A stretch of DNA of 64,000 nucleotides from contig OY764216.1 in assembly GCA_963668315.1 (NCBI GenBank), forward strand, positions 4,736,001 through 4,800,000. The letters are read 5' to 3'. The stretch's first letter is position 1; each line of letters opens with the position of its first letter. The notes beneath the pieces are model-generated. The model made no database searches, was not told the origin of the DNA, and was given only the letters and a program-made list of their open reading frames with translations. Source of the DNA: Spirochaetia bacterium (GTDB taxonomy: Bacteria; Spirochaetota; Spirochaetia; DSM-2461). A program made the position numbers and the translations under genes. Of this stretch, positions 1 to 64,000 are shown piece by piece.

Positions 1-69
1 CGGCCTTTATAATCTTCTTCATCTTCTTTTATCCTGTACGCCCGGATGATATTTTCCGGCTCATCCTAT

Positions 70-103
70 AAGAAAAAAGCTGCCCGACCGGACAGCTTCT
101 TTC
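70..103 (-). terminator. Likely intrinsic terminator after secF
   Basis: AAGCTG..CAGCTT stem at 77-98, with an A-run on + that reads as a U-tract on -, just after the secF stop. Confidence 0.55.
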
Positions 104-107
104 ATAT

Positions 108-1166
108 TTACTTTTTCTTTTTCTTCTTTTCTTTGGCTTTCTTCTTTTTTGCCGTAGCCTCGGCAATTTCCTCTGCGGACTGTTTTACCGCTTCGGGCTG
201 ATTTTTTTTCTTCTCCTTGTCCGCGGCTGCTTCTGCAGCGTGAGGACCGGCATGCATCTTTTTGGAGACCTTCTTTACGCTGCTGTTATGCCAGGCTATG
301 ACAATGGTGGAAGCGATAAAGATAGATGAATAGGTACCAACAACGATACCTACGATCAGATTAAGAGCAAAGAGTCTGACCGTTCCGGTTGAGAAGAAGA
401 AGATGGCCAATACGGCAATCAAAGTCGTGATAGACGTAATCAATGTACGGCTGAGGGACTGATTGATAGAAGTATTGACGACTTCCATAAAGCTGGACTC
501 TTTGATCATCCGGGTGTTTTCCCTGATTCTGTCGAAGATAACGATCGTGTCATTCAGGGAGTAACCGATAATGGTCAGAACCGCCGCCACGGTAGCCGTG
601 GAAACTTCCAGCTGGAAAAGGCCGATGAATCCGACCAGAAACAGAACGTCATGCAGAACGGCGGTAATAGCCGATACGGCATAATTCAGCTGGAATCTGA
701 TCCAGATATAAGCCAGGATAAGCAGAAGGGCCACAATGGAGAGCCAGGCTGTGTTGCGTGCCAGGTTACCGGCAAATCTTGCGCCTACGAAGGAAGAGCT
801 GTTGACCGTAACAGTTCCGCTGCCGAAGCTGTTTTCCAGAGCGGAAACAAGCTTTTTCTCGCCGTTCTGCTGGAATTCGGTCTCATCCCCTTCAACACCC
901 AGTCTGATCATATACTCGCCCATCGTGTCGGTACCGACTTTCTGAACCTGGGGGGAGAGCTCAAAACCGGACAGGGCGTCCCTTACAGAACCTTCAGTAA
1001 CGTCGGATCCGTCAATGGAAACCTGAACATTAAGACCGGCCTGGAAATCGATGCCCAGATTGAACCAGCCCATGACGGCTGTACCGGCCCAGAAACCGAC
1101 GATAAGTACAATGGACATGACAAGCATGGGTGTACGGAGCTTCATAAAATTAATTTGCGTTTTCAT
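108..1166 (-). CDS. secF: Protein translocase subunit SecF
   Basis: GIDF..G motif, IGYSLNDTIVIFDRIREN, SRT motif, 6 TM. ATG at 1166 overlaps the secD stop (TAATG). Lys-rich tail. Confidence 0.95.
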   Translation of the reverse strand: MKTQINFMKLRTPMLVMSIVLIVGFWAGTAVMGWFNLGIDFQAGLNVQVSIDGSDVTEGSVRDALSGFELSPQVQKVGTDTMGEYMIRLGVEGDETEFQQNGEKKLVSALENSFGSGTVTVNSSSFVGARFAGNLARNTAWLSIVALLLILAYIWIRFQLNYAVSAITAVLHDVLFLVGFIGLFQLEVSTATVAAVLTIIGYSLNDTIVIFDRIRENTRMIKESSFMEVVNTSINQSLSRTLITSITTLIAVLAIFFFSTGTVRLFALNLIVGIVVGTYSSIFIASTIVIAWHNSSVKKVSKKMHAGPHAAEAAADKEKKKNQPEAVKQSAEEIAEATAKKKKAKEKKKKKK

Positions 1167-2893
1167 TATTTGAGCCCCCAACCAATCTTGATCTTATCTT
1201 GTTTGAAATTCTCCGTTCCCACATCAAAAAGGAAATGGGAGACGAAAAGAGCCGTAAAGAGCGAACTGACAATACCTACTGCCAGGGTTACGGCAAATCC
1301 TCTTATGGAACCGGAACCGAGCATGGAGAGGAACAGAGCCGCGATAAGGGTGGTAATGTTCGCATCCATAATCGTCCAGAAAGCTTTCCTGAAACCGCCT
1401 TCGATGGAAGCGGCACGGGATTTGCCCAGACGAAGCTCTTCCTTGATTCTCTCAAAGATGATTACGTTGGCGTCAACCGCCATACCTACGTTGAGAATAA
1501 GACCGGCAATACTGGTCATGGTCAACGTGAAACGGAAGGCCGACAGTATGGCGGTGATAAAAAACAGGTTCAGAAGCAGAGCGATATCGGCGATAAATCC
1601 GGCCCGTCTGTACCAGACAAGCATAAAGATGAATACCGCGGCGAAACCGATGGAAATAGCCATGAGTCCGGCATTTCTGGTTTCCTCACCCAGGGTGGCT
1701 CCCACGATGCTCTGGGATTTGACTTCCAGGTCAACGGGCATGGCCGCCGTTCTGAGAATCAGTGCCAGGTCGTTGGCTTCCTGCGCATTGAATCCGGTAA
1801 CACGGACGGAATCGCGAATACCCTCGGAAATTGTGGCGATACTCTTGATTTTATCATCCATTACGACGGCAAGCGGCTTACCTGTGTTGGAGGAAGTCAG
1901 CTTATAGAAAAGCTCACCGCCCTCTTTATCCAGATAGAAGACAACGTTGGGCTGACCGGTAATCTGGTCGGAGGTGACGGAAGCACTCTCAATGTGCTGA
2001 CCGTCGAGGCCGACTTCACCGGTCATAACGGCATATCTCTGGAAAACGTCCTGGCCGTAGGAATCCTTCTTATAGTATCCTCTGACCACGAGCCCCTTGT
2101 CGATGATGCTGTCATCGGCAGGTCTGCCGTTAATGATCTGGCCGCCGGCGGCGGTATATTCGAGTATCGCATCGGTCGCATCATTATCGATGATATGAAA
2201 AGCCAGACGGCCTTTACCCATGAGGAAGGAGTTGACCTGCTCGGGATCTACTTCACCGGGAACTTCAATAAGGATCTGGTTATCGCTGGCGACCTTACGG
2301 ATACTGGGTTCGGTTACACCGAAAGTATCGATACGGTTGTTCAGGATTTCCATGGCCCTGTTGAGGGCGTCGTTCAGTTCGTCATCGGTAGGATTGTGTC
2401 CGAGTCTGTCCTCGAGGCTCTCTCTGTCCGCTTCGATTACGACGCTGAGACCGCCGAAAAGGTCCAGACCCAGCTTAATAGCCTTGGCTTTTACGTCCTT
2501 GAGCTCCTGGATTTCCAGGCGATAGCTGTCTTCCAAGGCCGTATAAACGTCCTGACCGGATCTGAAAGCGGAAAGCACGGCTTTTACCGTCCATTCCCTG
2601 GGAAGTTTCTCTCCCACCAGCTTATAATTGGCTTTAGCTTCGTCAATAAGGAAGTCAAGTTCCTCCGGCACAGCGCCGGAAAGCCCTTCCTCCGAAGCGG
2701 TAAGGGCTACCAATTGATCCAAACCTTCGCCGGCTTTATGCTCAGCATATTCCCTGATACTGTCCGTGGTGCCGTTGGCTAAAGTCTGCATCTCCGCAGT
2801 GGTGAAAAAATACCACCGAATTGTGGGGAGCAGAAAAAGAACTGCCAAAACCATACACAGAAGGATCAGGGAAAGTCTACTTACCCTGTTCAT
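1166..2893 (-). CDS. secD: Protein translocase subunit SecD
   Basis: KLGLDLFGG, RID.FGV.EP, GMAVDANVIIFERIKEE, DANITTL motifs. Confidence 0.96.
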   Translation of the reverse strand: MNRVSRLSLILLCMVLAVLFLLPTIRWYFFTTAEMQTLANGTTDSIREYAEHKAGEGLDQLVALTASEEGLSGAVPEELDFLIDEAKANYKLVGEKLPREWTVKAVLSAFRSGQDVYTALEDSYRLEIQELKDVKAKAIKLGLDLFGGLSVVIEADRESLEDRLGHNPTDDELNDALNRAMEILNNRIDTFGVTEPSIRKVASDNQILIEVPGEVDPEQVNSFLMGKGRLAFHIIDNDATDAILEYTAAGGQIINGRPADDSIIDKGLVVRGYYKKDSYGQDVFQRYAVMTGEVGLDGQHIESASVTSDQITGQPNVVFYLDKEGGELFYKLTSSNTGKPLAVVMDDKIKSIATISEGIRDSVRVTGFNAQEANDLALILRTAAMPVDLEVKSQSIVGATLGEETRNAGLMAISIGFAAVFIFMLVWYRRAGFIADIALLLNLFFITAILSAFRFTLTMTSIAGLILNVGMAVDANVIIFERIKEELRLGKSRAASIEGGFRKAFWTIMDANITTLIAALFLSMLGSGSIRGFAVTLAVGIVSSLFTALFVSHFLFDVGTENFKQDKIKIGWGLK

Positions 2894-2909
2894 GTTGTCT
2901 CTCCGATTA

Positions 2910-3287
2910 TTATTTCTTTTTCTTGTCGTTTCCGCCGTTCTCTTCTACAGCGGTTTTCTCGTCGCCTTTCGGGTCCTCTTTGCTGTTGTCAACGCTGGAA
3001 ACGGCGGATTTGGTAATCTCAAGCTTAACGTTGTCATCCACCTTAACCATAACGGTGGACTCCTTGACGTTGGTTACCATACCTTTGATACCGCCGATAG
3101 TGGTGATTTTATCACCCTTCTTAACCGCGTCTATCATCGCCTGGCGTTCCTTCTCTTTTTTGCGCTGGGGCCGAATGAGAAGGAAGTAAAAAATTGCGAA
3201 AATGGCAACAAGCATGACAATGCTCATGGCCGAGCTGCCCGTTGCCGCCGTAGCCTGCAGTAAGGGCAATGAAAATAACTGATACAT
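2910..3287 (-). CDS. yajC: Preprotein translocase subunit YajC
   Basis: FYFLLIRPQRKK..GDKITTIGGI; upstream of secD; ATG at 3287 follows a GAGG/AGG SD-like sequence. Confidence 0.93.
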   Translation of the reverse strand: MYQLFSLPLLQATAATGSSAMSIVMLVAIFAIFYFLLIRPQRKKEKERQAMIDAVKKGDKITTIGGIKGMVTNVKESTVMVKVDDNVKLEITKSAVSSVDNSKEDPKGDEKTAVEENGGNDKKKK

Positions 3288-3358
3288 ACCTACTTCCTCT
3301 TTAATATGGGAATTGAGAAAAAATATCATGAATAGAGGCCAGAGTCAAGTTTTATAAA

Positions 3359-3652
3359 CTAGACGTATCTGACCGAAGAGACCTCACCCCAGGATGGAAT
3401 GATTCCCAATACCTTCACCAGGCTATCCGCGTCGGCAACTCCGGCACCGCTGATCTCGTTGAACTTCCGGAGGACATACTCCCGACCTTCCCGGTCATCA
3501 TCGAAGAGTGCCGCAGCCAGAGCGCTTTTGTAAAGTCCCAGATCGGCCAGCTGAACGGGCGTTTTTTTCCCGTACCTGACCATAGCCTGCTTGTCTACGA
3601 TTGCGTCGCCGCCATTATAACCAATGGTAAAACAATATTGTTCTCTTTTCAT
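3359..3652 (-). CDS. Hypothetical protein (97 aa)
   Basis: ORF fills the gap between the WYL gene and yajC on the same strand; no recognised motif. Confidence 0.6.
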   Translation of the reverse strand: MKREQYCFTIGYNGGDAIVDKQAMVRYGKKTPVQLADLGLYKSALAAALFDDDREGREYVLRKFNEISGAGVADADSLVKVLGIIPSWGEVSSVRYV

Positions 3653-3698
3653 AACACCGAAAGATATACTAACAGGAAAAAATCGCTATGGGAAGCCT

Positions 3699-4652
3699 CT
3701 ATAGAAAGTTCTGTGCCATCTTCCGGATCTTTTCCTTCCATATATCCCTCAATTCGGGGGGAGAAACCACTTCTCCCTCCTCGCGAAAGGAAAAAACACG
3801 GTTAAGAACCTCTTCGAAGGAGGACACGGGAAAGGTGAACTCCCGTATCCCCTTCTCACGGTTCCAAACCTCCTTCTGAGTAGGATGCCAGACCACGCCC
3901 TCTGTCAGCAGAGCCGCTCTGCCGGTAAAACGGAGCGTCACCGTTCTTCCCGGAGCTTCATTATTCAGCTCTGTCATGATGCCGAATCCGCTGTTCATCC
4001 TCTCGATCAGAGTCTCCCTGTCCAGGGGAAATTCAAAGGTTTCATCAAGAAGTGCCAGTTCCTCTATCCGGCTCAGAAGGAAAAGGCGTATGGCCTTTCT
4101 CGTATGGCACCAGGCCGCCAGATACCACTGGCCGTTCCAGTTCTTCAGATGAAGGGGGTCCACCCTTCTCCCCGAACTATCTCCGCCGAGGGACCGGTAA
4201 ACCATATCCATCCTTCTCCCCGAGCCGACCGCTCTTAGTATAAGGGAAAAGAAACGATCCGGCGGTTCGGGATAATCAAACAGGCCGTAGCTGATATGCT
4301 CCGATAGCTCCCGGTATTCCGGCGGGAGGATTCCGGCGAGATGCTCCTCAATGGAACGGGAGACAAGGGGCATGAGCTTCCTGTTCCGGCAGAACCCCAT
4401 GGCCAGGGAATAGAACAGCAGCTCCTGTTCCCCCCTTGCCCGGACTTTTTCCAGATCCTCACCGGAGAGGCTGTAGTACCCGCCCGATCCGGACCAGATA
4501 AGCCGATAGCCCAAACGGTCGCGAATATATTCGAGATCCCTCTTGACCGTCCGGGAGGATATTTCAAAGCGCCGGGCGGTTTCTCCGGTCGTTATGCGGT
4601 TCTCTTCACGCAGCTTGTTTAATATGTAAAAGATTCTCTCCGTCTGACTCAC
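3699..4652 (-). CDS. HTH-WYL domain transcriptional regulator (PafB/C, DriD-like)
   Basis: N-terminal wHTH (RFEISSRTVKRDLEYIRD); WYL core RRVDPLHL..NGQWYLAAWCH..IRLFLLSRI; WCX-like C-terminus. Start is GTG 4652 or 4664. Confidence 0.9.
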   Translation of the reverse strand: MSQTERIFYILNKLREENRITTGETARRFEISSRTVKRDLEYIRDRLGYRLIWSGSGGYYSLSGEDLEKVRARGEQELLFYSLAMGFCRNRKLMPLVSRSIEEHLAGILPPEYRELSEHISYGLFDYPEPPDRFFSLILRAVGSGRRMDMVYRSLGGDSSGRRVDPLHLKNWNGQWYLAAWCHTRKAIRLFLLSRIEELALLDETFEFPLDRETLIERMNSGFGIMTELNNEAPGRTVTLRFTGRAALLTEGVVWHPTQKEVWNREKGIREFTFPVSSFEEVLNRVFSFREEGEVVSPPELRDIWKEKIRKMAQNFL

Positions 4653-4851
4653 AACACCCCCCACTTCTCCTATTTAATAGTGACATTAACGTCCATTTAC
4701 GGCCATTTAAGGACAACTTTCTCTTTTTTTTACTATTTTTTTTGAAAATCCGCTTGATTCTTTTTTTCCGATGAGGTATATATATGGACGAGGCAGATAA
4801 CATAACAGTTTTCAACCTCTGATTTTTTTCATAAAATAAACTTCCTAACTT

Positions 4852-4886
4852 AAGGGGCCCTTTCGTTGACTGGGCCCCTTTTTTTT
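4852..4886 (+). terminator. Strong intrinsic terminator with no annotated gene upstream
   Basis: AAGGGGCCC (4852-60), 11-nt loop, GGGCCCCTT (4872-80), then a T-run. Confidence 0.8.
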
Positions 4887-5165
4887 AGTCTGTCCCCTAA
4901 GGGCCGATGTGTCCGTTCCTCTCTGCAAAGATCTCAGACATCATTTTAAACCCACTCCCGGAAAGGCTTCAATAATATATTAATTCTACAGCTCAGGCGG
5001 TTCTTTTTTTCCTTCCCCCCTCTGAAAAACCACCGGAAACCCCTTCTCTTCCGCTTTACATGCATTTTTTACCCTTCGGTATAAAACAAAAAAAGCCGTA
5101 ACGACGATTGACGACGCCGGAAAAAAGTGCGAAAATACTTTTATCTTACACATCCCGGAGTTGAT

Positions 5166-6686
5166 ATGGCTGTAAGCGATACAGTTGTTCTTGAAACACG
5201 TAATATTTCCAAAAGGTTCCCCCGGGTATTAGCAAACAATAACATTAACATCACTCTTCACGAAGGCGAGATCATTTCCCTTCTCGGGGAAAATGGCGCG
5301 GGCAAGTCCACATTAATGAATGTTCTTTACGGTTTGTATAAGCCCACCACGGGAACGATCCTTCTCCACGGCAAGGAAGTGGAGTTTTCCTCCCCCAGGG
5401 ATGCCATAGACAAGGGTCTTGGTATGGTACATCAGCATTTTATGCTGGTTGATCCTTTAACCGTCACGGAGAATATCATTCTGGGCATGGAGCCCGGCAG
5501 GGGCGGATTGATCGATTACGGCCAGGCCCGCAAGGAAGTCAAGGAACTGTCCGATAAATACAGGCTGGAGATTGACCCCGACAGCCTGGTGGAAAATCTT
5601 CCCGTCGGTCTGCAGCAGAGAGTGGAGATACTCAAGGCCCTTTACAGAAAGGCGCGGATTCTCATTCTGGATGAGCCGACCGCCGTACTGACTCCCGGTG
5701 AAGTGGAGGACCTTTTCAAGGTCATAAGAAGGCTGCGCGAATCGGGCGTATCGGTCATCATCATCACCCATAAGCTCGAAGAGGTCCGCGCGATAAGCGA
5801 CCGGGTCTATATTCTCCGCCGGGGAGAAATCGCCGGGGAGAGACATACGAAGGACTGTTCAAAAACCGACCTGGCCAACCTCATGGTTGGGCGGGATGTG
5901 GTCCTTACCGTAAAGAAAGAGAAACATAAAGCCGGCGATGCGGCTACATTTGAGATAAAAAATCTAAATGTCATAAACGAAAGAAACGTCAAAGTTGTAG
6001 ACGGTCTTTCTCTGAATGTCAAACCCGGAGAGATTGTAGGTATCGCCGGTGTAGACGGCAACGGACAGACGGAACTGGCCCAGACCATTATGGGACAAAT
6101 GATTCAGGAATCGGGGGAGATTCTTTATAAAGGTAAGCCGATTCAGAATCTGGATACCCGTAAGCGACGGGATCTGGGCATATCCTATGTTCCTACGGAC
6201 AGACAGAAGGAAGGTCTGGTTCTGCCCTTTTCCATTGCGGAGAATATCATACTGGGCAGCCAGGATGAAAAACCCTTTACCCGGGGCATCAACCTGCAGA
6301 AAGGCTCAATAAACAGTTACTCGGAAAAACTGGTTAAGGATTTCGATGTCCGGTGCGCTTCCATAGAGGAAGCCGTATCCAATCTGTCCGGAGGAAATCA
6401 GCAGAAAGTTATTCTGGCCAGGGAATTCGCCCGGGATCCGGATTTTCTTCTGGTCTCCCAGCCGACCCGCGGTCTCGACGTGGGCGCCATAGAGTATATT
6501 CACAGTCAGATTCTCAACATGCGCGCCAAAAACAGCGCCATACTGCTCATATCCCTTGAGCTGGAGGAGATCTTCTCCCTGGCAGACAGGATTCTTGTTC
6601 TCTTCGAGGGACGTATCGTCAAGGAACTCAACCCCGCCGAAACGAACGACAAGGAAGTAGGACTTTACATGACGGGGGGAAATTAA
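5166..6686 (+). CDS. Nucleoside/simple-sugar ABC transporter ATP-binding protein (NupA-like, two ATPase domains)
   Basis: GENGAGKST, MVHQHFML, LDEPTAVLT, LSGGNQQK, QPTRGLDVGA; GGAG SD before ATG 5166. Confidence 0.92.
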   Translation: MAVSDTVVLETRNISKRFPRVLANNNINITLHEGEIISLLGENGAGKSTLMNVLYGLYKPTTGTILLHGKEVEFSSPRDAIDKGLGMVHQHFMLVDPLTVTENIILGMEPGRGGLIDYGQARKEVKELSDKYRLEIDPDSLVENLPVGLQQRVEILKALYRKARILILDEPTAVLTPGEVEDLFKVIRRLRESGVSVIIITHKLEEVRAISDRVYILRRGEIAGERHTKDCSKTDLANLMVGRDVVLTVKKEKHKAGDAATFEIKNLNVINERNVKVVDGLSLNVKPGEIVGIAGVDGNGQTELAQTIMGQMIQESGEILYKGKPIQNLDTRKRRDLGISYVPTDRQKEGLVLPFSIAENIILGSQDEKPFTRGINLQKGSINSYSEKLVKDFDVRCASIEEAVSNLSGGNQQKVILAREFARDPDFLLVSQPTRGLDVGAIEYIHSQILNMRAKNSAILLISLELEEIFSLADRILVLFEGRIVKELNPAETNDKEVGLYMTGGN

Positions 6687-7921
6687 TGGAAAAATTACTG
6701 ACGAGCCTGAAGGTTGTTTCAGGCATTGTTGGCGTCGTATTCTGGGCGGCGTCTCAGTTCTGGGGAATCCTTCTGGTGCTTCTGGCTATGGGGATTCATC
6801 TGTATCAGAGTATCCGCACCATGGAGAAGGACGAAGCGAAGGAGAGCCTCAAGGCCCTGGGAATGGAAGCCTTCTATCCGGCCATCGGAATTGCCGTAGC
6901 CATCATCATCGGAGGATTGATCATGGCCTTCACCGGCTACGATCCCATCAAGGCCTACAGTGCTCTTTTCTACGGCGGTCTGGTCAAGAACTGGCACATT
7001 TCCCTTCTCAATGCCACACCTCTGATTTTCACCGGCCTGTCCATAGCCGTGGCCTTTAAGGCCGGTCTGTTCAATATCGGAGCCGAGGGGCAGTACTATA
7101 TCGGTTCCATGATAGCCACCTGGCTGGCTATACGGTTCTCCCTTCCTCTGGGACTCTACATTCCCGTCATTATCATCCTGGCGGGAGCGGCAGCGGCGGC
7201 TTACAACATCATCCCGACACTGCTGAAGATCCGCACGGGCGCCCATGAAGTTGTAACCACCATGATGTTCGCCCATATCGCCACAAAGTACTCCACCATT
7301 TTCGTGAGAAACAACGGAGGAGACCCGGCGACCAGCAAGCATGCCTATGTGACCAACGCCATCCAGGAAGCGAATGAGCTTCTTCCTCTGAAGTCCATAA
7401 TTCCCGGGGCTAACTACCGGGTCCATATCGGCGTTCTTCTTGCCCTCGCGACAGCCGTCCTTATCTGGTATGTACTGTTCAAAACACGTATCGGGTATGA
7501 AATCCGTGCGGTGGGCGAAAATCAGATTGCCGCGAAAACTCAGGGCATCAAAGCGGGACGGTCCATTATGATAGCCATGCTTATCGCCGGTTTCCTCTGC
7601 GGCATATCCGGAACGACGCAGGTTCTGGGTCTGGAGCATAAAATGTACGAGAATCTGAACGCCGGGTACGGCTGGAACGGTATCTCCGTCGCCCTGCTGG
7701 CGAACAACGATCCCATAGGCGTGATTTTCGCCGCCCTGCTCTGGGGCATACTGGATGCGGGCGGTCAGTACATGGCCCGCACGACCCAGACTCCCAGCGC
7801 CATCGTGGAAATAATCAAGGGAACGATTCTTTTTCTCATTCTGGCCAAACATCTCTATTTCTGGTTCGGTCATAAATTATTCAACGGCAGAAAGAAAGCT
7901 GCCGCCGTGGAGGCCGCCTAA
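6686..7921 (+). CDS. Nucleoside ABC transporter permease (NupB-like)
   Basis: GLFNIGAEGQ, HEVVTTMM, GYEIRAVGEN, GYGWNGISVALL. Confidence 0.9.
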   Translation: MEKLLTSLKVVSGIVGVVFWAASQFWGILLVLLAMGIHLYQSIRTMEKDEAKESLKALGMEAFYPAIGIAVAIIIGGLIMAFTGYDPIKAYSALFYGGLVKNWHISLLNATPLIFTGLSIAVAFKAGLFNIGAEGQYYIGSMIATWLAIRFSLPLGLYIPVIIILAGAAAAAYNIIPTLLKIRTGAHEVVTTMMFAHIATKYSTIFVRNNGGDPATSKHAYVTNAIQEANELLPLKSIIPGANYRVHIGVLLALATAVLIWYVLFKTRIGYEIRAVGENQIAAKTQGIKAGRSIMIAMLIAGFLCGISGTTQVLGLEHKMYENLNAGYGWNGISVALLANNDPIGVIFAALLWGILDAGGQYMARTTQTPSAIVEIIKGTILFLILAKHLYFWFGHKLFNGRKKAAAVEAA

Positions 7922-8859
7922 TGGAATTTGTCATTGAACTGCTTTCGGCCACTATGAGACTGGCGACTCCGATCGCTCTGGCGGCCATGGGTGCCGCTGT
8001 TTGCGAACGGTCCGGTATCGTCAATATCGCCATGGAAGGCCTGATGCTCATGGGAGCCTTTTTCGCCGCGGCGGTAGCTCTGGCCACCGGAAGCCCCTGG
8101 CTCGGACTGCTGGGCGGAGTGATATTCGGGGGGATTTTCTCCCTGCTTCATGCCTGGTCCACCGTAACGCTTCATATCAACCATACAGTATCGGGAGCCA
8201 TTATCAATATTCTGGCCGCCGGGCTGACTCGTTTTTTCATGGTGGAATTCTACGGTCACCCCGGATCTTCCGATATGGTGCAGAAAACCCTGGGTGATAT
8301 TAACTGCGCTATTCCTCTCCTCTCGAAGATTCCCGTGTTGGGACCGGTCCTATTTGACCAGAGCCCCACGGTTTATTTTATGTATTTCTTTGTCTTCTTC
8401 ACCACCTTCCTCCTGAACAAGACGAAGCTGGGACTTCATATCAGAGCGGCCGGAGAGCATCCCATGGCTCTGGAGACCCTGGGGATCTCGGTAAAGAAGA
8501 TCCGCTACATAGGCGTTCTCTACTCAGGACTCCTGTGCGGTTTCGCCGGTTCTTTTCTGGCGATTGAATACGGCCGTTTCTTCACCGAGGGAATGACGGG
8601 AGGCCGGGGTTTCATAGCCCTCGCCGCCAACGTGTCCGGCGGCTGGACTGCGGTTGGATCATTTATTGCCGCCATTTTCTTCGGCTTTATTGACGCCCTG
8701 CAGTTAAAGCTTCAGGTTATGGGGATTTTTCACATACCTCCGGAATTTTTCCATATGCTTCCCTATGCCGCAACCGTTATTGCCGTCGCCGGGCTGGTAC
8801 GCCGTTCCCGGCCGCCCGCCGATTCGGGTAATGACTTCACCATTGAGGAAGAGATGTAG
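7921..8859 (+). CDS. Nucleoside ABC transporter permease (NupC-like)
   Basis: ERSGIVNIAMEG, RAAGEHP, MTGGRGFIALAA. Confidence 0.9.
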   Translation: MEFVIELLSATMRLATPIALAAMGAAVCERSGIVNIAMEGLMLMGAFFAAAVALATGSPWLGLLGGVIFGGIFSLLHAWSTVTLHINHTVSGAIINILAAGLTRFFMVEFYGHPGSSDMVQKTLGDINCAIPLLSKIPVLGPVLFDQSPTVYFMYFFVFFTTFLLNKTKLGLHIRAAGEHPMALETLGISVKKIRYIGVLYSGLLCGFAGSFLAIEYGRFFTEGMTGGRGFIALAANVSGGWTAVGSFIAAIFFGFIDALQLKLQVMGIFHIPPEFFHMLPYAATVIAVAGLVRRSRPPADSGNDFTIEEEM

Positions 8860-8923
8860 ATTACTCTCCGTTGGATAACGGATTGTTATATTGTTTTTTT
8901 ATTTTATCTATAAGGAGATGAAT

Positions 8924-9967
8924 ATGAAGAAAGCGATTTTATTGCTTATGGTACTGAGCCTTTCTGTAATGGGTCTGGTTGCTAACGGCGGTTCGGAAGC
9001 AGCAGCAGATACTACCCTTATCGCCGCTATGGCCACCGATGTGGGCGGTCTTGGAGACGGTTCTTTCAATGACGGTTCCTACGCCGGTCTTCAGCAGGCC
9101 GAAGCCGACGGTATCTGTGAGGCCCGTGTTGTCGAGTCCAAACAGATGACCGACTATGTTCCCAACCTGACAGGTCTGGCAGAAGATGGGGCAGATATTG
9201 TTTTCGCCGTAGGTTTTCTCATGGCCGAAGCTATTATCGAAGCCGCTGAAAACAATCCCGAAACTTACTACGCCGGTATCGACATCGGTGTTGATACTTC
9301 CACCGCTCCCTCCAACGTTCAGGGTATCCTCTTCAAAGAACAGGAAGCCGGTTACCTGGCCGGTATCGTTGCCGGTTACATGACCAAAGAGTATGCCGGT
9401 GCTTCCGACAGACTTAACGACGAAAACGTTCTGGGTGTTGTTCTTGGTATGGACATTCCTTCCGTAGAAAGATACGAAGTCGGTTTTACCGCCGGTGCCA
9501 AGTCTGTTAACCCCAGCGTAAAAGTTCTTACCGCCGTTGCCGGTGATTTTGCCGACCAGGCCAAAGGAAAAGAGCTTACTCTGGCTATGATCAACGAAGG
9601 CGCCGACATTGTTTTCCAGGTTGCCGGTCTGACCGGTATGGGTGTCATTGCCGCTGCCCAGGAAGAGGGAACTCTGGCTATCGGTGTTGATGTTGACCAG
9701 TACGCCGCCGCCCCCGAAGCTGTTCTTACTTCCGCTATGAAAGGTATCACCGCCGCTACCTATCAGACCATCAAGTCTGTGGCAGACGGAACTTTCAAAG
9801 GACCCGCCAACCTGAATTTCGGTATGGCCGAAGACGCAGTGGGAATCGCTCCTTTCCATGAGTTCGACTCCGTTGTTCCCCAGGCTGTTAAAGACGCTGT
9901 GGAAGACGCAAAAGCTGCCATCAAGAGCGGATCCATTGTTGTACCCGCCAGCAGAGCAGAGCTCTAA
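8924..9967 (+). CDS. BMP/PnrA-family purine nucleoside-binding protein
   Basis: TDVGGLGDGSFN, FKEQEAGYLAG, AIGVDVDQ, TSAMK; AAGGAG SD; signal peptide ending ANGGSE with no lipobox Cys. Confidence 0.92.
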   Translation: MKKAILLLMVLSLSVMGLVANGGSEAAADTTLIAAMATDVGGLGDGSFNDGSYAGLQQAEADGICEARVVESKQMTDYVPNLTGLAEDGADIVFAVGFLMAEAIIEAAENNPETYYAGIDIGVDTSTAPSNVQGILFKEQEAGYLAGIVAGYMTKEYAGASDRLNDENVLGVVLGMDIPSVERYEVGFTAGAKSVNPSVKVLTAVAGDFADQAKGKELTLAMINEGADIVFQVAGLTGMGVIAAAQEEGTLAIGVDVDQYAAAPEAVLTSAMKGITAATYQTIKSVADGTFKGPANLNFGMAEDAVGIAPFHEFDSVVPQAVKDAVEDAKAAIKSGSIVVPASRAEL

Positions 9968-9999
9968 ATCGGTATAAATCCTTCATATAAGGATAAGAG

Positions 10000-10032
10000 A
10001 CTCCCGGCAGGATATCCTCCGGGAGTTTTTTT
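10000..10032 (+). terminator. Intrinsic terminator of the ABC operon
   Basis: ACTCCCGG..CCGGGAGT stem followed by a T-run. Confidence 0.8.
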
Positions 10033-10119
10033 ATACCCCCTCGCCGGCGGAGATACGCCCCCTTGCCGCTCCCTTCCCGGCTTGCAAAAAAAGGATAAAA
10101 CGTTCATAGTATTCGGCGT

Positions 10120-11454
10120 ATGGGAAAAGAATTTACTTCGGTAGAAGAAGGGTTCCTCTGGATGGAATCCCTTTCCAATATGGAAAGAAATGACAGGGAC
10201 AAGAAACGAGCCTACCGCCTGGAACGGATGGTGGAGCTATGTCATCATTTTGACGACCCCCAGGACTTCTGTCCCGTCGTTCATATAGCCGGTTCCAAAG
10301 GAAAAGGGTCAACAGCGGCATTCACGGCCCACATCCTCGCTTCAGAGGGAATGAAAACCGGACTCTATACCTCTCCCCATCTGGTGAATTACCGCGAGAG
10401 AATTCGTATTATTGAAGATGGGGCCGATGATCTTTATGCCCGGGACACTCTCCTCCTCACCCTCATGAACAGGATCAGGGAAAATCTCGACATATGGGAA
10501 CTGACAGGGGGGTATCCCACCACCTTTGAGTTATTGACCCTACTGGCATTTCTTCTCTTCCGCGAGGAGAAATGTGACTATGTCGTACTGGAGACAGGCC
10601 TGGGGGGAAGACTGGACGCGACCAATGTCTGCCGTCCTTCAGTGACACTTATCACTCCGGTGGAAAAAGAGCATACTAGCTTTCTGGGCAATACCCTTGC
10701 GGAAATCGCCGGAGAGAAGGGGGGAATAATTAAAGAGGGAATTCCCCTGCTGCTGTCCCCTCAGAAGGATGAAGCCCTGGCCGTTTTATCGGAGAAAAGC
10801 AGGAAAATGAATGCCCCTCTTATTCTGTTTTCCGATCTTATTGACGGCTACCGGGTGAAGTACCTTCCCGAAGGTATCATGGATGTTAGCTATGAATGGA
10901 AAGAAAACCTTCCCTATCCGCCCCATGTGTCGCTTCCCCTCTTCGGAACGGTTCAGGCGGAGAACGCCGCCATGGCGATCGGAGCCGTAAAAACTCTTCT
11001 CCCCGGTCTCGGCAATGAGACGGTTTGTCAGGGTCTCAGGCGAACCTCTCTGCCGGGCAGATCACAAATTCTTTCACAGAATCCGTTTATCATGCTGGAC
11101 GGCTCCCATACACCCCGTTCCACCGAAGCGATAAGAGATGCCTTTCTGAAAATAACAAAAGACGCGCCCAGGCGTATCTTACTCTTCGGATGCGCCGCCG
11201 ATAAGGATGCAAAGGCTATGGCGGAAGTTCTGGCCGGTTCTTTCGATGAAATCATCATATCCCGCCCCGGCACCTTCAAGGAGAGCGATCCCGCCCAGGT
11301 GGCCCGTATTTTTTCCGAGTACGCCCCCTGCCGACTGCTGATAGATCCCGTCGATGCCGTAGAATCGGCCAGAAACGGACTGTCCGAAGGAGGAGCTCTC
11401 CTGGTAACCGGATCATTCTATCTGGCCGGGGAAGTATATAATGCCCTTTCGTAG
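10120..11454 (+). CDS. folC: Folylpolyglutamate/dihydrofolate synthase
   Basis: HIAGSKGKGST, YTSPHL..RERI, ETGLGGRLDATNV, DGSHTP, TGSFYLAGE. Confidence 0.93.
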   Translation: MGKEFTSVEEGFLWMESLSNMERNDRDKKRAYRLERMVELCHHFDDPQDFCPVVHIAGSKGKGSTAAFTAHILASEGMKTGLYTSPHLVNYRERIRIIEDGADDLYARDTLLLTLMNRIRENLDIWELTGGYPTTFELLTLLAFLLFREEKCDYVVLETGLGGRLDATNVCRPSVTLITPVEKEHTSFLGNTLAEIAGEKGGIIKEGIPLLLSPQKDEALAVLSEKSRKMNAPLILFSDLIDGYRVKYLPEGIMDVSYEWKENLPYPPHVSLPLFGTVQAENAAMAIGAVKTLLPGLGNETVCQGLRRTSLPGRSQILSQNPFIMLDGSHTPRSTEAIRDAFLKITKDAPRRILLFGCAADKDAKAMAEVLAGSFDEIIISRPGTFKESDPAQVARIFSEYAPCRLLIDPVDAVESARNGLSEGGALLVTGSFYLAGEVYNALS

Positions 11455-13630
11455 GCTCCTCCCCTTTTGGGGATTCCTATTCCTCCTCTCGGGGCTTTAT
11501 GCCCTGACGGGAGAGGATACCATCCAAGCCCACTACCCCTGTCCTGAGGGTTCGGAGAATGAATTCACCCTTATCGAATTTCTGATCGACGAGTTTTCCG
11601 CAAACGATCTGAATTATTCGGTCATCCGTTATTACGACAGGGATGACCTGCACTCTTTTTCCCGTTCACTCAGGGTGGATTATCTCCCCGAACAGCAGGA
11701 ACGTCTCTACATAGCCCTTTCATTGAACGGTTCTTCGGACTACTCCTATCTGAATACCCTTATTCTTTACAACCTGGCTCTGATACTGGGAGAGGATTCC
11801 CCGGAGAGAGGAATCACCCTGCTCTTCCTGGGCGGAGAAAGAAACAGAATTCCCGTGGGCTCCGCCGCTTTTCTGGAAGATTTCACCGGCGAGGAAACGG
11901 ATTCCCTCATCTACCTGGATCTGGATTCTTCCTCTCTACGGCTTATCAGCAGTACACGGGGCCACAACTGCCCTTTGTGGCTGCTTCGTTCCTTTTCCCA
12001 GGCCCTCGACAGGGAGGATATATCTTTCTCCCTGGACGGGATGGCCAATCTCCTTAACCGCGCCGGATTCGGAGTTATCCATCCCCTTCTTGCCCCGTGG
12101 ATGTCCAGGGACGTCCCCTCACTACTGCTTACCGGCGGAGAAGCCGGCACGAACGACAGCGCCGGCTTCTCCGCCGCCTCCATCCTGGCAAGCCTCAAGT
12201 CCTATGTAAAGAGTCCTCTTCCGAAAGAGAGGGATAACAGGGAGAAGAATTATCTCATCCTTTCCTGGCGAGGCAGCTTCTTCTTTATCGGGGAGTGGCA
12301 CTCCCTTCTCACGATAATAGCTCTGCTCAGCCTTTTTACCATAACCGTCGTTTTCCAGAGCCGGAATTTCACCTTGAATTTCCGTAAGAATAAGGGAAAC
12401 ATCTGGGTTCTAGTTCTTATTTTTTCCCTGGTCTTTGTCCTTCTCTACCTCTCTACACTCATCATGGAGGAGATCCTTCTTCAAAAGAACATAGCCGATC
12501 TCTGGACCCTTACCCCCCGGCTCGTTCTTTTCTTCAAACTGCTTCTGACCCTGCTTTTCTCTTCCTTTTTCCTGTTTATTATCCGCGGTATTCCCATACC
12601 CCGTTCGCCCCATTTCTATAGTTACGGGGCGATTCTTTTTGCCATAGCTGATCTCCTGCTCCTTTCATCCCGGGATATTACCCTCACCTACTATGCTCTC
12701 TGGCTTCTTTTATGCCTATTTCCCTTCTCTCTCACCCGCAAGATGATTTTTAAAACATTTCTGACCCTGCTGACTCCCGTCCCCATGCTCTATCTGCTGA
12801 CAACGGTGGTTCTGGCACGCTATCCCGATCTTTCCAGATATATACTGATGGACAGAATAGAGGGCAATCTGGTCATCACCGCCTTTCTCATGCCCTATAT
12901 TCTCATGCTGACCAGCCTCCATTACAGCCGGTATTACTATCACCGCGAAAGAAGGAGCTATACAGCCCTGGCCGTATTCACCCTGGTACCCGCTGCGACC
13001 ATCTATATCCTTGTCCGTATTATTCTGTACTCCCCCTTTACGGAAGAGATCAAACAGCCCTATATCCTGACGGACAGGATGGATTACGCCGCGGAGAGAC
13101 GGACCATAGAACTGACGAGTCCCCAGCAAATGGGAACGGTTGAGCTGAAATACGCCGGGCTGACCCTCCTGCTTAACAGTCTGGGCGAGGAAGCAACCAT
13201 CAATGGGAGACTAAACGATTCCTACCTGTCCTACCAGGGGGAAATAAGCTCATTCCTCAACAGAAAGAGACTCCTCTTAAGACTTCAGCCCGAAGGACGA
13301 CCGATCAGCCTGGAGGTACGCCTCTATACCGATGAGGGGCAGATAACCATATATGACTGCAACTTTCCCTATATTAACCGTTCGGACAATAGAGAAAGCC
13401 GCATCATCATAGGCAATAATCCGCTCTTCCCGCTTGATCTGGACCTGACGGTGACCCTGGAGACGAAACCGACTCTGGAGTTCATCATGACCTATGACGA
13501 TCCGCCTCTGGATCCGCCGGAGATTCTCAATAAACCGGCCGTCATTACCCACAGACTTATACTCAGAGACGAGCTGGATCTCTCTCTTGAGAAAGGGGAT
13601 TACCTTTTTCCCGAAGGGCCGAAGAAGTGA
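11441..13630 (+). CDS. Hypothetical polytopic membrane protein with periplasmic domains (possibly a degenerate M28-peptidase-like N-domain)
   Basis: Signal peptide, about 280-aa soluble region, about 8 TM helices, C-terminal soluble domain; overlaps the folC stop. Confidence 0.65.
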   Translation: MPFRRLLPFWGFLFLLSGLYALTGEDTIQAHYPCPEGSENEFTLIEFLIDEFSANDLNYSVIRYYDRDDLHSFSRSLRVDYLPEQQERLYIALSLNGSSDYSYLNTLILYNLALILGEDSPERGITLLFLGGERNRIPVGSAAFLEDFTGEETDSLIYLDLDSSSLRLISSTRGHNCPLWLLRSFSQALDREDISFSLDGMANLLNRAGFGVIHPLLAPWMSRDVPSLLLTGGEAGTNDSAGFSAASILASLKSYVKSPLPKERDNREKNYLILSWRGSFFFIGEWHSLLTIIALLSLFTITVVFQSRNFTLNFRKNKGNIWVLVLIFSLVFVLLYLSTLIMEEILLQKNIADLWTLTPRLVLFFKLLLTLLFSSFFLFIIRGIPIPRSPHFYSYGAILFAIADLLLLSSRDITLTYYALWLLLCLFPFSLTRKMIFKTFLTLLTPVPMLYLLTTVVLARYPDLSRYILMDRIEGNLVITAFLMPYILMLTSLHYSRYYYHRERRSYTALAVFTLVPAATIYILVRIILYSPFTEEIKQPYILTDRMDYAAERRTIELTSPQQMGTVELKYAGLTLLLNSLGEEATINGRLNDSYLSYQGEISSFLNRKRLLLRLQPEGRPISLEVRLYTDEGQITIYDCNFPYINRSDNRESRIIIGNNPLFPLDLDLTVTLETKPTLEFIMTYDDPPLDPPEILNKPAVITHRLILRDELDLSLEKGDYLFPEGPKK

Positions 13631-15240
13631 GGTCTTTTGATTTTTTTTGTCGCCGTTTTCAGAAAAGGTTCACTCCTTTCCCTTACCTCATATAGAAAGG
13701 AGCCGGAAGGAAGCTTTTTGTTGATACGGTTCCTGATTTCTTCCAGGACAGCAATAAGACGCCCTTTAGCGCCTCCCATACCGTTCTGATTCAGATATTC
13801 GCCATTGGGATAAACATGGGCGATCAGCTTCCCCTCTTCCATCATAACCATGACCTCTTCCACAGCCGGCTCTCCGATGAGCAGGGCTTCGATGGCCTCG
13901 GGGTAAATATTCTCCCCGGAGGAGTTGACAATCACGTTCTTCGAGCGGCCTTTCAGAAAAAGGAAACCGTCCTCATCCATATAGCCCTTGTCCCCCGTTA
14001 TGAACCAGCCGTCCTCGGTGAATACGGCTTTCGTGGCGTCCGGATCCTTAAGATAGCCGGTCATGACCTGGGGGCCCCTTACTTCTATGTCACCGACTCC
14101 GTCTTCCCGGGAGATATTCACGATGCGAATCTCCGTATTGCCTATGCCATGTCCCACGGAACCGGATTTCACTTCTTCCAGGGAAGCAAAAGTTATAAGT
14201 GGTGAAGTCTCGGTCAATCCGTAGCCGAGTACATAGGGGATATGCCCCTCCTTAAGGAAAAGCTCCACTTCGGGGCTGAACGGGGCTCCTCCTATGATGA
14301 TACAGCGTATTTTTCCCCCCAGAAAGTGCAGGATCTTCCCTGCCGCCAATCGGTGGAAGATCTTTCTCGTGGGGGGAATTTTTCCGAAGAAAACGCGGGT
14401 GAAACGGTTTCTGTTCTTCACGGGCAGAATCTGCTTCTGGTAGATTTTCTCGAAAATCAGGGGGACAGCTCCCAGAATCGTCGGTTTGTTTCGCTTGAAA
14501 GCATCGGCCAGATAGGGCACGGTGGGCTTTCTTTTTAAAAAAGCGATACGCGGCCCCTTGTACATGGTGGAAAGAAAGGCCGAAGTAGAACCGAAGGTAT
14601 GTCCCACGGGAAGCAGGGAAAGGACCAGAGACTCTTCATCAAAACAGTTATCAATCAGGTCGGTCCCCTCGAAAAGGTTGGAGACGAGATTCCCGTGACT
14701 CAGGATGACCCCCTTGGAGAAACCGGTGGTACCGGAAGTATACATATACTCCGCCGGATCACACTCTTCAATTTCCACCGGGGGATTTTCCTCCATGGCA
14801 GAGATGCTTTTTCCAGATTTGAGGATTTCCCCGTTTCCCAGATTATACAGAAAATCCATCCGGTGAAACTCGTCCAGTTCCCAGGAGAGGAAACGCGGAT
14901 CGAGACAGAGACCTTTGGCTTCGGAATGGGTAAGAATATGCCTGACATCGTCCCGGGCGAAATCTTCCATTATGGGAACGGCAATGATTCCCGAAGTCAT
15001 GGCGGCCATCCACATGACAGCCCACCGGACAGAGCCGGCGGCGAGCAGCGCCAGAACGTCTCCCTTGGAAAAGCCCTGCTGCCAAAGCAGTTCACGGGCC
15101 TCTTCGACCTGACGGTAGAATTCCCCGTAGCTGATGAAGGATTCTCCTTCCATTGCCAGAAAAGGCCTCTTCTCATAGGTTAGGCAGCACTGTTTCAGAA
15201 AACGGTCCATAGTGTACCGGTCAAGGCCGAATTTACCCAT
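13600..15240 (-). CDS. Long-chain acyl-CoA synthetase (AMP-binding family)
   Basis: YTSGTTGFSKG, GYGLTETSP, GWFITGD, GRSKNVIV..GENIYPE. Confidence 0.9.
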   Translation of the reverse strand: MGKFGLDRYTMDRFLKQCCLTYEKRPFLAMEGESFISYGEFYRQVEEARELLWQQGFSKGDVLALLAAGSVRWAVMWMAAMTSGIIAVPIMEDFARDDVRHILTHSEAKGLCLDPRFLSWELDEFHRMDFLYNLGNGEILKSGKSISAMEENPPVEIEECDPAEYMYTSGTTGFSKGVILSHGNLVSNLFEGTDLIDNCFDEESLVLSLLPVGHTFGSTSAFLSTMYKGPRIAFLKRKPTVPYLADAFKRNKPTILGAVPLIFEKIYQKQILPVKNRNRFTRVFFGKIPPTRKIFHRLAAGKILHFLGGKIRCIIIGGAPFSPEVELFLKEGHIPYVLGYGLTETSPLITFASLEEVKSGSVGHGIGNTEIRIVNISREDGVGDIEVRGPQVMTGYLKDPDATKAVFTEDGWFITGDKGYMDEDGFLFLKGRSKNVIVNSSGENIYPEAIEALLIGEPAVEEVMVMMEEGKLIAHVYPNGEYLNQNGMGGAKGRLIAVLEEIRNRINKKLPSGSFLYEVRERSEPFLKTATKKIKRPHFFGPSGKR

Positions 15241-15351
15241 TTTTACCTCGTTATATAATAATCAATTCTTTTTTTTTGTATCTATTCCCACATATAGAAA
15301 GGAAATAGATGTCTAATGATAATATCATATCCATAAATTGTCAATTTTATA

Positions 15352-15413
15352 TTGAAAGACCACATGTAGTGTGATAAAATGCATTTAACATTGATTAACA
15401 CTTCTTATAGTGG
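15352..15413 (+). promoter_or_regulatory. nrdR-nrdD promoter with two NrdR boxes
   Basis: TTGAAA (15352)-17 bp-TGnTAAAAT. NrdR-box-like AGACCACATGTAGTGT (15357-72) in the spacer and ACACTTCTTATAGTGG (15398-413), 41 bp apart. Confidence 0.75.
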
Positions 15414-15437
15414 CTCCAAAAATAAAGGATTTTGTCC

Positions 15438-15911
15438 ATGAAATGCCCTTTCTGCGGAAAGTTGGATGACAAAGTACTGGAATCGCGTCAGAACGGAATA
15501 GGAACGACTATCCGTAGACGAAGGGAATGCCTTTCCTGCGGTTACCGCTTTACATCCTATGAAAAAATTGAAGAAATAACCATCAAGGTTATCAAAAGGG
15601 ACGGAAGCCGGGATCCATTCGATAAGAAGAAAATAGAGCGGGGTCTGCTCAGAGCGATTGAAAAGCGCCCCGTGTCCCAGCTGGAGATCGATGACATCCT
15701 TAATGCCCTTGAGGATGAAGTCGAAATGAAATGCCGGGCGACCCATGAAATCCTGGCTTCAGAACTGGGTGACATGGTAATGGACAGGCTGTTTGATCTT
15801 GATAAGGTTGCTTATGTCCGCTTTGCTTCTGTCTATCAGAAGTTTGAGGGCGTAGAGGAATTTGTCGAGGTTATTCACAATCTATCTAAAAAAAATAACA
15901 AAAAAAAATAG
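15438..15911 (+). CDS. nrdR: Transcriptional repressor NrdR
   Basis: MKCPFC..DKVLESR..IRRRREC..C..RFTSYE, ATP-cone, DKVAYVRFASVY. Confidence 0.96.
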   Translation: MKCPFCGKLDDKVLESRQNGIGTTIRRRRECLSCGYRFTSYEKIEEITIKVIKRDGSRDPFDKKKIERGLLRAIEKRPVSQLEIDDILNALEDEVEMKCRATHEILASELGDMVMDRLFDLDKVAYVRFASVYQKFEGVEEFVEVIHNLSKKNNKKK

Positions 15912-15954
15912 AGAACAACGTAGTTGTTCATTAACATGCCTGTAAGGAGACAAC

Positions 15955-18060
15955 GTGACTAAGGGAGAAACTACGGACTGGAAACAGTTCCTTGGAGTGG
16001 AGAAGGGCTCCTCCGACCTGTCTAATTTCGCGGTTAAGCGGATTATCAAACGAGACGGGACTATAGAAAAATACAGCAGGGACAGAATAGCGGAGGCGAT
16101 AGAAAAAGCCATTACCGCCGTAGAGGATTCATCCGATGAAGAGCTGGCGACAATGCTCACCGACGCGGTGGAACAGAAACTTGTCCTTTTCATGGAAGGC
16201 CGCCATCCCAATTCCATCCCTGCCGTGGAGGAGATCCAGGATATCGTGGAAACGGTCCTGATCGAAAGCAAGAGGGTGGATCTGGCCAAAGCCTACATCC
16301 TCTACAGGGCTAAGCACGAAGCGATCAGGGATGCACAGAAGCTGATGCTCGATATTAATGAGACCATGGACGGATACCTGTCCCAGGCAGACTGGAGAGT
16401 GAATGAGAATGCGAATGTCAATTTCTCACTGGGAGGACTCATTCTCCACAATTCCGGCACGGTAACGGCCAACTACTGGCTCAGGAACATCTACTCAGCC
16501 GATGTGGCCGACGCCCATAAGTCGGGTGCCATGCATATCCATGACCTGTCCATGTTCTCCGGCTACTGCGCCGGCTGGTCCATCAGGCAGCTCATAGCAG
16601 AAGGTCTGGGCGGTGTACCCGAGAAAATCACCTCCAAGCCGGCGGCTCACCTTTCCACTCTGGTCTTTCAGATCGTCAACTTCCTGGGAATTATGCAGAA
16701 CGAATGGGCCGGAGCCCAGGCTCTTGCCAGCTTCGATACCTACCTGGCTCCCTTTGTGAAGGTGGACAATCTCTCCTTCAAGGAAGTGAAGCAGTGCATC
16801 CAGAGCTTTGTCTTCGGAGTCAACACTCCTTCGCGCTGGGGTTCTCAGGCTCCTTTTACCAACATTACCATGGACTGGACCGTTCCGGCCGACCTGGCGG
16901 AGAAAGCGGCTATCGTAGGCGGAGAGGAACAGGATTTCACCTACGGCGACTGTAAGGCCGAGATGGACATGCTCAACAAAGCCTTTATCGAGCTGATGCT
17001 TGAGGGAGACGCAAGCGGAAGAGGTTTCGCCTACCCCATCCCTACGTACAACATTACCGAGGATTTTGACTGGGAGTCACCCAATTCCCAGCTGCTCTTC
17101 GAAATGACGGCCAAATACGGTACACCCTATTTCCAGAATTTCATCAATTCCGATCTGAATCCCAGCGACGTGCGTTCCATGTGCTGCCGTCTGCAGCTGG
17201 ATAAACGGGAGCTGAGGAAACGGGGTGGCGGACTTTTCGGATCGGACGAGTTCACCGGTTCACTGGGCGTTGTCACCATCAATCTGCCCCGCATCGGTTA
17301 TCTGGCCGAGAACAAGGTGGATTTTTACGCCCGTCTGAGCCATATGATGGATCTGGCCTCCGAATCTCTGGTTGTGAAGAGAAAAGTGATCAGCCATCTT
17401 CTGGATGCGGGTCTATTCCCCTATACCAAGCGGTATCTCCAGCACTTGAACAACCACTTCTCCACCATCGGTCTCGTGGGTATGAACGAATGTCTCATCA
17501 ATTTCATTGGGAAGGACATCACCACCGAAGACGGAAGCCGTCTGGCCGAAGAGATCCTTGATTTCATGAGAAAACGGCTGGCCGATTATCAGGAGGATAC
17601 GGGCGACCTTTACAACCTGGAAGCGACTCCCGCGGAGAGTACCAGTTACCGCCTGGCCCTTCACGACAAGAAGCACTACCCGGAGATTCTTACCGCCGGC
17701 ACGGAAGACTCTCCCTACTATACCAACTCGACTCAGCTGCCCGTCAACTTCACCGAAGATCTTTTCGATGCGCTTGACCGACAGGATCCCCTGCAGACCA
17801 AGTATACGGGCGGAACCGTATTCCACGGTTTTCTCGGGGAATCCATCAAAGAGTGGAAGAGCTGTATGGAACTGGTAAAGGCCATCTGCAACAACTACCG
17901 CCTGCCCTATTTCACGATCTCCCCCACCTACTCCATCTGTCCCTGCCACGGATACCTGGAAGGGGAACACTTCAGCTGTCCCCACTGTGAAAAGGAGCTC
18001 GAGCAGGCCAGAAAGGAATTGCAGAAGCTGGAAGAGGACAGGGAAACGATCGCCGGTTAG
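15955..18060 (+). CDS. nrdD: Anaerobic (class III) ribonucleoside-triphosphate reductase, large part lacking the glycyl-radical motif
   Basis: ATP-cone, HIHDL, SMCCRL finger loop, NLEATPAES, YTGGTVFH, C-terminal CPCH..CPHC Zn site; ends before any R-x-x-G-Y motif. Confidence 0.93.
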   Translation: MTKGETTDWKQFLGVEKGSSDLSNFAVKRIIKRDGTIEKYSRDRIAEAIEKAITAVEDSSDEELATMLTDAVEQKLVLFMEGRHPNSIPAVEEIQDIVETVLIESKRVDLAKAYILYRAKHEAIRDAQKLMLDINETMDGYLSQADWRVNENANVNFSLGGLILHNSGTVTANYWLRNIYSADVADAHKSGAMHIHDLSMFSGYCAGWSIRQLIAEGLGGVPEKITSKPAAHLSTLVFQIVNFLGIMQNEWAGAQALASFDTYLAPFVKVDNLSFKEVKQCIQSFVFGVNTPSRWGSQAPFTNITMDWTVPADLAEKAAIVGGEEQDFTYGDCKAEMDMLNKAFIELMLEGDASGRGFAYPIPTYNITEDFDWESPNSQLLFEMTAKYGTPYFQNFINSDLNPSDVRSMCCRLQLDKRELRKRGGGLFGSDEFTGSLGVVTINLPRIGYLAENKVDFYARLSHMMDLASESLVVKRKVISHLLDAGLFPYTKRYLQHLNNHFSTIGLVGMNECLINFIGKDITTEDGSRLAEEILDFMRKRLADYQEDTGDLYNLEATPAESTSYRLALHDKKHYPEILTAGTEDSPYYTNSTQLPVNFTEDLFDALDRQDPLQTKYTGGTVFHGFLGESIKEWKSCMELVKAICNNYRLPYFTISPTYSICPCHGYLEGEHFSCPHCEKELEQARKELQKLEEDRETIAG

Positions 18061-18135
18061 GGAATAGCCGTTTTTCGTTACACCTTTGGAAAATAATCTG
18101 CCTTGACCCGCTCAAGGCATACGAGGAGAGAGATA

Positions 18136-18756
18136 ATGACATTAGAAAGCATAGACAGCAGAATTGACGAAATCAATAACAGAATCAAAGCGATTGAAGG
18201 AAGACCGACGGAAGTCTACAGCCGCATCGTAGGATATTACCGCTCCGTTAAAAACTGGAACAATGGAAAAAGCGCCGAGTATAAAGTACGCAAAACCTTC
18301 ATGGAACCGGAAATTACGCCCTGCCAGCCCCCGGTCCTCAATGTGGAGTTCATAGATGAAACACCCGTGGCAGAACAGGCCGTTGCCGTAACGGAAGCCG
18401 CGGCGGAAACTGTAAGCAGTGATGCCGATGACAGCCAGGCCGATCTCTTCGCCATGGACGATGCTCCCGCCGTATCTTTATCGGCAGATGAAGTGGGAAG
18501 CTACTCTTTCTTTTTCCGGAATACCTGTCCCAATTGTCCCCCTGTAAAGGAATTGATCTCCCAGCTTGGATGGGATGGACAGCATATCAATGTGGATGAG
18601 GAAGAGGGTCTAAATGCGGCAGTGGAGCATAACGTATTCACCGCCCCCACGGTCATCGTCTTCTCCCCCGAGGGAAATGAGATTTTCCGGACCGATAACG
18701 TAAAGGGCCTGAAAGAGTTCATAGAGAGCAGTGCCCAGACCGTCTCTGCCGTTTAA
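18136..18756 (+). CDS. NrdD glycyl-radical domain fused to a glutaredoxin/thioredoxin-like domain
   Basis: TEVYSRIVGYYRSVKNWNNGK (NrdD C-terminal Gly-radical motif), acidic linker, TCPNCPP and TAPT redoxin motifs; own SD GAGGAG at 18123. Confidence 0.88.
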   Translation: MTLESIDSRIDEINNRIKAIEGRPTEVYSRIVGYYRSVKNWNNGKSAEYKVRKTFMEPEITPCQPPVLNVEFIDETPVAEQAVAVTEAAAETVSSDADDSQADLFAMDDAPAVSLSADEVGSYSFFFRNTCPNCPPVKELISQLGWDGQHINVDEEEGLNAAVEHNVFTAPTVIVFSPEGNEIFRTDNVKGLKEFIESSAQTVSAV

Positions 18757-19437
18757 ATGAAATTCGGATTGCAGAAAACCACTTTACTCGATTATCCGGG
18801 TAAAGTGGCGGCCATTCTTTTTACACCCGGATGTAATCTCCGCTGCCCCTATTGTCATAATCCGGAACTTGTTTCCGGAGGAGATGATGAGGGGCTCATC
18901 AGTCTTGATGAGGTTCGGGCTTTTCTTCTCAAACGCTCTTCCGTCCTGGGCGGTGTCGTCATCACGGGCGGAGAACCATTACTCCACGGGAATAAAATCC
19001 TGGACCTTATCAATGAAATTCACTCGCTGGGACTTTCCGTAAAAATCGATACGAACGGTCTCTTTCCCGATTTGCTTCCCCTTCTCGGGGCAGATTTCAT
19101 AGCCATGGACCTTAAAACATCTCCTTTACGCTATGGTGAACTGGGCTGCGGAATGCCCGATTATCAGGAGAGACTGAAGCGTTCAGCCCGATGGATCATT
19201 GAATCGGGAATAGAACACCAGTTCCGTACAACCCTTTGCGAAGACTTTATCAAAGAGAAGGATGTCTCCGATATGGCGGATCTTATACAGGGCTGTCAGA
19301 GTCACCGTATAACCCCTTTCCGCCCCGGCAGAACGCTGCACAGGGATTGGATCGACAAACCGGCTCCTTCGGGGGAATACGTGGAAATGATTAAAGAACT
19401 CTTTATAAAAAAAGGAATCCCCAGTCATACAGCATAA
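18757..19437 (+). CDS. nrdG: Anaerobic RNR activating enzyme (radical SAM)
   Basis: LLDYPGKVAAILFTPGCNLRCPYCHN, ITGGEP, DTNG, FRTT. Confidence 0.92.
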   Translation: MKFGLQKTTLLDYPGKVAAILFTPGCNLRCPYCHNPELVSGGDDEGLISLDEVRAFLLKRSSVLGGVVITGGEPLLHGNKILDLINEIHSLGLSVKIDTNGLFPDLLPLLGADFIAMDLKTSPLRYGELGCGMPDYQERLKRSARWIIESGIEHQFRTTLCEDFIKEKDVSDMADLIQGCQSHRITPFRPGRTLHRDWIDKPAPSGEYVEMIKELFIKKGIPSHTA

Positions 19438-19480
19438 AGCGATGACACGGAGATTCCCATTTACGGGAAAGGAATTCCCC

Positions 19481-19918
19481 TTACCCCTTTAAGACGGAAA
19501 CAATCCGTTCCAGTACTTTCTTTCTGTCGAGGGGTTTGACAATATAGTTTTTCGCTCCGGTAATAAGAGCCCGTTTAACCAAATCTTCCTTGCCGAGAGC
19601 GCTGATCATAATGATTTTTGCATTACTGTCAAACTCGACAAGTTTTTCAAGAGCCGTCAGTCCGTCCATTCGCGGCATCGTTATATCCAGCGTTACCAGA
19701 TCAACATTGGGTGATAGGCTCTTATACATTTCAAGACCCTCCACTCCGTCACCGGCTTCGCCTACAATCTCAAAACCCTCTGATGTCAAAATCTGTGACA
19801 ATTGCTTTCTAACAAACATGGAATCATCTATAAGAAGAACCTTGTAGGGTACGCCCAGTTCGTTGAGCCCATCAGGGTTTTTGGCGTTTATGGTTGGGAA
19901 GTCAGCATTCGCTTTCAT
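19481..19918 (-). CDS. cheY: Chemotaxis response regulator CheY, spirochaete type with N-terminal extension
   Basis: DFPTIN..G.PYKVLLIDDS, LDITMPRMDG, ISA, KP; the extension resembles Treponema CheY and Borrelia CheY3. Confidence 0.8.
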   Translation of the reverse strand: MKANADFPTINAKNPDGLNELGVPYKVLLIDDSMFVRKQLSQILTSEGFEIVGEAGDGVEGLEMYKSLSPNVDLVTLDITMPRMDGLTALEKLVEFDSNAKIIMISALGKEDLVKRALITGAKNYIVKPLDRKKVLERIVSVLKG

Positions 19919-20014
19919 CTAGTCCTCCTGGAAAATCTCTCTAATTAGTTTATAACATTTCGCCATTTGATGCAAAGATTTTTATTTTTTTTTCCCCTAT
20001 TGCATCAACGCGCC

Positions 20015-22405
20015 TTAGCTATCGCTCTTTCCTTCATCCTCTTCCCCGTCCTTGTCCTTGGGCAGGGGCTTGGCATTACGGCACTTGGGGTAATTACTGC
20101 AAGAAAGGAACGGGCCGCGGCGGCTCATCTTCACCACCATCTCCCCGCCGCATTTATCACAGAGGATTCCCTCCACCTTCGGAAGTTCCACAACCTTGCC
20201 GTCCTTATCGAGGGGCAGAGTATTCTTACAGTCAGGATAGTTGGAACAGGCCAGAAAAGGGCCTCTTCTGCCCATTTTGACTTCCATGGGTTTCCCGCAT
20301 TTATCACAGGTTCTCTCAATCTTGGGAAGCTCTACGGGCTTTCCGTCCTTATCAAGAGAGAGTGTGGTTTTGCATTCCGGATAGGCGGAACAGGCAAGAA
20401 ACTCCTTTCCGTAACGGGATTTTTTCTTGACCATAGGTTTTCCGCAGGTCGGACAGTTAACCTCGGGCGTCTCTTCGCCGTCCTCACTGGTTTCCCCCTC
20501 GCCGGGAAGGGGCAGAAGTCCCTTGCAGTTGGGATAATCGGCACAACCCAGAAAAGCACCGTTCATGGAGTAACGCACCACGAGTTTACCGCCGCACTGG
20601 GGGCAAACCTCCTCGCCGGTCCACTCACGGTTTTTCAGAGCTTCCGCTTCTTCGGTAGCCTTTTCCACTGACTGGGCGAAGGGTTTGTAAAAATCATCGA
20701 TAAGCTGAACCCAGTCAACCTTGCCGCTCTCCACTTTATCCAGATCGTTTTCCATGGCGGCGGTGAACTTCAGGTCCATGATATTGGAGAAGTTGTTGAC
20801 GAGCATATCATTCACGGCCATTCCCAGCTCGGTAGCATGGAATGCCCTTTTCTCCAGCCGGACATACCCCCTCTCCCGGATCGTCTTGATAATGGGAGCA
20901 TAGGTGGAAGGACGGCCGATGCCCTCTTTTTCCAGGGCCCTGACCAGGGAGGCTTCGGAGTAGCGGGAAGGAGGCTTGGTGAAATGCTGAGCCGTTTCCA
21001 GCTCCTTCAGCTTCAGAGGATCTTCGTCCTTGAGGGCAGGCAGTTTCTGATCCTTGTTGTCCTTCTCCTCATCACCCTCTTTTTTGGGGGCTTCCGGGAT
21101 CAGTACGGTATAGCCGTCAAATACGGTCACACGGCCCTTGGCCTCGAAAATACCCTCGTCCGCCTTGATCCGTGCAGTCGTGGTAAGATAACGGGCGGGA
21201 TTCATCTGGGACGCGACAAAACGTCTCCAGATCAGCTCATACAACTTATACTGTTCGGCCGTGAGGTAGGGTTTGACCATCTCAGGCGTGTATTCAACAC
21301 TGGTGGGCCTGATGGCCTCATGGGCATCCTGTGCCCCTTCGCTCTTGCCGTAAGTGTTGGGACTTTCAGGCAGATACTCCTTGGCAAAATTTTTCCCGAT
21401 ATAATTCCTGACTTCCTCGATCGCTTCCGGAGCGATACGGGTGGAGTCGGTACGCATGTAGGTAATCAGACCGACATGATTCCCGTCCCCTAGCTCCATA
21501 CCTTCGTAGAGCTTCTGGGCGACACTCATGGTCCGGGACGTTCCGAAGCGAAGGCTCGTACTGGCCGCCTGCTGCAGGGTGGACGTGATAAACGGGGGAA
21601 GAAGCCGGGATTTGGCTTCTTTGCTCTTCACCGATTCGACGGAGTAGTCGGCCTTCTCAAGACGAGAGGCGATTTCACGGGCGCTCTCTTCGGTACTGGC
21701 GGAAGGGGTTCCCAGGGCGAATTTCTCGCCCTTCCACTCCACCAGCTGAGCCTCAAAGGCGTCCTTCTTCTTTCCTTCCAGATAAAGATGGGCGGCGATC
21801 CGCCAGAACTCTTCGGGAACAAAGGCGGCGATTTCCCTCTCCCTGTCCACAACGATACGAACCGCAACGGACTGTACACGGCCGGCGGAAAGATTCTTGG
21901 CTATTTTCTTCCAGAGAAAGGGAGAAAGAGAAAAACCCACAAGCCTGTCCAGGACACGGCGGCCCTGCTGGGCATTTACCAGATCCATATCGATATGACT
22001 CGGGTGGCTTACGGCATCAAGAACCGCCTTTTTAGTGATAGCCTGATAGGTGATCCTCTTGGCCTGCTCGTCACTGAGCTCCATCACTTCCTTTAAATGC
22101 CAGGCGATGGCTTCCCCTTCACGGTCGGGGTCGGGAGCCAGAAAGACTTCGCTCGCCGTACTGGCTGCCTTCTTAAGCTCGTTAACGGTCTTCTCCTTAC
22201 CCTTTATCACGATGTAATTGGGCTTGTAGCCGTTCTCTATATCGATACCGAAGGATTTCTTTCCCCATCCTTTCTGCAAATCTCTTATATGACCTACCGA
22301 AGCCTTGACTTCAAAGTCAGGACCGAGGATTTTTTTTATGGTTTTCGCCTTGGCGGGACTTTCCACGATGACGAGTTTTTTTCCCTTCGAAGCTGTTTCA
22401 GCCAT
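20015..22405 (-). CDS. topA: DNA topoisomerase I
   Basis: IVESPAKAKTI, DPDREGEAI, SAGRVQS, ITYMRTDS, GIGRPSTY; four C4 zinc ribbons; GGAGG SD before ATG 22405. Confidence 0.96.
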   Translation of the reverse strand: MAETASKGKKLVIVESPAKAKTIKKILGPDFEVKASVGHIRDLQKGWGKKSFGIDIENGYKPNYIVIKGKEKTVNELKKAASTASEVFLAPDPDREGEAIAWHLKEVMELSDEQAKRITYQAITKKAVLDAVSHPSHIDMDLVNAQQGRRVLDRLVGFSLSPFLWKKIAKNLSAGRVQSVAVRIVVDREREIAAFVPEEFWRIAAHLYLEGKKKDAFEAQLVEWKGEKFALGTPSASTEESAREIASRLEKADYSVESVKSKEAKSRLLPPFITSTLQQAASTSLRFGTSRTMSVAQKLYEGMELGDGNHVGLITYMRTDSTRIAPEAIEEVRNYIGKNFAKEYLPESPNTYGKSEGAQDAHEAIRPTSVEYTPEMVKPYLTAEQYKLYELIWRRFVASQMNPARYLTTTARIKADEGIFEAKGRVTVFDGYTVLIPEAPKKEGDEEKDNKDQKLPALKDEDPLKLKELETAQHFTKPPSRYSEASLVRALEKEGIGRPSTYAPIIKTIRERGYVRLEKRAFHATELGMAVNDMLVNNFSNIMDLKFTAAMENDLDKVESGKVDWVQLIDDFYKPFAQSVEKATEEAEALKNREWTGEEVCPQCGGKLVVRYSMNGAFLGCADYPNCKGLLPLPGEGETSEDGEETPEVNCPTCGKPMVKKKSRYGKEFLACSAYPECKTTLSLDKDGKPVELPKIERTCDKCGKPMEVKMGRRGPFLACSNYPDCKNTLPLDKDGKVVELPKVEGILCDKCGGEMVVKMSRRGPFLSCSNYPKCRNAKPLPKDKDGEEDEGKSDS

Positions 22406-22574
22406 GAAGCCTCCCTGAATACAACGGGCAAAAACACCCGGATTTAACAATTATTAATGGCTGTGGAAAGAGATGTCAAGCGTTTTCGCTGTTTTTTTAC
22501 GGTAATTCCCCATAATTTCCGAAGGTTGATCAGTCTCCTTTTGCCTTTTATTGGAGTTATGATATAATGAATCC

Positions 22575-24392
22575 ATGGGTGATTTCTGGAAAAATCTGAA
22601 CAAGCTGTTTCCTCCTTCTCCGGAGGAAAAGGATCTGTCGCTCCATCTTTTTCAGGAGTACAGCCGCAAGGGGTATTTGTGCCGGCTCAATAGGGAATTA
22701 CTGGAATTGTCCCTTCCGGTGATCGCCGATTTTTTCCACCGGAGCACATCCCTCCACGGAGATGCCTCTCCTGTAAGCCGGAGGAGAGATTCCCGCTGGA
22801 TGTGCGAAAGCGATTACTGTTTTTTCAACATCCGCGCCGCCGGACAAAACCGGAGACCGGGAAATTTCGTTAAAGCTTCCATGCTGCTCACAGGGCTCAG
22901 GTCAGATGCGGTTCATCTGGCACCCCTGACGCGGCAGGCGGGAGAGAACGTGAATGCCCTCCTGAGCCATTCCCATATCAACCCCGATCTTCTCTGTCCC
23001 GAACTGGGAGAGAAGTTCACCGCAGAAGAGCAATTGACTGGATTCGTCGAGGCGGCTCACTCCCTGGGCGTTAAAGTCGGCTTTGATCTCCCTCTCACCC
23101 TCTCCTGGGACGGAGAAGTTCTTTACCATAAGCCCGAAATGTTCCGCTGGATAAAACTGGAGACCCAGCACCGCTACAGCCGTGAGGGAGGACGGCCTTT
23201 TTCCGAAGAGATATCCCGGGATGTACAGAAGGAGTATGCCGCGCGGATCAGAGAAATCGTGGATAAGAATCTGGCCCGCGGCATACCCTACGATCATATG
23301 GGCCCCCTGATTCGGGAAGAGGGTTTCTTTCCCGTTCCCGTAAATTCACAGCGGGGCAAAGGCATTCCCTATTTCATAACCTATGACGAGGAGGAGAGAA
23401 GGCCCCAGTTTTTTCAGTCTTCCCAGAAGTCGGAAATGACCACTTTCCAGTTCACCTACCCCTCCGACAAAGGGCAGGAAGAATTGCCCGATACGGGTGA
23501 CTACTACTCCCGTATTTTTCCCCTCTGGCAGAAAAAATTCCATATAGATTTTCTTTATGTCGATTCCCTGGGCGCCGTCTGGGAGGAATCGGAACTTCCC
23601 AAGGAGACCCCCACCCCCGGCCAGATAAGCCGTCAGATAGGAAAGGGCCGGGAAACGAAGCGATACGCCGGAGCCATGACCACCGGTCGTCCCGTGAGAG
23701 TGGACAATTATATCCAGTCCGGATTCAACCTGATCATAGACCGCTCCGGCGTTAGCCGTCAGGACAGGGAGTACATGGAGAAACAGCGGGAGTTTTACCG
23801 CATCCTTAAAGAGGCCAACGGCACGAAGAGTCAGCATTTTTCCATCGTATACCACCTGGGATACAGGGAAAGGGGCAGTATGTCCTCCCTCCAGCGGGTC
23901 AGGCGCAACCATTTCCTCTCCCGCTTCCTGGGCTGCGGCGGCGGCAGGAGGAGTAAATACGAATCGATGGGGTTGAATGACGGCTCATCGGGACTGACCG
24001 CGTCCTTAAGGGAAAAGAAAAATCTTGAATGGAGCGAAGACAGGGAATCCCTGGAGTTTTATCACAACCTTGAGGATATCTACGATAGGCTCAAACCTGT
24101 CCTGGAGAAGGGTGAGATAGTCTACTCCCACCTGGACGACAGGGTCTTCTGGTGGATTATCCGAAAAGGACGGGAACTGCTGGTGCCCATCATATCCGTG
24201 GAGAACGAAGATATGCTTCCCCCGGGAGAGAGGGAAATTGACTTCTCCCCCTACCTTACGTCCCGGAAAGCCCCGTCTATCCTGGAATATGATTTTAACT
24301 CATCCACGGGAAATCTGGTGTTGTTCATGGGCGGACGCCTTTCCATAGACAGAATTCCCTACAGGAGTTTCCGCCTTTATTCGATAAACTGA
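22575..24392 (+). CDS. Divergent GH13 (alpha-amylase family)-like protein
   Basis: TAEEQL.GFVEAAH.LGVKVGFD and HIDFLYVD resemble GH13 regions I and II; other catalytic motifs are unclear. Confidence 0.55.
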   Translation: MGDFWKNLNKLFPPSPEEKDLSLHLFQEYSRKGYLCRLNRELLELSLPVIADFFHRSTSLHGDASPVSRRRDSRWMCESDYCFFNIRAAGQNRRPGNFVKASMLLTGLRSDAVHLAPLTRQAGENVNALLSHSHINPDLLCPELGEKFTAEEQLTGFVEAAHSLGVKVGFDLPLTLSWDGEVLYHKPEMFRWIKLETQHRYSREGGRPFSEEISRDVQKEYAARIREIVDKNLARGIPYDHMGPLIREEGFFPVPVNSQRGKGIPYFITYDEEERRPQFFQSSQKSEMTTFQFTYPSDKGQEELPDTGDYYSRIFPLWQKKFHIDFLYVDSLGAVWEESELPKETPTPGQISRQIGKGRETKRYAGAMTTGRPVRVDNYIQSGFNLIIDRSGVSRQDREYMEKQREFYRILKEANGTKSQHFSIVYHLGYRERGSMSSLQRVRRNHFLSRFLGCGGGRRSKYESMGLNDGSSGLTASLREKKNLEWSEDRESLEFYHNLEDIYDRLKPVLEKGEIVYSHLDDRVFWWIIRKGRELLVPIISVENEDMLPPGEREIDFSPYLTSRKAPSILEYDFNSSTGNLVLFMGGRLSIDRIPYRSFRLYSIN

Positions 24393-24394
24393 TT

Positions 24395-25078
24395 ATGGGC
24401 CGTTTTTCCTTCCTCTTCCTGATGTTAATCCTCACCTTCCGGCTTGAAGCCCTTACCTGGCTGGAGGGGGATTTCTCCATTAATAAGGATTATGCCTTTT
24501 TTATAAAGGAAGGAGAGGATTTTCCCCTGCCCCCCCCACCCGAATGGTACCTGACGACAAGCCAGAGAAACCTGTACCGTACGCTAATGGAAGATGTCCG
24601 TTTTCTCTACTCTCTCATGCTCTACGGGGCACGGTTCACCTATGTGCCCGGAGACAGCAGGGACGGTGTGGAGGACCGGTTTGAATGGGAGCTGATGGGA
24701 GAGGTAGCCTGGGGAGATCCGGCTCTTTCCATCACGGACCTCTGGTTTGAAGGAAACGAACTCTATGTCCATATCCGCTACCGCCTCTCACCCACCCAGG
24801 CGGCCCGAATCGAAGCCTGGGAGAGTCCCGCCTTTCCTGTTTCCGGCGGCAGGGGGGAATACTCCATGCTCGAAGAGAACAGCCGTAAGGAAGCGGTCAG
24901 AATGGCCGTAAGGCAGAGTGTGAGAAATTACTGGCAGCCCCGGGAGTATAACCGTCCCCGGGAGCTATCGGGCCAGGTGTTCCTGAGAGAGTTTCCCCGT
25001 TTCGGTCTGGGACAGGGCATGGAAAAAGCATCAGTAATGACCCGATTCCGCTTTGATCCCGTGATTTCCTACCCTTAA
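24395..25078 (+). CDS. Hypothetical exported protein
   Basis: Signal-peptide-like N-terminus; tightly coupled to the upstream gene. Confidence 0.65.
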   Translation: MGRFSFLFLMLILTFRLEALTWLEGDFSINKDYAFFIKEGEDFPLPPPPEWYLTTSQRNLYRTLMEDVRFLYSLMLYGARFTYVPGDSRDGVEDRFEWELMGEVAWGDPALSITDLWFEGNELYVHIRYRLSPTQAARIEAWESPAFPVSGGRGEYSMLEENSRKEAVRMAVRQSVRNYWQPREYNRPRELSGQVFLREFPRFGLGQGMEKASVMTRFRFDPVISYP

Positions 25079-25154
25079 ATGTACATAATGTACGAACGTA
25101 CTGTTCAAAAACTTTCATATTTCCTATAATATGGATAGAGATAAGGAGTTCCCC

Positions 25155-25628
25155 TTGAAAAGAGAAATGAAACGCGTGGACAGACAGGTGACAGACCGAA
25201 ATGAAATAGACGATATCATTCAGAGATGCCAGGTCTGCCGGGTGGGAATGATTGACGGCGACGAACCCTATGTGGTTCCCATGAACTTCGGGTATAAGGA
25301 AAATTGCCTCTACTTTCACGGAGCCCTGACGGGAAGAAAGATTTCCCTTCTGGAAGGAAGTCCGCGCGTCTGTCTCGAATTCGATCTGGCCCATGAAGTG
25401 GTGACCAATGACGAGACGGCCTGTAAATGGTCCCAGAAATACGAAAGCGTCATTGCCTGGGGAAAGGCGGTAATCATGACATCCCCCGATGAAAAGAGAG
25501 ATGCCTTCAACACTATCATGGGCCACTACTCGGAAAGAAAAGAGTGGGACTATCCGGATATTATCATAGAAAGAACTCATCTCATCAAAATTCTCATTGA
25601 TAAAATCACGGCTAAACGATTTCTATAA
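25155..25628 (+). CDS. Pyridoxamine 5'-phosphate oxidase-like / NimA-family flavin-binding protein
   Basis: MKRVDR, PYVVPMNFGY..LYFHGA..GRK, YESVIAWG, ITAK; AAGGAG SD before TTG 25155. Confidence 0.85.
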   Translation: MKREMKRVDRQVTDRNEIDDIIQRCQVCRVGMIDGDEPYVVPMNFGYKENCLYFHGALTGRKISLLEGSPRVCLEFDLAHEVVTNDETACKWSQKYESVIAWGKAVIMTSPDEKRDAFNTIMGHYSERKEWDYPDIIIERTHLIKILIDKITAKRFL

Positions 25629-25683
25629 TTTTTCCGGATAAACTGGAATTCACCCTGCTCTTTTTGTATTTTAGGAAGAAATA

Positions 25684-26322
25684 ATGAAAAAGAAAAAAAT
25701 TATTACCGATTACTATGACAAAGAGCTTCTTCAGGATCCCGAAAGGAGGGAGCATCTGGGATGGGAGAGCAGGGAATCCCAATTCAGACGCTTCAAGATT
25801 CTGACCGATTATGTCGATCTGAAGGGAAAAAGAATTCTTGATGTGGGCTGCGGGATGGGACATCTGATAGATCATCTGAATGAAGAGGGGATTAATGCCG
25901 ATTATACCGGCCTGGACCTTCTTCCCTCCATGATAGATGAAGCATCTGCAAGACATGGAGAACATCACTTTATTCAAGGGGATCTCTTTCAGGAGAAAAT
26001 GTTCGATAAGGATAGTTTTCATGTCCTCTACTGTTCGGGACTTTTCAACCTCAATACGGGTAATAATTTCGATTTCCTCCTGGAAGCGGTGGAGAAGTTC
26101 ATACACCTGACCTCGGAGACCGTCGTATTCAATCTCCTCCACAGGGATTCTCCCGGACGGGAGGAGAAATATTACTATTTCTATCCGGACCAGGTCATCA
26201 GAGAAGTGGAAAAGCTCTCCGATAATATTCATTCCATTCAGCTTGTGGAACACTATCTGAATAACGATTTCACCCTATTCCTAGGATTACAGGACGGCCC
26301 CCTATGCAAAAAAGAGAACTAA
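25684..26322 (+). CDS. Class I SAM-dependent methyltransferase
   Basis: LGW.S..SQ.RRF, ILDVGCGMG, YTGLDL, CSGLFN. Confidence 0.85.
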   Translation: MKKKKIITDYYDKELLQDPERREHLGWESRESQFRRFKILTDYVDLKGKRILDVGCGMGHLIDHLNEEGINADYTGLDLLPSMIDEASARHGEHHFIQGDLFQEKMFDKDSFHVLYCSGLFNLNTGNNFDFLLEAVEKFIHLTSETVVFNLLHRDSPGREEKYYYFYPDQVIREVEKLSDNIHSIQLVEHYLNNDFTLFLGLQDGPLCKKEN

Positions 26323-27176
26323 CCCTTAAAGACAGAGAACTGATTTCGGAAAAACTGAATGCCCTCGATATTCATCTGGCTGAATTCTGTTTCCCCAATC
26401 TCTACTTTTTTAGAAATGTACATGAATATGAAGTACTGGAAATGGAAAACATAACCCTTATCGGGGGAGTCAGCTACGACAAAAAACATTACCTCATGCC
26501 TCTTCACGCCCCGTCTGAAGATCCGGAGCCCTGCCTCAACAGGGTGAAAAAACTTCTGACAGAGACGGAATACGACTGCATTTTTCCGATTCCCGAAGAG
26601 TGGCTCTGCTGTTTTCCCGAAGAAGATTTCCACCGTTCCTACCACGACAGCGATACGGATTACCTCTTTCTTACGGAAAAAATGGCCGCCTACCCGGGAA
26701 AGAAGATGCATAAGAAGAAAAACCTGAAGAATCAGTTTCTCAAGTCCTATGAATCTCTGTCCCGGGAACTGACCGATGAAAACCGGGCGGATGCTCTTTA
26801 TCTTCTGGACCTATGGCAGAACGCCTCCATACACGAGCTGGAAGTAAATGACTACGGCCCCTGCAAGGAAGCCCTGGAAGATATGGAAGGTTTCGGACTA
26901 TCCGGCTATGTGTTCTACGCCGACGGGAAACCGGCCGGATTCGTTCTTGGAGAACCGCTGAATCCTTCCACCTTCACCATTCATTTTGCCAAGGCCGATA
27001 TTGAGTTCAAGGGGATTTATGCCTATATGTTCAGTGAATTCTGCGAGCTGATCAAGGATAAATACGAATACATTAACATGGAACAGGATCTGGGAAAACC
27101 AGGACTCCGGCAGACGAAAAAATCCTACAGGCCGGATCTCATGGCCCATAAATATAGAATTGAATTGCGTCAGTAG
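26304..27176 (+). CDS. DUF2156 / phosphatidylglycerol lysyltransferase C-terminal-like (GNAT) protein
   Basis: DYLF...M..YPGKKMHKKKN, IHFAKAD..FKGIY, YINMEQDLG.PGLRQTKKSYRP. Confidence 0.85.
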   Translation: MQKRELTLKDRELISEKLNALDIHLAEFCFPNLYFFRNVHEYEVLEMENITLIGGVSYDKKHYLMPLHAPSEDPEPCLNRVKKLLTETEYDCIFPIPEEWLCCFPEEDFHRSYHDSDTDYLFLTEKMAAYPGKKMHKKKNLKNQFLKSYESLSRELTDENRADALYLLDLWQNASIHELEVNDYGPCKEALEDMEGFGLSGYVFYADGKPAGFVLGEPLNPSTFTIHFAKADIEFKGIYAYMFSEFCELIKDKYEYINMEQDLGKPGLRQTKKSYRPDLMAHKYRIELRQ

Positions 27177-27298
27177 ATATTTTAATATCAGCCTCGAACC
27201 GCGGAATGATAATTTTCGGGAACGACTTACGCTTCAGAGAATGGAGTAAGTCTGCAATAGCAGGAAAATGGATGGTGTTATACCGTTTTCAATATACC

Positions 27299-27354
27299 CC
27301 CCTTTCCCCTTTCCCCTTTCCCCTTTCCCCTTTCCCCTTTCCCCTTTCCCCTTT
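27299..27354. repeat. Perfect heptamer tandem repeat (CCCCTTT)x8
   Basis: Eight consecutive copies counted directly. Confidence 0.97.
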
Positions 27355-27397
27355 CGGGCAATTGAACAAAATATAAAACCCGTGGTACATTGTGCGA

Positions 27398-29182
27398 ATG
27401 GAAAAAATGAAGCGAACCGCCACATGCGGTGAATTAAGTGCCCGGGATGAAGGCCGGGATGTCATTCTCAACGGCTGGGTACACCGGAACCGTGATCACG
27501 GGGGTGTACACTTTATTAATCTGAGAGACCGCTACGGTATTACTCAGGTAGTTTTTGACGACACCTGTGACCCGGATCTGAAAGAGCGTGCCGCCTCATT
27601 AAAAATGGAATACTGCGTTGCGGTCAGGGGTACGGTCAGCAAGAGACCGGATTCCATGATCAATAAAGATATGGCGACCGGCGAGATAGAAATAGCCGCC
27701 AAAGAACTGGTGATTCTCACCACATGCGAAACCCTCCCCTTCATGATCGACGGCGATTCCGAGGCGAATGAAACTCTCCGTCTCAAATACCGCTACCTGG
27801 ACCTGCGCCGGGAAAAAATGCAGAAGCACATCGCCCTGCGCCATAAGGTGTCCTTCGCCGTAAGAGAGCACTTTGAAGGCCTGGGATTCTACGATATAGA
27901 AACACCCACTCTTATTAAATCCACTCCGGAAGGAGCCCGGGACTTTCTGGTTCCAGCCCGTATGCAGCCGGGAAAATTCTTTGCCCTGCCCCAGTCTCCC
28001 CAGCTTTACAAGCAGATACTGATGGTATCCGGATTCGACAAGTATTTCCAGATTGCCCACTGCTACCGGGATGAAGACCTGAGAGGGGACAGACAGTTCG
28101 AGTTTACCCAGGTGGACTTTGAGATGAGTTTCGTCTCCAAAGAGGATATCTTCAAAGTCGTGGAAGATCAGATGGTCCATGTCTTCAAGAAAACCCTGAA
28201 TAAGGACATCGTCCCCACCTTTCCCCGCATTACCTACCACGATGCCATGAACACCTACGGAAGCGACAAGCCGGACCTGCGCATCGGGATGGAATTTATC
28301 GATTTTGCTCCCCTTGTACCCAAGGCGGATTTCGGTGTTTTCAAGGCGGCCCTTGAATCGGGCGGAACGGTAAAAGCCATGGTCGTTCCCGGAGCAGCGC
28401 CGGAATACTCCCGGAAAAAGATTTCCGAGCTGGAAGAAACGGCCAAAACCTACGGAGCCAAGGGCCTCGCCTGGATGAAAGTGACCGCCGACGGTCTGGA
28501 CGGTGGAATTGCCAAGTTTTTCGCTCCCCTGACGGAAGAAGTGAAATCCCTCACGGGCGCCAAAGAGAACGACCTGATACTCTTCATGGCATCGGACTGG
28601 AAAACAGCCTGTACTTCCCTCGGCGCCGTCAGAAGCCGTCTGGGCAAAGATCTTAAACTGGCTGATCCGGAGGATTACCGTTTTGCCTGGGTCTACGATT
28701 TCCCCCTCTTTGAGTGGAATGAAGACGAGGAAAAATGGGATCCGGCCCACCATATGTTCTCCATGCCCCAGTACGAATACCTGGACTCCATGGAAGAGAA
28801 CCCCGGCGAAGTCAAGGGTGACCTGTACGACCTGGTCATCAACGGCTACGAACTGGCTTCCGGCTCCATAAGAATCCATGATCCGGAGATCCAGAAGAGA
28901 ATATTCTCCATCGTGGGTTTCCCCGAGGAAGAAGCGGAAGAGCGCTTCGGCTTCCTTCTGGAAGCATTCCGTTACGGCGCTCCCCCCCATGGCGGACTGG
29001 CCTACGGATTGGACAGGCTGGTCATGCTCATGTGCGGGGAAGACTCCCTCAAGGAAGTCATCGCTTTTCCCCGGAACAATACGGGAAGCAACCCCATGGA
29101 CGACTCCCCCGCTCCGGTGGATAAAATCCAGCTTGATGAACTGGGGATACAATTCATTCCCCGGGAAACCGAGGAAAAGTAA
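27398..29182 (+). CDS. aspS: Aspartate--tRNA ligase
   Basis: GWVHRNRDHGG..LRD, RLKYRYLDLR, STPEGARDF, LPQSPQLYKQ, YRDEDLRGDRQ, GAPPHGG..GLDRL. Confidence 0.97.
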   Translation: MEKMKRTATCGELSARDEGRDVILNGWVHRNRDHGGVHFINLRDRYGITQVVFDDTCDPDLKERAASLKMEYCVAVRGTVSKRPDSMINKDMATGEIEIAAKELVILTTCETLPFMIDGDSEANETLRLKYRYLDLRREKMQKHIALRHKVSFAVREHFEGLGFYDIETPTLIKSTPEGARDFLVPARMQPGKFFALPQSPQLYKQILMVSGFDKYFQIAHCYRDEDLRGDRQFEFTQVDFEMSFVSKEDIFKVVEDQMVHVFKKTLNKDIVPTFPRITYHDAMNTYGSDKPDLRIGMEFIDFAPLVPKADFGVFKAALESGGTVKAMVVPGAAPEYSRKKISELEETAKTYGAKGLAWMKVTADGLDGGIAKFFAPLTEEVKSLTGAKENDLILFMASDWKTACTSLGAVRSRLGKDLKLADPEDYRFAWVYDFPLFEWNEDEEKWDPAHHMFSMPQYEYLDSMEENPGEVKGDLYDLVINGYELASGSIRIHDPEIQKRIFSIVGFPEEEAEERFGFLLEAFRYGAPPHGGLAYGLDRLVMLMCGEDSLKEVIAFPRNNTGSNPMDDSPAPVDKIQLDELGIQFIPRETEEK

Positions 29183-29194
29183 TTTTGCAGGAAT

Positions 29195-29235
29195 AAGGAT
29201 TCTTTCCGCTTTGAGCGGGAAGAGTCCTTTTTTTT
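29195..29235 (+). terminator. Intrinsic terminator of aspS
   Basis: AAGGATTCTTTCCGCT-TTG-AGCGGGAAGAGTCCTT stem followed by a T-run. Confidence 0.85.
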
Positions 29236-29348
29236 CCCGTTTTTTTATCTCTGCTGAACCAGAAAAATCCTGTATCTTTTCTCTCTTGCCGGCAGGTCCA
29301 TTATTATGAAAATCAACAAGGAGTAGATTTTTCTATCATTTACGCCAT

Positions 29349-31718
29349 ATGTCTAAAAAAGTAATTATAACGTTGTTTCTTTCCTTAATTATCCTGGTAC
29401 CTATTCTTTCCCAGAGCGTTCCCATCGATGATGAGACAAAATCGATCCTTGCGGTTCACGAAAAGCGCATAGACGTCATTCAGACCGATCTGGATTACGT
29501 CTGGGTGATTATTTCCGCCGCACTGGTCTTTTTCATGCAGGCCGGTTTCATGTCCCTCGAAGCGGGCATGGCCCGCTCCAAGAACTCGATAAATGTGTCT
29601 ATCAAGAACCTGACGGACTTTGTTCTGGGTGTGATCGGTTTCTGGCTTATCGGTTACGGCATCATGTTCGGCAAATCCTATCACGGCCTTTTCGGTACGA
29701 CCGACTTTGTGATCTCCCTGGAAAATCCCTGGGTCGCCGCCTTCTTTATTTTCCAGGCCGTTTTCGTGGGAACGGCGGCTACCATCGATTCGGGCGCCGT
29801 TTGTGAAAGGGCCAAACTCAAGCAATACATCCTCCTCTCCTTTATTCTGACGATATTCATCTATCCGGTTTTTGGACACTGGGCCTGGGGAAGCTTTCTC
29901 CACGGCAGTGATCCCGCCTCGGGAGGTGCCGGATGGCTGGAAGCCAGGGGATTCAAGGATTTTGCCGGTTCATCGGTGGTTCACAGCGTGGGCGGATGGA
30001 TGGCCCTTGCCGGTGTCATCGTGGTGGGCCCGAGACTCGAAAAATTCGAGATTGATCCCAAGACGGGAAAAAAACTCAAAGCCAGAAAGATTCAGCCTGG
30101 AGACATGCGCTTTGTCTTCCTGGGAACGTTTATCCTCTTTTTCGGCTGGTTCGGATTCAACTGCGGATCCACCCTCGCCGCCACACCGGACATAGCCGGG
30201 ATTGCCCTGAATACGACGCTGTCTGCCTGTTTCGGCTGTGTCGTCAGTTCGGGCCTCAGCTGGATTTTTCATCCGGAAAAAAAGATTGAAGGAGAGATGA
30301 TCGCCAATGGTGTTCTGGCCGGGCTGGTGGGAATTACCGCCGGATGCGCCTTTGTGGATACCGCGGGAGCCGCCATTATCGGTGCCGTATCGGGTTTGAT
30401 AGTCTATTACGGCACGATCCTGCTGGAAAGGGTTCTGAAACTGGATGACGTGGTCGGCGCCGTGCCTGTCCACGGATTCTGCGGCGCCTGGGGAACTCTG
30501 GCGGTCGGTTTTTTCATTAGGGACGATATGCTCGACGGCATGACCCGGTTGGATCAGATCAGCGTGCAGGCCCTGGGTGTGGGCTCCTGTTTCCTATGGG
30601 CCTTCGGACTGGGCCTTCTCTTCTATTACCTCACCGATAAATTTCTGGGGGGAGTACGCGTCAGCGAAGAAGACGAAAGAATCGGGCTGAATGTGACCGA
30701 ACACGGTGCCACCTCCACCCTTCTGGAACTGGCGAACAGTATGGATCAGCTAACCCGGTCGGGTAATTTCGAAGGCCATGCCGGTGTTGTGGTTGACCAT
30801 GGCACCGAGGCGGGAGACCTGGCCCTCATATTCAACAAACTGATCGAAAAAATCCGGGAAGCCCTCTCAGAGAGCCGGAGACAGCAAAACATAGCCGGTG
30901 AGATGCTGGCCGAATCGGAACGGCAGAGAGAGCTGGCCGAGGAGGCCGATGCTAAACTTCGCAGAAATCGGGAAGAGTCCGAAGAGAGACGCAACCGTTA
31001 TATAAATGATGCCGGTTCTCTGGTAGGATCGGTGATTGAGAAAACCGAGGGCATACAGATCGGGATGTCTGATACCAGTATGGTGACCTCCGAGATGTAC
31101 CGCTCCTCACACCAGCTTGCCGACACTCTCAGCGAAATGCTCCGCTCCCTCACGGGCGTTTACGACAAGGTACACGAAGTTGACGAAGTCTCCGGGACGG
31201 CTGCCGAAACGACATCATCCGCCAGGCATACGATCAATGAATTGAAGGGAATAACCAAGGATATCTCCTCCATGATAGGCTTCATCAACGAGCTGGCGGA
31301 GAATACCCATGTCCTCTCCGTCAATTCCGCCATCGAAGCCGCCCGGGCCCATGAAGCGGGAAAAGGGTTTTCCGTCATATCCAGGGAAGTAGCGGCCCTT
31401 TCCAGCCAGACGGCCCAGACAGCCGGCAACATCGAGGACAAGGTGCGGGGCATAAGCGAACGGGTGGCCAATGTGGTCTCCTCCATGGACCGTATAACAT
31501 CCATAGTGGAACAGATCGGCCGTCTGAACAAGGATATGCTCAGGATCATCGAGACGAACGAGTCGTACACCAAGCGACTCGAGTCCCAGTCCCGTGATAA
31601 TATCAAAGTGGTGGACACCGTCAACAGCACCATGAAAAAGATGGCCGACGAGGTTTCCTCGGTGGCCCGGATAGGGGAAGATGTCAGGACGGGTCTTAAG
31701 AAACTGACCGAAGAGTAA
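29349..31718 (+). CDS. amt: Ammonium transporter (Amt) fused to HAMP and methyl-accepting chemotaxis signalling domains
   Basis: FFMQAGF..LEAG..RSKN, DFAGSSVVH, WFGFNCGS, DDVVGAVPVHG; HAMP-like EAGDLALIFNKL; MCP-tip-like NSAIEAARA.EAGKGFSVISREV. Confidence 0.9.
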   Translation: MSKKVIITLFLSLIILVPILSQSVPIDDETKSILAVHEKRIDVIQTDLDYVWVIISAALVFFMQAGFMSLEAGMARSKNSINVSIKNLTDFVLGVIGFWLIGYGIMFGKSYHGLFGTTDFVISLENPWVAAFFIFQAVFVGTAATIDSGAVCERAKLKQYILLSFILTIFIYPVFGHWAWGSFLHGSDPASGGAGWLEARGFKDFAGSSVVHSVGGWMALAGVIVVGPRLEKFEIDPKTGKKLKARKIQPGDMRFVFLGTFILFFGWFGFNCGSTLAATPDIAGIALNTTLSACFGCVVSSGLSWIFHPEKKIEGEMIANGVLAGLVGITAGCAFVDTAGAAIIGAVSGLIVYYGTILLERVLKLDDVVGAVPVHGFCGAWGTLAVGFFIRDDMLDGMTRLDQISVQALGVGSCFLWAFGLGLLFYYLTDKFLGGVRVSEEDERIGLNVTEHGATSTLLELANSMDQLTRSGNFEGHAGVVVDHGTEAGDLALIFNKLIEKIREALSESRRQQNIAGEMLAESERQRELAEEADAKLRRNREESEERRNRYINDAGSLVGSVIEKTEGIQIGMSDTSMVTSEMYRSSHQLADTLSEMLRSLTGVYDKVHEVDEVSGTAAETTSSARHTINELKGITKDISSMIGFINELAENTHVLSVNSAIEAARAHEAGKGFSVISREVAALSSQTAQTAGNIEDKVRGISERVANVVSSMDRITSIVEQIGRLNKDMLRIIETNESYTKRLESQSRDNIKVVDTVNSTMKKMADEVSSVARIGEDVRTGLKKLTEE

Positions 31719-31735
31719 AATTAAAGATAAAGGAA

Positions 31736-31775
31736 TTTTCCAGGGAGGCCGGGTTTCCGTCGCCTCCCCGGGAGA
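31736..31775. terminator. Hairpin between convergent amt-MCP and parB
   Basis: GGGAGGC..GCCTCCC stem. Confidence 0.5.
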
Positions 31776-32687
31776 TTAAAGGCTGTCGGGACTCAAAACT
31801 TCCAGAATCCGGTCCAGATCGTCGGGAGAGTAGTAATCAATCTCGATCTTTCCCTTCTTCAGGGAACCTTTCAGCTGGACCTTTGTTCCGAAATGATCGA
31901 TAAAGCGCTGCTCGATATGCAGAATGTGGGGGTCTTTGCCGGAGAGAGGACCGTTGTCGCCCTTGTCGGAAGACTCTTTTTTCATCCCCCGGTTCAGCTC
32001 GCCCGCCTGTTTTTCCGCTTCCCGCACGCTGTAGCCTTCGTCCCTGATCCGGTTGAACAGGAGCGTCTGATCCGCCGGATTCACCACGGACAGGATAGAG
32101 CGGGCGTGACCGGCGGAAATAACCCCTTCGTCCACGGCCTGCTGCATCTCCCCGGAAAGGTTCAGAAGCCTCAGACTGTTGGCGACGGTAGCCCTTTTCT
32201 TGCCCACCAGCTCGGCGACTTCCTGCTGGGTCAGATCGAGGCGCTCCATCATCTCCTTGTAAGCCTTGGCTTCCTCAATGGCGGTGAGGTCCTCCCGCTG
32301 GATATTTTCGATCAGGGCGATGCCCAAGCGGCTCTCTTCATTCAGGTCGTCCCTGATAACCGCGGGAACCATCTCCAGCCCGGCTATCTGAGACGCACGG
32401 AACCGTCTTTCTCCGGCGATAATTTCGTATCCGCCGACTGCTTTGGGAGCTATGATGAGGGGAGAAATCACCCCCTGGCTTTTTATGGAATCGGCCAGTT
32501 CTCTCAGGGAATCTTCGTTGAAGTGCTTTCGGGGCTGATGGGGGTTGGCGGAAATTTCCGCCAGGGCCACTTCCCGTATGCCTGCCCCTTCGGCAGGAGT
32601 CAGGTCGCCTCCGTTCAGGACATCAAAGTCCTCATCCTGTAGAAGAGCTCCCAGCCCTTTTCCCAGAGCGGATTTTTTAACAGACAC
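31776..32687 (-). CDS. parB: Chromosome partitioning protein ParB
   Basis: LGKGLGALL, NPHQPRKHF, IAGERRFRA, ENIQREDL, ANSLRLL, SAGHAR. Confidence 0.95.
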   Translation of the reverse strand: MSVKKSALGKGLGALLQDEDFDVLNGGDLTPAEGAGIREVALAEISANPHQPRKHFNEDSLRELADSIKSQGVISPLIIAPKAVGGYEIIAGERRFRASQIAGLEMVPAVIRDDLNEESRLGIALIENIQREDLTAIEEAKAYKEMMERLDLTQQEVAELVGKKRATVANSLRLLNLSGEMQQAVDEGVISAGHARSILSVVNPADQTLLFNRIRDEGYSVREAEKQAGELNRGMKKESSDKGDNGPLSGKDPHILHIEQRFIDHFGTKVQLKGSLKKGKIEIDYYSPDDLDRILEVLSPDSL

Positions 32688-33447
32688 GTTCCAACACCTC
32701 ATTTGCTAATTTTTGATAACTTTTGGCCCCCACACAGGCATTGTCGTAAAGACAGACGGGTACGCCGTGGGAAGGAGCTTCGGAAAGCCGGATATTCCGG
32801 GGTATGACCGTCTTGAAGAGGATCTCCGGATGGGATTTAAAAGTGGCTTTCACCTGGGAAATGACTTCGTTTGCCAGACGGGTACGGGAATCGTACATGG
32901 TAAAAAAGATTCCCCCTATCTTCAGTTTTTTGTTGTAGCCCTTCTGGATGCGCTTGACGGTCTGGAAAAGCATATTGAAAAAACCTTCCAGAGCGAAAAA
33001 CTCACACTGAAGGGGAATCATCACATAATCGGAAGCGACGAAACCGTTTATCGTCAGCACACCCAGCGAAGGGGGACAGTCGATCAGAATATAATCATAC
33101 TCCTCCTTGGCAGGCTCCAGAACCTTCTTCAGATAGTTTTCCCAGCCGTCTACATCGGCCAGTTCCACCGTGGCTCCCGAAAGATTCAAATTCGAGGAAA
33201 CAAGGAACAGATTCTCCACGGGAGTACTCAGCGTCGCCTCTTTCAGGCTTTTCCCGCCGGTAATCACCTCGTAGATACCCTCCTGCTTCGAGTCGTAACC
33301 CACGCTGCTGGTCAGGTTCCCCTGGGGATCAAAATCAACAAGGAGCACCTTTTTCCCGGCGTTTGCCAGGTAGGCGCCGATGTTACAAACGGACGTGGTT
33401 TTCCCCACGCCCCCTTTCTGATTGGCAAAAACTACAACATTTCCCAT
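32677..33447 (-). CDS. parA: Chromosome partitioning ATPase ParA/Soj
   Basis: NQKGGVGKTT, DFDPQGN, DCPPSLG, IPRNIRLSEAPSHG. Confidence 0.96.
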   Translation of the reverse strand: MGNVVVFANQKGGVGKTTSVCNIGAYLANAGKKVLLVDFDPQGNLTSSVGYDSKQEGIYEVITGGKSLKEATLSTPVENLFLVSSNLNLSGATVELADVDGWENYLKKVLEPAKEEYDYILIDCPPSLGVLTINGFVASDYVMIPLQCEFFALEGFFNMLFQTVKRIQKGYNKKLKIGGIFFTMYDSRTRLANEVISQVKATFKSHPEILFKTVIPRNIRLSEAPSHGVPVCLYDNACVGAKSYQKLANEVLERVC

Positions 33448-33532
33448 AGTTGCGAATTATACCTTTTTTTTTCGTTCCTGTCACCGGTGGCCCGGTAAAT
33501 CTCCCTAAGTTTTCTATGGAGAAATTTTCATC

Positions 33533-33657
33533 CGGGGCTTCCCCTGCGGGGCAGGCTCTCCGGGGGTCCGCCTCACGGCTTCCGTCCTCACCCGTCTGCC
33601 CGCTGCGCTCGCCGGACTCCCTCGGACCCGCTCCGCGGCCCCTCCCATCCCTAAGCC
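33533..33657. repeat. GC-rich, hairpin-rich intergenic element (REP-like)
   Basis: CCCC-TGC-GGGG hairpin and GGGTCCG/CGGACCC pairing (33564-70 with 33623-29); far more GC-rich than its flanks; single copy in the window. Confidence 0.45.
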
Positions 33658-33737
33658 TAGAGGGTAATAATAGATTGACAGTTCAGTAAAATCCCTCTAC
33701 AGTCAAACCGTATATCAATAAATATAGAGGAAATAAA

Positions 33738-34475
33738 TTGAGACTGAAATGGTTGGTATTTCTGGTATTTTTCGGCTTCTCCCTTCAGATTTTCGGAGAA
33801 TCGCAAAGTTACTCTTCCCCCGAAGAGGTGGCCCGGGCCTTCATGGAGGACATGCAGAAGGCTGATTTTGAGCATATCTATACCCTGAACGCCTATTCCT
33901 ATGATGAAATCGTGGATAAACTTGACGCCGGCGCCTTACTCCATCGGGCGCAGACATTGATCATGAGCCAGAACATGGGAAGCACACTCCCCCGGGCTTA
34001 TGGGCCATTAATAAAAATGAACATATTGGGCCGTTACTCCACCCAGTTGAAAATGCTGATCAGCAGTATCCTTCTTCCCGAAGAGTTCGATGACTATCTT
34101 TCCGCCATGCCCCAGTACTTGAATGACGAGGATCTTATCGATTTATATCTCACCTCCCTGGATGTGCGCCGCCTTAAAAAGCTGGAATTGGTGAGAATGG
34201 ATTACGTTCTGCCCGATATCCAGGATAGTCCCCGCTTTCTGGAGAATCTGGAAAGACAGAAAGCCTCCTACGGATTTGACGATAAGAAAGAGTACACCCT
34301 TCTTTATCAGCGGGAAGATGAATATTTTGACGGTGCCATGACCTTTGTCAAATATGGAGACTCCTGGTACATAGACGGACTGGAAGGATTACTCCAGAAT
34401 GCCTCTTCTTCCGGGGTGGCCGGGCCCCTTTCCGGACTGAGGGAGTATCTGAATTTATATAAATTGGAAAACTGA
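33738..34475 (+). CDS. Hypothetical exported protein
   Basis: Signal peptide, GAGG SD, upstream promoter TTGACA (33675)-17-TACAGT; SPEEVARAF..WYI pattern. Confidence 0.7.
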   Translation: MRLKWLVFLVFFGFSLQIFGESQSYSSPEEVARAFMEDMQKADFEHIYTLNAYSYDEIVDKLDAGALLHRAQTLIMSQNMGSTLPRAYGPLIKMNILGRYSTQLKMLISSILLPEEFDDYLSAMPQYLNDEDLIDLYLTSLDVRRLKKLELVRMDYVLPDIQDSPRFLENLERQKASYGFDDKKEYTLLYQREDEYFDGAMTFVKYGDSWYIDGLEGLLQNASSSGVAGPLSGLREYLNLYKLEN

Positions 34476-34502
34476 TTCTTTAATGAATCAAGGGGCCGAA
34501 AG

Positions 34503-35402
34503 GTGAACATAAGAGTAGCTTTTTTTTCCGGAACGGGAAGTACCCAATACGTAGCCGAAGCAATCCGGCGGGAGTGGGAAAACAGAAACCATACCGTCAA
34601 AACAACAGAAATCGGCAGATGCTATGAAAGGGAAACCGTCACTTACGACCTGCTGGTTCTCTGCTACGCCGTCCATGCCTTCAACGCCCCTCTTCCGGTC
34701 ATCCGCTGGATAAAGTCCCAGAACGGGGCGAATCAGACTCCGGCCGTGGTAATATCCGTTTCGGGGGGCGGTGAAGTGACTCCCAATCTGGCCTGCCGTG
34801 TTCTGGCCGGGAAAAAACTGAAAAGGCAGAATTTCCGCGTGATTTACGAAAAAATGATTGTCATGCCTTCAAACTGGATCGTCCCCACCAAAAAGATTTT
34901 GACAGATGCTTTACTCGACATTCTCCCTTTTAAGATATCCTATTGTGTCAGTGAAATACTTGCAGGAAAAGAGAGGCATACAAAAGCCGGCTTAGGGAAC
35001 AGAATCTTTTCTCTTCTGGGAAAACTGGAACATCTGATAGCGGGAAGATTCGGAGAGAAGATCACAGTGAGCGACACATGCAGCGGCTGCGGTCTCTGTG
35101 CTCAGAACTGTCCGGTAGGAAATATACGCCTGGTAGATAACCGCCCCCGTTTTTCCCGTGAATGCGTTTTCTGTCTTCAATGCTTATACGGCTGTCCGAA
35201 AGACGCATTGAAACCGGGTTGGGGGAAATTCATAACCATCTCCGAAGGCTACGATTTCAAGGCGATGCTCAGAGATAAGTCAGATAGCGCCGGTCTTGAT
35301 CTGGAAAAGGAAGCGGGGGGAGTGCTCTGGCTGGGAGTCAAAAGATATCTGTCGGACAGATCGGATCTTTCTCCTCCCGCTTCCCCGGATGGTAAGGATT
35401 AA
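34503..35402 (+). CDS. EFR1-family ferredoxin (flavodoxin-like plus 2x[4Fe-4S])
   Basis: FSGTGST, MPSNW, CSGCGLCAQNCP, CVFCLQCLYGCP. Confidence 0.88.
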   Translation: MNIRVAFFSGTGSTQYVAEAIRREWENRNHTVKTTEIGRCYERETVTYDLLVLCYAVHAFNAPLPVIRWIKSQNGANQTPAVVISVSGGGEVTPNLACRVLAGKKLKRQNFRVIYEKMIVMPSNWIVPTKKILTDALLDILPFKISYCVSEILAGKERHTKAGLGNRIFSLLGKLEHLIAGRFGEKITVSDTCSGCGLCAQNCPVGNIRLVDNRPRFSRECVFCLQCLYGCPKDALKPGWGKFITISEGYDFKAMLRDKSDSAGLDLEKEAGGVLWLGVKRYLSDRSDLSPPASPDGKD

Positions 35403-35462
35403 GGGACAAAAACTCTAAGACCGGCCTTCAGCCATACCCGGATCATGCCCTTTTTCCGGGAA

Positions 35463-36287
35463 TCAGTTTTCCCTCTTTGAAACGGGAATCTGAACCTCCG
35501 TCAGCCACTCCTCGGGGGACTCTTTATTCCAGATACCGTCAATATAGGATTCCCGGGGATTATCCGTCACGGCATATCCCTCCGATTCAATCCAGCGGAA
35601 AAGCCTGTTATAACTTTCCCTCAAAGTGGAATAGGGCCCCTTATGCATCAGGCAGGCCGCCTTCTCCACCTTTGCCACCTTCTTGAATTTAACCCTGTCC
35701 GATTCTTCGCAGGGCGCGACTACGGCCTCGCAGATTTCCACATCTATGTCGCTTTCCCTGTACTCTCCATCGTGATAGATGGTAAAGCAGTACTCCGGTT
35801 CCCGGCAGACGGCGCCAACCGATCTCATATAATCCCCCATTTTAGGAACCACATCAAAATAGCTGTCGTAACTGGCGACCCGTGTGCGCATGGAAGCCAC
35901 AATAACTTCCGGCAAAGATTTTAACATTACGTCATTTTTCATTTCATTCTCTCCTTCCAATCGAACCAGATACTCCCGGATGCGGCCCAGCCGCACCTTT
36001 TCCCGATCCATAGAGAAAAGGATCTCCCTTTCCTTCCGCTTCAGGATCTCCTCCATTTCCACCCGGCCATCCAGCAGTTCTCCAATTTCAGAAAGAGAAC
36101 ATCCCAGATCCTTAAGCAGCAGAATACGGCTGATCCGGGGAAGCTGATCGGCCCGGTAGTACCGGTAGCCTGTCCAGTCATCCACTTCAGTGGGCATAAG
36201 CAGACCGATTTTCTCGTAGTGCCTCAAAGTTTTCGGGGTAATCCGGTTGATTTTTGAAAATTCTCCGATGGAATACATCACATCCAT
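35463..36287 (-). CDS. MerR-family regulator with GyrI-like effector domain (BmrR/BltR-like)
   Basis: YSIGEFSK..TLRHYEKIGLL..TGYRYY; HKGPY, RESYIDG..WLTEVQIPV. Confidence 0.92.
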   Translation of the reverse strand: MDVMYSIGEFSKINRITPKTLRHYEKIGLLMPTEVDDWTGYRYYRADQLPRISRILLLKDLGCSLSEIGELLDGRVEMEEILKRKEREILFSMDREKVRLGRIREYLVRLEGENEMKNDVMLKSLPEVIVASMRTRVASYDSYFDVVPKMGDYMRSVGAVCREPEYCFTIYHDGEYRESDIDVEICEAVVAPCEESDRVKFKKVAKVEKAACLMHKGPYSTLRESYNRLFRWIESEGYAVTDNPRESYIDGIWNKESPEEWLTEVQIPVSKREN

Positions 36288-36315
36288 AAAAATCTCCTGC
36301 CCATGGGATACTTCT

Positions 36316-36346
36316 ATTGTAGGGATTGTCCCAAGGGACGAGTCAA
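36316..36346 (-). promoter_or_regulatory. MerR-type promoter/operator with 19-bp spacer
   Basis: On -: TTGACT-19 bp-TACAAT, with the dyad GTCCC-TT-GGGAC in the spacer. Confidence 0.8.
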
Positions 36347-36548
36347 GGACGTATCGGAAAAAATAATATTTTTTTCTTTTCCAGAAATAATTTCCCGGGG
36401 ACTATGGCCAGACAGACCCTAAAATGCTAAAAAGAGAATAGAGGTTATCCCCCTTTATGTTCTTAGAAGGGAAAGAGAAGAACAGACGATTCGGTTCGAC
36501 TCCCCTCTGAAGGGTAACCGGCAGAAAAACTTGTCCCCGGGAGACGCT

Positions 36549-37295
36549 ATGCTTGAACGGATAATAAAAAACTACTACTTCTCCGGTACGGGGAACACGA
36601 AAAACCTTGTGGAACACTTTTCCGCCTATCTGAACAGCAAAGGGTACGATTCGGTTATCCGTGAAATGGAAAAGGGCTATGACGAAGATAATGAAGAGGA
36701 TTTCACACTGGGGCTGGTATTCCCCGTAGCCGTACAGTCGACATTTCCCCTTGTCTGGGATTTCATCCTTGATCTTCCCGACGGCCGGGGGCGCGGAGTA
36801 TTCATGTTCGATACGATGGAGGCCTTCTCCGGAGGAATTGTCGGCCCCCTCAGACATACCCTGAGGAAAAAGGGGTACAGATGTCTGGGGGCGAAGGAAT
36901 TCGCCATGGCCTCAAGCCTCAATACGGATCCGAAGAAAGTAGCCGGGGGGGCGGAAAAGAACCGGAAGGCTCAAGCTGACGTCATCGGTTATGCCGACGA
37001 TCTTATTTCGGGCAGGGCCGTCTGGCGGCGAATCCCGCTTTTTTCCGATCTGATGAGATCCATTTCACGGCCTCGGAGCCTCTGGGATAAAATGAGTTCC
37101 GATCTGAGCGTCGAGAGGGGATGCATCAAGTGCATGAAGTGTCTCAGAAACTGCCCGGTTAAGGCGATTTCAATGGGAGAGGCAGGAATTAGTCTTAACC
37201 ATACACTCTGTAATTCCTGCATGAGATGCGCCTCCCGCTGTCCTACCGGAGCAATTAAATATAAGGGAAAGGATTTACAGCTTCCTCCCGCTTAA
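36549..37295 (+). CDS. EFR1-family ferredoxin (second paralogue)
   Basis: YYFSGTGNT, CIKCMKCLRNCP, CNSCMRCASRCP; GGAG SD. Confidence 0.88.
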   Translation: MLERIIKNYYFSGTGNTKNLVEHFSAYLNSKGYDSVIREMEKGYDEDNEEDFTLGLVFPVAVQSTFPLVWDFILDLPDGRGRGVFMFDTMEAFSGGIVGPLRHTLRKKGYRCLGAKEFAMASSLNTDPKKVAGGAEKNRKAQADVIGYADDLISGRAVWRRIPLFSDLMRSISRPRSLWDKMSSDLSVERGCIKCMKCLRNCPVKAISMGEAGISLNHTLCNSCMRCASRCPTGAIKYKGKDLQLPPA

Positions 37296-37410
37296 GCACT
37301 CAGCCCATCGGCCGGTCAGGGACGGGAAGGGAACGGGGTAAAATCATATCCCGGAAATTCAGACCGGCTAATCAGTTGCAAAAGCCCCTCCCATCGTTTA
37401 AACTGGCACC

Positions 37411-38286
37411 ATGAAATCAGCATTTGTTGCCATTGTTGGCAGGCCTTCCGCCGGTAAATCCACCCTTCTCAATGCCCTCTGCGGAGAAAAGGTATCCATA
37501 ACCTCCCCCGTTCCCCAGACAACACGCAATAAAGTCAGGGGAATCCTGAACGATGAAGAGGGGCAGCTCGTTTTTATCGATACGCCCGGATATCATAATT
37601 CGGAAAGAAAATTCAATCAGCTTCTCACGGATATTGTCCATTCCGCCCTGGAAGAGTCGGAGGTCCTGCTCTATGTGGTAGACGCGACCCGTCCCCTCGG
37701 CAAGGAAGAGGAGGAGATAATCACCCTTCTCCACAAAGAGGATAAGCCTGTCGTTCTGGCCCTGAATAAGTGCGACGCTCCCGCCGAACGGCGAAACGAA
37801 CTGAGGGCCTTCCTGCGGCTGAACGCCAAAGTAGACAAGGTCTATGAAATTTCCGCCGTGGAAAAAACCGGTCTCGAAGAACTGCGGAAGGCTCTGCTGG
37901 ACGCCTCGCCCGAAGGCCCGCCCATGTACCCCGAAGGGTACTATACCGACCAGACGCCGGAGTTCCGTATCGCTGAAGTCATACGGGAAAAGGCCATTGC
38001 CCGCACCAGCGAGGAGATTCCCCACTGCCTCTATGTGGAAATGTCCGATATGGAGTGGCGCCAGGACGGCAGGGAACTGTGGGTCCGCGCCTTCCTGACA
38101 GTGGAGCGGGAGAGCCAGAAGGGAATCGTCATTGGAAAGGGCGGCCAGGTGATCAAAGCGATCCGCATAGACGCCCTCAAGGAACTGAAAAAACTCTTCG
38201 ATTATAAGGTCAGCCTGGACCTGCGGGTCAAGGTCAATCCCAAATGGCGCAAGAAAGACTATCTTATCAAGGGCATGTTCAGCTGA
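37411..38286 (+). CDS. era: GTPase Era
   Basis: GRPSAGKSTL, PQTTRN, DTPG, NKCD, SQKGIVIGKGG KH domain. Confidence 0.96.
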   Translation: MKSAFVAIVGRPSAGKSTLLNALCGEKVSITSPVPQTTRNKVRGILNDEEGQLVFIDTPGYHNSERKFNQLLTDIVHSALEESEVLLYVVDATRPLGKEEEEIITLLHKEDKPVVLALNKCDAPAERRNELRAFLRLNAKVDKVYEISAVEKTGLEELRKALLDASPEGPPMYPEGYYTDQTPEFRIAEVIREKAIARTSEEIPHCLYVEMSDMEWRQDGRELWVRAFLTVERESQKGIVIGKGGQVIKAIRIDALKELKKLFDYKVSLDLRVKVNPKWRKKDYLIKGMFS

Positions 38287-38920
38287 TAGGATCTCCCAGA
38301 ATCAGGAGGTGTCTCTCTTCCTTAAGAAAGGGCACCTCCAGAGGTTTCACATCTATCAGTCTGAAATGATCCTTCAGCAGGGAGATCTCCTCTTCCACCG
38401 AGGAGGCTTTGCCTTTGTAGGCGGCGATAAGCCCCCCGGGAGCCAGACAGTTCTTCAATCCCTTTAAAATCTCGGGGATAAAAGGACGGAAAGCCCTGAA
38501 CGTGATCAGGTCGTAGGTCTCCCTCACCTGTTTCAGATCCAGATTCTGAACCGTCGCATTTTCCAGATTCAGGGTTATAACCATATCGTTAAGGAAATTG
38601 CACCTTTTACCCGACCGTTCCACCAGATCCACCGTCCAGTCTTCCAGAAAAAGAGCCAGCGGGATTCCGGGCAGACCTCCGCCGGTTCCCATATCGGCCA
38701 GACGGAGGGAGGAACGTCCGTTTCCCAGGTCCCGGATCAGTTCCAGGGCGCTCAGAGAATCCAGAATATGGCGCACAATGAAATCGTCCCCCGCGGCGTT
38801 CACCAGGGAGTAAAGGGGGTTCCAACGCTCGATTTCGTCGATGTAAGCGCGCAGTTTATCCTCCTGCTTCTCCGCAGGTTCAATATTCAGGGCAGTCAGC
38901 CCTTCAGTCAGTTTATCCAT
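38279..38920 (-). CDS. rsmG: 16S rRNA G527 N7-methyltransferase
   Basis: [34 protein letters not shown]; follows mnmG. Confidence 0.94.
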
Positions 38921-40790
38921 TTTTCACCTCCCCTGAACCGCCCTGCTTGCCGAGAAGCACAAGAAGTACGGCGATATCCGACTGGCGTACGCCGGAAATA
39001 CGCGATGCCTGCCCTACGGAACGGGGGCGTATATTCCGGCACTTTTCCAGGGTTTCCTTGGAAAGACCTTCTGTTTTTTCCCAGTCGAAATCCTCGGGAA
39101 TGAGGATATTCTCCATCTTCTTAAAGCGCTGGATCTCCCTCTCCTGCCTCTGGATATACCCTTCATATTTGATATCCAGCTCACTGTGATTCACCGTGGA
39201 CAGGGGAACGGAATCAAGCTCGGGCAGAAAGGGAAGGAAATCTTCCATATGAAGCTCCGGATCCTTCAACGCGGTGTGGAAGGTTTTTCCCATATGATTT
39301 TCCCGGAACCGGTCTCCCGCCTGTTTCTCCAGCACTTCGCGGTTCACCTTTCTTTCTCGGAAGAGTTCCTGAATCATGGCCAGGTCCTTTTCCTTCTGTT
39401 CCAGCCGTTCCCGGGCCAGAGGGGAAAGCAGACCGCAGCGCCGTGCGTGATCGGCCAGACGTATCTGGGCGGCGTCATGGCGAAGGTTCAGCCGATACTC
39501 CGCCCGGGAGGTGAACATACGGTAGGGTTCCTTTGTTCCCAATGTGACCAGATCGTCCACCAGGACACCCATGTAGGCTTCGGCCCGGGACAGGATGAGA
39601 GGTTCCTCCCCTCCCAGGGCGAGACCGGCGTTGATTCCCGCCAGCAGTCCCTGTCCCGCCGCCTCCTCGTACCCTGAGGTACCGTTGGTCTGGCCGGCGA
39701 AATAGAGATTTCCGTGCCGCTTGCTTTCCAGGGTGGCCTTAAGCTGTGTGGGGTCCAGGTAGTCATACTCCACGGCATAACCGGGCCTCATGATCTGGGC
39801 ATGCTCCAGCCCGGGAAGGGTGCGCAGAAAAGCTTCCTGGACCAGTTCGGGGAGGCTGGAGGAGATACCGTTCAGGTAGACCTCTTCCGTATCCAGCCCC
39901 TCGGGCTCCACGAAGATCTGATGCCTTTCCCGGTCGGGAAAACGGACCACCTTATCCTCTATGGAAGGGCAGTACCGGGGACCTATCCCCACGATTTCCC
40001 CCGAATAGAGGGGAGATTTATCCATGTTTTCCCGGATTATCCGGTGAGTCTCTTCGTTGGTAAAAGTGATATGGCAGGGAACCGAAGGGCGGTCCACCGT
40101 CTCCCGGGAAAAGGAAAAGGGCTGAATTACGTCGTCCCCGGGCTGTTCTTCCATTTTCGACCAGTCCAGAGAGGAGGCCCTGACCCTGGCGGGGGTTCCT
40201 GTTTTCATCCGGCCGACCTGGTATCCCAGACGGCGCAGACTGGTTCCCAGACCCACGGCCGCCGGTTCTCCGAGACGCCCGGAAGACTGGCGGAATTCGC
40301 CAATGAAGATTTTACCCTCCATAAAGGTTCCCGTGGTAATTACCGTTTTGCGGGAAGTAAAGCGCCGTCCCCTCTCGGTGACAACCCCCAGACACAGGGT
40401 TCCCGAGTCATCCAGAATCAGGTCGGTCACCGTATCCTGAAAAATCTGCAGATTCTTCTGATTCTCCAGTGTTTTCTTCGCCAGAGCGGAGTAGCGGAAT
40501 TTATCCGCCTGCGCCCGTGGCGCCTGAACGGCCGGTCCCCGGCTCCGGTTCAGTATTCGGAACTGAATAAGGGAATTATCTATTAAATGGGCCATTTCTC
40601 CGCCCAAAGCATCTATCTCGCGAACGATATTTCCCTTGGAAAGTCCCCCGACGGCAGGATTGCAGGAAAGTTTTCCTATGCAGTCCAGACTCTGGGTTAT
40701 AACCAGAGTCTCATAGCCCAACCGGGCCAGGGCCAGGGAAGCCTCTATGCCGGCATGGCCGGCCCCCACGACTATCGCATCAAAATCCAT
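38913..40790 (-). CDS. mnmG: tRNA uridine-5-carboxymethylaminomethyl modification enzyme MnmG/GidA
   Basis: [46 protein letters not shown]. Confidence 0.97.
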
Positions 40791-40835
40791 GGTAACTCCT
40801 CAGTGTGGCCCTCCGAAGGCAAAGGCACCTATATC

Positions 40836-42206
40836 CTACTTGCCCACGCAGAAACGGGAAAACATGGTTTCCAGAATATCTTCGGTTCCCACTTCGCCGG
40901 TTATCTCGCCCAGGGAATTCAGGGCGTTTCTCAAATCCTCCGAAAGGATATCCATCGGAAGGTTTTCTTCCAGACCGCTTACAAACCGTTCCAGACTCCG
41001 GTCCGCCTCTTCCAGAAGCTCCTTCTGCCTGAGTGAATCGATAACCGCGCCCTGGGCGGGGATTTTCCCTTCCAGAAGCCGCTCGCCCACCGCCTTTTCC
41101 AGAGCCTCGAACCCTTCGGATGTCACGGCGCTCAGCGGCAGAAATCCCTCGGGAGCGGGACCTTTGGCCAGATCGGCCTTATTCCACAGGGGAATCAAGG
41201 GGACCTTCCCCTTCCGGTCATGCTCTGCGAGGAATAGGCGGTCTTCCCCGGTCAGGCCCCGTTCTCCGTCCACCAGATAGAGAATGATATGGGCCTGGTC
41301 CACAATCTCTCCGGCCCGTCGGATTCCTTCCTTCTCCACCGGATTGTCCGCATCCCGCAGCCCGGCCGTATCGAAAAGCCGGATAGGCACGCCCCCCAGG
41401 GAGATCCACGATTCCAGATAGTCCCGGGTCGTACCGTGCACTTCGGACACGATGGACCGCTCCTCCCGCAGAATCAGGTTAAAAAGGGAAGATTTTCCCG
41501 CATTGGTCTGCCCCGTCAGGACAAGGCGCACCCCGTCCCGGTACATCTGCCCCGTACCGTAGGTGGCCAGCAGCCGCTGGATATGGGCTCTGGCCTCTTC
41601 CAGACGGGTTTTATCAAGTATAACTTTGTCGTCCACCTCATCCTCGGGATAATCCAGGGAGATGGACACGGCGGCCACAAGGGCCAGAAGATGGTCCTTG
41701 ATGCGATTGATTTCCTTCTCGATCGCCCCGGAGAGACGGTTCATAGCCAGGGACTGAGAGGCGGCTGATTTGGCGGAGACAATCTCCTGAACCGCTTCGG
41801 CCCGGGTCAGATCCATCTTGCCGTTCAAAAAAGCCCGGAAGGTAAACTCACCGGGAGAGGCCTGACGGATCCCTTCCCTCTGAAGGAGAGCCAGAATCCC
41901 CTGAATACCGGGAAGGCTGCCGTGGCAGGAAAACTCCACGCTGTCCTGCCCCGTATAACTGCGGGGGGTGCGGAAGACCGAGGCCAGTACTTCGTCCAGA
42001 ACGCGACCGTCCCGGGAATCTATGATTTTACCGTAAACCAGGCTGTTGCCCGGCGCATTGACAAGGGAAATGCCGGGCTTGAAAAATTCAGCGCATTTCT
42101 CAATTATGCCCGGGCCGGAACAGCGGATGACGGCAAGAGCGCTTTCGGCCAGGGGGGTGGCCAGGGCGCCGATCATGTCATCCCTGTTATATGAGTAATT
42201 GTCCAT
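40836..42206 (-). CDS. mnmE: tRNA modification GTPase MnmE
   Basis: GEFTFRAFLNGKMDL, NAGKSSL, GTTRD, DTAGLR, C-terminal FCVGK. Confidence 0.97.
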   Translation of the reverse strand: MDNYSYNRDDMIGALATPLAESALAVIRCSGPGIIEKCAEFFKPGISLVNAPGNSLVYGKIIDSRDGRVLDEVLASVFRTPRSYTGQDSVEFSCHGSLPGIQGILALLQREGIRQASPGEFTFRAFLNGKMDLTRAEAVQEIVSAKSAASQSLAMNRLSGAIEKEINRIKDHLLALVAAVSISLDYPEDEVDDKVILDKTRLEEARAHIQRLLATYGTGQMYRDGVRLVLTGQTNAGKSSLFNLILREERSIVSEVHGTTRDYLESWISLGGVPIRLFDTAGLRDADNPVEKEGIRRAGEIVDQAHIILYLVDGERGLTGEDRLFLAEHDRKGKVPLIPLWNKADLAKGPAPEGFLPLSAVTSEGFEALEKAVGERLLEGKIPAQGAVIDSLRQKELLEEADRSLERFVSGLEENLPMDILSEDLRNALNSLGEITGEVGTEDILETMFSRFCVGK

Positions 42207-42222
42207 ATCAGAGTCAAAGCTC

Positions 42223-43671
42223 CTAATTATTATTCAGTTTCAGGCAGGTTTCGGCGATATTCTTTCCCAGCTGGAAAAAAGCGGATCTCACAAGTCCGGT
42301 GGGATCGTTACCCGTCACAGAGCTGCTGATATCCTCGATAACATTCACCCGGTGCTCCCACAGGTCCGCTTCATAAAGAACGGCGCCGGCATTCATCTGG
42401 TATAACTCTCCTTTCTGAGAAAAGTTACGTATGCCCGCCTCACAGAAGAGGATTATATCATAATTGTTGCCGTAATGGGAATTGAACTCGCGCACCATTT
42501 CCAATTCCGACATGCCCCGCAGGGTCTCCAGGTCAAAATCCACCGGTTCCACATGGTAGTCCTGCTCCCTTAACCGATTCAGAACAGCTTCCTCGGTCGT
42601 TTTTGAATCAAGGATTCTCCCGGCCACATCCCGGTCCTCTATAATAACAGCGGTATTCAATACGCGCCGGTCCTGTCTGACCGGGACGTTTTTTTCCAGG
42701 GTGAATCGGCTTAACTGCGATTCCAGCTCCCTTCCGGCGCCCTGTTCAAGGGAGGAAAGATTCTCAAACAAACGGTCATATGTCCCCGGAAGCAGGGAAA
42801 AGAGCACCCTCCCCTGCCCGATTCCCGAAGGAAAGGGAAAGGATAATTCCGCCAGCCCCTCCCTGTCGCTGGGCAGGGATATATGCAGATTTTCCGTCCG
42901 GTTGTCCACCGCAGGGACCGCCATATCCACAGTCCAGGGGATTCTCTGGTTCTCAGCGGCAGCGAGAGGGATACTCACATCATAGGTCCAGGAACGCCGG
43001 GCTCCCAGATATACGGTATCCGGACCGGATATCACCGGCGCATCCGTCATCTCCAGATGGCCGGAAGCGGAACGGAAGGCTTTGCCTCTGAGATAACCGG
43101 CAAGCAGGCCTCCCGTACTCAGCCCCTCCCGGGCCGCCTCCATATCAAAAAGGAAGGCGGAAAAGGGATACCCCCCCTGAGCGGCATCATCCGCCCGGGC
43201 GAGGAGACGGTCAAACTCACTGCTGCCGCTCAAATAGGTCCGCAGCTGATCGCGGTGCTTCTCGTATTCACTGCGGCTGTAGCGGAAACGGACGGCCGCG
43301 GCCAGATTTTCCCCCTCCCGGTACCAGGTGAAATCCTCCGTTTTCCCTCCGGGGATTATCGTCTCCTCCCCCTCAAGAAAAGCCTTGAAAAGAGCCGTCA
43401 GATAATCCCTCTCGTCATGGTAGGAAGAGAAATCCTCCTCGGAGAACCCCATATGCCTGAGGATTTTCCCAGAAAGGTTCTCCGCCAGGTCATCGAGAGC
43501 CTGCTCCTTGTCGGCCCCCCTGCCCACGGCGGTAAAAAGAAGAGAGTCATCATCAATCTTCGTTTCATCATCGACCCAGAAAGGTGCCATGGCGGCCATA
43601 TCATCTCCCGCGCATGAGATGAACATCAGTACGGTAATTATCGTTATCAGAGCAGCCTTAACAATTCGCAT
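42223..43671 (-). CDS. Hypothetical lipoprotein
   Basis: Spirochaetal lipobox MFISC; long ORF co-oriented with its neighbours. Confidence 0.7.
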   Translation of the reverse strand: MRIVKAALITIITVLMFISCAGDDMAAMAPFWVDDETKIDDDSLLFTAVGRGADKEQALDDLAENLSGKILRHMGFSEEDFSSYHDERDYLTALFKAFLEGEETIIPGGKTEDFTWYREGENLAAAVRFRYSRSEYEKHRDQLRTYLSGSSEFDRLLARADDAAQGGYPFSAFLFDMEAAREGLSTGGLLAGYLRGKAFRSASGHLEMTDAPVISGPDTVYLGARRSWTYDVSIPLAAAENQRIPWTVDMAVPAVDNRTENLHISLPSDREGLAELSFPFPSGIGQGRVLFSLLPGTYDRLFENLSSLEQGAGRELESQLSRFTLEKNVPVRQDRRVLNTAVIIEDRDVAGRILDSKTTEEAVLNRLREQDYHVEPVDFDLETLRGMSELEMVREFNSHYGNNYDIILFCEAGIRNFSQKGELYQMNAGAVLYEADLWEHRVNVIEDISSSVTGNDPTGLVRSAFFQLGKNIAETCLKLNNN

Positions 43672-43674
43672 GGC

Positions 43675-45015
43675 CTATCCTTTCCCCCTTGGGGAATCAT
43701 TAAATTCAAAATGGGAAAACCCCCATTCAAGGAGAACTCCCTCGAATGACTGATATCCCGTTCCGTCACTGCCCCAGACGGTATTTCCGCCGGCCGAGTA
43801 CTCCCTGGGAATGACAAGGGACCGGAAGACGTCCTCCCTTTCCAGAATACCGTCAACATACCATCTAATCAAGAGGTCTTTCCCGTGGGGCAATATTTCC
43901 AGAGAAAGCCAGAAGGGGCGGTTATAAAGGTCCTGATCAAAATCACACTTCGACCGGAAAAAACGGTCCGTTTCTGAATGGAAGGAGAGCATAAAACTAT
44001 TCCCCACTCTGAAAAGGTCAAACCCGTAGTCCCCTGTTCCATCGGTAGTCTCGAGGATTTTTACCGTCTCCAGGGCCGAATCATCATCAGGTTTATTCAA
44101 GATGATGCGCATCGCAAGCTTCGAATTTCCTTCGAGCGCCTCCCCCTGGAGAATCTTCCCGTCAAAACGCAGGAAAGAATCTGCACCGAAGATGTACCCG
44201 CTGTCTCCTCTCAGGCAGAAGGGGACAAGAGAATGGGAGCCGAGATAGGAGAGAGCGTCCTTATCCCTCTCACCGATCTGCCTCAGCCCCCTGTCTATGC
44301 GCGTTCCGTCACAATAAAAAAGATGTTCCCACTCCTCCGGTTCCAGGACACCGTCCCTATCGGGGATATCGTTGAAATAGATCTCACAATCGCCGAAGAC
44401 AGGGGATAGCTCCGTTCCATTAAGGGGTTTGCCGGGAAAAAGTTCCGCAGTGAGGGAATAGTTGCCCTTTTCCCCGGGCCCGTAAAAACAGAACCGGTCC
44501 GCCCCTTCCGAGCAGAAACCCTCCTGGAGGATTCTCCCGTCAAGCCTCCACCTGACGTAGGGATTGTCACTCCCGGAATCAAAGGAGCATACCGCCTCTA
44601 CAATGGATCCAGCCATGGGAACGGGAGGATAGTAGAGTATTTCGGGCTCCCCGTAATCCTGTTTCTGAAAAAAAACATCCACCGACTGTATCTGGTCAGA
44701 TTCTCCCCGGGGATAGCAGGAGATCCTCATGATGCCGCTTTGCGCCCCCCCGGGAATGGGGAGAATGACGGGATCATGGCATGTAAAGTGGTTTTCATAG
44801 AGAATGTCCGACTTTTGTTCTATGACGACGGTCACGTCTTTCTCGGCGGAGCGGCTTTTACGGCTTGCGGGAATGAGGGATATTGCATCATCCGAGTGGA
44901 GCCACATACCCTCTCGCGGCAGGGTAAAAAGGACACATTCCTCCGAAAGACAGGAGCACTGGGAAAAGAAAAAAAGAAAAGCAAGACAGGCGAGGGGTAT
45001 AAAACTCTTATTCAT
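43675..45015 (-). CDS. Hypothetical exported/lipoprotein (beta-rich, Ig/LamG-like)
   Basis: Signal-like N-terminus with Cys; WYVDG and beta-strand pattern. Confidence 0.6.
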   Translation of the reverse strand: MNKSFIPLACLAFLFFFSQCSCLSEECVLFTLPREGMWLHSDDAISLIPASRKSRSAEKDVTVVIEQKSDILYENHFTCHDPVILPIPGGAQSGIMRISCYPRGESDQIQSVDVFFQKQDYGEPEILYYPPVPMAGSIVEAVCSFDSGSDNPYVRWRLDGRILQEGFCSEGADRFCFYGPGEKGNYSLTAELFPGKPLNGTELSPVFGDCEIYFNDIPDRDGVLEPEEWEHLFYCDGTRIDRGLRQIGERDKDALSYLGSHSLVPFCLRGDSGYIFGADSFLRFDGKILQGEALEGNSKLAMRIILNKPDDDSALETVKILETTDGTGDYGFDLFRVGNSFMLSFHSETDRFFRSKCDFDQDLYNRPFWLSLEILPHGKDLLIRWYVDGILEREDVFRSLVIPREYSAGGNTVWGSDGTGYQSFEGVLLEWGFSHFEFNDSPRGKG

Positions 45016-45180
45016 AATTTATTAACCAGGCTGCCCTACCTTAATGAATGATGATAAAGAGTAATTTAGTCCCTCGGGTAATAAAAAACCACTTTTTCCT
45101 CTACAAAATGGTAGAAAATGCGGGAGCCCCGAAGGAGTCCGGTCCGGATGAAGAATTTCCTCCACCGGACCGGAGGATAT

Positions 45181-45768
45181 TTACCAGTTTTCTCCCAGAA
45201 TTTCAAAATAGGCCTGAGGATGCCTGCAGGCGGGGCAGAGCTTGGGAGCTTCCTTACCCTCATAGAGGTAGCCGCAGTTAATACAGCGCCAGGTAACAGA
45301 CTCGTCCCTCTTGAAGACCCGGTCGCCCTTCAGATTGGCCGCCAGATCGTTATAGCGTTTTTCGTGCTGTTTTTCAGCTACCATAACCATGCGGAAAAGA
45401 GTGGCGACCTCCTTGAATCCCTCCTCCTCGGCCTTGGCGGCAAAGGCGGGATAAAGATCGGTCCACTCCTCATTTTCTCCGGCGGCGGCGGCATGAAGAT
45501 TCTCCAGAGTCGTACCAACCTTGTCCCCTTCGAATCCGGCGGGAAAGGATGCGGTAATTTCCACGACGCCCCCTTCAAGAAAAGAAAAAAATCTTTCGCC
45601 GTGTTCCTTCTCCTGAGCGGCGGTCTCTTCGAAAATCTGGCTAATCTGAACATAACCCTCTTTCTTGGCCTTGGACGCGAAAAAGGTATACCGATTCCTG
45701 GCCTGAGATTCACCGGCAAAAGCCTTGAGCAGATTTTTTTCCGTTTCCGTTCCTTTAATAGATCCCAT
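45181..45768 (-). CDS. rbr: Rubrerythrin
   Basis: [42 protein letters not shown]. Confidence 0.94.
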
Positions 45769-45918
45769 TCTTTTCTCCTTAATTTGTCGTGATTTCCGGT
45801 AACACAGATTTACCGTTTTCTATTACTGTTCAGTATACAATACTTTTCCCGTTATTTGTAGGATGAACTTTATTTTCATGTTCTTGACATGAATAGTATG
45901 CCGTCATACTATTCCTCC

Positions 45919-46635
45919 ATGACCACCTCTTCCCCCATAACTATCAAGGCTGTCGTATTCGACCTTTTTTCCACCCTGACATCCCTTACCCACCTGCCCG
46001 ACGCACCGGGCAGAAACGCCCACGAGATACTGGGGGTAGACAGAGCCCAGTGGCGTGAGGCCCTTTTCAATGACTCCCGGGATAGGCTGATTGGAACCAT
46101 CCGGCAGCCCGTGGATATAATCAGGGATATCGCCTGGAAAATTAATCCGGCCATTTCCGAGGAAGTCCTGGAAGAAACGGCCCGGGAACGAAGAATCCGT
46201 TTCCGATACTGCCTGGAGCATCCGCCCGAAGGCGTTGTGGACGGGATAAGGAGAATCCGTGAGGCCGGGTTCAAACTGGCCCTGATCAGCAATGCCGATG
46301 CGGTGGAAATCGAGGGCTGGGACGGTTCGGAACTGGGCTCACTCTTCGATCTGGCCCTGTTCTCCTGCCATGAGGGGTATATGAAGCCGGAACAGGAGAT
46401 ATTCCGCCTGTGCCTCGACCGTCTGGGCCTTGAGGGAAAGGAGTGCCTCTACGTGGGTGACGGCGGCAATGACGAGCTCATCGCCTCGGCGCAGGCAGGC
46501 ATGCACGCCGTTCTGACCACTCAGTTTCTCAAGCTGTCCTGGCCGGAGAAAATTAAAGAGCGCCGGGAAACGGTCAGCTATCAGATTGAACACCTTAACG
46601 AAATACTGCCCCTTATCGACAGGCTCTCCCAGTGA
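45919..46635 (+). CDS. HAD-family hydrolase
   Basis: AVVFDLFSTL, ISN, KP..IF, YVGDG..DE; start set from the promoter TTGACA-17-TACTAT-6-ATG. Confidence 0.87.
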   Translation: MTTSSPITIKAVVFDLFSTLTSLTHLPDAPGRNAHEILGVDRAQWREALFNDSRDRLIGTIRQPVDIIRDIAWKINPAISEEVLEETARERRIRFRYCLEHPPEGVVDGIRRIREAGFKLALISNADAVEIEGWDGSELGSLFDLALFSCHEGYMKPEQEIFRLCLDRLGLEGKECLYVGDGGNDELIASAQAGMHAVLTTQFLKLSWPEKIKERRETVSYQIEHLNEILPLIDRLSQ

Positions 46636-48953
46636 CGGAGATCTCCCTCCCGGTCCGGGAATTCATTGAACTGACCGCCCGGGAAGGAGATATGAAAGGG
46701 GGCTTTTTTTCCAACCGGCGAGCCGTTGACGGCACTCTGGGACACAAGAAGGTACAGGCCTCCCGCCCCATCCGCTACGAGAAGGAAAAAAAGGTGGAGA
46801 GGTCCTTCACAAAAAAAGACCTGACCCTCCGTCTGGAAGGACGGATCGACGGGGTGTTCCTCACCGATCCGCTGGAACTGGAAGAGATCAAAACGGTGGA
46901 ACGGGAGTTTCCCGGTTCCTGGGAGGAATCCCCCGTTCTGCACCGCGCCCAGCTCCTCGTCTATGGAGCCCTTGTACGTCCCGAACCGGAAGAATCCCTT
47001 AAGCTGACTCTCACCTATTACCACCTGCGCTCGGAGAAGGAGGAGAGTTATTCCAGGCTGATGAACGGCATGGAGCTCTCCCTCTACCTTGACGATCTCC
47101 TGGATAAATACTTCTCCGCACGGGAACAGAGGGAAAACTGGTTCAGGAAAAGAGACCGGTCCTTCCGAAAACTCTCCTTCCCCTACGGTGCCTTCCGGCC
47201 GGGGCAGAGGGATTTATCCGCCCAAGTGTACCGCGCCGTCCGGGATGAATGCTTCCTGATGATCCAGGCACCCACGGGAACGGGGAAAACAATGGGAACC
47301 CTGTTCCCCGCGGTCAAGGCACTGGGCGAGGACAGGGCGGACCGGATCATCTACCTCACGGCCCGTACCCCGGGGCGGCTCCTTGCCGCCGAAGCGGTCA
47401 AAGATATGGAAAAAGAGGGAGCCGCCCTGCTTACCGTCGTGTTGACGGGAAAGGAGAAAATCTGCCGCACCCCCGATGCCCGGCAGTGCGATCCGGAGTT
47501 CTGCCCCTATGCCGCAGGCTATTATGATAAACTTCCGCAGATTCTTGAGCGTAGGGAGGAGATCCGCTTTTTCGACAGGGATGTCTTTAACAGACTGGCC
47601 GACGAGTGGAATATCTGCCCCTTCGAACTTTCCCTGGACATGGGGCTGGAAGCGGATATTCTGATAGCCGATTACAATCATCTCTTTGATCCCGTCGTGT
47701 CACTCAAGCGCTACTTTGCCCGGCCGGGCGAACGGTATGCCGCCCTTATGGACGAGGTTCACAACCTGCCCGACCGGGGCAGGGACATGTTTACGGCGCG
47801 GCTGGGGAAGGAAGCGATCCTGGAAATCAAACGGAGTCTGAAGAGATCCCATCCTTCCCTTGAGAAATCCCCCCTTCTCCGCTCCCTGGAAGGGATTAAT
47901 CGCCTTCTGCTCGAATACAGGAAAAGATGCGACGAGCGGGCAGACGGCGTCCTGGCGCTTAAGGAGCCGGACAAAAACCTCCTGGACAAGATCCAGAGAT
48001 TCAACCAGCTGGCCGAAGAGAACCTGCGGGAGGATCTTCCCCCGGAAACCTTTTCCCTTCTCATGTCCTTCTATCTGGACACCCGTTTTTTCAGCCGCAT
48101 CGCCGAATTGTACGGTGACCCATTCCGCTTTGTACTGGAGAGCCGGGGAAAAAGGGACTGCGAGGCCGCCCTTCTCTGCCTGCATCCGGCCCCTTTATTA
48201 AAGGAAGGCTTTGAGAAATGCCGGTCCGCCGTGCTCTTTTCCGCCACACTGACCCCCCAGGATTATTTCCGGGAGATACTTCTGGACACGGAGAGGGAAA
48301 TACGCCGGGCCGTAATGGAATCCCCCTTCGATCCCCGGAACTGTCCCGTTCTCATCAGGACGGATATCAACACCCGCTACCGGGGGCGGGAGGAGAGCCT
48401 GGACCAGCTCGTACGGGCCATTCACGGGGGGCGCGTTCAGGGACAGGGTAACCATCTTGTTTTCTTCCCCTCCTATCGCTATCTGGAATCCGCCCGGGAA
48501 CGCTGGACGGAGACCTATCCCCGGGAGGAGGTCCTGGTTCAGACAGGGGGGATGGGGGAAGAGGAGCGGGAAGAGTATCTGGCCCGTTTTTTCAAGGCCC
48601 GGGAGGAGAAAAAGCCCCTTCTGGCCTTTGCCGTCATGGGGGGAATCTTCGGAGAGGGGATAGATCTTCCCGGGGATCTTCTTACCGGAGTAACCGTGGT
48701 GGGCGTGGGCCTTCCGGGAATTGGCCCGGAAAGGGAACTTCTCAAGGAGTACTATGATCAGCGGGGAATGAACGGATTTGATTACGCCTACCGTCTTCCC
48801 GGATGGAACAGGGTACTCCAGGCGGCCGGCCGTCTGATAAGGAAGGAGACGGACCGGGGGATCATACAGCTCATAGACGACCGGTTCGGACACTCCGTCT
48901 ACCGCCGCCTTTATCCCCCTCACTGGTTCATTACCTCGAATCCGCGCTTGTAA
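46632..48953 (+). CDS. DinG/Rad3-family Fe-S DNA helicase with N-terminal PD-(D/E)xK nuclease-like domain
   Basis: GRIDG..EEIKT; QAPTGTGKT; four Cys (KIC..C..C..CPFE); DEVHN; EGIDL; QAAGRLIR..DRG. Confidence 0.9.
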   Translation: MTEISLPVREFIELTAREGDMKGGFFSNRRAVDGTLGHKKVQASRPIRYEKEKKVERSFTKKDLTLRLEGRIDGVFLTDPLELEEIKTVEREFPGSWEESPVLHRAQLLVYGALVRPEPEESLKLTLTYYHLRSEKEESYSRLMNGMELSLYLDDLLDKYFSAREQRENWFRKRDRSFRKLSFPYGAFRPGQRDLSAQVYRAVRDECFLMIQAPTGTGKTMGTLFPAVKALGEDRADRIIYLTARTPGRLLAAEAVKDMEKEGAALLTVVLTGKEKICRTPDARQCDPEFCPYAAGYYDKLPQILERREEIRFFDRDVFNRLADEWNICPFELSLDMGLEADILIADYNHLFDPVVSLKRYFARPGERYAALMDEVHNLPDRGRDMFTARLGKEAILEIKRSLKRSHPSLEKSPLLRSLEGINRLLLEYRKRCDERADGVLALKEPDKNLLDKIQRFNQLAEENLREDLPPETFSLLMSFYLDTRFFSRIAELYGDPFRFVLESRGKRDCEAALLCLHPAPLLKEGFEKCRSAVLFSATLTPQDYFREILLDTEREIRRAVMESPFDPRNCPVLIRTDINTRYRGREESLDQLVRAIHGGRVQGQGNHLVFFPSYRYLESARERWTETYPREEVLVQTGGMGEEEREEYLARFFKAREEKKPLLAFAVMGGIFGEGIDLPGDLLTGVTVVGVGLPGIGPERELLKEYYDQRGMNGFDYAYRLPGWNRVLQAAGRLIRKETDRGIIQLIDDRFGHSVYRRLYPPHWFITSNPRL

Positions 48954-48984
48954 GGTCACCTTTTAGGGGGTATAATACAAACCG

Positions 48985-49914
48985 ATGAACGCTCTTCACC
49001 TTCTCAATGAAGACACCCCCTCCTTTGTTCTGGAAATGATCTTCCAGTTAAAGGTAAAGGACGTCATGACCCGGAGCCTTCTGACGGCAGACAGGCAGAC
49101 CTCCCTGAAAGAGATACAGCAGATGATGAAGCAGAAAGCCGTGACGGGGATTCCCGTGGCGGAGCATAAGAGGCTTTTCGGCATAATCAGCCTGGAAGAT
49201 ATCATCCGCGCCCTGGAAGGGGGCTACATCAATGACCCGGCGGAGAAGCGCATGACGAGGAATCTCATTGTCCTTGAGGAGGACATGCCTCTCTCCTTCG
49301 CCATCAACTACATGGACAAATACCGCTACGGCCGTTTCCCCGTGCTCAACATCAGCAAGGAGCTGGTGGGGATTATCACCAGCCGGGATATTATCAATAA
49401 ACTGCTCGTGCGGATTAATGAGGAGATGACCCAGCTGGAGAACAGCCTGGTCCGGGAGCCGGATCACAGGGTGGACAGCTATCACAAAGCCTATATATGC
49501 CACCGGTTTGACTTTGAAAACGCCGGCCGGGCCAGCACGGAGATAAAGAAATACCTGAAAGGCCTGGGACTGGACAGAAAACTGATCCGGCGGGTTGCCG
49601 TGGCATCCTATGAGCTGGAGATAAATCTGGTTGTCCATTCCCAGGGGGGAACCCTCTACTTCGAAGCGGAAAACGACAGAATACGGCTGACGGCCAACGA
49701 CGAGGGGCCGGGCATAGGTGACGTGGACCTGGTCATGAAAGAGGGGTATTCCACGGCCAACGACTGGATACGCTCCCTCGGATTCGGCGCGGGCATGGGG
49801 CTTCCCAATGTCAAAAGGGTATCCGATTCCTTTTCCATTCAATCCGAACCGGGCAAGGGAACGACCGTCATATCTGAAATAGAACTGAACAAAGGAGAGA
49901 CCGATGACGATTAG
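48985..49914 (+). CDS. CBS-pair domain fused to an RsbT/anti-sigma-type HATPase Ser/Thr kinase
   Basis: KVKDVMT..GIISLEDI..GRFPV..GIITSRDI; AG.AS..IK, YELEINLVVH, DEGPGI, GYSTA, GFGAGMGLPN. Confidence 0.88.
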   Translation: MNALHLLNEDTPSFVLEMIFQLKVKDVMTRSLLTADRQTSLKEIQQMMKQKAVTGIPVAEHKRLFGIISLEDIIRALEGGYINDPAEKRMTRNLIVLEEDMPLSFAINYMDKYRYGRFPVLNISKELVGIITSRDIINKLLVRINEEMTQLENSLVREPDHRVDSYHKAYICHRFDFENAGRASTEIKKYLKGLGLDRKLIRRVAVASYELEINLVVHSQGGTLYFEAENDRIRLTANDEGPGIGDVDLVMKEGYSTANDWIRSLGFGAGMGLPNVKRVSDSFSIQSEPGKGTTVISEIELNKGETDDD

Positions 49915-50233
49915 TGATCTGGAAAAGCAGCTGGGATACGTTCCCCTCTGGGAAGGTTATGAAGAGGGGATCATAGCCGACGGTTACACATCCGACCTGT
50001 TGAGCGATGTGATGGGGAACGCCCCTGACGATTCGGTGCTCATAACCATACAGGCCCATAAGAATACCGTAGCCGTGGCGACTCTGGCGGGAATAAAGGC
50101 TATCGTGCTCTGCAACAACCGCCCCGCCCCTGAGGAGATGATAGAAACGGCCCGGGAGGAGGGAATCGCTCTTTTCCGTACCGCAGACAACCAGTTCACC
50201 GCCTCTTGGAAAATACGGGGTTATCTGGCCTGA
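49904..50233 (+). CDS. DRTGG-like domain protein
   Basis: GYTSDLLSDVM, ITIQAHKNTVAVA. Confidence 0.85.
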   Translation: MTISDLEKQLGYVPLWEGYEEGIIADGYTSDLLSDVMGNAPDDSVLITIQAHKNTVAVATLAGIKAIVLCNNRPAPEEMIETAREEGIALFRTADNQFTASWKIRGYLA

Positions 50234-50236
50234 GAG

Positions 50237-50947
50237 ATGCTGGTCAAGGCTGATTTTCATATACACTCCTGCCTCTCCCCCTGCGGAGATCTTTCCATGG
50301 CTCCCCGGGACATAGCCGGAACAGCCCGGGAAAAGGGCCTCGACATTATAGCCCTCACCGACCACAACACGGCGCTGAACTGCCCCGCCTTCAGGGAGGC
50401 CTGCATCGGTTTCGGACTTTATCCCCTCTTCGGCATGGAGGTGACCACATCGGAGGAACTCCACTGCCTGGCCCTTTTCAGCAAGGTCGAGGAAGCCCTG
50501 GCATTCGGAGAACGGATAGCAGCCTGCTACCGCGGCCCCGTCAACATTCCGGAAAAGTTCGGCGATCAGATCTATCTGGATGAGGAGGAAAATATACTGG
50601 GCGAAGTGGAAGTCAACCTGGCCCAGGGAGCCACCGACCTGAGCCTTACCGGCCTGGGATCTCTTATCCGATCAGCCGGCGGTCTCTTCATTCCCGCCCA
50701 TATCGACCGCCCCTCCTACAGCATTGCGAGCCAGCTGGGCTTTCTTCCCCCCGATGACTATCATGCCCTGGAAGTGACTCTGCCCCGCCCTCATATAGGG
50801 ACCGGCTCCTATCCACTGACAGCCGGTTCAGACGCCCATTATCCCGAAGATATCGGCAGGCGCTATACTCTTCTGGAAGTGAGGGAACTCTCTTTTCACG
50901 GAATCGCCGATGCCCTCCCGGGGGGAAAAACTTTTTTTTCCCGGTAA
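50237..50947 (+). CDS. PHP-domain phosphoesterase
   Basis: DFHIHSCLSPC, TDHN, GMEVTT.EE.H, PAHIDR, SDAH. Confidence 0.9.
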   Translation: MLVKADFHIHSCLSPCGDLSMAPRDIAGTAREKGLDIIALTDHNTALNCPAFREACIGFGLYPLFGMEVTTSEELHCLALFSKVEEALAFGERIAACYRGPVNIPEKFGDQIYLDEEENILGEVEVNLAQGATDLSLTGLGSLIRSAGGLFIPAHIDRPSYSIASQLGFLPPDDYHALEVTLPRPHIGTGSYPLTAGSDAHYPEDIGRRYTLLEVRELSFHGIADALPGGKTFFSR

Positions 50948-51085
50948 CAATCTCTGATTATCCGATTGTTATACAGAGTAAGGGAAAGGGTTAAAATGAC
51001 AGAATATTTTTAATGTTTTTGTTTTTTCTCCCTTAATGTTTTATAATATAAGTGATTGTTAAATCGCTAAAGGAGTCTAATAACA

Positions 51086-51682
51086 ATGAAGAAATTAGTA
51101 GTTTTGCTATTTACTGCGGCTATCGTCTTCGGATTCGCATCCTGCGGTTCCGAACCGGAGAATTCCGGTGATACGGCGGTCGACACGAAAGGACTGGACG
51201 TTCCCGACTGGTTTCTCGTTCCCCCCCAGGCTGACGATATGATTTACGGTATCGGTGTTGATACAAGATCCGATATGGCCAGAGCCAAAGATATTGCGGC
51301 TTCACGGGCAAGAGCAGACATAGCCAAACAGCTCAGTGTCACCGTAGAAACCATGCTCACCGACTACTTTCAGGAAGCCGGCGAAGGGGATAATACCCAG
51401 GCTATCGAAATGATCGAATCGATCACCAAGGAAGTGGCCGAAGTAGACCTTAAGAATGCGATTCTCAAGGAAACCTACCCCGTACTCGAGAAAAACGGCG
51501 AATATACCATGTATGTTCTGGTTGAATACGACAAGACCAAGGCCGTAGAGGAAGAGGTAGCTCAGATTTTCCAGAGAAATGAAAGCGCCGCCTTTGCCGA
51601 GTTCAAATCCCAGCAGGCTCTGGAAAGACTGAACGCAGAACTGGATAACAATCCCCCCAGTTCCACGGCTAACGCAGAATAG
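51086..51682 (+). CDS. LPP20-like lipoprotein
   Basis: Lipobox FASC, VPDWF..P, A..RARADIAKQL; AAGGAG SD. Confidence 0.78.
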   Translation: MKKLVVLLFTAAIVFGFASCGSEPENSGDTAVDTKGLDVPDWFLVPPQADDMIYGIGVDTRSDMARAKDIAASRARADIAKQLSVTVETMLTDYFQEAGEGDNTQAIEMIESITKEVAEVDLKNAILKETYPVLEKNGEYTMYVLVEYDKTKAVEEEVAQIFQRNESAAFAEFKSQQALERLNAELDNNPPSSTANAE

Positions 51683-51699
51683 GAGCAACGGACCGGTCT

Positions 51700-52770
51700 A
51701 TGATGAAAAGAATATCGATTTTTCTGCTGACAATTTTCTCTCTGGCAGGTCTGGCTGCCCAGTCGGACATAAAGGGAGAGATTATCTATCTTGAGGGAGA
51801 AGTCAATATCTCCCGAAAAGGGGAGATGCTTCCTTTCAACGAAGTTGATATGGGCCTTCTCCTGGAAGAGGAAGACGTCATCAAGACCGGTTTCGACGGT
51901 TATATGGAAATTGAGCTGACTTATCCCGGTCAGGGGAGTCTGCTCAAGGTCCAGCCCGATACGGTTTTCTACTTTGATAAAAGGGAAAATTCGGGAAGAA
52001 GCACTGCCCGGGTCAATCTTCTGGGCGGTTCAATCGGGCTGAAAGTCAGTAAACTGACCAGCAACGAAAGCATGAACGTGGAAACCCAGTCGGCGGTCAT
52101 GGGAATTCGGGGAACCGAATTCGATGTCAATCGGGCCGTCACGGGAGAAATACTGGTAACATGCGATGAAGGAAAAGTCTCCTGCGCCACTCCGGCGATG
52201 GAAACCTTCTCCCTGCCGGGGACTGTCTGTCTTCAGGACGACGGCAAGGATTTCGTCAATGACAATGTCTCCGTGGCTGATCTGGATAACTACAGGAACA
52301 GATGGTGGAGTGCCCGCATGGAAGCATTGACGACCCTCGGTCCTCTGTCTGTGGAGTACTATACGGGTCGGTTCGACAGCCAGATCATACTTTTTGACAG
52401 TGCCTGGGACGAATTGGAAGACAACGACATGCTCTTTAAAGAGTATGAGTCCATACTGGCCGACGGAAGCACCCCCTCCCGGGCAAAAGCAACCCGGGAT
52501 AAAATGACACTCACGTCATCTGTCATCAAAATGCGATCCGCCCTTCCTCTTATGGAAGAAGTGTTCTACACCCTTCAGCTTTTGAAAGAGTACCAGAGCC
52601 GAAACGTCTTTGACGGAGACAGCCGGGACTTCCGGGAATTCAGCAAAAGAGAGGCCTCTCTGGAAAGCCGCCTGGTTCAGGCCCGTTATTACCTTTCCCT
52701 TTACGGAAAAGTATCAGCCTTTGCCGCAGGGGGAAACAATTCCACCCTGAACAGCATGCTTTCCAATTAA
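51700..52770 (+). CDS. FecR-domain exported protein
   Basis: Signal peptide, YLEGEV, DVIKTG.DG, AVMGIRGTEF, EGKV. Confidence 0.8.
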   Translation: MMKRISIFLLTIFSLAGLAAQSDIKGEIIYLEGEVNISRKGEMLPFNEVDMGLLLEEEDVIKTGFDGYMEIELTYPGQGSLLKVQPDTVFYFDKRENSGRSTARVNLLGGSIGLKVSKLTSNESMNVETQSAVMGIRGTEFDVNRAVTGEILVTCDEGKVSCATPAMETFSLPGTVCLQDDGKDFVNDNVSVADLDNYRNRWWSARMEALTTLGPLSVEYYTGRFDSQIILFDSAWDELEDNDMLFKEYESILADGSTPSRAKATRDKMTLTSSVIKMRSALPLMEEVFYTLQLLKEYQSRNVFDGDSRDFREFSKREASLESRLVQARYYLSLYGKVSAFAAGGNNSTLNSMLSN

Positions 52771-52790
52771 CACCGGGAACGCGGTTCGGG

Positions 52791-53900
52791 CTAAACGTTA
52801 AACTTGAAGAACATGACATCCCCGTCCTGAACGAGGTATTCCTTTCCTTCCATACGGAGCTTACCCGCCGCTTTGATCGCCTGTTCGCTGCCCGCTTCAA
52901 AGAGATCGCTGCAGTGGTAGACGTCGGCTTTTATGAAGCCCCTTTCAAAATCGGTATGGATAACACCCGCCGTCTGGGGGGCTTTCATTCCCGCTTTAAA
53001 CGTCCAGGCCTTGTTCTCCTTGCCTCCGGCGGTAAAAAAAGTTCTGAGTCCCAGAGTATGGTAGACCTTACGGATAAGCCTGGATAATCCCGATTCCTCA
53101 ATACCGGCTTCTTCCAGAAAGACAGCCCTCTCCTCCGGATCGTCCAGAGCGGCTATATCCGCTTCCAGCTGTCCACAGAGCACGACCACATCGGCATTCT
53201 CGGCTTCGGCTATTTTCCTGACGGCTTCCACATAGGTATTTTCTCCCGAAAGACCGTCTTCATCGACATTACAGACATAAATCTGCTTTTTCATGGTAAT
53301 AAGATGAAGATCATACAAGAGCTGCTCTTCATCCTCGGTCATTTCCATGGAACGGGACGAGCGCCCTTCGGACAACTCCCCCTTCAGCCTTTCAAGAAGA
53401 GGAACCATAGCCAAAGCTTTCGCCCGGACCTGCTTATCCCCGCTGCGGGAATTTCTTTCGTTGGAGGCGATTCTCTTCTCCACCGTTGCCAGATCGGCCA
53501 GGGCCAGTTCAATATTAATCGTTTCGATGTCATTGACCGGATCAATCCGGTTGGCGACATGGATGATATCGGGATTCTCAAAACATCTCACCACATGGGC
53601 GATGATACCCGTTTCCCTGATATTAGCCAGGAACTTATTTCCCAGTCCCTCACCTTGGGAAGCCCCTTTAACGAGACCGGCGATATCCACGAATTCCACC
53701 GTGGCGGGGATTTTCTTCTCCGCTTGGATGATCGTATGGATCTTATCCAGCCTTTCGTCGGGGACGTTGACAATCCCCACATTGGGATCGATCGTGCAAA
53801 AGGGATAGTTCGCCGCTTCCGCCGGAGCCGACGTGAGGGCTGAAAAAATAGTGGATTTTCCCACATTGGGTAATCCGACAATTCCGCAATTCAAAGCCAT
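52791..53900 (-). CDS. ychF: Redox-regulated ATPase YchF
   Basis: GIVGLPNVGKST, NYPFCTIDPN, DIAGLV, IHTDFERGFI, EGKEY.VQDGD. Confidence 0.97.
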   Translation of the reverse strand: MALNCGIVGLPNVGKSTIFSALTSAPAEAANYPFCTIDPNVGIVNVPDERLDKIHTIIQAEKKIPATVEFVDIAGLVKGASQGEGLGNKFLANIRETGIIAHVVRCFENPDIIHVANRIDPVNDIETINIELALADLATVEKRIASNERNSRSGDKQVRAKALAMVPLLERLKGELSEGRSSRSMEMTEDEEQLLYDLHLITMKKQIYVCNVDEDGLSGENTYVEAVRKIAEAENADVVVLCGQLEADIAALDDPEERAVFLEEAGIEESGLSRLIRKVYHTLGLRTFFTAGGKENKAWTFKAGMKAPQTAGVIHTDFERGFIKADVYHCSDLFEAGSEQAIKAAGKLRMEGKEYLVQDGDVMFFKFNV

Positions 53901-53911
53901 ATATTTTACCT

Positions 53912-54094
53912 TTACCTTTCAGAGTAATTTTTCGGAGTAAACTTCGGACAGGGTTGACCGGTAGCCTTAAGAACCTCCTGGGAGGGACTCCCCGCCGTCT
54001 TAAATCCGAAAAGACGGCAGCCGTGGGGAAAAGTTCTGTCCCAGGTCACATAATAGTGGGAACATTTAAGGCAGTCAAATATCCTCTTCTCCAT
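53912..54094 (-). CDS. Small Cys-rich conserved protein (putative metal-binding)
   Basis: CLKC.HYYVTWD..PHGC..FGFK..PS..C pattern; fits between two co-oriented genes. Confidence 0.72.
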   Translation of the reverse strand: MEKRIFDCLKCSHYYVTWDRTFPHGCRLFGFKTAGSPSQEVLKATGQPCPKFTPKNYSER

Positions 54095-54107
54095 GTATGT
54101 TCCAAAG

Positions 54108-55646
54108 TCAGCCCTTCAGAGAATACTGCAGAAGCTGAACGAAATGGTAGAGCTGTTTATATATTTCGGTCATATAGCCCTCGATATGATTATCGCTCCG
54201 GGCATCCAGTTCCTTCCAGTTGATAATCACTTGGTGATTTACAACTTTATAATCCTCGATTAGCTGCTTGAGCATTTTTCCCAGGGAGATAAATCCGGCG
54301 GAAGATTTCTTGATAAGCCTGAGCGCCTCGTCATTAATCTCGCCCACCACCGTGGCCAGACTGTTCTGGGAAGTCCTGTCCTGAACACTCGCCATGCGCA
54401 GATAACGTTTGAGACGGATTCCGCCGTTGGCGTCCTCGGCCAGTTCGTTATCAAAGGCCACCACCTGATCGGCCACATCCATGAGCTGGTGGTATATCTC
54501 GGAAAACTGCTGGGATGTGACATTGGTCGTCCACTTGCCTTCAATGAGCAGAATGTCTATCAGGTTCCGGACTTTTCCTTTGTATGTATCCAGAAAAAAA
54601 GCTTTCAGGTAATTCATACCGTCCACATGGGCAAATCCGTCCACTCCTTTTTTGGAGAAGTTGATATTTGCTTTATCGGTGTAGTACTGAGTCCTGGAAA
54701 CGGCGGTCGTTCCGAAAACCATTTTCACCTGGGCTTCTATCTGGCTGATTTTCTTCTCTTTGAGAAGGGCCTGCAGGATTCTTTCCACCTCTGTCTTCTT
54801 CTTGTCCAGGTAGGATTCCACAATCTCCTCGGAGTGTCCCAGACGCATGACCTTATAGTAGGGATCTTCACTCAGATGCATGATGATCAGATTGAAAACC
54901 CGGCTTTTCCTAACGTCTTCACAGCTTCGAAGAAGTTTTTTCCAGGTGGAGGCGGGAAGAAGTTCCATATCCCTGTACTTCTTCATGATCTCAAAAATGA
55001 CACCCCAGTTCGTCTTCGAATCGATGGGTTCAAGTACGGTCAGAAAATCCTTGAGATCCTCCAGAACATATTCGCCATTAATCGCTTCGAAGCGGGGAGA
55101 ATAGACATAGTCGCCCTCGGGCAGGCTGGAATCGAATTTTTTAAGAAAAAAGTAATAATCGTAACCGGCAAAATCCATAAAGGACAAAAAGTAATTGTAA
55201 AGGGCGTTGATAAGCCGTATGCGGTTGCTGTCGAAGAGACTGAAAAGCTGAACCAGATCCCTTTTTATCTCCTCCCGGAGTATTTTGAGGTCCGTCGTTT
55301 TGGCCCTCTCCCGGATTGCCGTTTCGGAAAGCCTCTCGTCAAGGAGAAGATCCTCCTCCTTCATACCCATCTGTATAAAGGAGACTTTAAGAAGGTCGGA
55401 ACTGATATAGGGAGAAAAGAGGGTATAGACAGGGCCGAGGACCTTGTATAAGTCATAGAAGAAACGGGCCATCTGGGGCTGAGCCATATTTCCGCCGGTC
55501 TTGAAGAATTTCCCCGTCCGCTTGAGCTCTTTTCGGATATCCTTGAGAAGTCTCTTTTTCTCCCGGTCGCCCCCCTCTCCCAGGATACCGCCGAGAAGCT
55601 TCTGAAGAATTCCGACGATTCCGCCGGAGCTGTTATCTGAACTCAT
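54108..55646 (-). CDS. Conserved spirochaete hypothetical protein (DUF5312-like)
   Basis: EKKRLLKDI.K.L, DYYFFLKKFDS..P.F, IINWKEL pattern; helical protein. Confidence 0.65.
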   Translation of the reverse strand: MSSDNSSGGIVGILQKLLGGILGEGGDREKKRLLKDIRKELKRTGKFFKTGGNMAQPQMARFFYDLYKVLGPVYTLFSPYISSDLLKVSFIQMGMKEEDLLLDERLSETAIRERAKTTDLKILREEIKRDLVQLFSLFDSNRIRLINALYNYFLSFMDFAGYDYYFFLKKFDSSLPEGDYVYSPRFEAINGEYVLEDLKDFLTVLEPIDSKTNWGVIFEIMKKYRDMELLPASTWKKLLRSCEDVRKSRVFNLIIMHLSEDPYYKVMRLGHSEEIVESYLDKKKTEVERILQALLKEKKISQIEAQVKMVFGTTAVSRTQYYTDKANINFSKKGVDGFAHVDGMNYLKAFFLDTYKGKVRNLIDILLIEGKWTTNVTSQQFSEIYHQLMDVADQVVAFDNELAEDANGGIRLKRYLRMASVQDRTSQNSLATVVGEINDEALRLIKKSSAGFISLGKMLKQLIEDYKVVNHQVIINWKELDARSDNHIEGYMTEIYKQLYHFVQLLQYSLKG

Positions 55647-56131
55647 CGAATCAGCCCCGGATTGGTGGAAGTGAGAAGCATGCCCACATCCTTCAGTTCC
55701 TTGATGGTTCCGTAGAGGGCGGGCCGTCTTCTGGACTCTTTCTCCTTGTCGTAAGCCACGGTCTTCACATAGAGATCATTGGCCATATCGGCCATAATAT
55801 TCAGATTGTTGGACATATTGTCCACGGCCATTCTGTCTTGAATGGCGCCGTTCCTGCCCACAAGAGATTTAGCCCTCGGCTCCGCAATGGTTCTGGCCTG
55901 ATAAATGAACTGGGCCAGACCGATTATTCCCATGTAAAGATCGTCCAGGCTGTAACCGTCTGCCCGGGACTGCTCGCTGTAATTTAGCAGAACATCAAAA
56001 TAATGCCTGTAAGAGTAGCCCACTTCCACTTCGCTCAATGTATTGCGTATAAAGCGGTTGCTTTCGAGAATCTTATAGTGATTCGATAAATTCTCAATCA
56101 GATTTAATATCTCGTAGCTCTTGACGATCAA
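55643..56131 (-). CDS. Hypothetical protein
   Basis: GAGGAG SD before TTG; overlaps the next start (ATGA). Confidence 0.65.
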   Translation of the reverse strand: MIVKSYEILNLIENLSNHYKILESNRFIRNTLSEVEVGYSYRHYFDVLLNYSEQSRADGYSLDDLYMGIIGLAQFIYQARTIAEPRAKSLVGRNGAIQDRMAVDNMSNNLNIMADMANDLYVKTVAYDKEKESRRRPALYGTIKELKDVGMLLTSTNPGLIR

Positions 56132-56187
56132 TGAAGCTCTCCTCGTTTTAAATACCCATTTAATACTATGCTATCAATTTGATTTTA

Positions 56188-57102
56188 TCAAGCCTTTTTC
56201 CCCTGATAACTCCCCCGCTCATTAAGGAGTTCCACCGTTCTGCGGGACACTTCCGACTTATTTAAAAAAACACCGGGCACACTGTTGCGCGGCGAGGGAG
56301 TATCGGTGGTCAGGCGCATGATAACCGTATCCTCATCCAGCCTTTCCAGGGCATCGGCCAGATAGGTGATATGCCTGAGAGATCCGGGGAAAGTCAGCTC
56401 CCCCAGCCTGTATTCCCTGTACAGGGGAGAACGGGAGGGGATATGGAGGTTGTGAAACTTCACCGCTTCGGGACGCAGGGCGTTCACCGACCGGACCGTT
56501 TCCATCATCATGGCGCGATCCTCACCGGGAAGGCCGAGGATAAGGTGGACGGCCCTTTTTATGCCCCTCTCCCGTAGAAGTTCATCGGCCCGGTAGAACT
56601 CTTCCGGCCCGTGCCCCCTGTTGATTCTTTCCAGGGTGGAGGGATGAATCGACTGGAGTCCCAGCTCCACCCACACATCGAATCCGGGGCGCATATAGGA
56701 CGCCAGGAGATCGGCCTTCTCCTCATCCAGGCAGTCGGGCCTTGTGGAGACGATCAGCTCGGAAAAATCGTAGCACCCCAGTCCCTTGTCATAAAGGGCT
56801 TTCAAGTCGTCCGTTTTTCCGTAAGTACTCGTATAGGCCTGGAAATAGAGCATGAAGACTTCGGCCTTATACCGTTTTTTCATGGCTCCCAGGGAACGGC
56901 GTATCTGCCCTTCCAGCGATAGGTCGCCCTCCCCCACATAGGCGGAGCGGGATCCGAAGGGATCGCAGTAGGAACAGCCGCCCCGGCTCCGGTCCGAATC
57001 CCTGTTGGGACAGGTAAACCCTCCGTCTACCCCCACACGGTAGGCCGGTCTGCCGTATTTCTCTCTGAGATAGGCCGAATATGATCTGTACGGATTTTTC
57101 AC
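56188..57102 (-). CDS. Radical SAM protein, TIGR01212/YhcC family
   Basis: GFTCPNRD..GGCSYC, YFQAYT.TY, TRPDC, ELGLQS, HLILGLPGE, VKFHNL. Confidence 0.9.
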   Translation of the reverse strand: MKNPYRSYSAYLREKYGRPAYRVGVDGGFTCPNRDSDRSRGGCSYCDPFGSRSAYVGEGDLSLEGQIRRSLGAMKKRYKAEVFMLYFQAYTSTYGKTDDLKALYDKGLGCYDFSELIVSTRPDCLDEEKADLLASYMRPGFDVWVELGLQSIHPSTLERINRGHGPEEFYRADELLRERGIKRAVHLILGLPGEDRAMMMETVRSVNALRPEAVKFHNLHIPSRSPLYREYRLGELTFPGSLRHITYLADALERLDEDTVIMRLTTDTPSPRNSVPGVFLNKSEVSRRTVELLNERGSYQGKKA

Positions 57103-57183
57103 CCTGACATTATGGTGGTTAGGCCCGTGAAGGGCAAGACTCTCAGCCTTGAATCAACGGGACAATCGGGATATATTAGGATC

Positions 57184-58368
57184 ATGCTGAGAAAAATGCT
57201 CTTTCTGCCCCTAATCGCCCTGTTATTCTCCTGCTCGGATAAGGGCTATTCCCTTCTGACCGTACTGACCGATCAGAAGGATATGATACTTATATCGGAA
57301 TACTACAACAGCATTCAGAATAAGAGCCGGATTCGTCTCATCTACGACGATTATATCTCTCTCGAGGATATCCTGACCCACGAACCGGATCTGGTCATCG
57401 GGAAGGATATGAACAATCCCCTCTTCTATGAGCGCTTCCTTCCCCTGACGCCACCGGAAGGAATCTATCCTGTCCTCACCGGCGAAAAGGACGAAAAGGG
57501 CCGGACGGGCCTTCTTCCTCTGGCCTTCGACATGCCCCTTATCGTCTACTCGCGGGATCAGAGGGACATCCCCTTCATGATGACTGGAGACGACCTGAAA
57601 GAAGAGGGCTCCGAGAGAAACCGGGAGGAGGAATCCCGCTTCACCCACATGGGCTTTTCCCCCTTATGGGAAGGAAAATTTCTTTACTGGTACATGAAGT
57701 CCCTGAATATTTCTTTCTATAAAGACGGGGAGTTTCAGTACGACCAGGACAGGCTGGATGAAGGGATCAATGCCATCCGCGCCTGGGTGGACGATGAAAA
57801 CGGAGGCATGGAGAAGGAAAAGGCCTTCTCCGATAAATACCGGTATATACCCGACTACAAGCTGCTCGAGAAGGGTGTCATTGATTTCTCCGCCATGACC
57901 TTTTCCGAATACTCCGCCCTGCCCGGTAAGGAAACCGCCCGCCTGACCTACTCATGGTTCGGAGACGGGGAGCATATCAGCCCGGCCGATTGTCTATACG
58001 GGGGGATCGTCAGCGAATCGGAGAACGAAGAGGCAAGCCGTGATTTCCTCTACTGGCTCCTTTCCGAGGAGGGGCAGATTGAATTGATCCATTATAAGGG
58101 TGTGGTCAGTCCCGGATTCGCCCTGTTCGACCGTTTCAGCTCCCTGGAAAGAATCAACAGACTGTTTCTGCCCCAGACTTTTTCCGACAAACTGGGCGGA
58201 CGGGTTTTTATGTCAGAACAGCTCGGCCCTCCCCTCCTTGAACCGGAGAACTGGAGCGCCGTGAAAAAGGACGTTATTTTTCCCTGGATGGAAGAAACGC
58301 TATGGGAAAACAGCGCTCTTACCCTTGCGTCCTATTACAGGGAGTGGCAGCTCCACTTTATCGATTAA
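57184..58368 (+). CDS. Lipoprotein, extracellular solute-binding-protein-like
   Basis: Lipobox LFSC; PDLVIG, LLPLAFDMP, FLYWLLSEEGQ. Confidence 0.7.
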   Translation: MLRKMLFLPLIALLFSCSDKGYSLLTVLTDQKDMILISEYYNSIQNKSRIRLIYDDYISLEDILTHEPDLVIGKDMNNPLFYERFLPLTPPEGIYPVLTGEKDEKGRTGLLPLAFDMPLIVYSRDQRDIPFMMTGDDLKEEGSERNREEESRFTHMGFSPLWEGKFLYWYMKSLNISFYKDGEFQYDQDRLDEGINAIRAWVDDENGGMEKEKAFSDKYRYIPDYKLLEKGVIDFSAMTFSEYSALPGKETARLTYSWFGDGEHISPADCLYGGIVSESENEEASRDFLYWLLSEEGQIELIHYKGVVSPGFALFDRFSSLERINRLFLPQTFSDKLGGRVFMSEQLGPPLLEPENWSAVKKDVIFPWMEETLWENSALTLASYYREWQLHFID

Positions 58369-58416
58369 TTCGTTCTCAGTTGACGCACCGGGGTTTCTTT
58401 CTATAAGATCAGTGTC

Positions 58417-59418
58417 ATGAAAGAAATTACCATGGTAAAGAAAAGAAAGGCCGACGGCGAACCGTGCCGCAAGTGCCGGCAGGTGGAAGAGCAGCTTAAG
58501 GACAGGGGACTCTTTGACAGAATCGACCGGATCGTATGGGCCGATGAAAGGGATCCCCAGTCGGAAGGAATGATTCTGGCCGAAGAGTTCGGGATTGAGA
58601 TAGCCCCTTTCTTTATCGTGAAGGAAGGCCCGGAGGTAAGGCTTTATAAAAGCAGCCTTCAGTTCATCAAGAAAGAACTGGAAACATCGGTCCCTTCGGC
58701 TTCCCCGTCCTCTCTCCCCTCTGCGGGGAATCTGCTTTCCGAACTGACAGGCAAATCACCGGCCACCATCATAGACAGGGCCCTCTCTCTCTTCGGAAGG
58801 GAATGCGCCATCTCTTTCAGCGGGGCGGAGGATGTCGCCCTCATTGAAATGGCCGTCCAAACGGGTAAGCCCTTTACGGTCTTCTCCCTGGATACGGGCC
58901 GCCTTCATCCCGAAACTTACCGTTTTCTCGACAAGGTACGGAAACACTACTCCCTGCCCATCCGCGTCGTATCACCCGAAAGGGAGGAACTGGAAGCTTT
59001 TGTGGAAGAGAAGGGTTTGTACAGTTTTTACGAAGACGGCCACAGAGAGTGCTGTCAGATCAGAAAGGTAAAACCATTGAAACGGGCTCTGGGCGACTAC
59101 CGGGCCTGGATTACCGGTCAGCGCAAAGATCAGAATCCCTCCACCCGGGGGAACCTCGATGTTGTCCAGGAAGACAGCTTTGTCGGAAAAGACGGAAAGG
59201 GGCTCTACAAATTCAATCCTCTGGCCGACTGGTCACAGGCAAAGGTCTGGAGTTTTATCCGTTCCCACGAAGTGCCTTATAACGAACTTCATGACAGGGG
59301 TTATATCTCCATAGGCTGTGAACCCTGCACAAGACCTCAGCAGCCCGGCGAACATGAAAGAGCCAGCCGCTGGTGGTGGGAAGAGGGAACGAAGCGGGAG
59401 TGCGGCCTCCACAAATAG
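58417..59418 (+). CDS. cysH: APS/PAPS reductase with N-terminal redoxin-like domain
   Basis: [45 protein letters not shown]; extra N-terminal region of about 95 aa with CRKC. Confidence 0.9.
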
Positions 59419-59435
59419 CTTATTTGATTGATTTA

Positions 59436-60080
59436 TCAGCGGCCCTCGGTCAGTCTGACCGAAAGAACGGCCAGGCCGCTGGACAGGTCTTCCCTCTGAA
59501 CGATAACATCGTCGGGAACGCGCAGGGTCACGGGACAGAAGTTCCAGATACCCTTGATGCCGGCTTCAACCAGAAGATCGGCCGTTTCCTGTCCCACCGC
59601 TTCGGGTACGGTAATGATACCCATGGTGATTCCCATCCGGTGGACAAGATTCTCCAGCTTATCGAGGGCGAAAACAGTTTTTCCGTGGATTTCCTTGCCG
59701 ACAAGGGCGGGATTGGCGTCAAAGGCGGCGACAATATTCAGCCCGTGCTCGGCGAACCCCCGGAACCCCATGATGGCCGAACCAAGGGCGCCTGCCCCGA
59801 CGAGAACGGCATCGGTGGAGTTGTTCCACCCCAAAAGATCATTAATGGCTTTGATGAGCAGAGGTACTTCAAATCCCAGTCTGGGTTTTCCGGCCAAACC
59901 CGTAAAGGCCAGATCTTTTCTTACCTGAATAGGCTTCAACCCCAGGATATCCGAAAAGTCAGTAGTGGAAATCCATTCCTTACCCTCTTCAAGAAAATCT
60001 CCGGTGACCCGCAGGTAATTGGGCATTCTTCTGATTGTGGGGAGAGGAATTATTTTCTGTATCTGCGAATCTTCACTCAA
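59436..60080 (-). CDS. rex: Redox-sensing transcriptional repressor Rex
   Basis: IP.PTIRRMP.Y, QVRKDL..G..GKP..G, VGAGALG, GIKGIWNF. Confidence 0.93.
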   Translation of the reverse strand: MSEDSQIQKIIPLPTIRRMPNYLRVTGDFLEEGKEWISTTDFSDILGLKPIQVRKDLAFTGLAGKPRLGFEVPLLIKAINDLLGWNNSTDAVLVGAGALGSAIMGFRGFAEHGLNIVAAFDANPALVGKEIHGKTVFALDKLENLVHRMGITMGIITVPEAVGQETADLLVEAGIKGIWNFCPVTLRVPDDVIVQREDLSSGLAVLSVRLTEGR

Positions 60081-60193
60081 GCCGACCGACCTCTTTCGTT
60101 ATAAATATATCTTATTGAGTTATTATGTACTATTTTTTCCAAATAAGAAAGCATTTTTCGTCATAAAAACCAAAAAAGTTTAGCCCTCACGTA

Positions 60194-60244
60194 TTGACAT
60201 TGATAGGAATCTGGACTATTTTTTTATCGATAATTAATTATCCA
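60194..60244 (+). promoter_or_regulatory. Hydrogenase-operon promoter with putative Rex operator
   Basis: TTGACA (60194)-17-TATTTT; 18-bp near-palindrome TCGATAATTAATTATCCA (60227-44) at the predicted TSS. Confidence 0.55.
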
Positions 60245-60262
60245 TTAGGGAGGATAAAAAAT

Positions 60263-60511
60263 ATGATTGAAGTGACCCTTTGCATGGGAAGCTCCTGTTT
60301 CAGCAGAGGCAACGAAGCTGCTCTCAATTCTCTCGAAGAGTATATAGAAAAAAACGGCCTTTCGTCCCAGATATCCCTCAACGGAGAGCACTGTATGGGC
60401 GACTGCGCCCACGGGCCGAATATCCGCATCAACGGAATTAAGTACAACAATCTCCTCCCCGACGGAATTATCGAAATATTAAACCATTACCTGGAAGAAA
60501 ACCATGAATGA
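60263..60511 (+). CDS. Thioredoxin-like [2Fe-2S] ferredoxin (HfsA-like)
   Basis: LCMGSSCFSRGN..CMGDCAHGPNI; GGAGG SD. Confidence 0.85.
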   Translation: MIEVTLCMGSSCFSRGNEAALNSLEEYIEKNGLSSQISLNGEHCMGDCAHGPNIRINGIKYNNLLPDGIIEILNHYLEENHE

Positions 60512-62228
60512 CAGTTACCCCCTGTATACGGAAAAAAGAGAGTGTCAGGACTGTTACAAATGCGTCCGCCATTGCCCCGTCAAAGCCATATCCGTCAACG
60601 ACGGCTCTGCCCTGGTGACACCCGAACTCTGTATCTATTGCGGTAAATGCTATGAAATATGTCCTGTGGGAGCCAAGAAAGTGCCCCAGGAATTCAACCG
60701 GGCGGAACAAATCATCCGTCTGAAAGAGTCAGTTTACGTCTCCATGAGCCCCTCCTTCTTTTCGGAATTTTCCGATAGAAAGGATGAAGTTCTCTCTTTT
60801 CTCTATGCCAAGGGAATTGCCGGGGTGTCCGAAACAGCCATCGGGGCTGAATATGTATCCCGGGAGATTGACCGGCTGCTGGAAGCGAAAAGTGATAAAA
60901 AATTGATTTCCACAGCCTGTCCGGTTATTGTGAAGCTTATTAACCTTTACTACCCCGCTCTGAAGGACAATATGACGGCTGTGGCATCACCCATGGTCGT
61001 CCACGGTAGATATCTCAAGGAGAAATTCGGCCCTCAGACAGGAGTGATATTCATTGGCCCCTGCATAGCCAAAAAGGGTGAGGCCCGTGAAGAAGGGCAG
61101 GCCATAGACTGCGCTCTCACTTTCGAGGAACTGGAGAAATGGATGACCGAATCGGTCGGCGGTCCTCTCCGCGAAACGGTCTCCGGTCCCGTTCCGGAGG
61201 ATTTTCTGGAAGTCCGGTCCGGCAAAGCCTCTCTCTACCCTCTGGACGGGGGGATGATCCAGAGTCTGAGCGGGAAACACGGGGAAAACCACTCCTATCA
61301 CATCTCGGGAATAGACAGGGTCATGGAGATTCTGGGAGAGATTGAGTCAAGGCTGAACGACGGGGAAGGTGCCTTTTTTGAGCTCCTCTCCTGTTCGGGG
61401 GGCTGTATAAACGGCCCGGCCCGCACGGGGAGAATGTCCTTCTATAAAAAAAGCTCCCTCCTTTTCGACAACATGAAATCCCGCACCCCCTTTCCGGGAG
61501 GGGAAAATCCCGCCGTATACCACGACTACCGGAGCACCGTTCCTCTGAACAAGGTGCAGTTTTCCGAGGAAGAGATCGAGGCGACCCTGATCGGCCTGGA
61601 TAAGCGGAATAAGGACGACAGGCTCAACTGCGGCGGATGCGGCTATAATTCCTGCCGCGATTTCGCCATTGCCAAACTGCAGGGGAAGGCTGAGAAAGAG
61701 ATGTGCGCCGGCAATATGAGGAAACAGGCCCAGAAAAAGGTCAACGCCCTCATCAAAACGATTCCCGCCGGCGTGGTTATCGTGGATCATGACAAAAAGA
61801 TCGTCGAGTGCAACAGCCGCTTTCTGGACTTTTTCTCAGAGACCGATCTCTCCGACTATCAGGATATGACGGACAGGGCCAAGGGACTGAGCGTGGAAAA
61901 CTTCGGTCAGATTTCCCATCAGTACAGCGAGGTTCTCTTTCACAGGACCGAAAAAGAGGAGCGCATCAGATACGGGGACTCCGTCTACAAGGCGACTTTT
62001 TTCACCATTGAGAAGGATCGTCTGGCCGGCGCCATCTTCCAGGATGTAACCCAGCCCTCCATCAGGCGCGGCACTATTATCACCAAGGCCGAAGAGGTTA
62101 TCAGGAAGAATCTTGAGAGCGTGCAGCAGATCGCCTCCCTCCTGGGAGAAAACGCCGCCGAGACGGAAATCATCCTGAACTCTGTCATTGAAGAGCTCAA
62201 GCCGCCGGCAAAGAAGGACTTGAAGTGA
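60504..62228 (+). CDS. Putative sensory [FeFe]-hydrogenase with PAS domain (group C, HydS/HfsB-like)
   Basis: 2x[4Fe-4S] N-terminus; H-cluster motifs STACP, IGPCIAKKGE, ELLSCSGGCINGP; CGGCGY..C FeS domain; PAS; QQIASLLGE. Confidence 0.88.
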   Translation: MNDSYPLYTEKRECQDCYKCVRHCPVKAISVNDGSALVTPELCIYCGKCYEICPVGAKKVPQEFNRAEQIIRLKESVYVSMSPSFFSEFSDRKDEVLSFLYAKGIAGVSETAIGAEYVSREIDRLLEAKSDKKLISTACPVIVKLINLYYPALKDNMTAVASPMVVHGRYLKEKFGPQTGVIFIGPCIAKKGEAREEGQAIDCALTFEELEKWMTESVGGPLRETVSGPVPEDFLEVRSGKASLYPLDGGMIQSLSGKHGENHSYHISGIDRVMEILGEIESRLNDGEGAFFELLSCSGGCINGPARTGRMSFYKKSSLLFDNMKSRTPFPGGENPAVYHDYRSTVPLNKVQFSEEEIEATLIGLDKRNKDDRLNCGGCGYNSCRDFAIAKLQGKAEKEMCAGNMRKQAQKKVNALIKTIPAGVVIVDHDKKIVECNSRFLDFFSETDLSDYQDMTDRAKGLSVENFGQISHQYSEVLFHRTEKEERIRYGDSVYKATFFTIEKDRLAGAIFQDVTQPSIRRGTIITKAEEVIRKNLESVQQIASLLGENAAETEIILNSVIEELKPPAKKDLK

Positions 62229-63406
62229 AGTATTTCATCGATATTGCCTGGGCCCAGCAGATAAAAGAGGGACAGAGAATCGGCGGAGACGCGGTGTTCC
62301 TCTCCCGAACCAACGGGGACGACAGAAATATCTGTATTCTCTCCGACGGTCTGGGAAGCGGCGTCAAAGCCAATGTCCTGGCTACGATGACTGGTCGTAT
62401 GGCCCAGAGATACGTGGAGGAAGAGAAGGATATCATGCGGGCGGCGGAGATAATTATGAACACCCTGCCCGTCTGCCGTGAGAGGCGCATAAGCTACGCC
62501 ACTTTTACGATCTGCGACATCTCTCCCGACGGGGAAGCGCGGATCCTGGAATACGACAATCCTCCCTACATCATGATAAGAAATGGAAAAGTGCGGAAGG
62601 TGGAGAAAATCCGCAAGGAACTCAATCGGCCCAAGGCTTTCAAAAAGGAAGAGATCCTCTACTCGGAAGTCAAGCTCCAATACGGCGACAGGCTTGTCTT
62701 CTTTTCCGACGGGGTGACCCAGGCGGGACTCGGGACACCGGGCTATCCCCTGGGATGGCGGCAGAACAGAGTGGCCGAATTTCTGGAAAGACAGATGGCC
62801 AAGGATAAAACGCTTTCTGCCTGGCACTTGTGCCGTTCTCTGACGCGGCAGGCCCGCTTCCTGGACAAGGGGCACGCCATGGATGATATAACCGCCCTGT
62901 CCGTCTATTTCAGAAGGCCCCGGGAAACCCTGGTCGTGACCGGGCCTCCCATGGACAGCATCAACGACGCCCCCGTGGCCCGCAGAATTGCCGAGTTCCC
63001 CGGAAAAACCGTAGTGGCCGGGGGAACGACGGCCAATCTGGTTTCCCGGGAATTGAAGCGCAAACTGACGATCAACCTGAAAAGCCGGACGGAGAATGTT
63101 CCCCCCGCTTCGGAAATGGAGGGGATATCCCTGGTGACCGAAGGGATGCTTACCCTGAACCGGGTGGCGGAGATCCTGGAGAAGAAGGACGAAGAGGCCC
63201 TCTCCGGTTTCGACGGGGCTTCCCGCTTCGCCTCTCTGCTGATTAACAGCGACCGGGCCATTTTTCTGGTGGGGACAAGAATCAATGAAGCCCATCAGGA
63301 TCCGTCGATTCCCTTTGAGATCGGAATAAGACGGACGATTGTAAAACGGATAACCCAGGCTTTGGAAACGAATTACCTGAAGAAAACGAAGACAGAATAC
63401 ATTTGA
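62225..63406 (+). CDS. SpoIIE/PP2C-family Ser/Thr phosphatase (HfsC-like)
   Basis: LSDGLGSGVKANVLA, TLPVCRERRISYATF, FSDGVTQAG, DDIT, GGTTA. Confidence 0.88.
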   Translation: MKYFIDIAWAQQIKEGQRIGGDAVFLSRTNGDDRNICILSDGLGSGVKANVLATMTGRMAQRYVEEEKDIMRAAEIIMNTLPVCRERRISYATFTICDISPDGEARILEYDNPPYIMIRNGKVRKVEKIRKELNRPKAFKKEEILYSEVKLQYGDRLVFFSDGVTQAGLGTPGYPLGWRQNRVAEFLERQMAKDKTLSAWHLCRSLTRQARFLDKGHAMDDITALSVYFRRPRETLVVTGPPMDSINDAPVARRIAEFPGKTVVAGGTTANLVSRELKRKLTINLKSRTENVPPASEMEGISLVTEGMLTLNRVAEILEKKDEEALSGFDGASRFASLLINSDRAIFLVGTRINEAHQDPSIPFEIGIRRTIVKRITQALETNYLKKTKTEYI

Positions 63407-63449
63407 GATATCGGACCTACCCCTCAGGGGGCGCAGAAAGGAGTCAATC

Positions 63450-63710
63450 ATGGATAAAATAGAATTGGAAATTTGCACAGGAACCACCTGTTACTTACTG
63501 GGAGCCTCAGATCTTCTCGATGTTCTGGAGAATCTACCCGAACCCCTGAAGGAAAAGGTATCCCTCAGAGGAGTCGCCTGCCAGGATTTCTGCAAGAGCG
63601 GGGCCAAGCCTCCTTTTATAAAAATCAACGGAATCGTTATGGGAGAGATGTCCTCCGAAAGGCTGATCGCCACACTTGAAAACACTCTGGGAGATGAGAA
63701 CCTATGCTAG
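63450..63710 (+). CDS. Thioredoxin-like [2Fe-2S] ferredoxin
   Basis: ICTGTTCYLLG..CQDFC..PPFIKING; AAGGAG SD. Confidence 0.82.
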   Translation: MDKIELEICTGTTCYLLGASDLLDVLENLPEPLKEKVSLRGVACQDFCKSGAKPPFIKINGIVMGEMSSERLIATLENTLGDENLC

Positions 63711-64000
63711 CAATGAGAAACAATACGGCCTATATAAAAAGGGATATCATGTCTGAGGTGATCAGAATGATTAATGAAGATACCCTGGAAAAGGAGATCG
63801 ACGCCCTTCCCCCGCGCTTCTATCCCAGATCGGGAGCCTCCGTGCGCTGCTGTGTCTACAAGGACAGGGCCATGATCCGCTACCGCCTCCTGGGGGTGAT
63901 GGGCTTTTCCCTGGAAGAGGATGACGACGACACCCTCCTTTTAAGGGACTATGCGAAAAGAGCCCTGGAAAGGACCAGGAAGAAGCAGGTTAAGGACCTC
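63704..64000 (+). CDS. N-terminus of a monomeric [FeFe]-hydrogenase (group B / HfsD-like), truncated by the window edge
   Basis: Translated by hand: MLAMRNNTAYIKRDI..VRCCVYKDRAMIRYRL.., open to the window end; GGAG SD; operon context. Confidence 0.7.
   Translation, partial: MLAMRNNTAYIKRDIMSEVIRMINEDTLEKEIDALPPRFYPRSGASVRCCVYKDRAMIRYRLLGVMGFSLEEDDDDTLLLRDYAKRALERTRKKQVKDL

Follow-up and report, generated by a model that had tools for sequence, protein, structure and literature searches.

A conserved two-gene class III ribonucleotide reductase in Spirochaetota, with the predicted glycyl-radical site on a separate redoxin-bearing chain

Ribonucleotide reductases (RNRs) of class III are described as a single catalytic chain that ends in a glycyl-radical domain. 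At one locus of a Spirochaetia bacterium, the gene for this chain stops short of that domain, and the Gly-radical motif lies in a second, small gene together with a redoxin. Do the two genes encode one enzyme, and if so, how are the chains joined, what reduces them, and why is the enzyme divided? Coordinates refer to the window, a 64,000-nt stretch of contig OY764216.1 read on the forward strand, in which the following features are found.

15432..15911, forward strand: nrdR, RNR transcriptional repressor, first in the cluster (TIGR00244, 179 bits, cut-off 124.65)
15955..18060, forward strand: class III RNR large chain, 701 aa, with ATP cone, catalytic barrel, Zn site and docking helix, lacking the Gly-radical loop (NF006126, 1093 bits, 2-660 of 684; PF13597, 1-533 of 562; PF03477)
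16567..16569, forward strand: C205, putative beta-A cysteine (invariant in 43/43 split homologues; role by analogy with the accessible text of PMC9669993, section 2.5)
17176..17190, forward strand: finger loop S-M-C-C-R, residues 408-412, double-cysteine type with Met (invariant in 43/43; an MCCR type in the accessible text of PMC9669993)
17938..17988, forward strand: Zn site C662-x2-H665...C675-x2-C678 (all four ligands invariant in 43/43)
17989..18057, forward strand: C-terminal heptad helix of the large chain, putative docking helix A (heptad conservation; model contacts at 681-700)
18058..18135, forward strand: intergenic gap with the TAG stop, an in-frame TAA at 18094-18096 and the Shine-Dalgarno sequence GAGGAG at 18123-18128 (sequence; contigs)
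18136..18756, forward strand: small chain, 206 aa, with docking helix B, Gly-radical module, linker and redoxin (homologues, motifs)
18142..18195, forward strand: N-terminal heptad helix B, residues 3-20 (heptad conservation; model)
18199..18309, forward strand: Gly-radical module, predicted radical Gly33 at 18232-18234 (PF13597 532-562; invariant motif)
18310..18495, forward strand: variable linker, predicted disordered (length spread, pLDDT, pN)
18496..18738, forward strand: thioredoxin/glutaredoxin-fold domain, CPNC at 18526-18537, cis-Pro motif TAPT (invariant residues; Foldseek)
18757..19437, forward strand: radical-SAM activase nrdG, directly after the small gene (TIGR02495, 159 bits, cut-off 131)

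The large-chain ORF begins with GTG and ends in ...SICPCHGYLEGEHFSCPHC-EKELEQARKELQKLEEDRETIAG, followed by the TAG at 18058-18060. As read from this ORF, the 701-aa chain contains no RxxGY motif, and the loop is present only in trans. The small gene has GAGGAG 7 nt 5' of its ATG at 18136, and its product runs in the order heptad helix, YSRIVGYY..WNNGK, acidic Ala/Pro/Asp linker (about 62-65 aa), CPNC and TAPT; nrdG starts at the base right after its stop (TAAATG). Family profiles divide at the same gap: NRDD (PF13597, 581 bits) passes from the large chain to positions 532-562 in the small chain, and NF006126 from positions 2-660 to positions 649-682 of 684. A regex scan of the genome found the small-chain motif to be the sole convincing class III Gly-radical motif, four further matches having been discarded for want of a following WN motif.

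The stops were checked at the level of assembled contigs. Contigs from three runs of one sample, possibly the source (X1-X3), show 0 differences from the locus, while a relative from a second study (X5/X6) differs at 56 positions in 851 nt with no indels, and both stops are unchanged among the 40 differences listed; the stops lie outside the coverage of X4. None of the 6 runs listed for the stretch is an RNA run. The initial annotation had described an NrdD split by in-frame stops (TAG 18058, TAA 18094), with a second ORF that has its own Shine-Dalgarno sequence. ORFs, profiles and contigs confirm this description.

The gap gives no good case for an internal regulatory element: its two hairpins do not exceed chance expectation, and conservation is lacking across it. 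A scan for promoters found 7 sites (4.6 in shuffled sequences) and one for terminators 6 (5.2), and an NrdR-box-like pattern matched 5 times where 2.2 were expected, a count reached in 12/100 shuffles.

The same arrangement is widespread in relatives. NrdD is split in all 28 relatives that could be read, the two ORFs lying in different frames in 20 of them. Among 80 named loci, 52 are split; all 52 belong to Spirochaetota and carry both heptad helices. In three single-contig genomes, the large and small genes are 95-600 kb apart, with the helices kept. At most split loci nrdR lies 5' of the large-chain gene, and in one genus (g23) the small gene keeps nrdG as its neighbour while the large gene relocates with nrdR. 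Among small-chain homologues (729 in all, 113-361 aa), 119 of the 120 listed combine the helix, the Gly motif and CxxC with no Zn site. The barrel, Gly module, redoxin and helices all have pN far below pS. Taken together, the sequences support a real two-gene class III RNR conserved in many relatives. In 8 of 13 retested genomes (completeness 92-99%) it is the only RNR found; the genome studied here has class I and II RNRs as well.

Two minor observations concern individual sequences: a complete small chain (L180) lies in a phage-like stretch of a genome in which no large chain was found, and L105 is cut off by a contig end. Viral contigs scanned with the small chain, a search sensitive to close relatives only, gave 11 pattern matches, 0 of them confirmed.

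Given that the radical site is detached, does the pair still belong to class III? The large chain has the NRDD barrel with C205, C410 and C411 invariant in 43/43 split homologues, together with the invariant Zn ligands C662, H665, C675 and C678, and a dedicated radical-SAM activase, the adjacent nrdG, scores over its TIGR02495 cut-off. The C-terminal RxxGY on the same chain is the class III feature that is missing, the loop being encoded by a separate gene. There, R30-I31-V32-G33-Y34 is invariant in small-chain homologues, and the Gly module has pN of 0.03-0.04 against pS of 0.66-0.96. Anaerobic NTP reduction through a glycyl radical on Gly33 is the predicted activity, with indirect support from the 8 of 13 genomes in which no other RNR was found.

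The reference for comparison is one-chain NrdD with NrdG of the double-cysteine type (T. maritima 4COI/4U3E, P. copri 8P23, T4 1H78, NF006126/PRK08270). The spirochaete system shares with it the barrel, ATP cone, beta-A Cys, finger-loop CCR, Zn site, RxxGY loop, NrdG and NrdR, but differs in that the Gly loop is on a separate protein, heptad helices flank the cut and a redoxin is attached. This combination of separate loop, flanking helices and redoxin occurs in no class III sequence among 7 matches from solved structures. Splitting of a catalytic subunit with the C-terminal part separate is known from class II NrdJa/NrdJb of P. aeruginosa and from the class I alpha of phage Aeh1; those belong to other classes, however, and their separate piece holds no stored radical (available parts of PMC3267527 and PMC9669993). 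According to the accessible text of PMC9669993, split domains are distinct to class II.

The best explanation is that the two products probably form one working class III RNR, in which the small chain is predicted to be clipped to the large one by a coiled coil of two helices together with a strand that both chains share. Three heptad positions of helix A are hydrophobic in 88-91% of 43 homologues, and positions 3, 6, 10, 13, 17 and 20 of helix B in 81-100%; residues 3-19 of helix B are modelled at pLDDT >90. A model of the complex scored 0.83, the best of 3 controls 0.00, with contacts agreeing at >=96% between runs and partner pLDDT >=81; the score mark applied is reached by 116/157 solved pairs and 2/215 mismatched pairs. 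In this model, helix A (large 681-700) contacts helix B (small 1-21) in heptad register, residues 25-29 of the small chain form a strand paired with 658-662 of the large chain at the Zn site, and the Gly33 loop sits within the barrel as in one-chain NrdD. The score is probably driven by contacts between Gly loop and barrel that are similar to solved one-chain structures, and the model's success thus partly reflects this likeness. Of the modelled contacts, only the helix pair is without a counterpart when set against the 5 class III sequences retrieved from solved structures. Heptad helices readily pair in models, and a search by net charge for consistent charge complementarity between the two helices revealed none.

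Comparison with fused relatives also bears on the helices, since they accompany the split and are mostly missing from fused forms: in 41 of 61 long one-chain redoxin-bearing homologues, the Zn site is separated from the Gly strand by just 4 residues. In the re-fused P0133, both helices are joined by a short turn as a hairpin, and its single-sequence model (mean pLDDT 37.7) is confident only at 682-728, which is the hairpin. The coiled-coil docking proposed at the outset thus gains support from heptad conservation, from the association of the helices with the split and from the modelled contacts. On this prediction, helix A would pair with helix B and the Gly33 loop would lie in the large-chain barrel. 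From what is known of the family, NrdG would place the radical on Gly33, from where it would pass to a finger-loop cysteine (410/411).

How the division arose is suggested by a tree (LG+G4 without mixture, rooted only by the outgroup that was chosen; fused rows are predictions from metagenomes). P0121 was omitted from the trees as a likely assembly artefact, and 10 rows whose core was not cleanly cut and 28 near-duplicates were dropped as well. The clade that holds the split forms (47 rows, 95/97) lies among rows of fused NrdD-redoxin proteins lacking the helices, suggesting that the redoxin fusion predates the split. Fused rows reappear within this clade as four groups, and monophyly of the split forms is rejected (p-AU 0.026), which points to about four re-fusions. 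In one re-fused clade the helix region measures 52, 46, 30, 26, 15, 9 and 4 residues. A one-chain NrdD-redoxin fusion may therefore have been cut just past the Zn site, with the coil standing in for the lost peptide bond and re-fused lineages shedding the helices again.

These events might have been neutral: the division would bring no benefit, the pieces would complement each other and the helices would have arisen to compensate. Such a reading addresses the reason for the split and implies the same structure as the preferred explanation; it deserves to be taken seriously, although on balance it is doubted. It would account for repeated re-fusion followed by helix shrinkage (from 52 to 4 residues in one clade), and in a separate NrdD clade the chain was split independently at this position, there without helices and again with re-fusions. 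However, the split has been retained over many families of the phylum, and at least two independent splits at one site suggest a recurring advantage.

Within the two-chain enzyme, the tethered CPNC redoxin probably, if by no great margin of confidence, re-reduces a disulfide between C205 and the finger loop, with electrons from thioredoxin reductase (TrxR) and with formate as an alternative. The redoxin model (residues 122-201) has pLDDT of about 95, its best Foldseek matches are thioredoxins, and the domain has the CxxC and cis-Pro of the thioredoxin fold; C131, C134 and P171 are invariant in 43/43 homologues, these rows having been chosen as redoxin-bearing. PF00462 matches 27 of the 43, while this redoxin lies under the curated cut-offs (PF00462 22.7 vs 22.9; TIGR02194 also below). 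The linker varies from about 15 to 82 aa in 43 homologues, with pLDDT 49-66 and pN about 0.4. In favour of the redoxin as reductant, a trxB-like gene adjoins 17 of 20 fused non-spirochaete loci. Disulfide chemistry is plausible given the SMCCR loop and C205: in Neisseria bacilliformis NrdD2, the double-cysteine finger loop can likewise form a disulfide with the beta-A Cys, but there the motif is SCCR without Met and the thioredoxin is free, whereas here it is MCCR with Met and a tethered redoxin (accessible portions of PMC9669993 and PMC9176816). The CCR at 410-412 is thus of the NrdD2 type, but M409, invariant in 43/43, departs from the absence of Met before the Cys pair that the available text of PMC9669993 (section 2.5) gives for NrdD2. 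E512 and E556 are both invariant and align to Glu of T. maritima, giving two candidates for the active-site Glu that serves NrdD2 as proton source.

A subunit that unites radical and fused redoxin is known from Facklamia ignava Grx::NrdB, in which Grx is the proven reductant, although that enzyme is class I, with an O2-dependent metal/tyrosyl radical; the same source also lists a grx::nrdD fusion, seen in one Lachnospiraceae genome and made as a single chain (PMC6187632, as far as its text was accessible).

Alternatively, the redoxin may be a relic or have another redox task, turnover running on formate. This is doubtful, though several observations are in its favour. M409 is invariant, and the accessible part of PMC9669993 regards MCCR enzymes as equipped for formate or thioredoxin. 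The g23 small chain has lost the redoxin, a homologue of which was found in 0/4 g23 genomes by a search without positive control. Moreover, no trxB was found in the fetched flanks of split spirochaete loci. As the fusion is older than the split and one lineage lost the redoxin, formate is still a possible reductant. Against a relic stand the invariant CxxC and cis-Pro under purifying selection, the efficiency of a fused Grx in class I RNR (available text of PMC6187632) and the over-cut-off TrxR of this genome.

The initial annotation further saw the small chain as a replaceable subunit that limits O2 damage. O2 would cut the small chain alone, at Gly33, and the large chain, left intact, would take up a fresh one, so that the enzyme would carry its own equivalent of GrcA/YfiD. 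It is tempting to extend this to a radical-and-reductant cartridge on a coiled-coil clip, swapped while the 700-aa body is kept. This would be the first glycyl-radical repair beyond pyruvate formate-lyase (PFL), and phage-like elements such as L180 might bring cartridges to a host enzyme; as an account of the split, it is unlikely. O2 cleavage and YfiD rescue are established for PFL, and GrcA/YfiD is likewise a small stand-alone protein, made up of a strand, a Gly-radical loop and a helix, and fills in a barrel in trans, but it backs up an intact PFL with its own loop (accessible text of PMC8683613). Here the large chain is loopless, which makes the small chain obligatory, and there is one copy per genome. 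PF01228 is absent at the locus, the two matches in the genome being frames of 750-792 aa elsewhere. The separation of the genes in g23 would allow each to be controlled on its own, Gly-module genes that are extra, orphan or in tandem occur in the helix-less split type (2-4 matches in 25 of 151 matching genomes), and no large chain was found in the L180 genome. These points favour exchange, but the helix type is single-copy in 38/38 same-class genomes with a match and in 29/29 of another survey, and in 14 of 45 pairs the genes overlap or are <=3 nt apart, which points to translational coupling and 1:1 synthesis. In the model, residues 1-32 carry both helix B and the pairing strand, so that after a cut at Gly33 this stub would stay on the large chain and would have to come off first. 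The roughly four re-fusions and the O2-proof class I and II RNRs of this genome also speak against it, and the claim is not supported. A literature search on O2-stress expression of split-RNR genes in an oral treponeme found nothing relevant. On the best reading, the small chain is a constitutive subunit present at a ratio of roughly 1:1, its exchange after O2 damage being a possible side benefit.

It is improbable that the small chain acts as an activation shuttle, loaded by NrdG while free or loose so that no loop need flip out as in one-chain glycyl-radical enzymes. Its gene abuts nrdG here and remains its neighbour where the large gene has relocated, and loop flip-out is the accepted activation model; yet free YfiD is a poor activase substrate (both in the available part of PMC8683613), a free radical-bearing chain would lack protection, and the coiled coil argues for a lasting tether.

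Finally, an artefact, a pseudogene or a single chain made by read-through or frameshift has almost no credence: although both ORFs share a frame here and the evidence is from contigs, there are two stops and a Shine-Dalgarno sequence, three runs agree without differences and a diverged relative retains the arrangement, the split in all 28 readable relatives (20 in another frame) and the purifying selection argue against it, and genomes with unlinked genes refute it for the family.

Across much of a phylum, the two-chain enzyme would place the radical site on a protein of its own, 20 kDa in size, as part of the sole RNR found in some genomes. It offers a natural system for following radical installation, transfer and re-reduction by mixing the barrel with a small soluble piece, and for testing directly whether exchange of the subunit repairs O2 damage. 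A literature search, with key non-open papers outside its scope, found no published split class III RNR. One RNR survey removed sequences <400 aa (PMC9531940); such a length filter keeps the large chain without its radical domain and drops the small chain, whose gene is annotated in databases as hypothetical or as a glutaredoxin.

The body of the class III ribonucleotide reductase (RNR) and its glycyl-radical loop are encoded by separate genes, in the following order in the window:

15432-15911, nrdR
15955-18060, large nrdD gene, encoding the RNR body
18136-18756, small gene, encoding the glycyl-radical loop together with a CPNC redoxin
18757-19437, nrdG

The features named in the initial annotation (the truncated NrdD, the stops, the small ORF and its motifs) are all present in the sequence. 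The Pfam NRDD profile (562 positions) is divided between the chains: the large one matches 1-533 and the small one 532-562. NF006126 is divided in the same way. No second nrdD or further convincing class III glycyl motif was found in the 5.62-Mb genome by tblastn and a six-frame motif scan. Going by what its closest homologues are named, the source organism is a spirochaete. Both stops hold at the level of contigs: the stretch is identical in contigs of three runs from one sample, possibly the source of the window, and a contig of a relative from a second study spans it with genes free of indels and with both stops unchanged among the 40 differences listed, of 56 in all. Two hairpins in the 75-nt gap (window 18054-18070, followed by a T run, and 18099-18119) are neither above shuffles nor conserved among relatives. 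A palindrome at the end of nrdR (window 15913-15929), just 5' of the Shine-Dalgarno sequence of the large gene, could be an operator.

The two-gene layout is real and conserved. The small protein was matched in 29 of 41 related genomes, every time in a frame of 162-249 aa. The large gene is readable in 28 of these relatives; a stop separates the genes in all 28, and the two genes are in different frames in 20. Across the phylum, the glycyl module was matched in 151 of 301 genomes; among the 150 matches listed, of 188 in all, 13 lie in frames of more than 600 aa and 137 in short ones. A scan covering 7 of 64 parts of the named genomes, from which the best 80 loci were taken, gave 52 split loci (Spirochaetota only), 19 fused loci and nine without a readable upstream gene, namely two truncated fused genes and seven small chains. 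Small-chain homologues number 729, with lengths of 113-361 aa.

The layout appears to be a variant of class III RNR for which no description was found in open-access papers; a prior mention elsewhere is possible. In the papers covered, split class I and class II RNRs are on record (PMC9669993, PMC3267527), as are a Grx::NrdB fusion that works as reductant, one grx::nrdD fusion (PMC6187632), and YfiD for pyruvate formate-lyase (PFL; PMC8683613). The literature covered also includes PMC13450708, PMC9531940, PMC4390871, PMC545781, PMC3019208, PMC4493059, PMC9176816, PMC12288474 and PMC2795772.

The split enzyme is probably functional. No variation occurs among 43 split homologues at C205, S408-M-C-C-R412 and the four Zn ligands of the large chain, or at R30-I-V-G33-Y34 of the small chain. 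Comparison with two genomes of the same genus gives pN/pS values of 0.03-0.04/0.5-0.6 for the barrel and 0.03-0.04/0.7-1.0 for the glycyl module; the redoxin stands at 0.15-0.17/0.5-0.8, the helices at 0.15-0.19/0.55-0.93 and the linker at about 0.4/0.76. A class I or II catalytic match is absent from 17 of 55 genomes carrying the split. When 13 of these, at least 90% complete, were retested, four had a second NrdD and one a monomeric class II enzyme; in the other eight (92-99% complete) the split enzyme was the sole RNR found, although missing assembly parts could hide a gene in any of them. One genome with the split enzyme has a second, distant NrdD (G111:C85:35062-37214) that is likewise split, with its glycyl module in a 56-aa frame.

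The chains were proposed to dock by a coiled coil. Both heptad helices are seen in all 52 named split loci; the large-chain tail is hydrophobic in 88-91% at three heptad positions and the small-chain head in 81-100% at six. A model of the complex, built from large 133-701 and small 1-62, has a score of 0.83, the best control 0.00, with contact agreement of at least 96% and partner pLDDT of at least 81. Of 157 solved pairs 116 reach the pass mark, and of 215 mismatched pairs 2 do. As had been proposed, helix A (large 681-682, 685-686, 688-689, 692-693, 695-696, 699-700) is predicted to contact helix B (small 1-3, 6-7, 9-10, 13-14, 16-17, 20-21). The best-placed modelled pairs belong to a strand (small 25-29 against large 658-662) that mimics one-chain structures, and the pass is therefore partly due to likeness. 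Nothing corresponding to the helix pair is present among the solved class III sequences. The model supports binding of the two chains to each other. Among 111 long homologues, the spacing from the last Zn cysteine to the glycyl strand is 4-9 residues in the 50 without redoxin; in the 61 with redoxin it is 4 in 41, 9-52 in 18 and unmeasurable in two. In the one-chain protein P0133 a short turn links both helices, and this hairpin is the sole confident stretch of an otherwise poor model.

The tethered redoxin is likely the reductant. Its modelled thioredoxin fold carries an invariant CxxC and cis-Pro; among 20 fused non-spirochaete loci, 17 have an adjoining trxB-like gene; and the source genome has one TrxR over the cut-off. 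The redoxin is nevertheless dispensable in at least one lineage, since the genus g23 lacks it. No trxB-like neighbour was seen at split spirochaete loci (140 loci searched in all, flanks 1-3.5 kb). MCCR enzymes contain parts for formate or thioredoxin (PMC9669993 section 2.5). The loci where a trxB-like gene comes after a one-chain NrdD-redoxin fusion (L178, L182-L198) are mostly in Bacillota records.

In a barrel tree of 60 rows (IQ-TREE, LG+G4), rooted on a chosen outgroup and with metagenomic predictions as fused rows, all 33 split rows fall inside one 47-row clade (support 95/97), whose outgroups are fused, helix-less and mostly redoxin-bearing. The clade also contains 14 fused rows in four groups, giving five changes in total; a topology that unites the split rows in one clade is rejected (p-AU 0.026). 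Within one inner group (support 100/99), insert lengths range between 52 and 4 residues. Most simply, the tree reads as one split of an NrdD-redoxin fusion, followed by repeated re-fusion and helix loss. A wider tree of 126 rows places a second split, helix-less and redoxin-less, in another clade. Glycyl-module genes of this type (L051-L070; G141, G188, G173, G235, G275 and others) encode 45-70 aa; orphan extra copies are frequent, one tandem pair occurs (L070), and re-fused forms with long linkers nest within it.

It was also suggested that the small chain is a replaceable part, exchanged after cleavage by O2. Units of small gene and nrdG unlinked from the large gene would fit this, as would, in 25 of 151 genomes, additional glycyl-module genes of the helix-less type, and a complete 149-aa small chain with helix, glycyl loop and CPNC redoxin (L180:3486-3935). 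The latter lies in a phage-like setting, between an SNF2 helicase, unknown short ORFs and a DNA polymerase III alpha that carries a UDG domain, and no large chain was found in its 1.2-Mb assembly. However, the helix type carries one small-gene copy per genome, gene pairs overlap or lie at most 3 nt apart in 14 of 45, and there are four re-fusions. Moreover, a cut at Gly33 would keep clip and strand bound, and the source genome also has class I NrdAB and class II NrdJ (G000:C1:1542000-1545700 and 4820488-4822728; L199, L200). Exchange of the small chain thus seems rather unlikely. The source genome holds two PFL-type glycyl-radical enzymes and no stand-alone match of GrcA size.

A read-through product is excluded for the family, since large and small genes are unlinked in g23, lying about 600, 95 and 133 kb apart in three single-contig genomes. 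The small gene there keeps company with nrdG (seen in two genomes, G055 and G277) and the large gene with nrdR, and the large chains retain their helix. At L041, L044, L071-L073 and L201 of this genus, a small gene that has lost its redoxin lies with nrdG at a distance from the nrdR-nrdD pair, and an SPFH/Band 7 gene comes directly after that pair.
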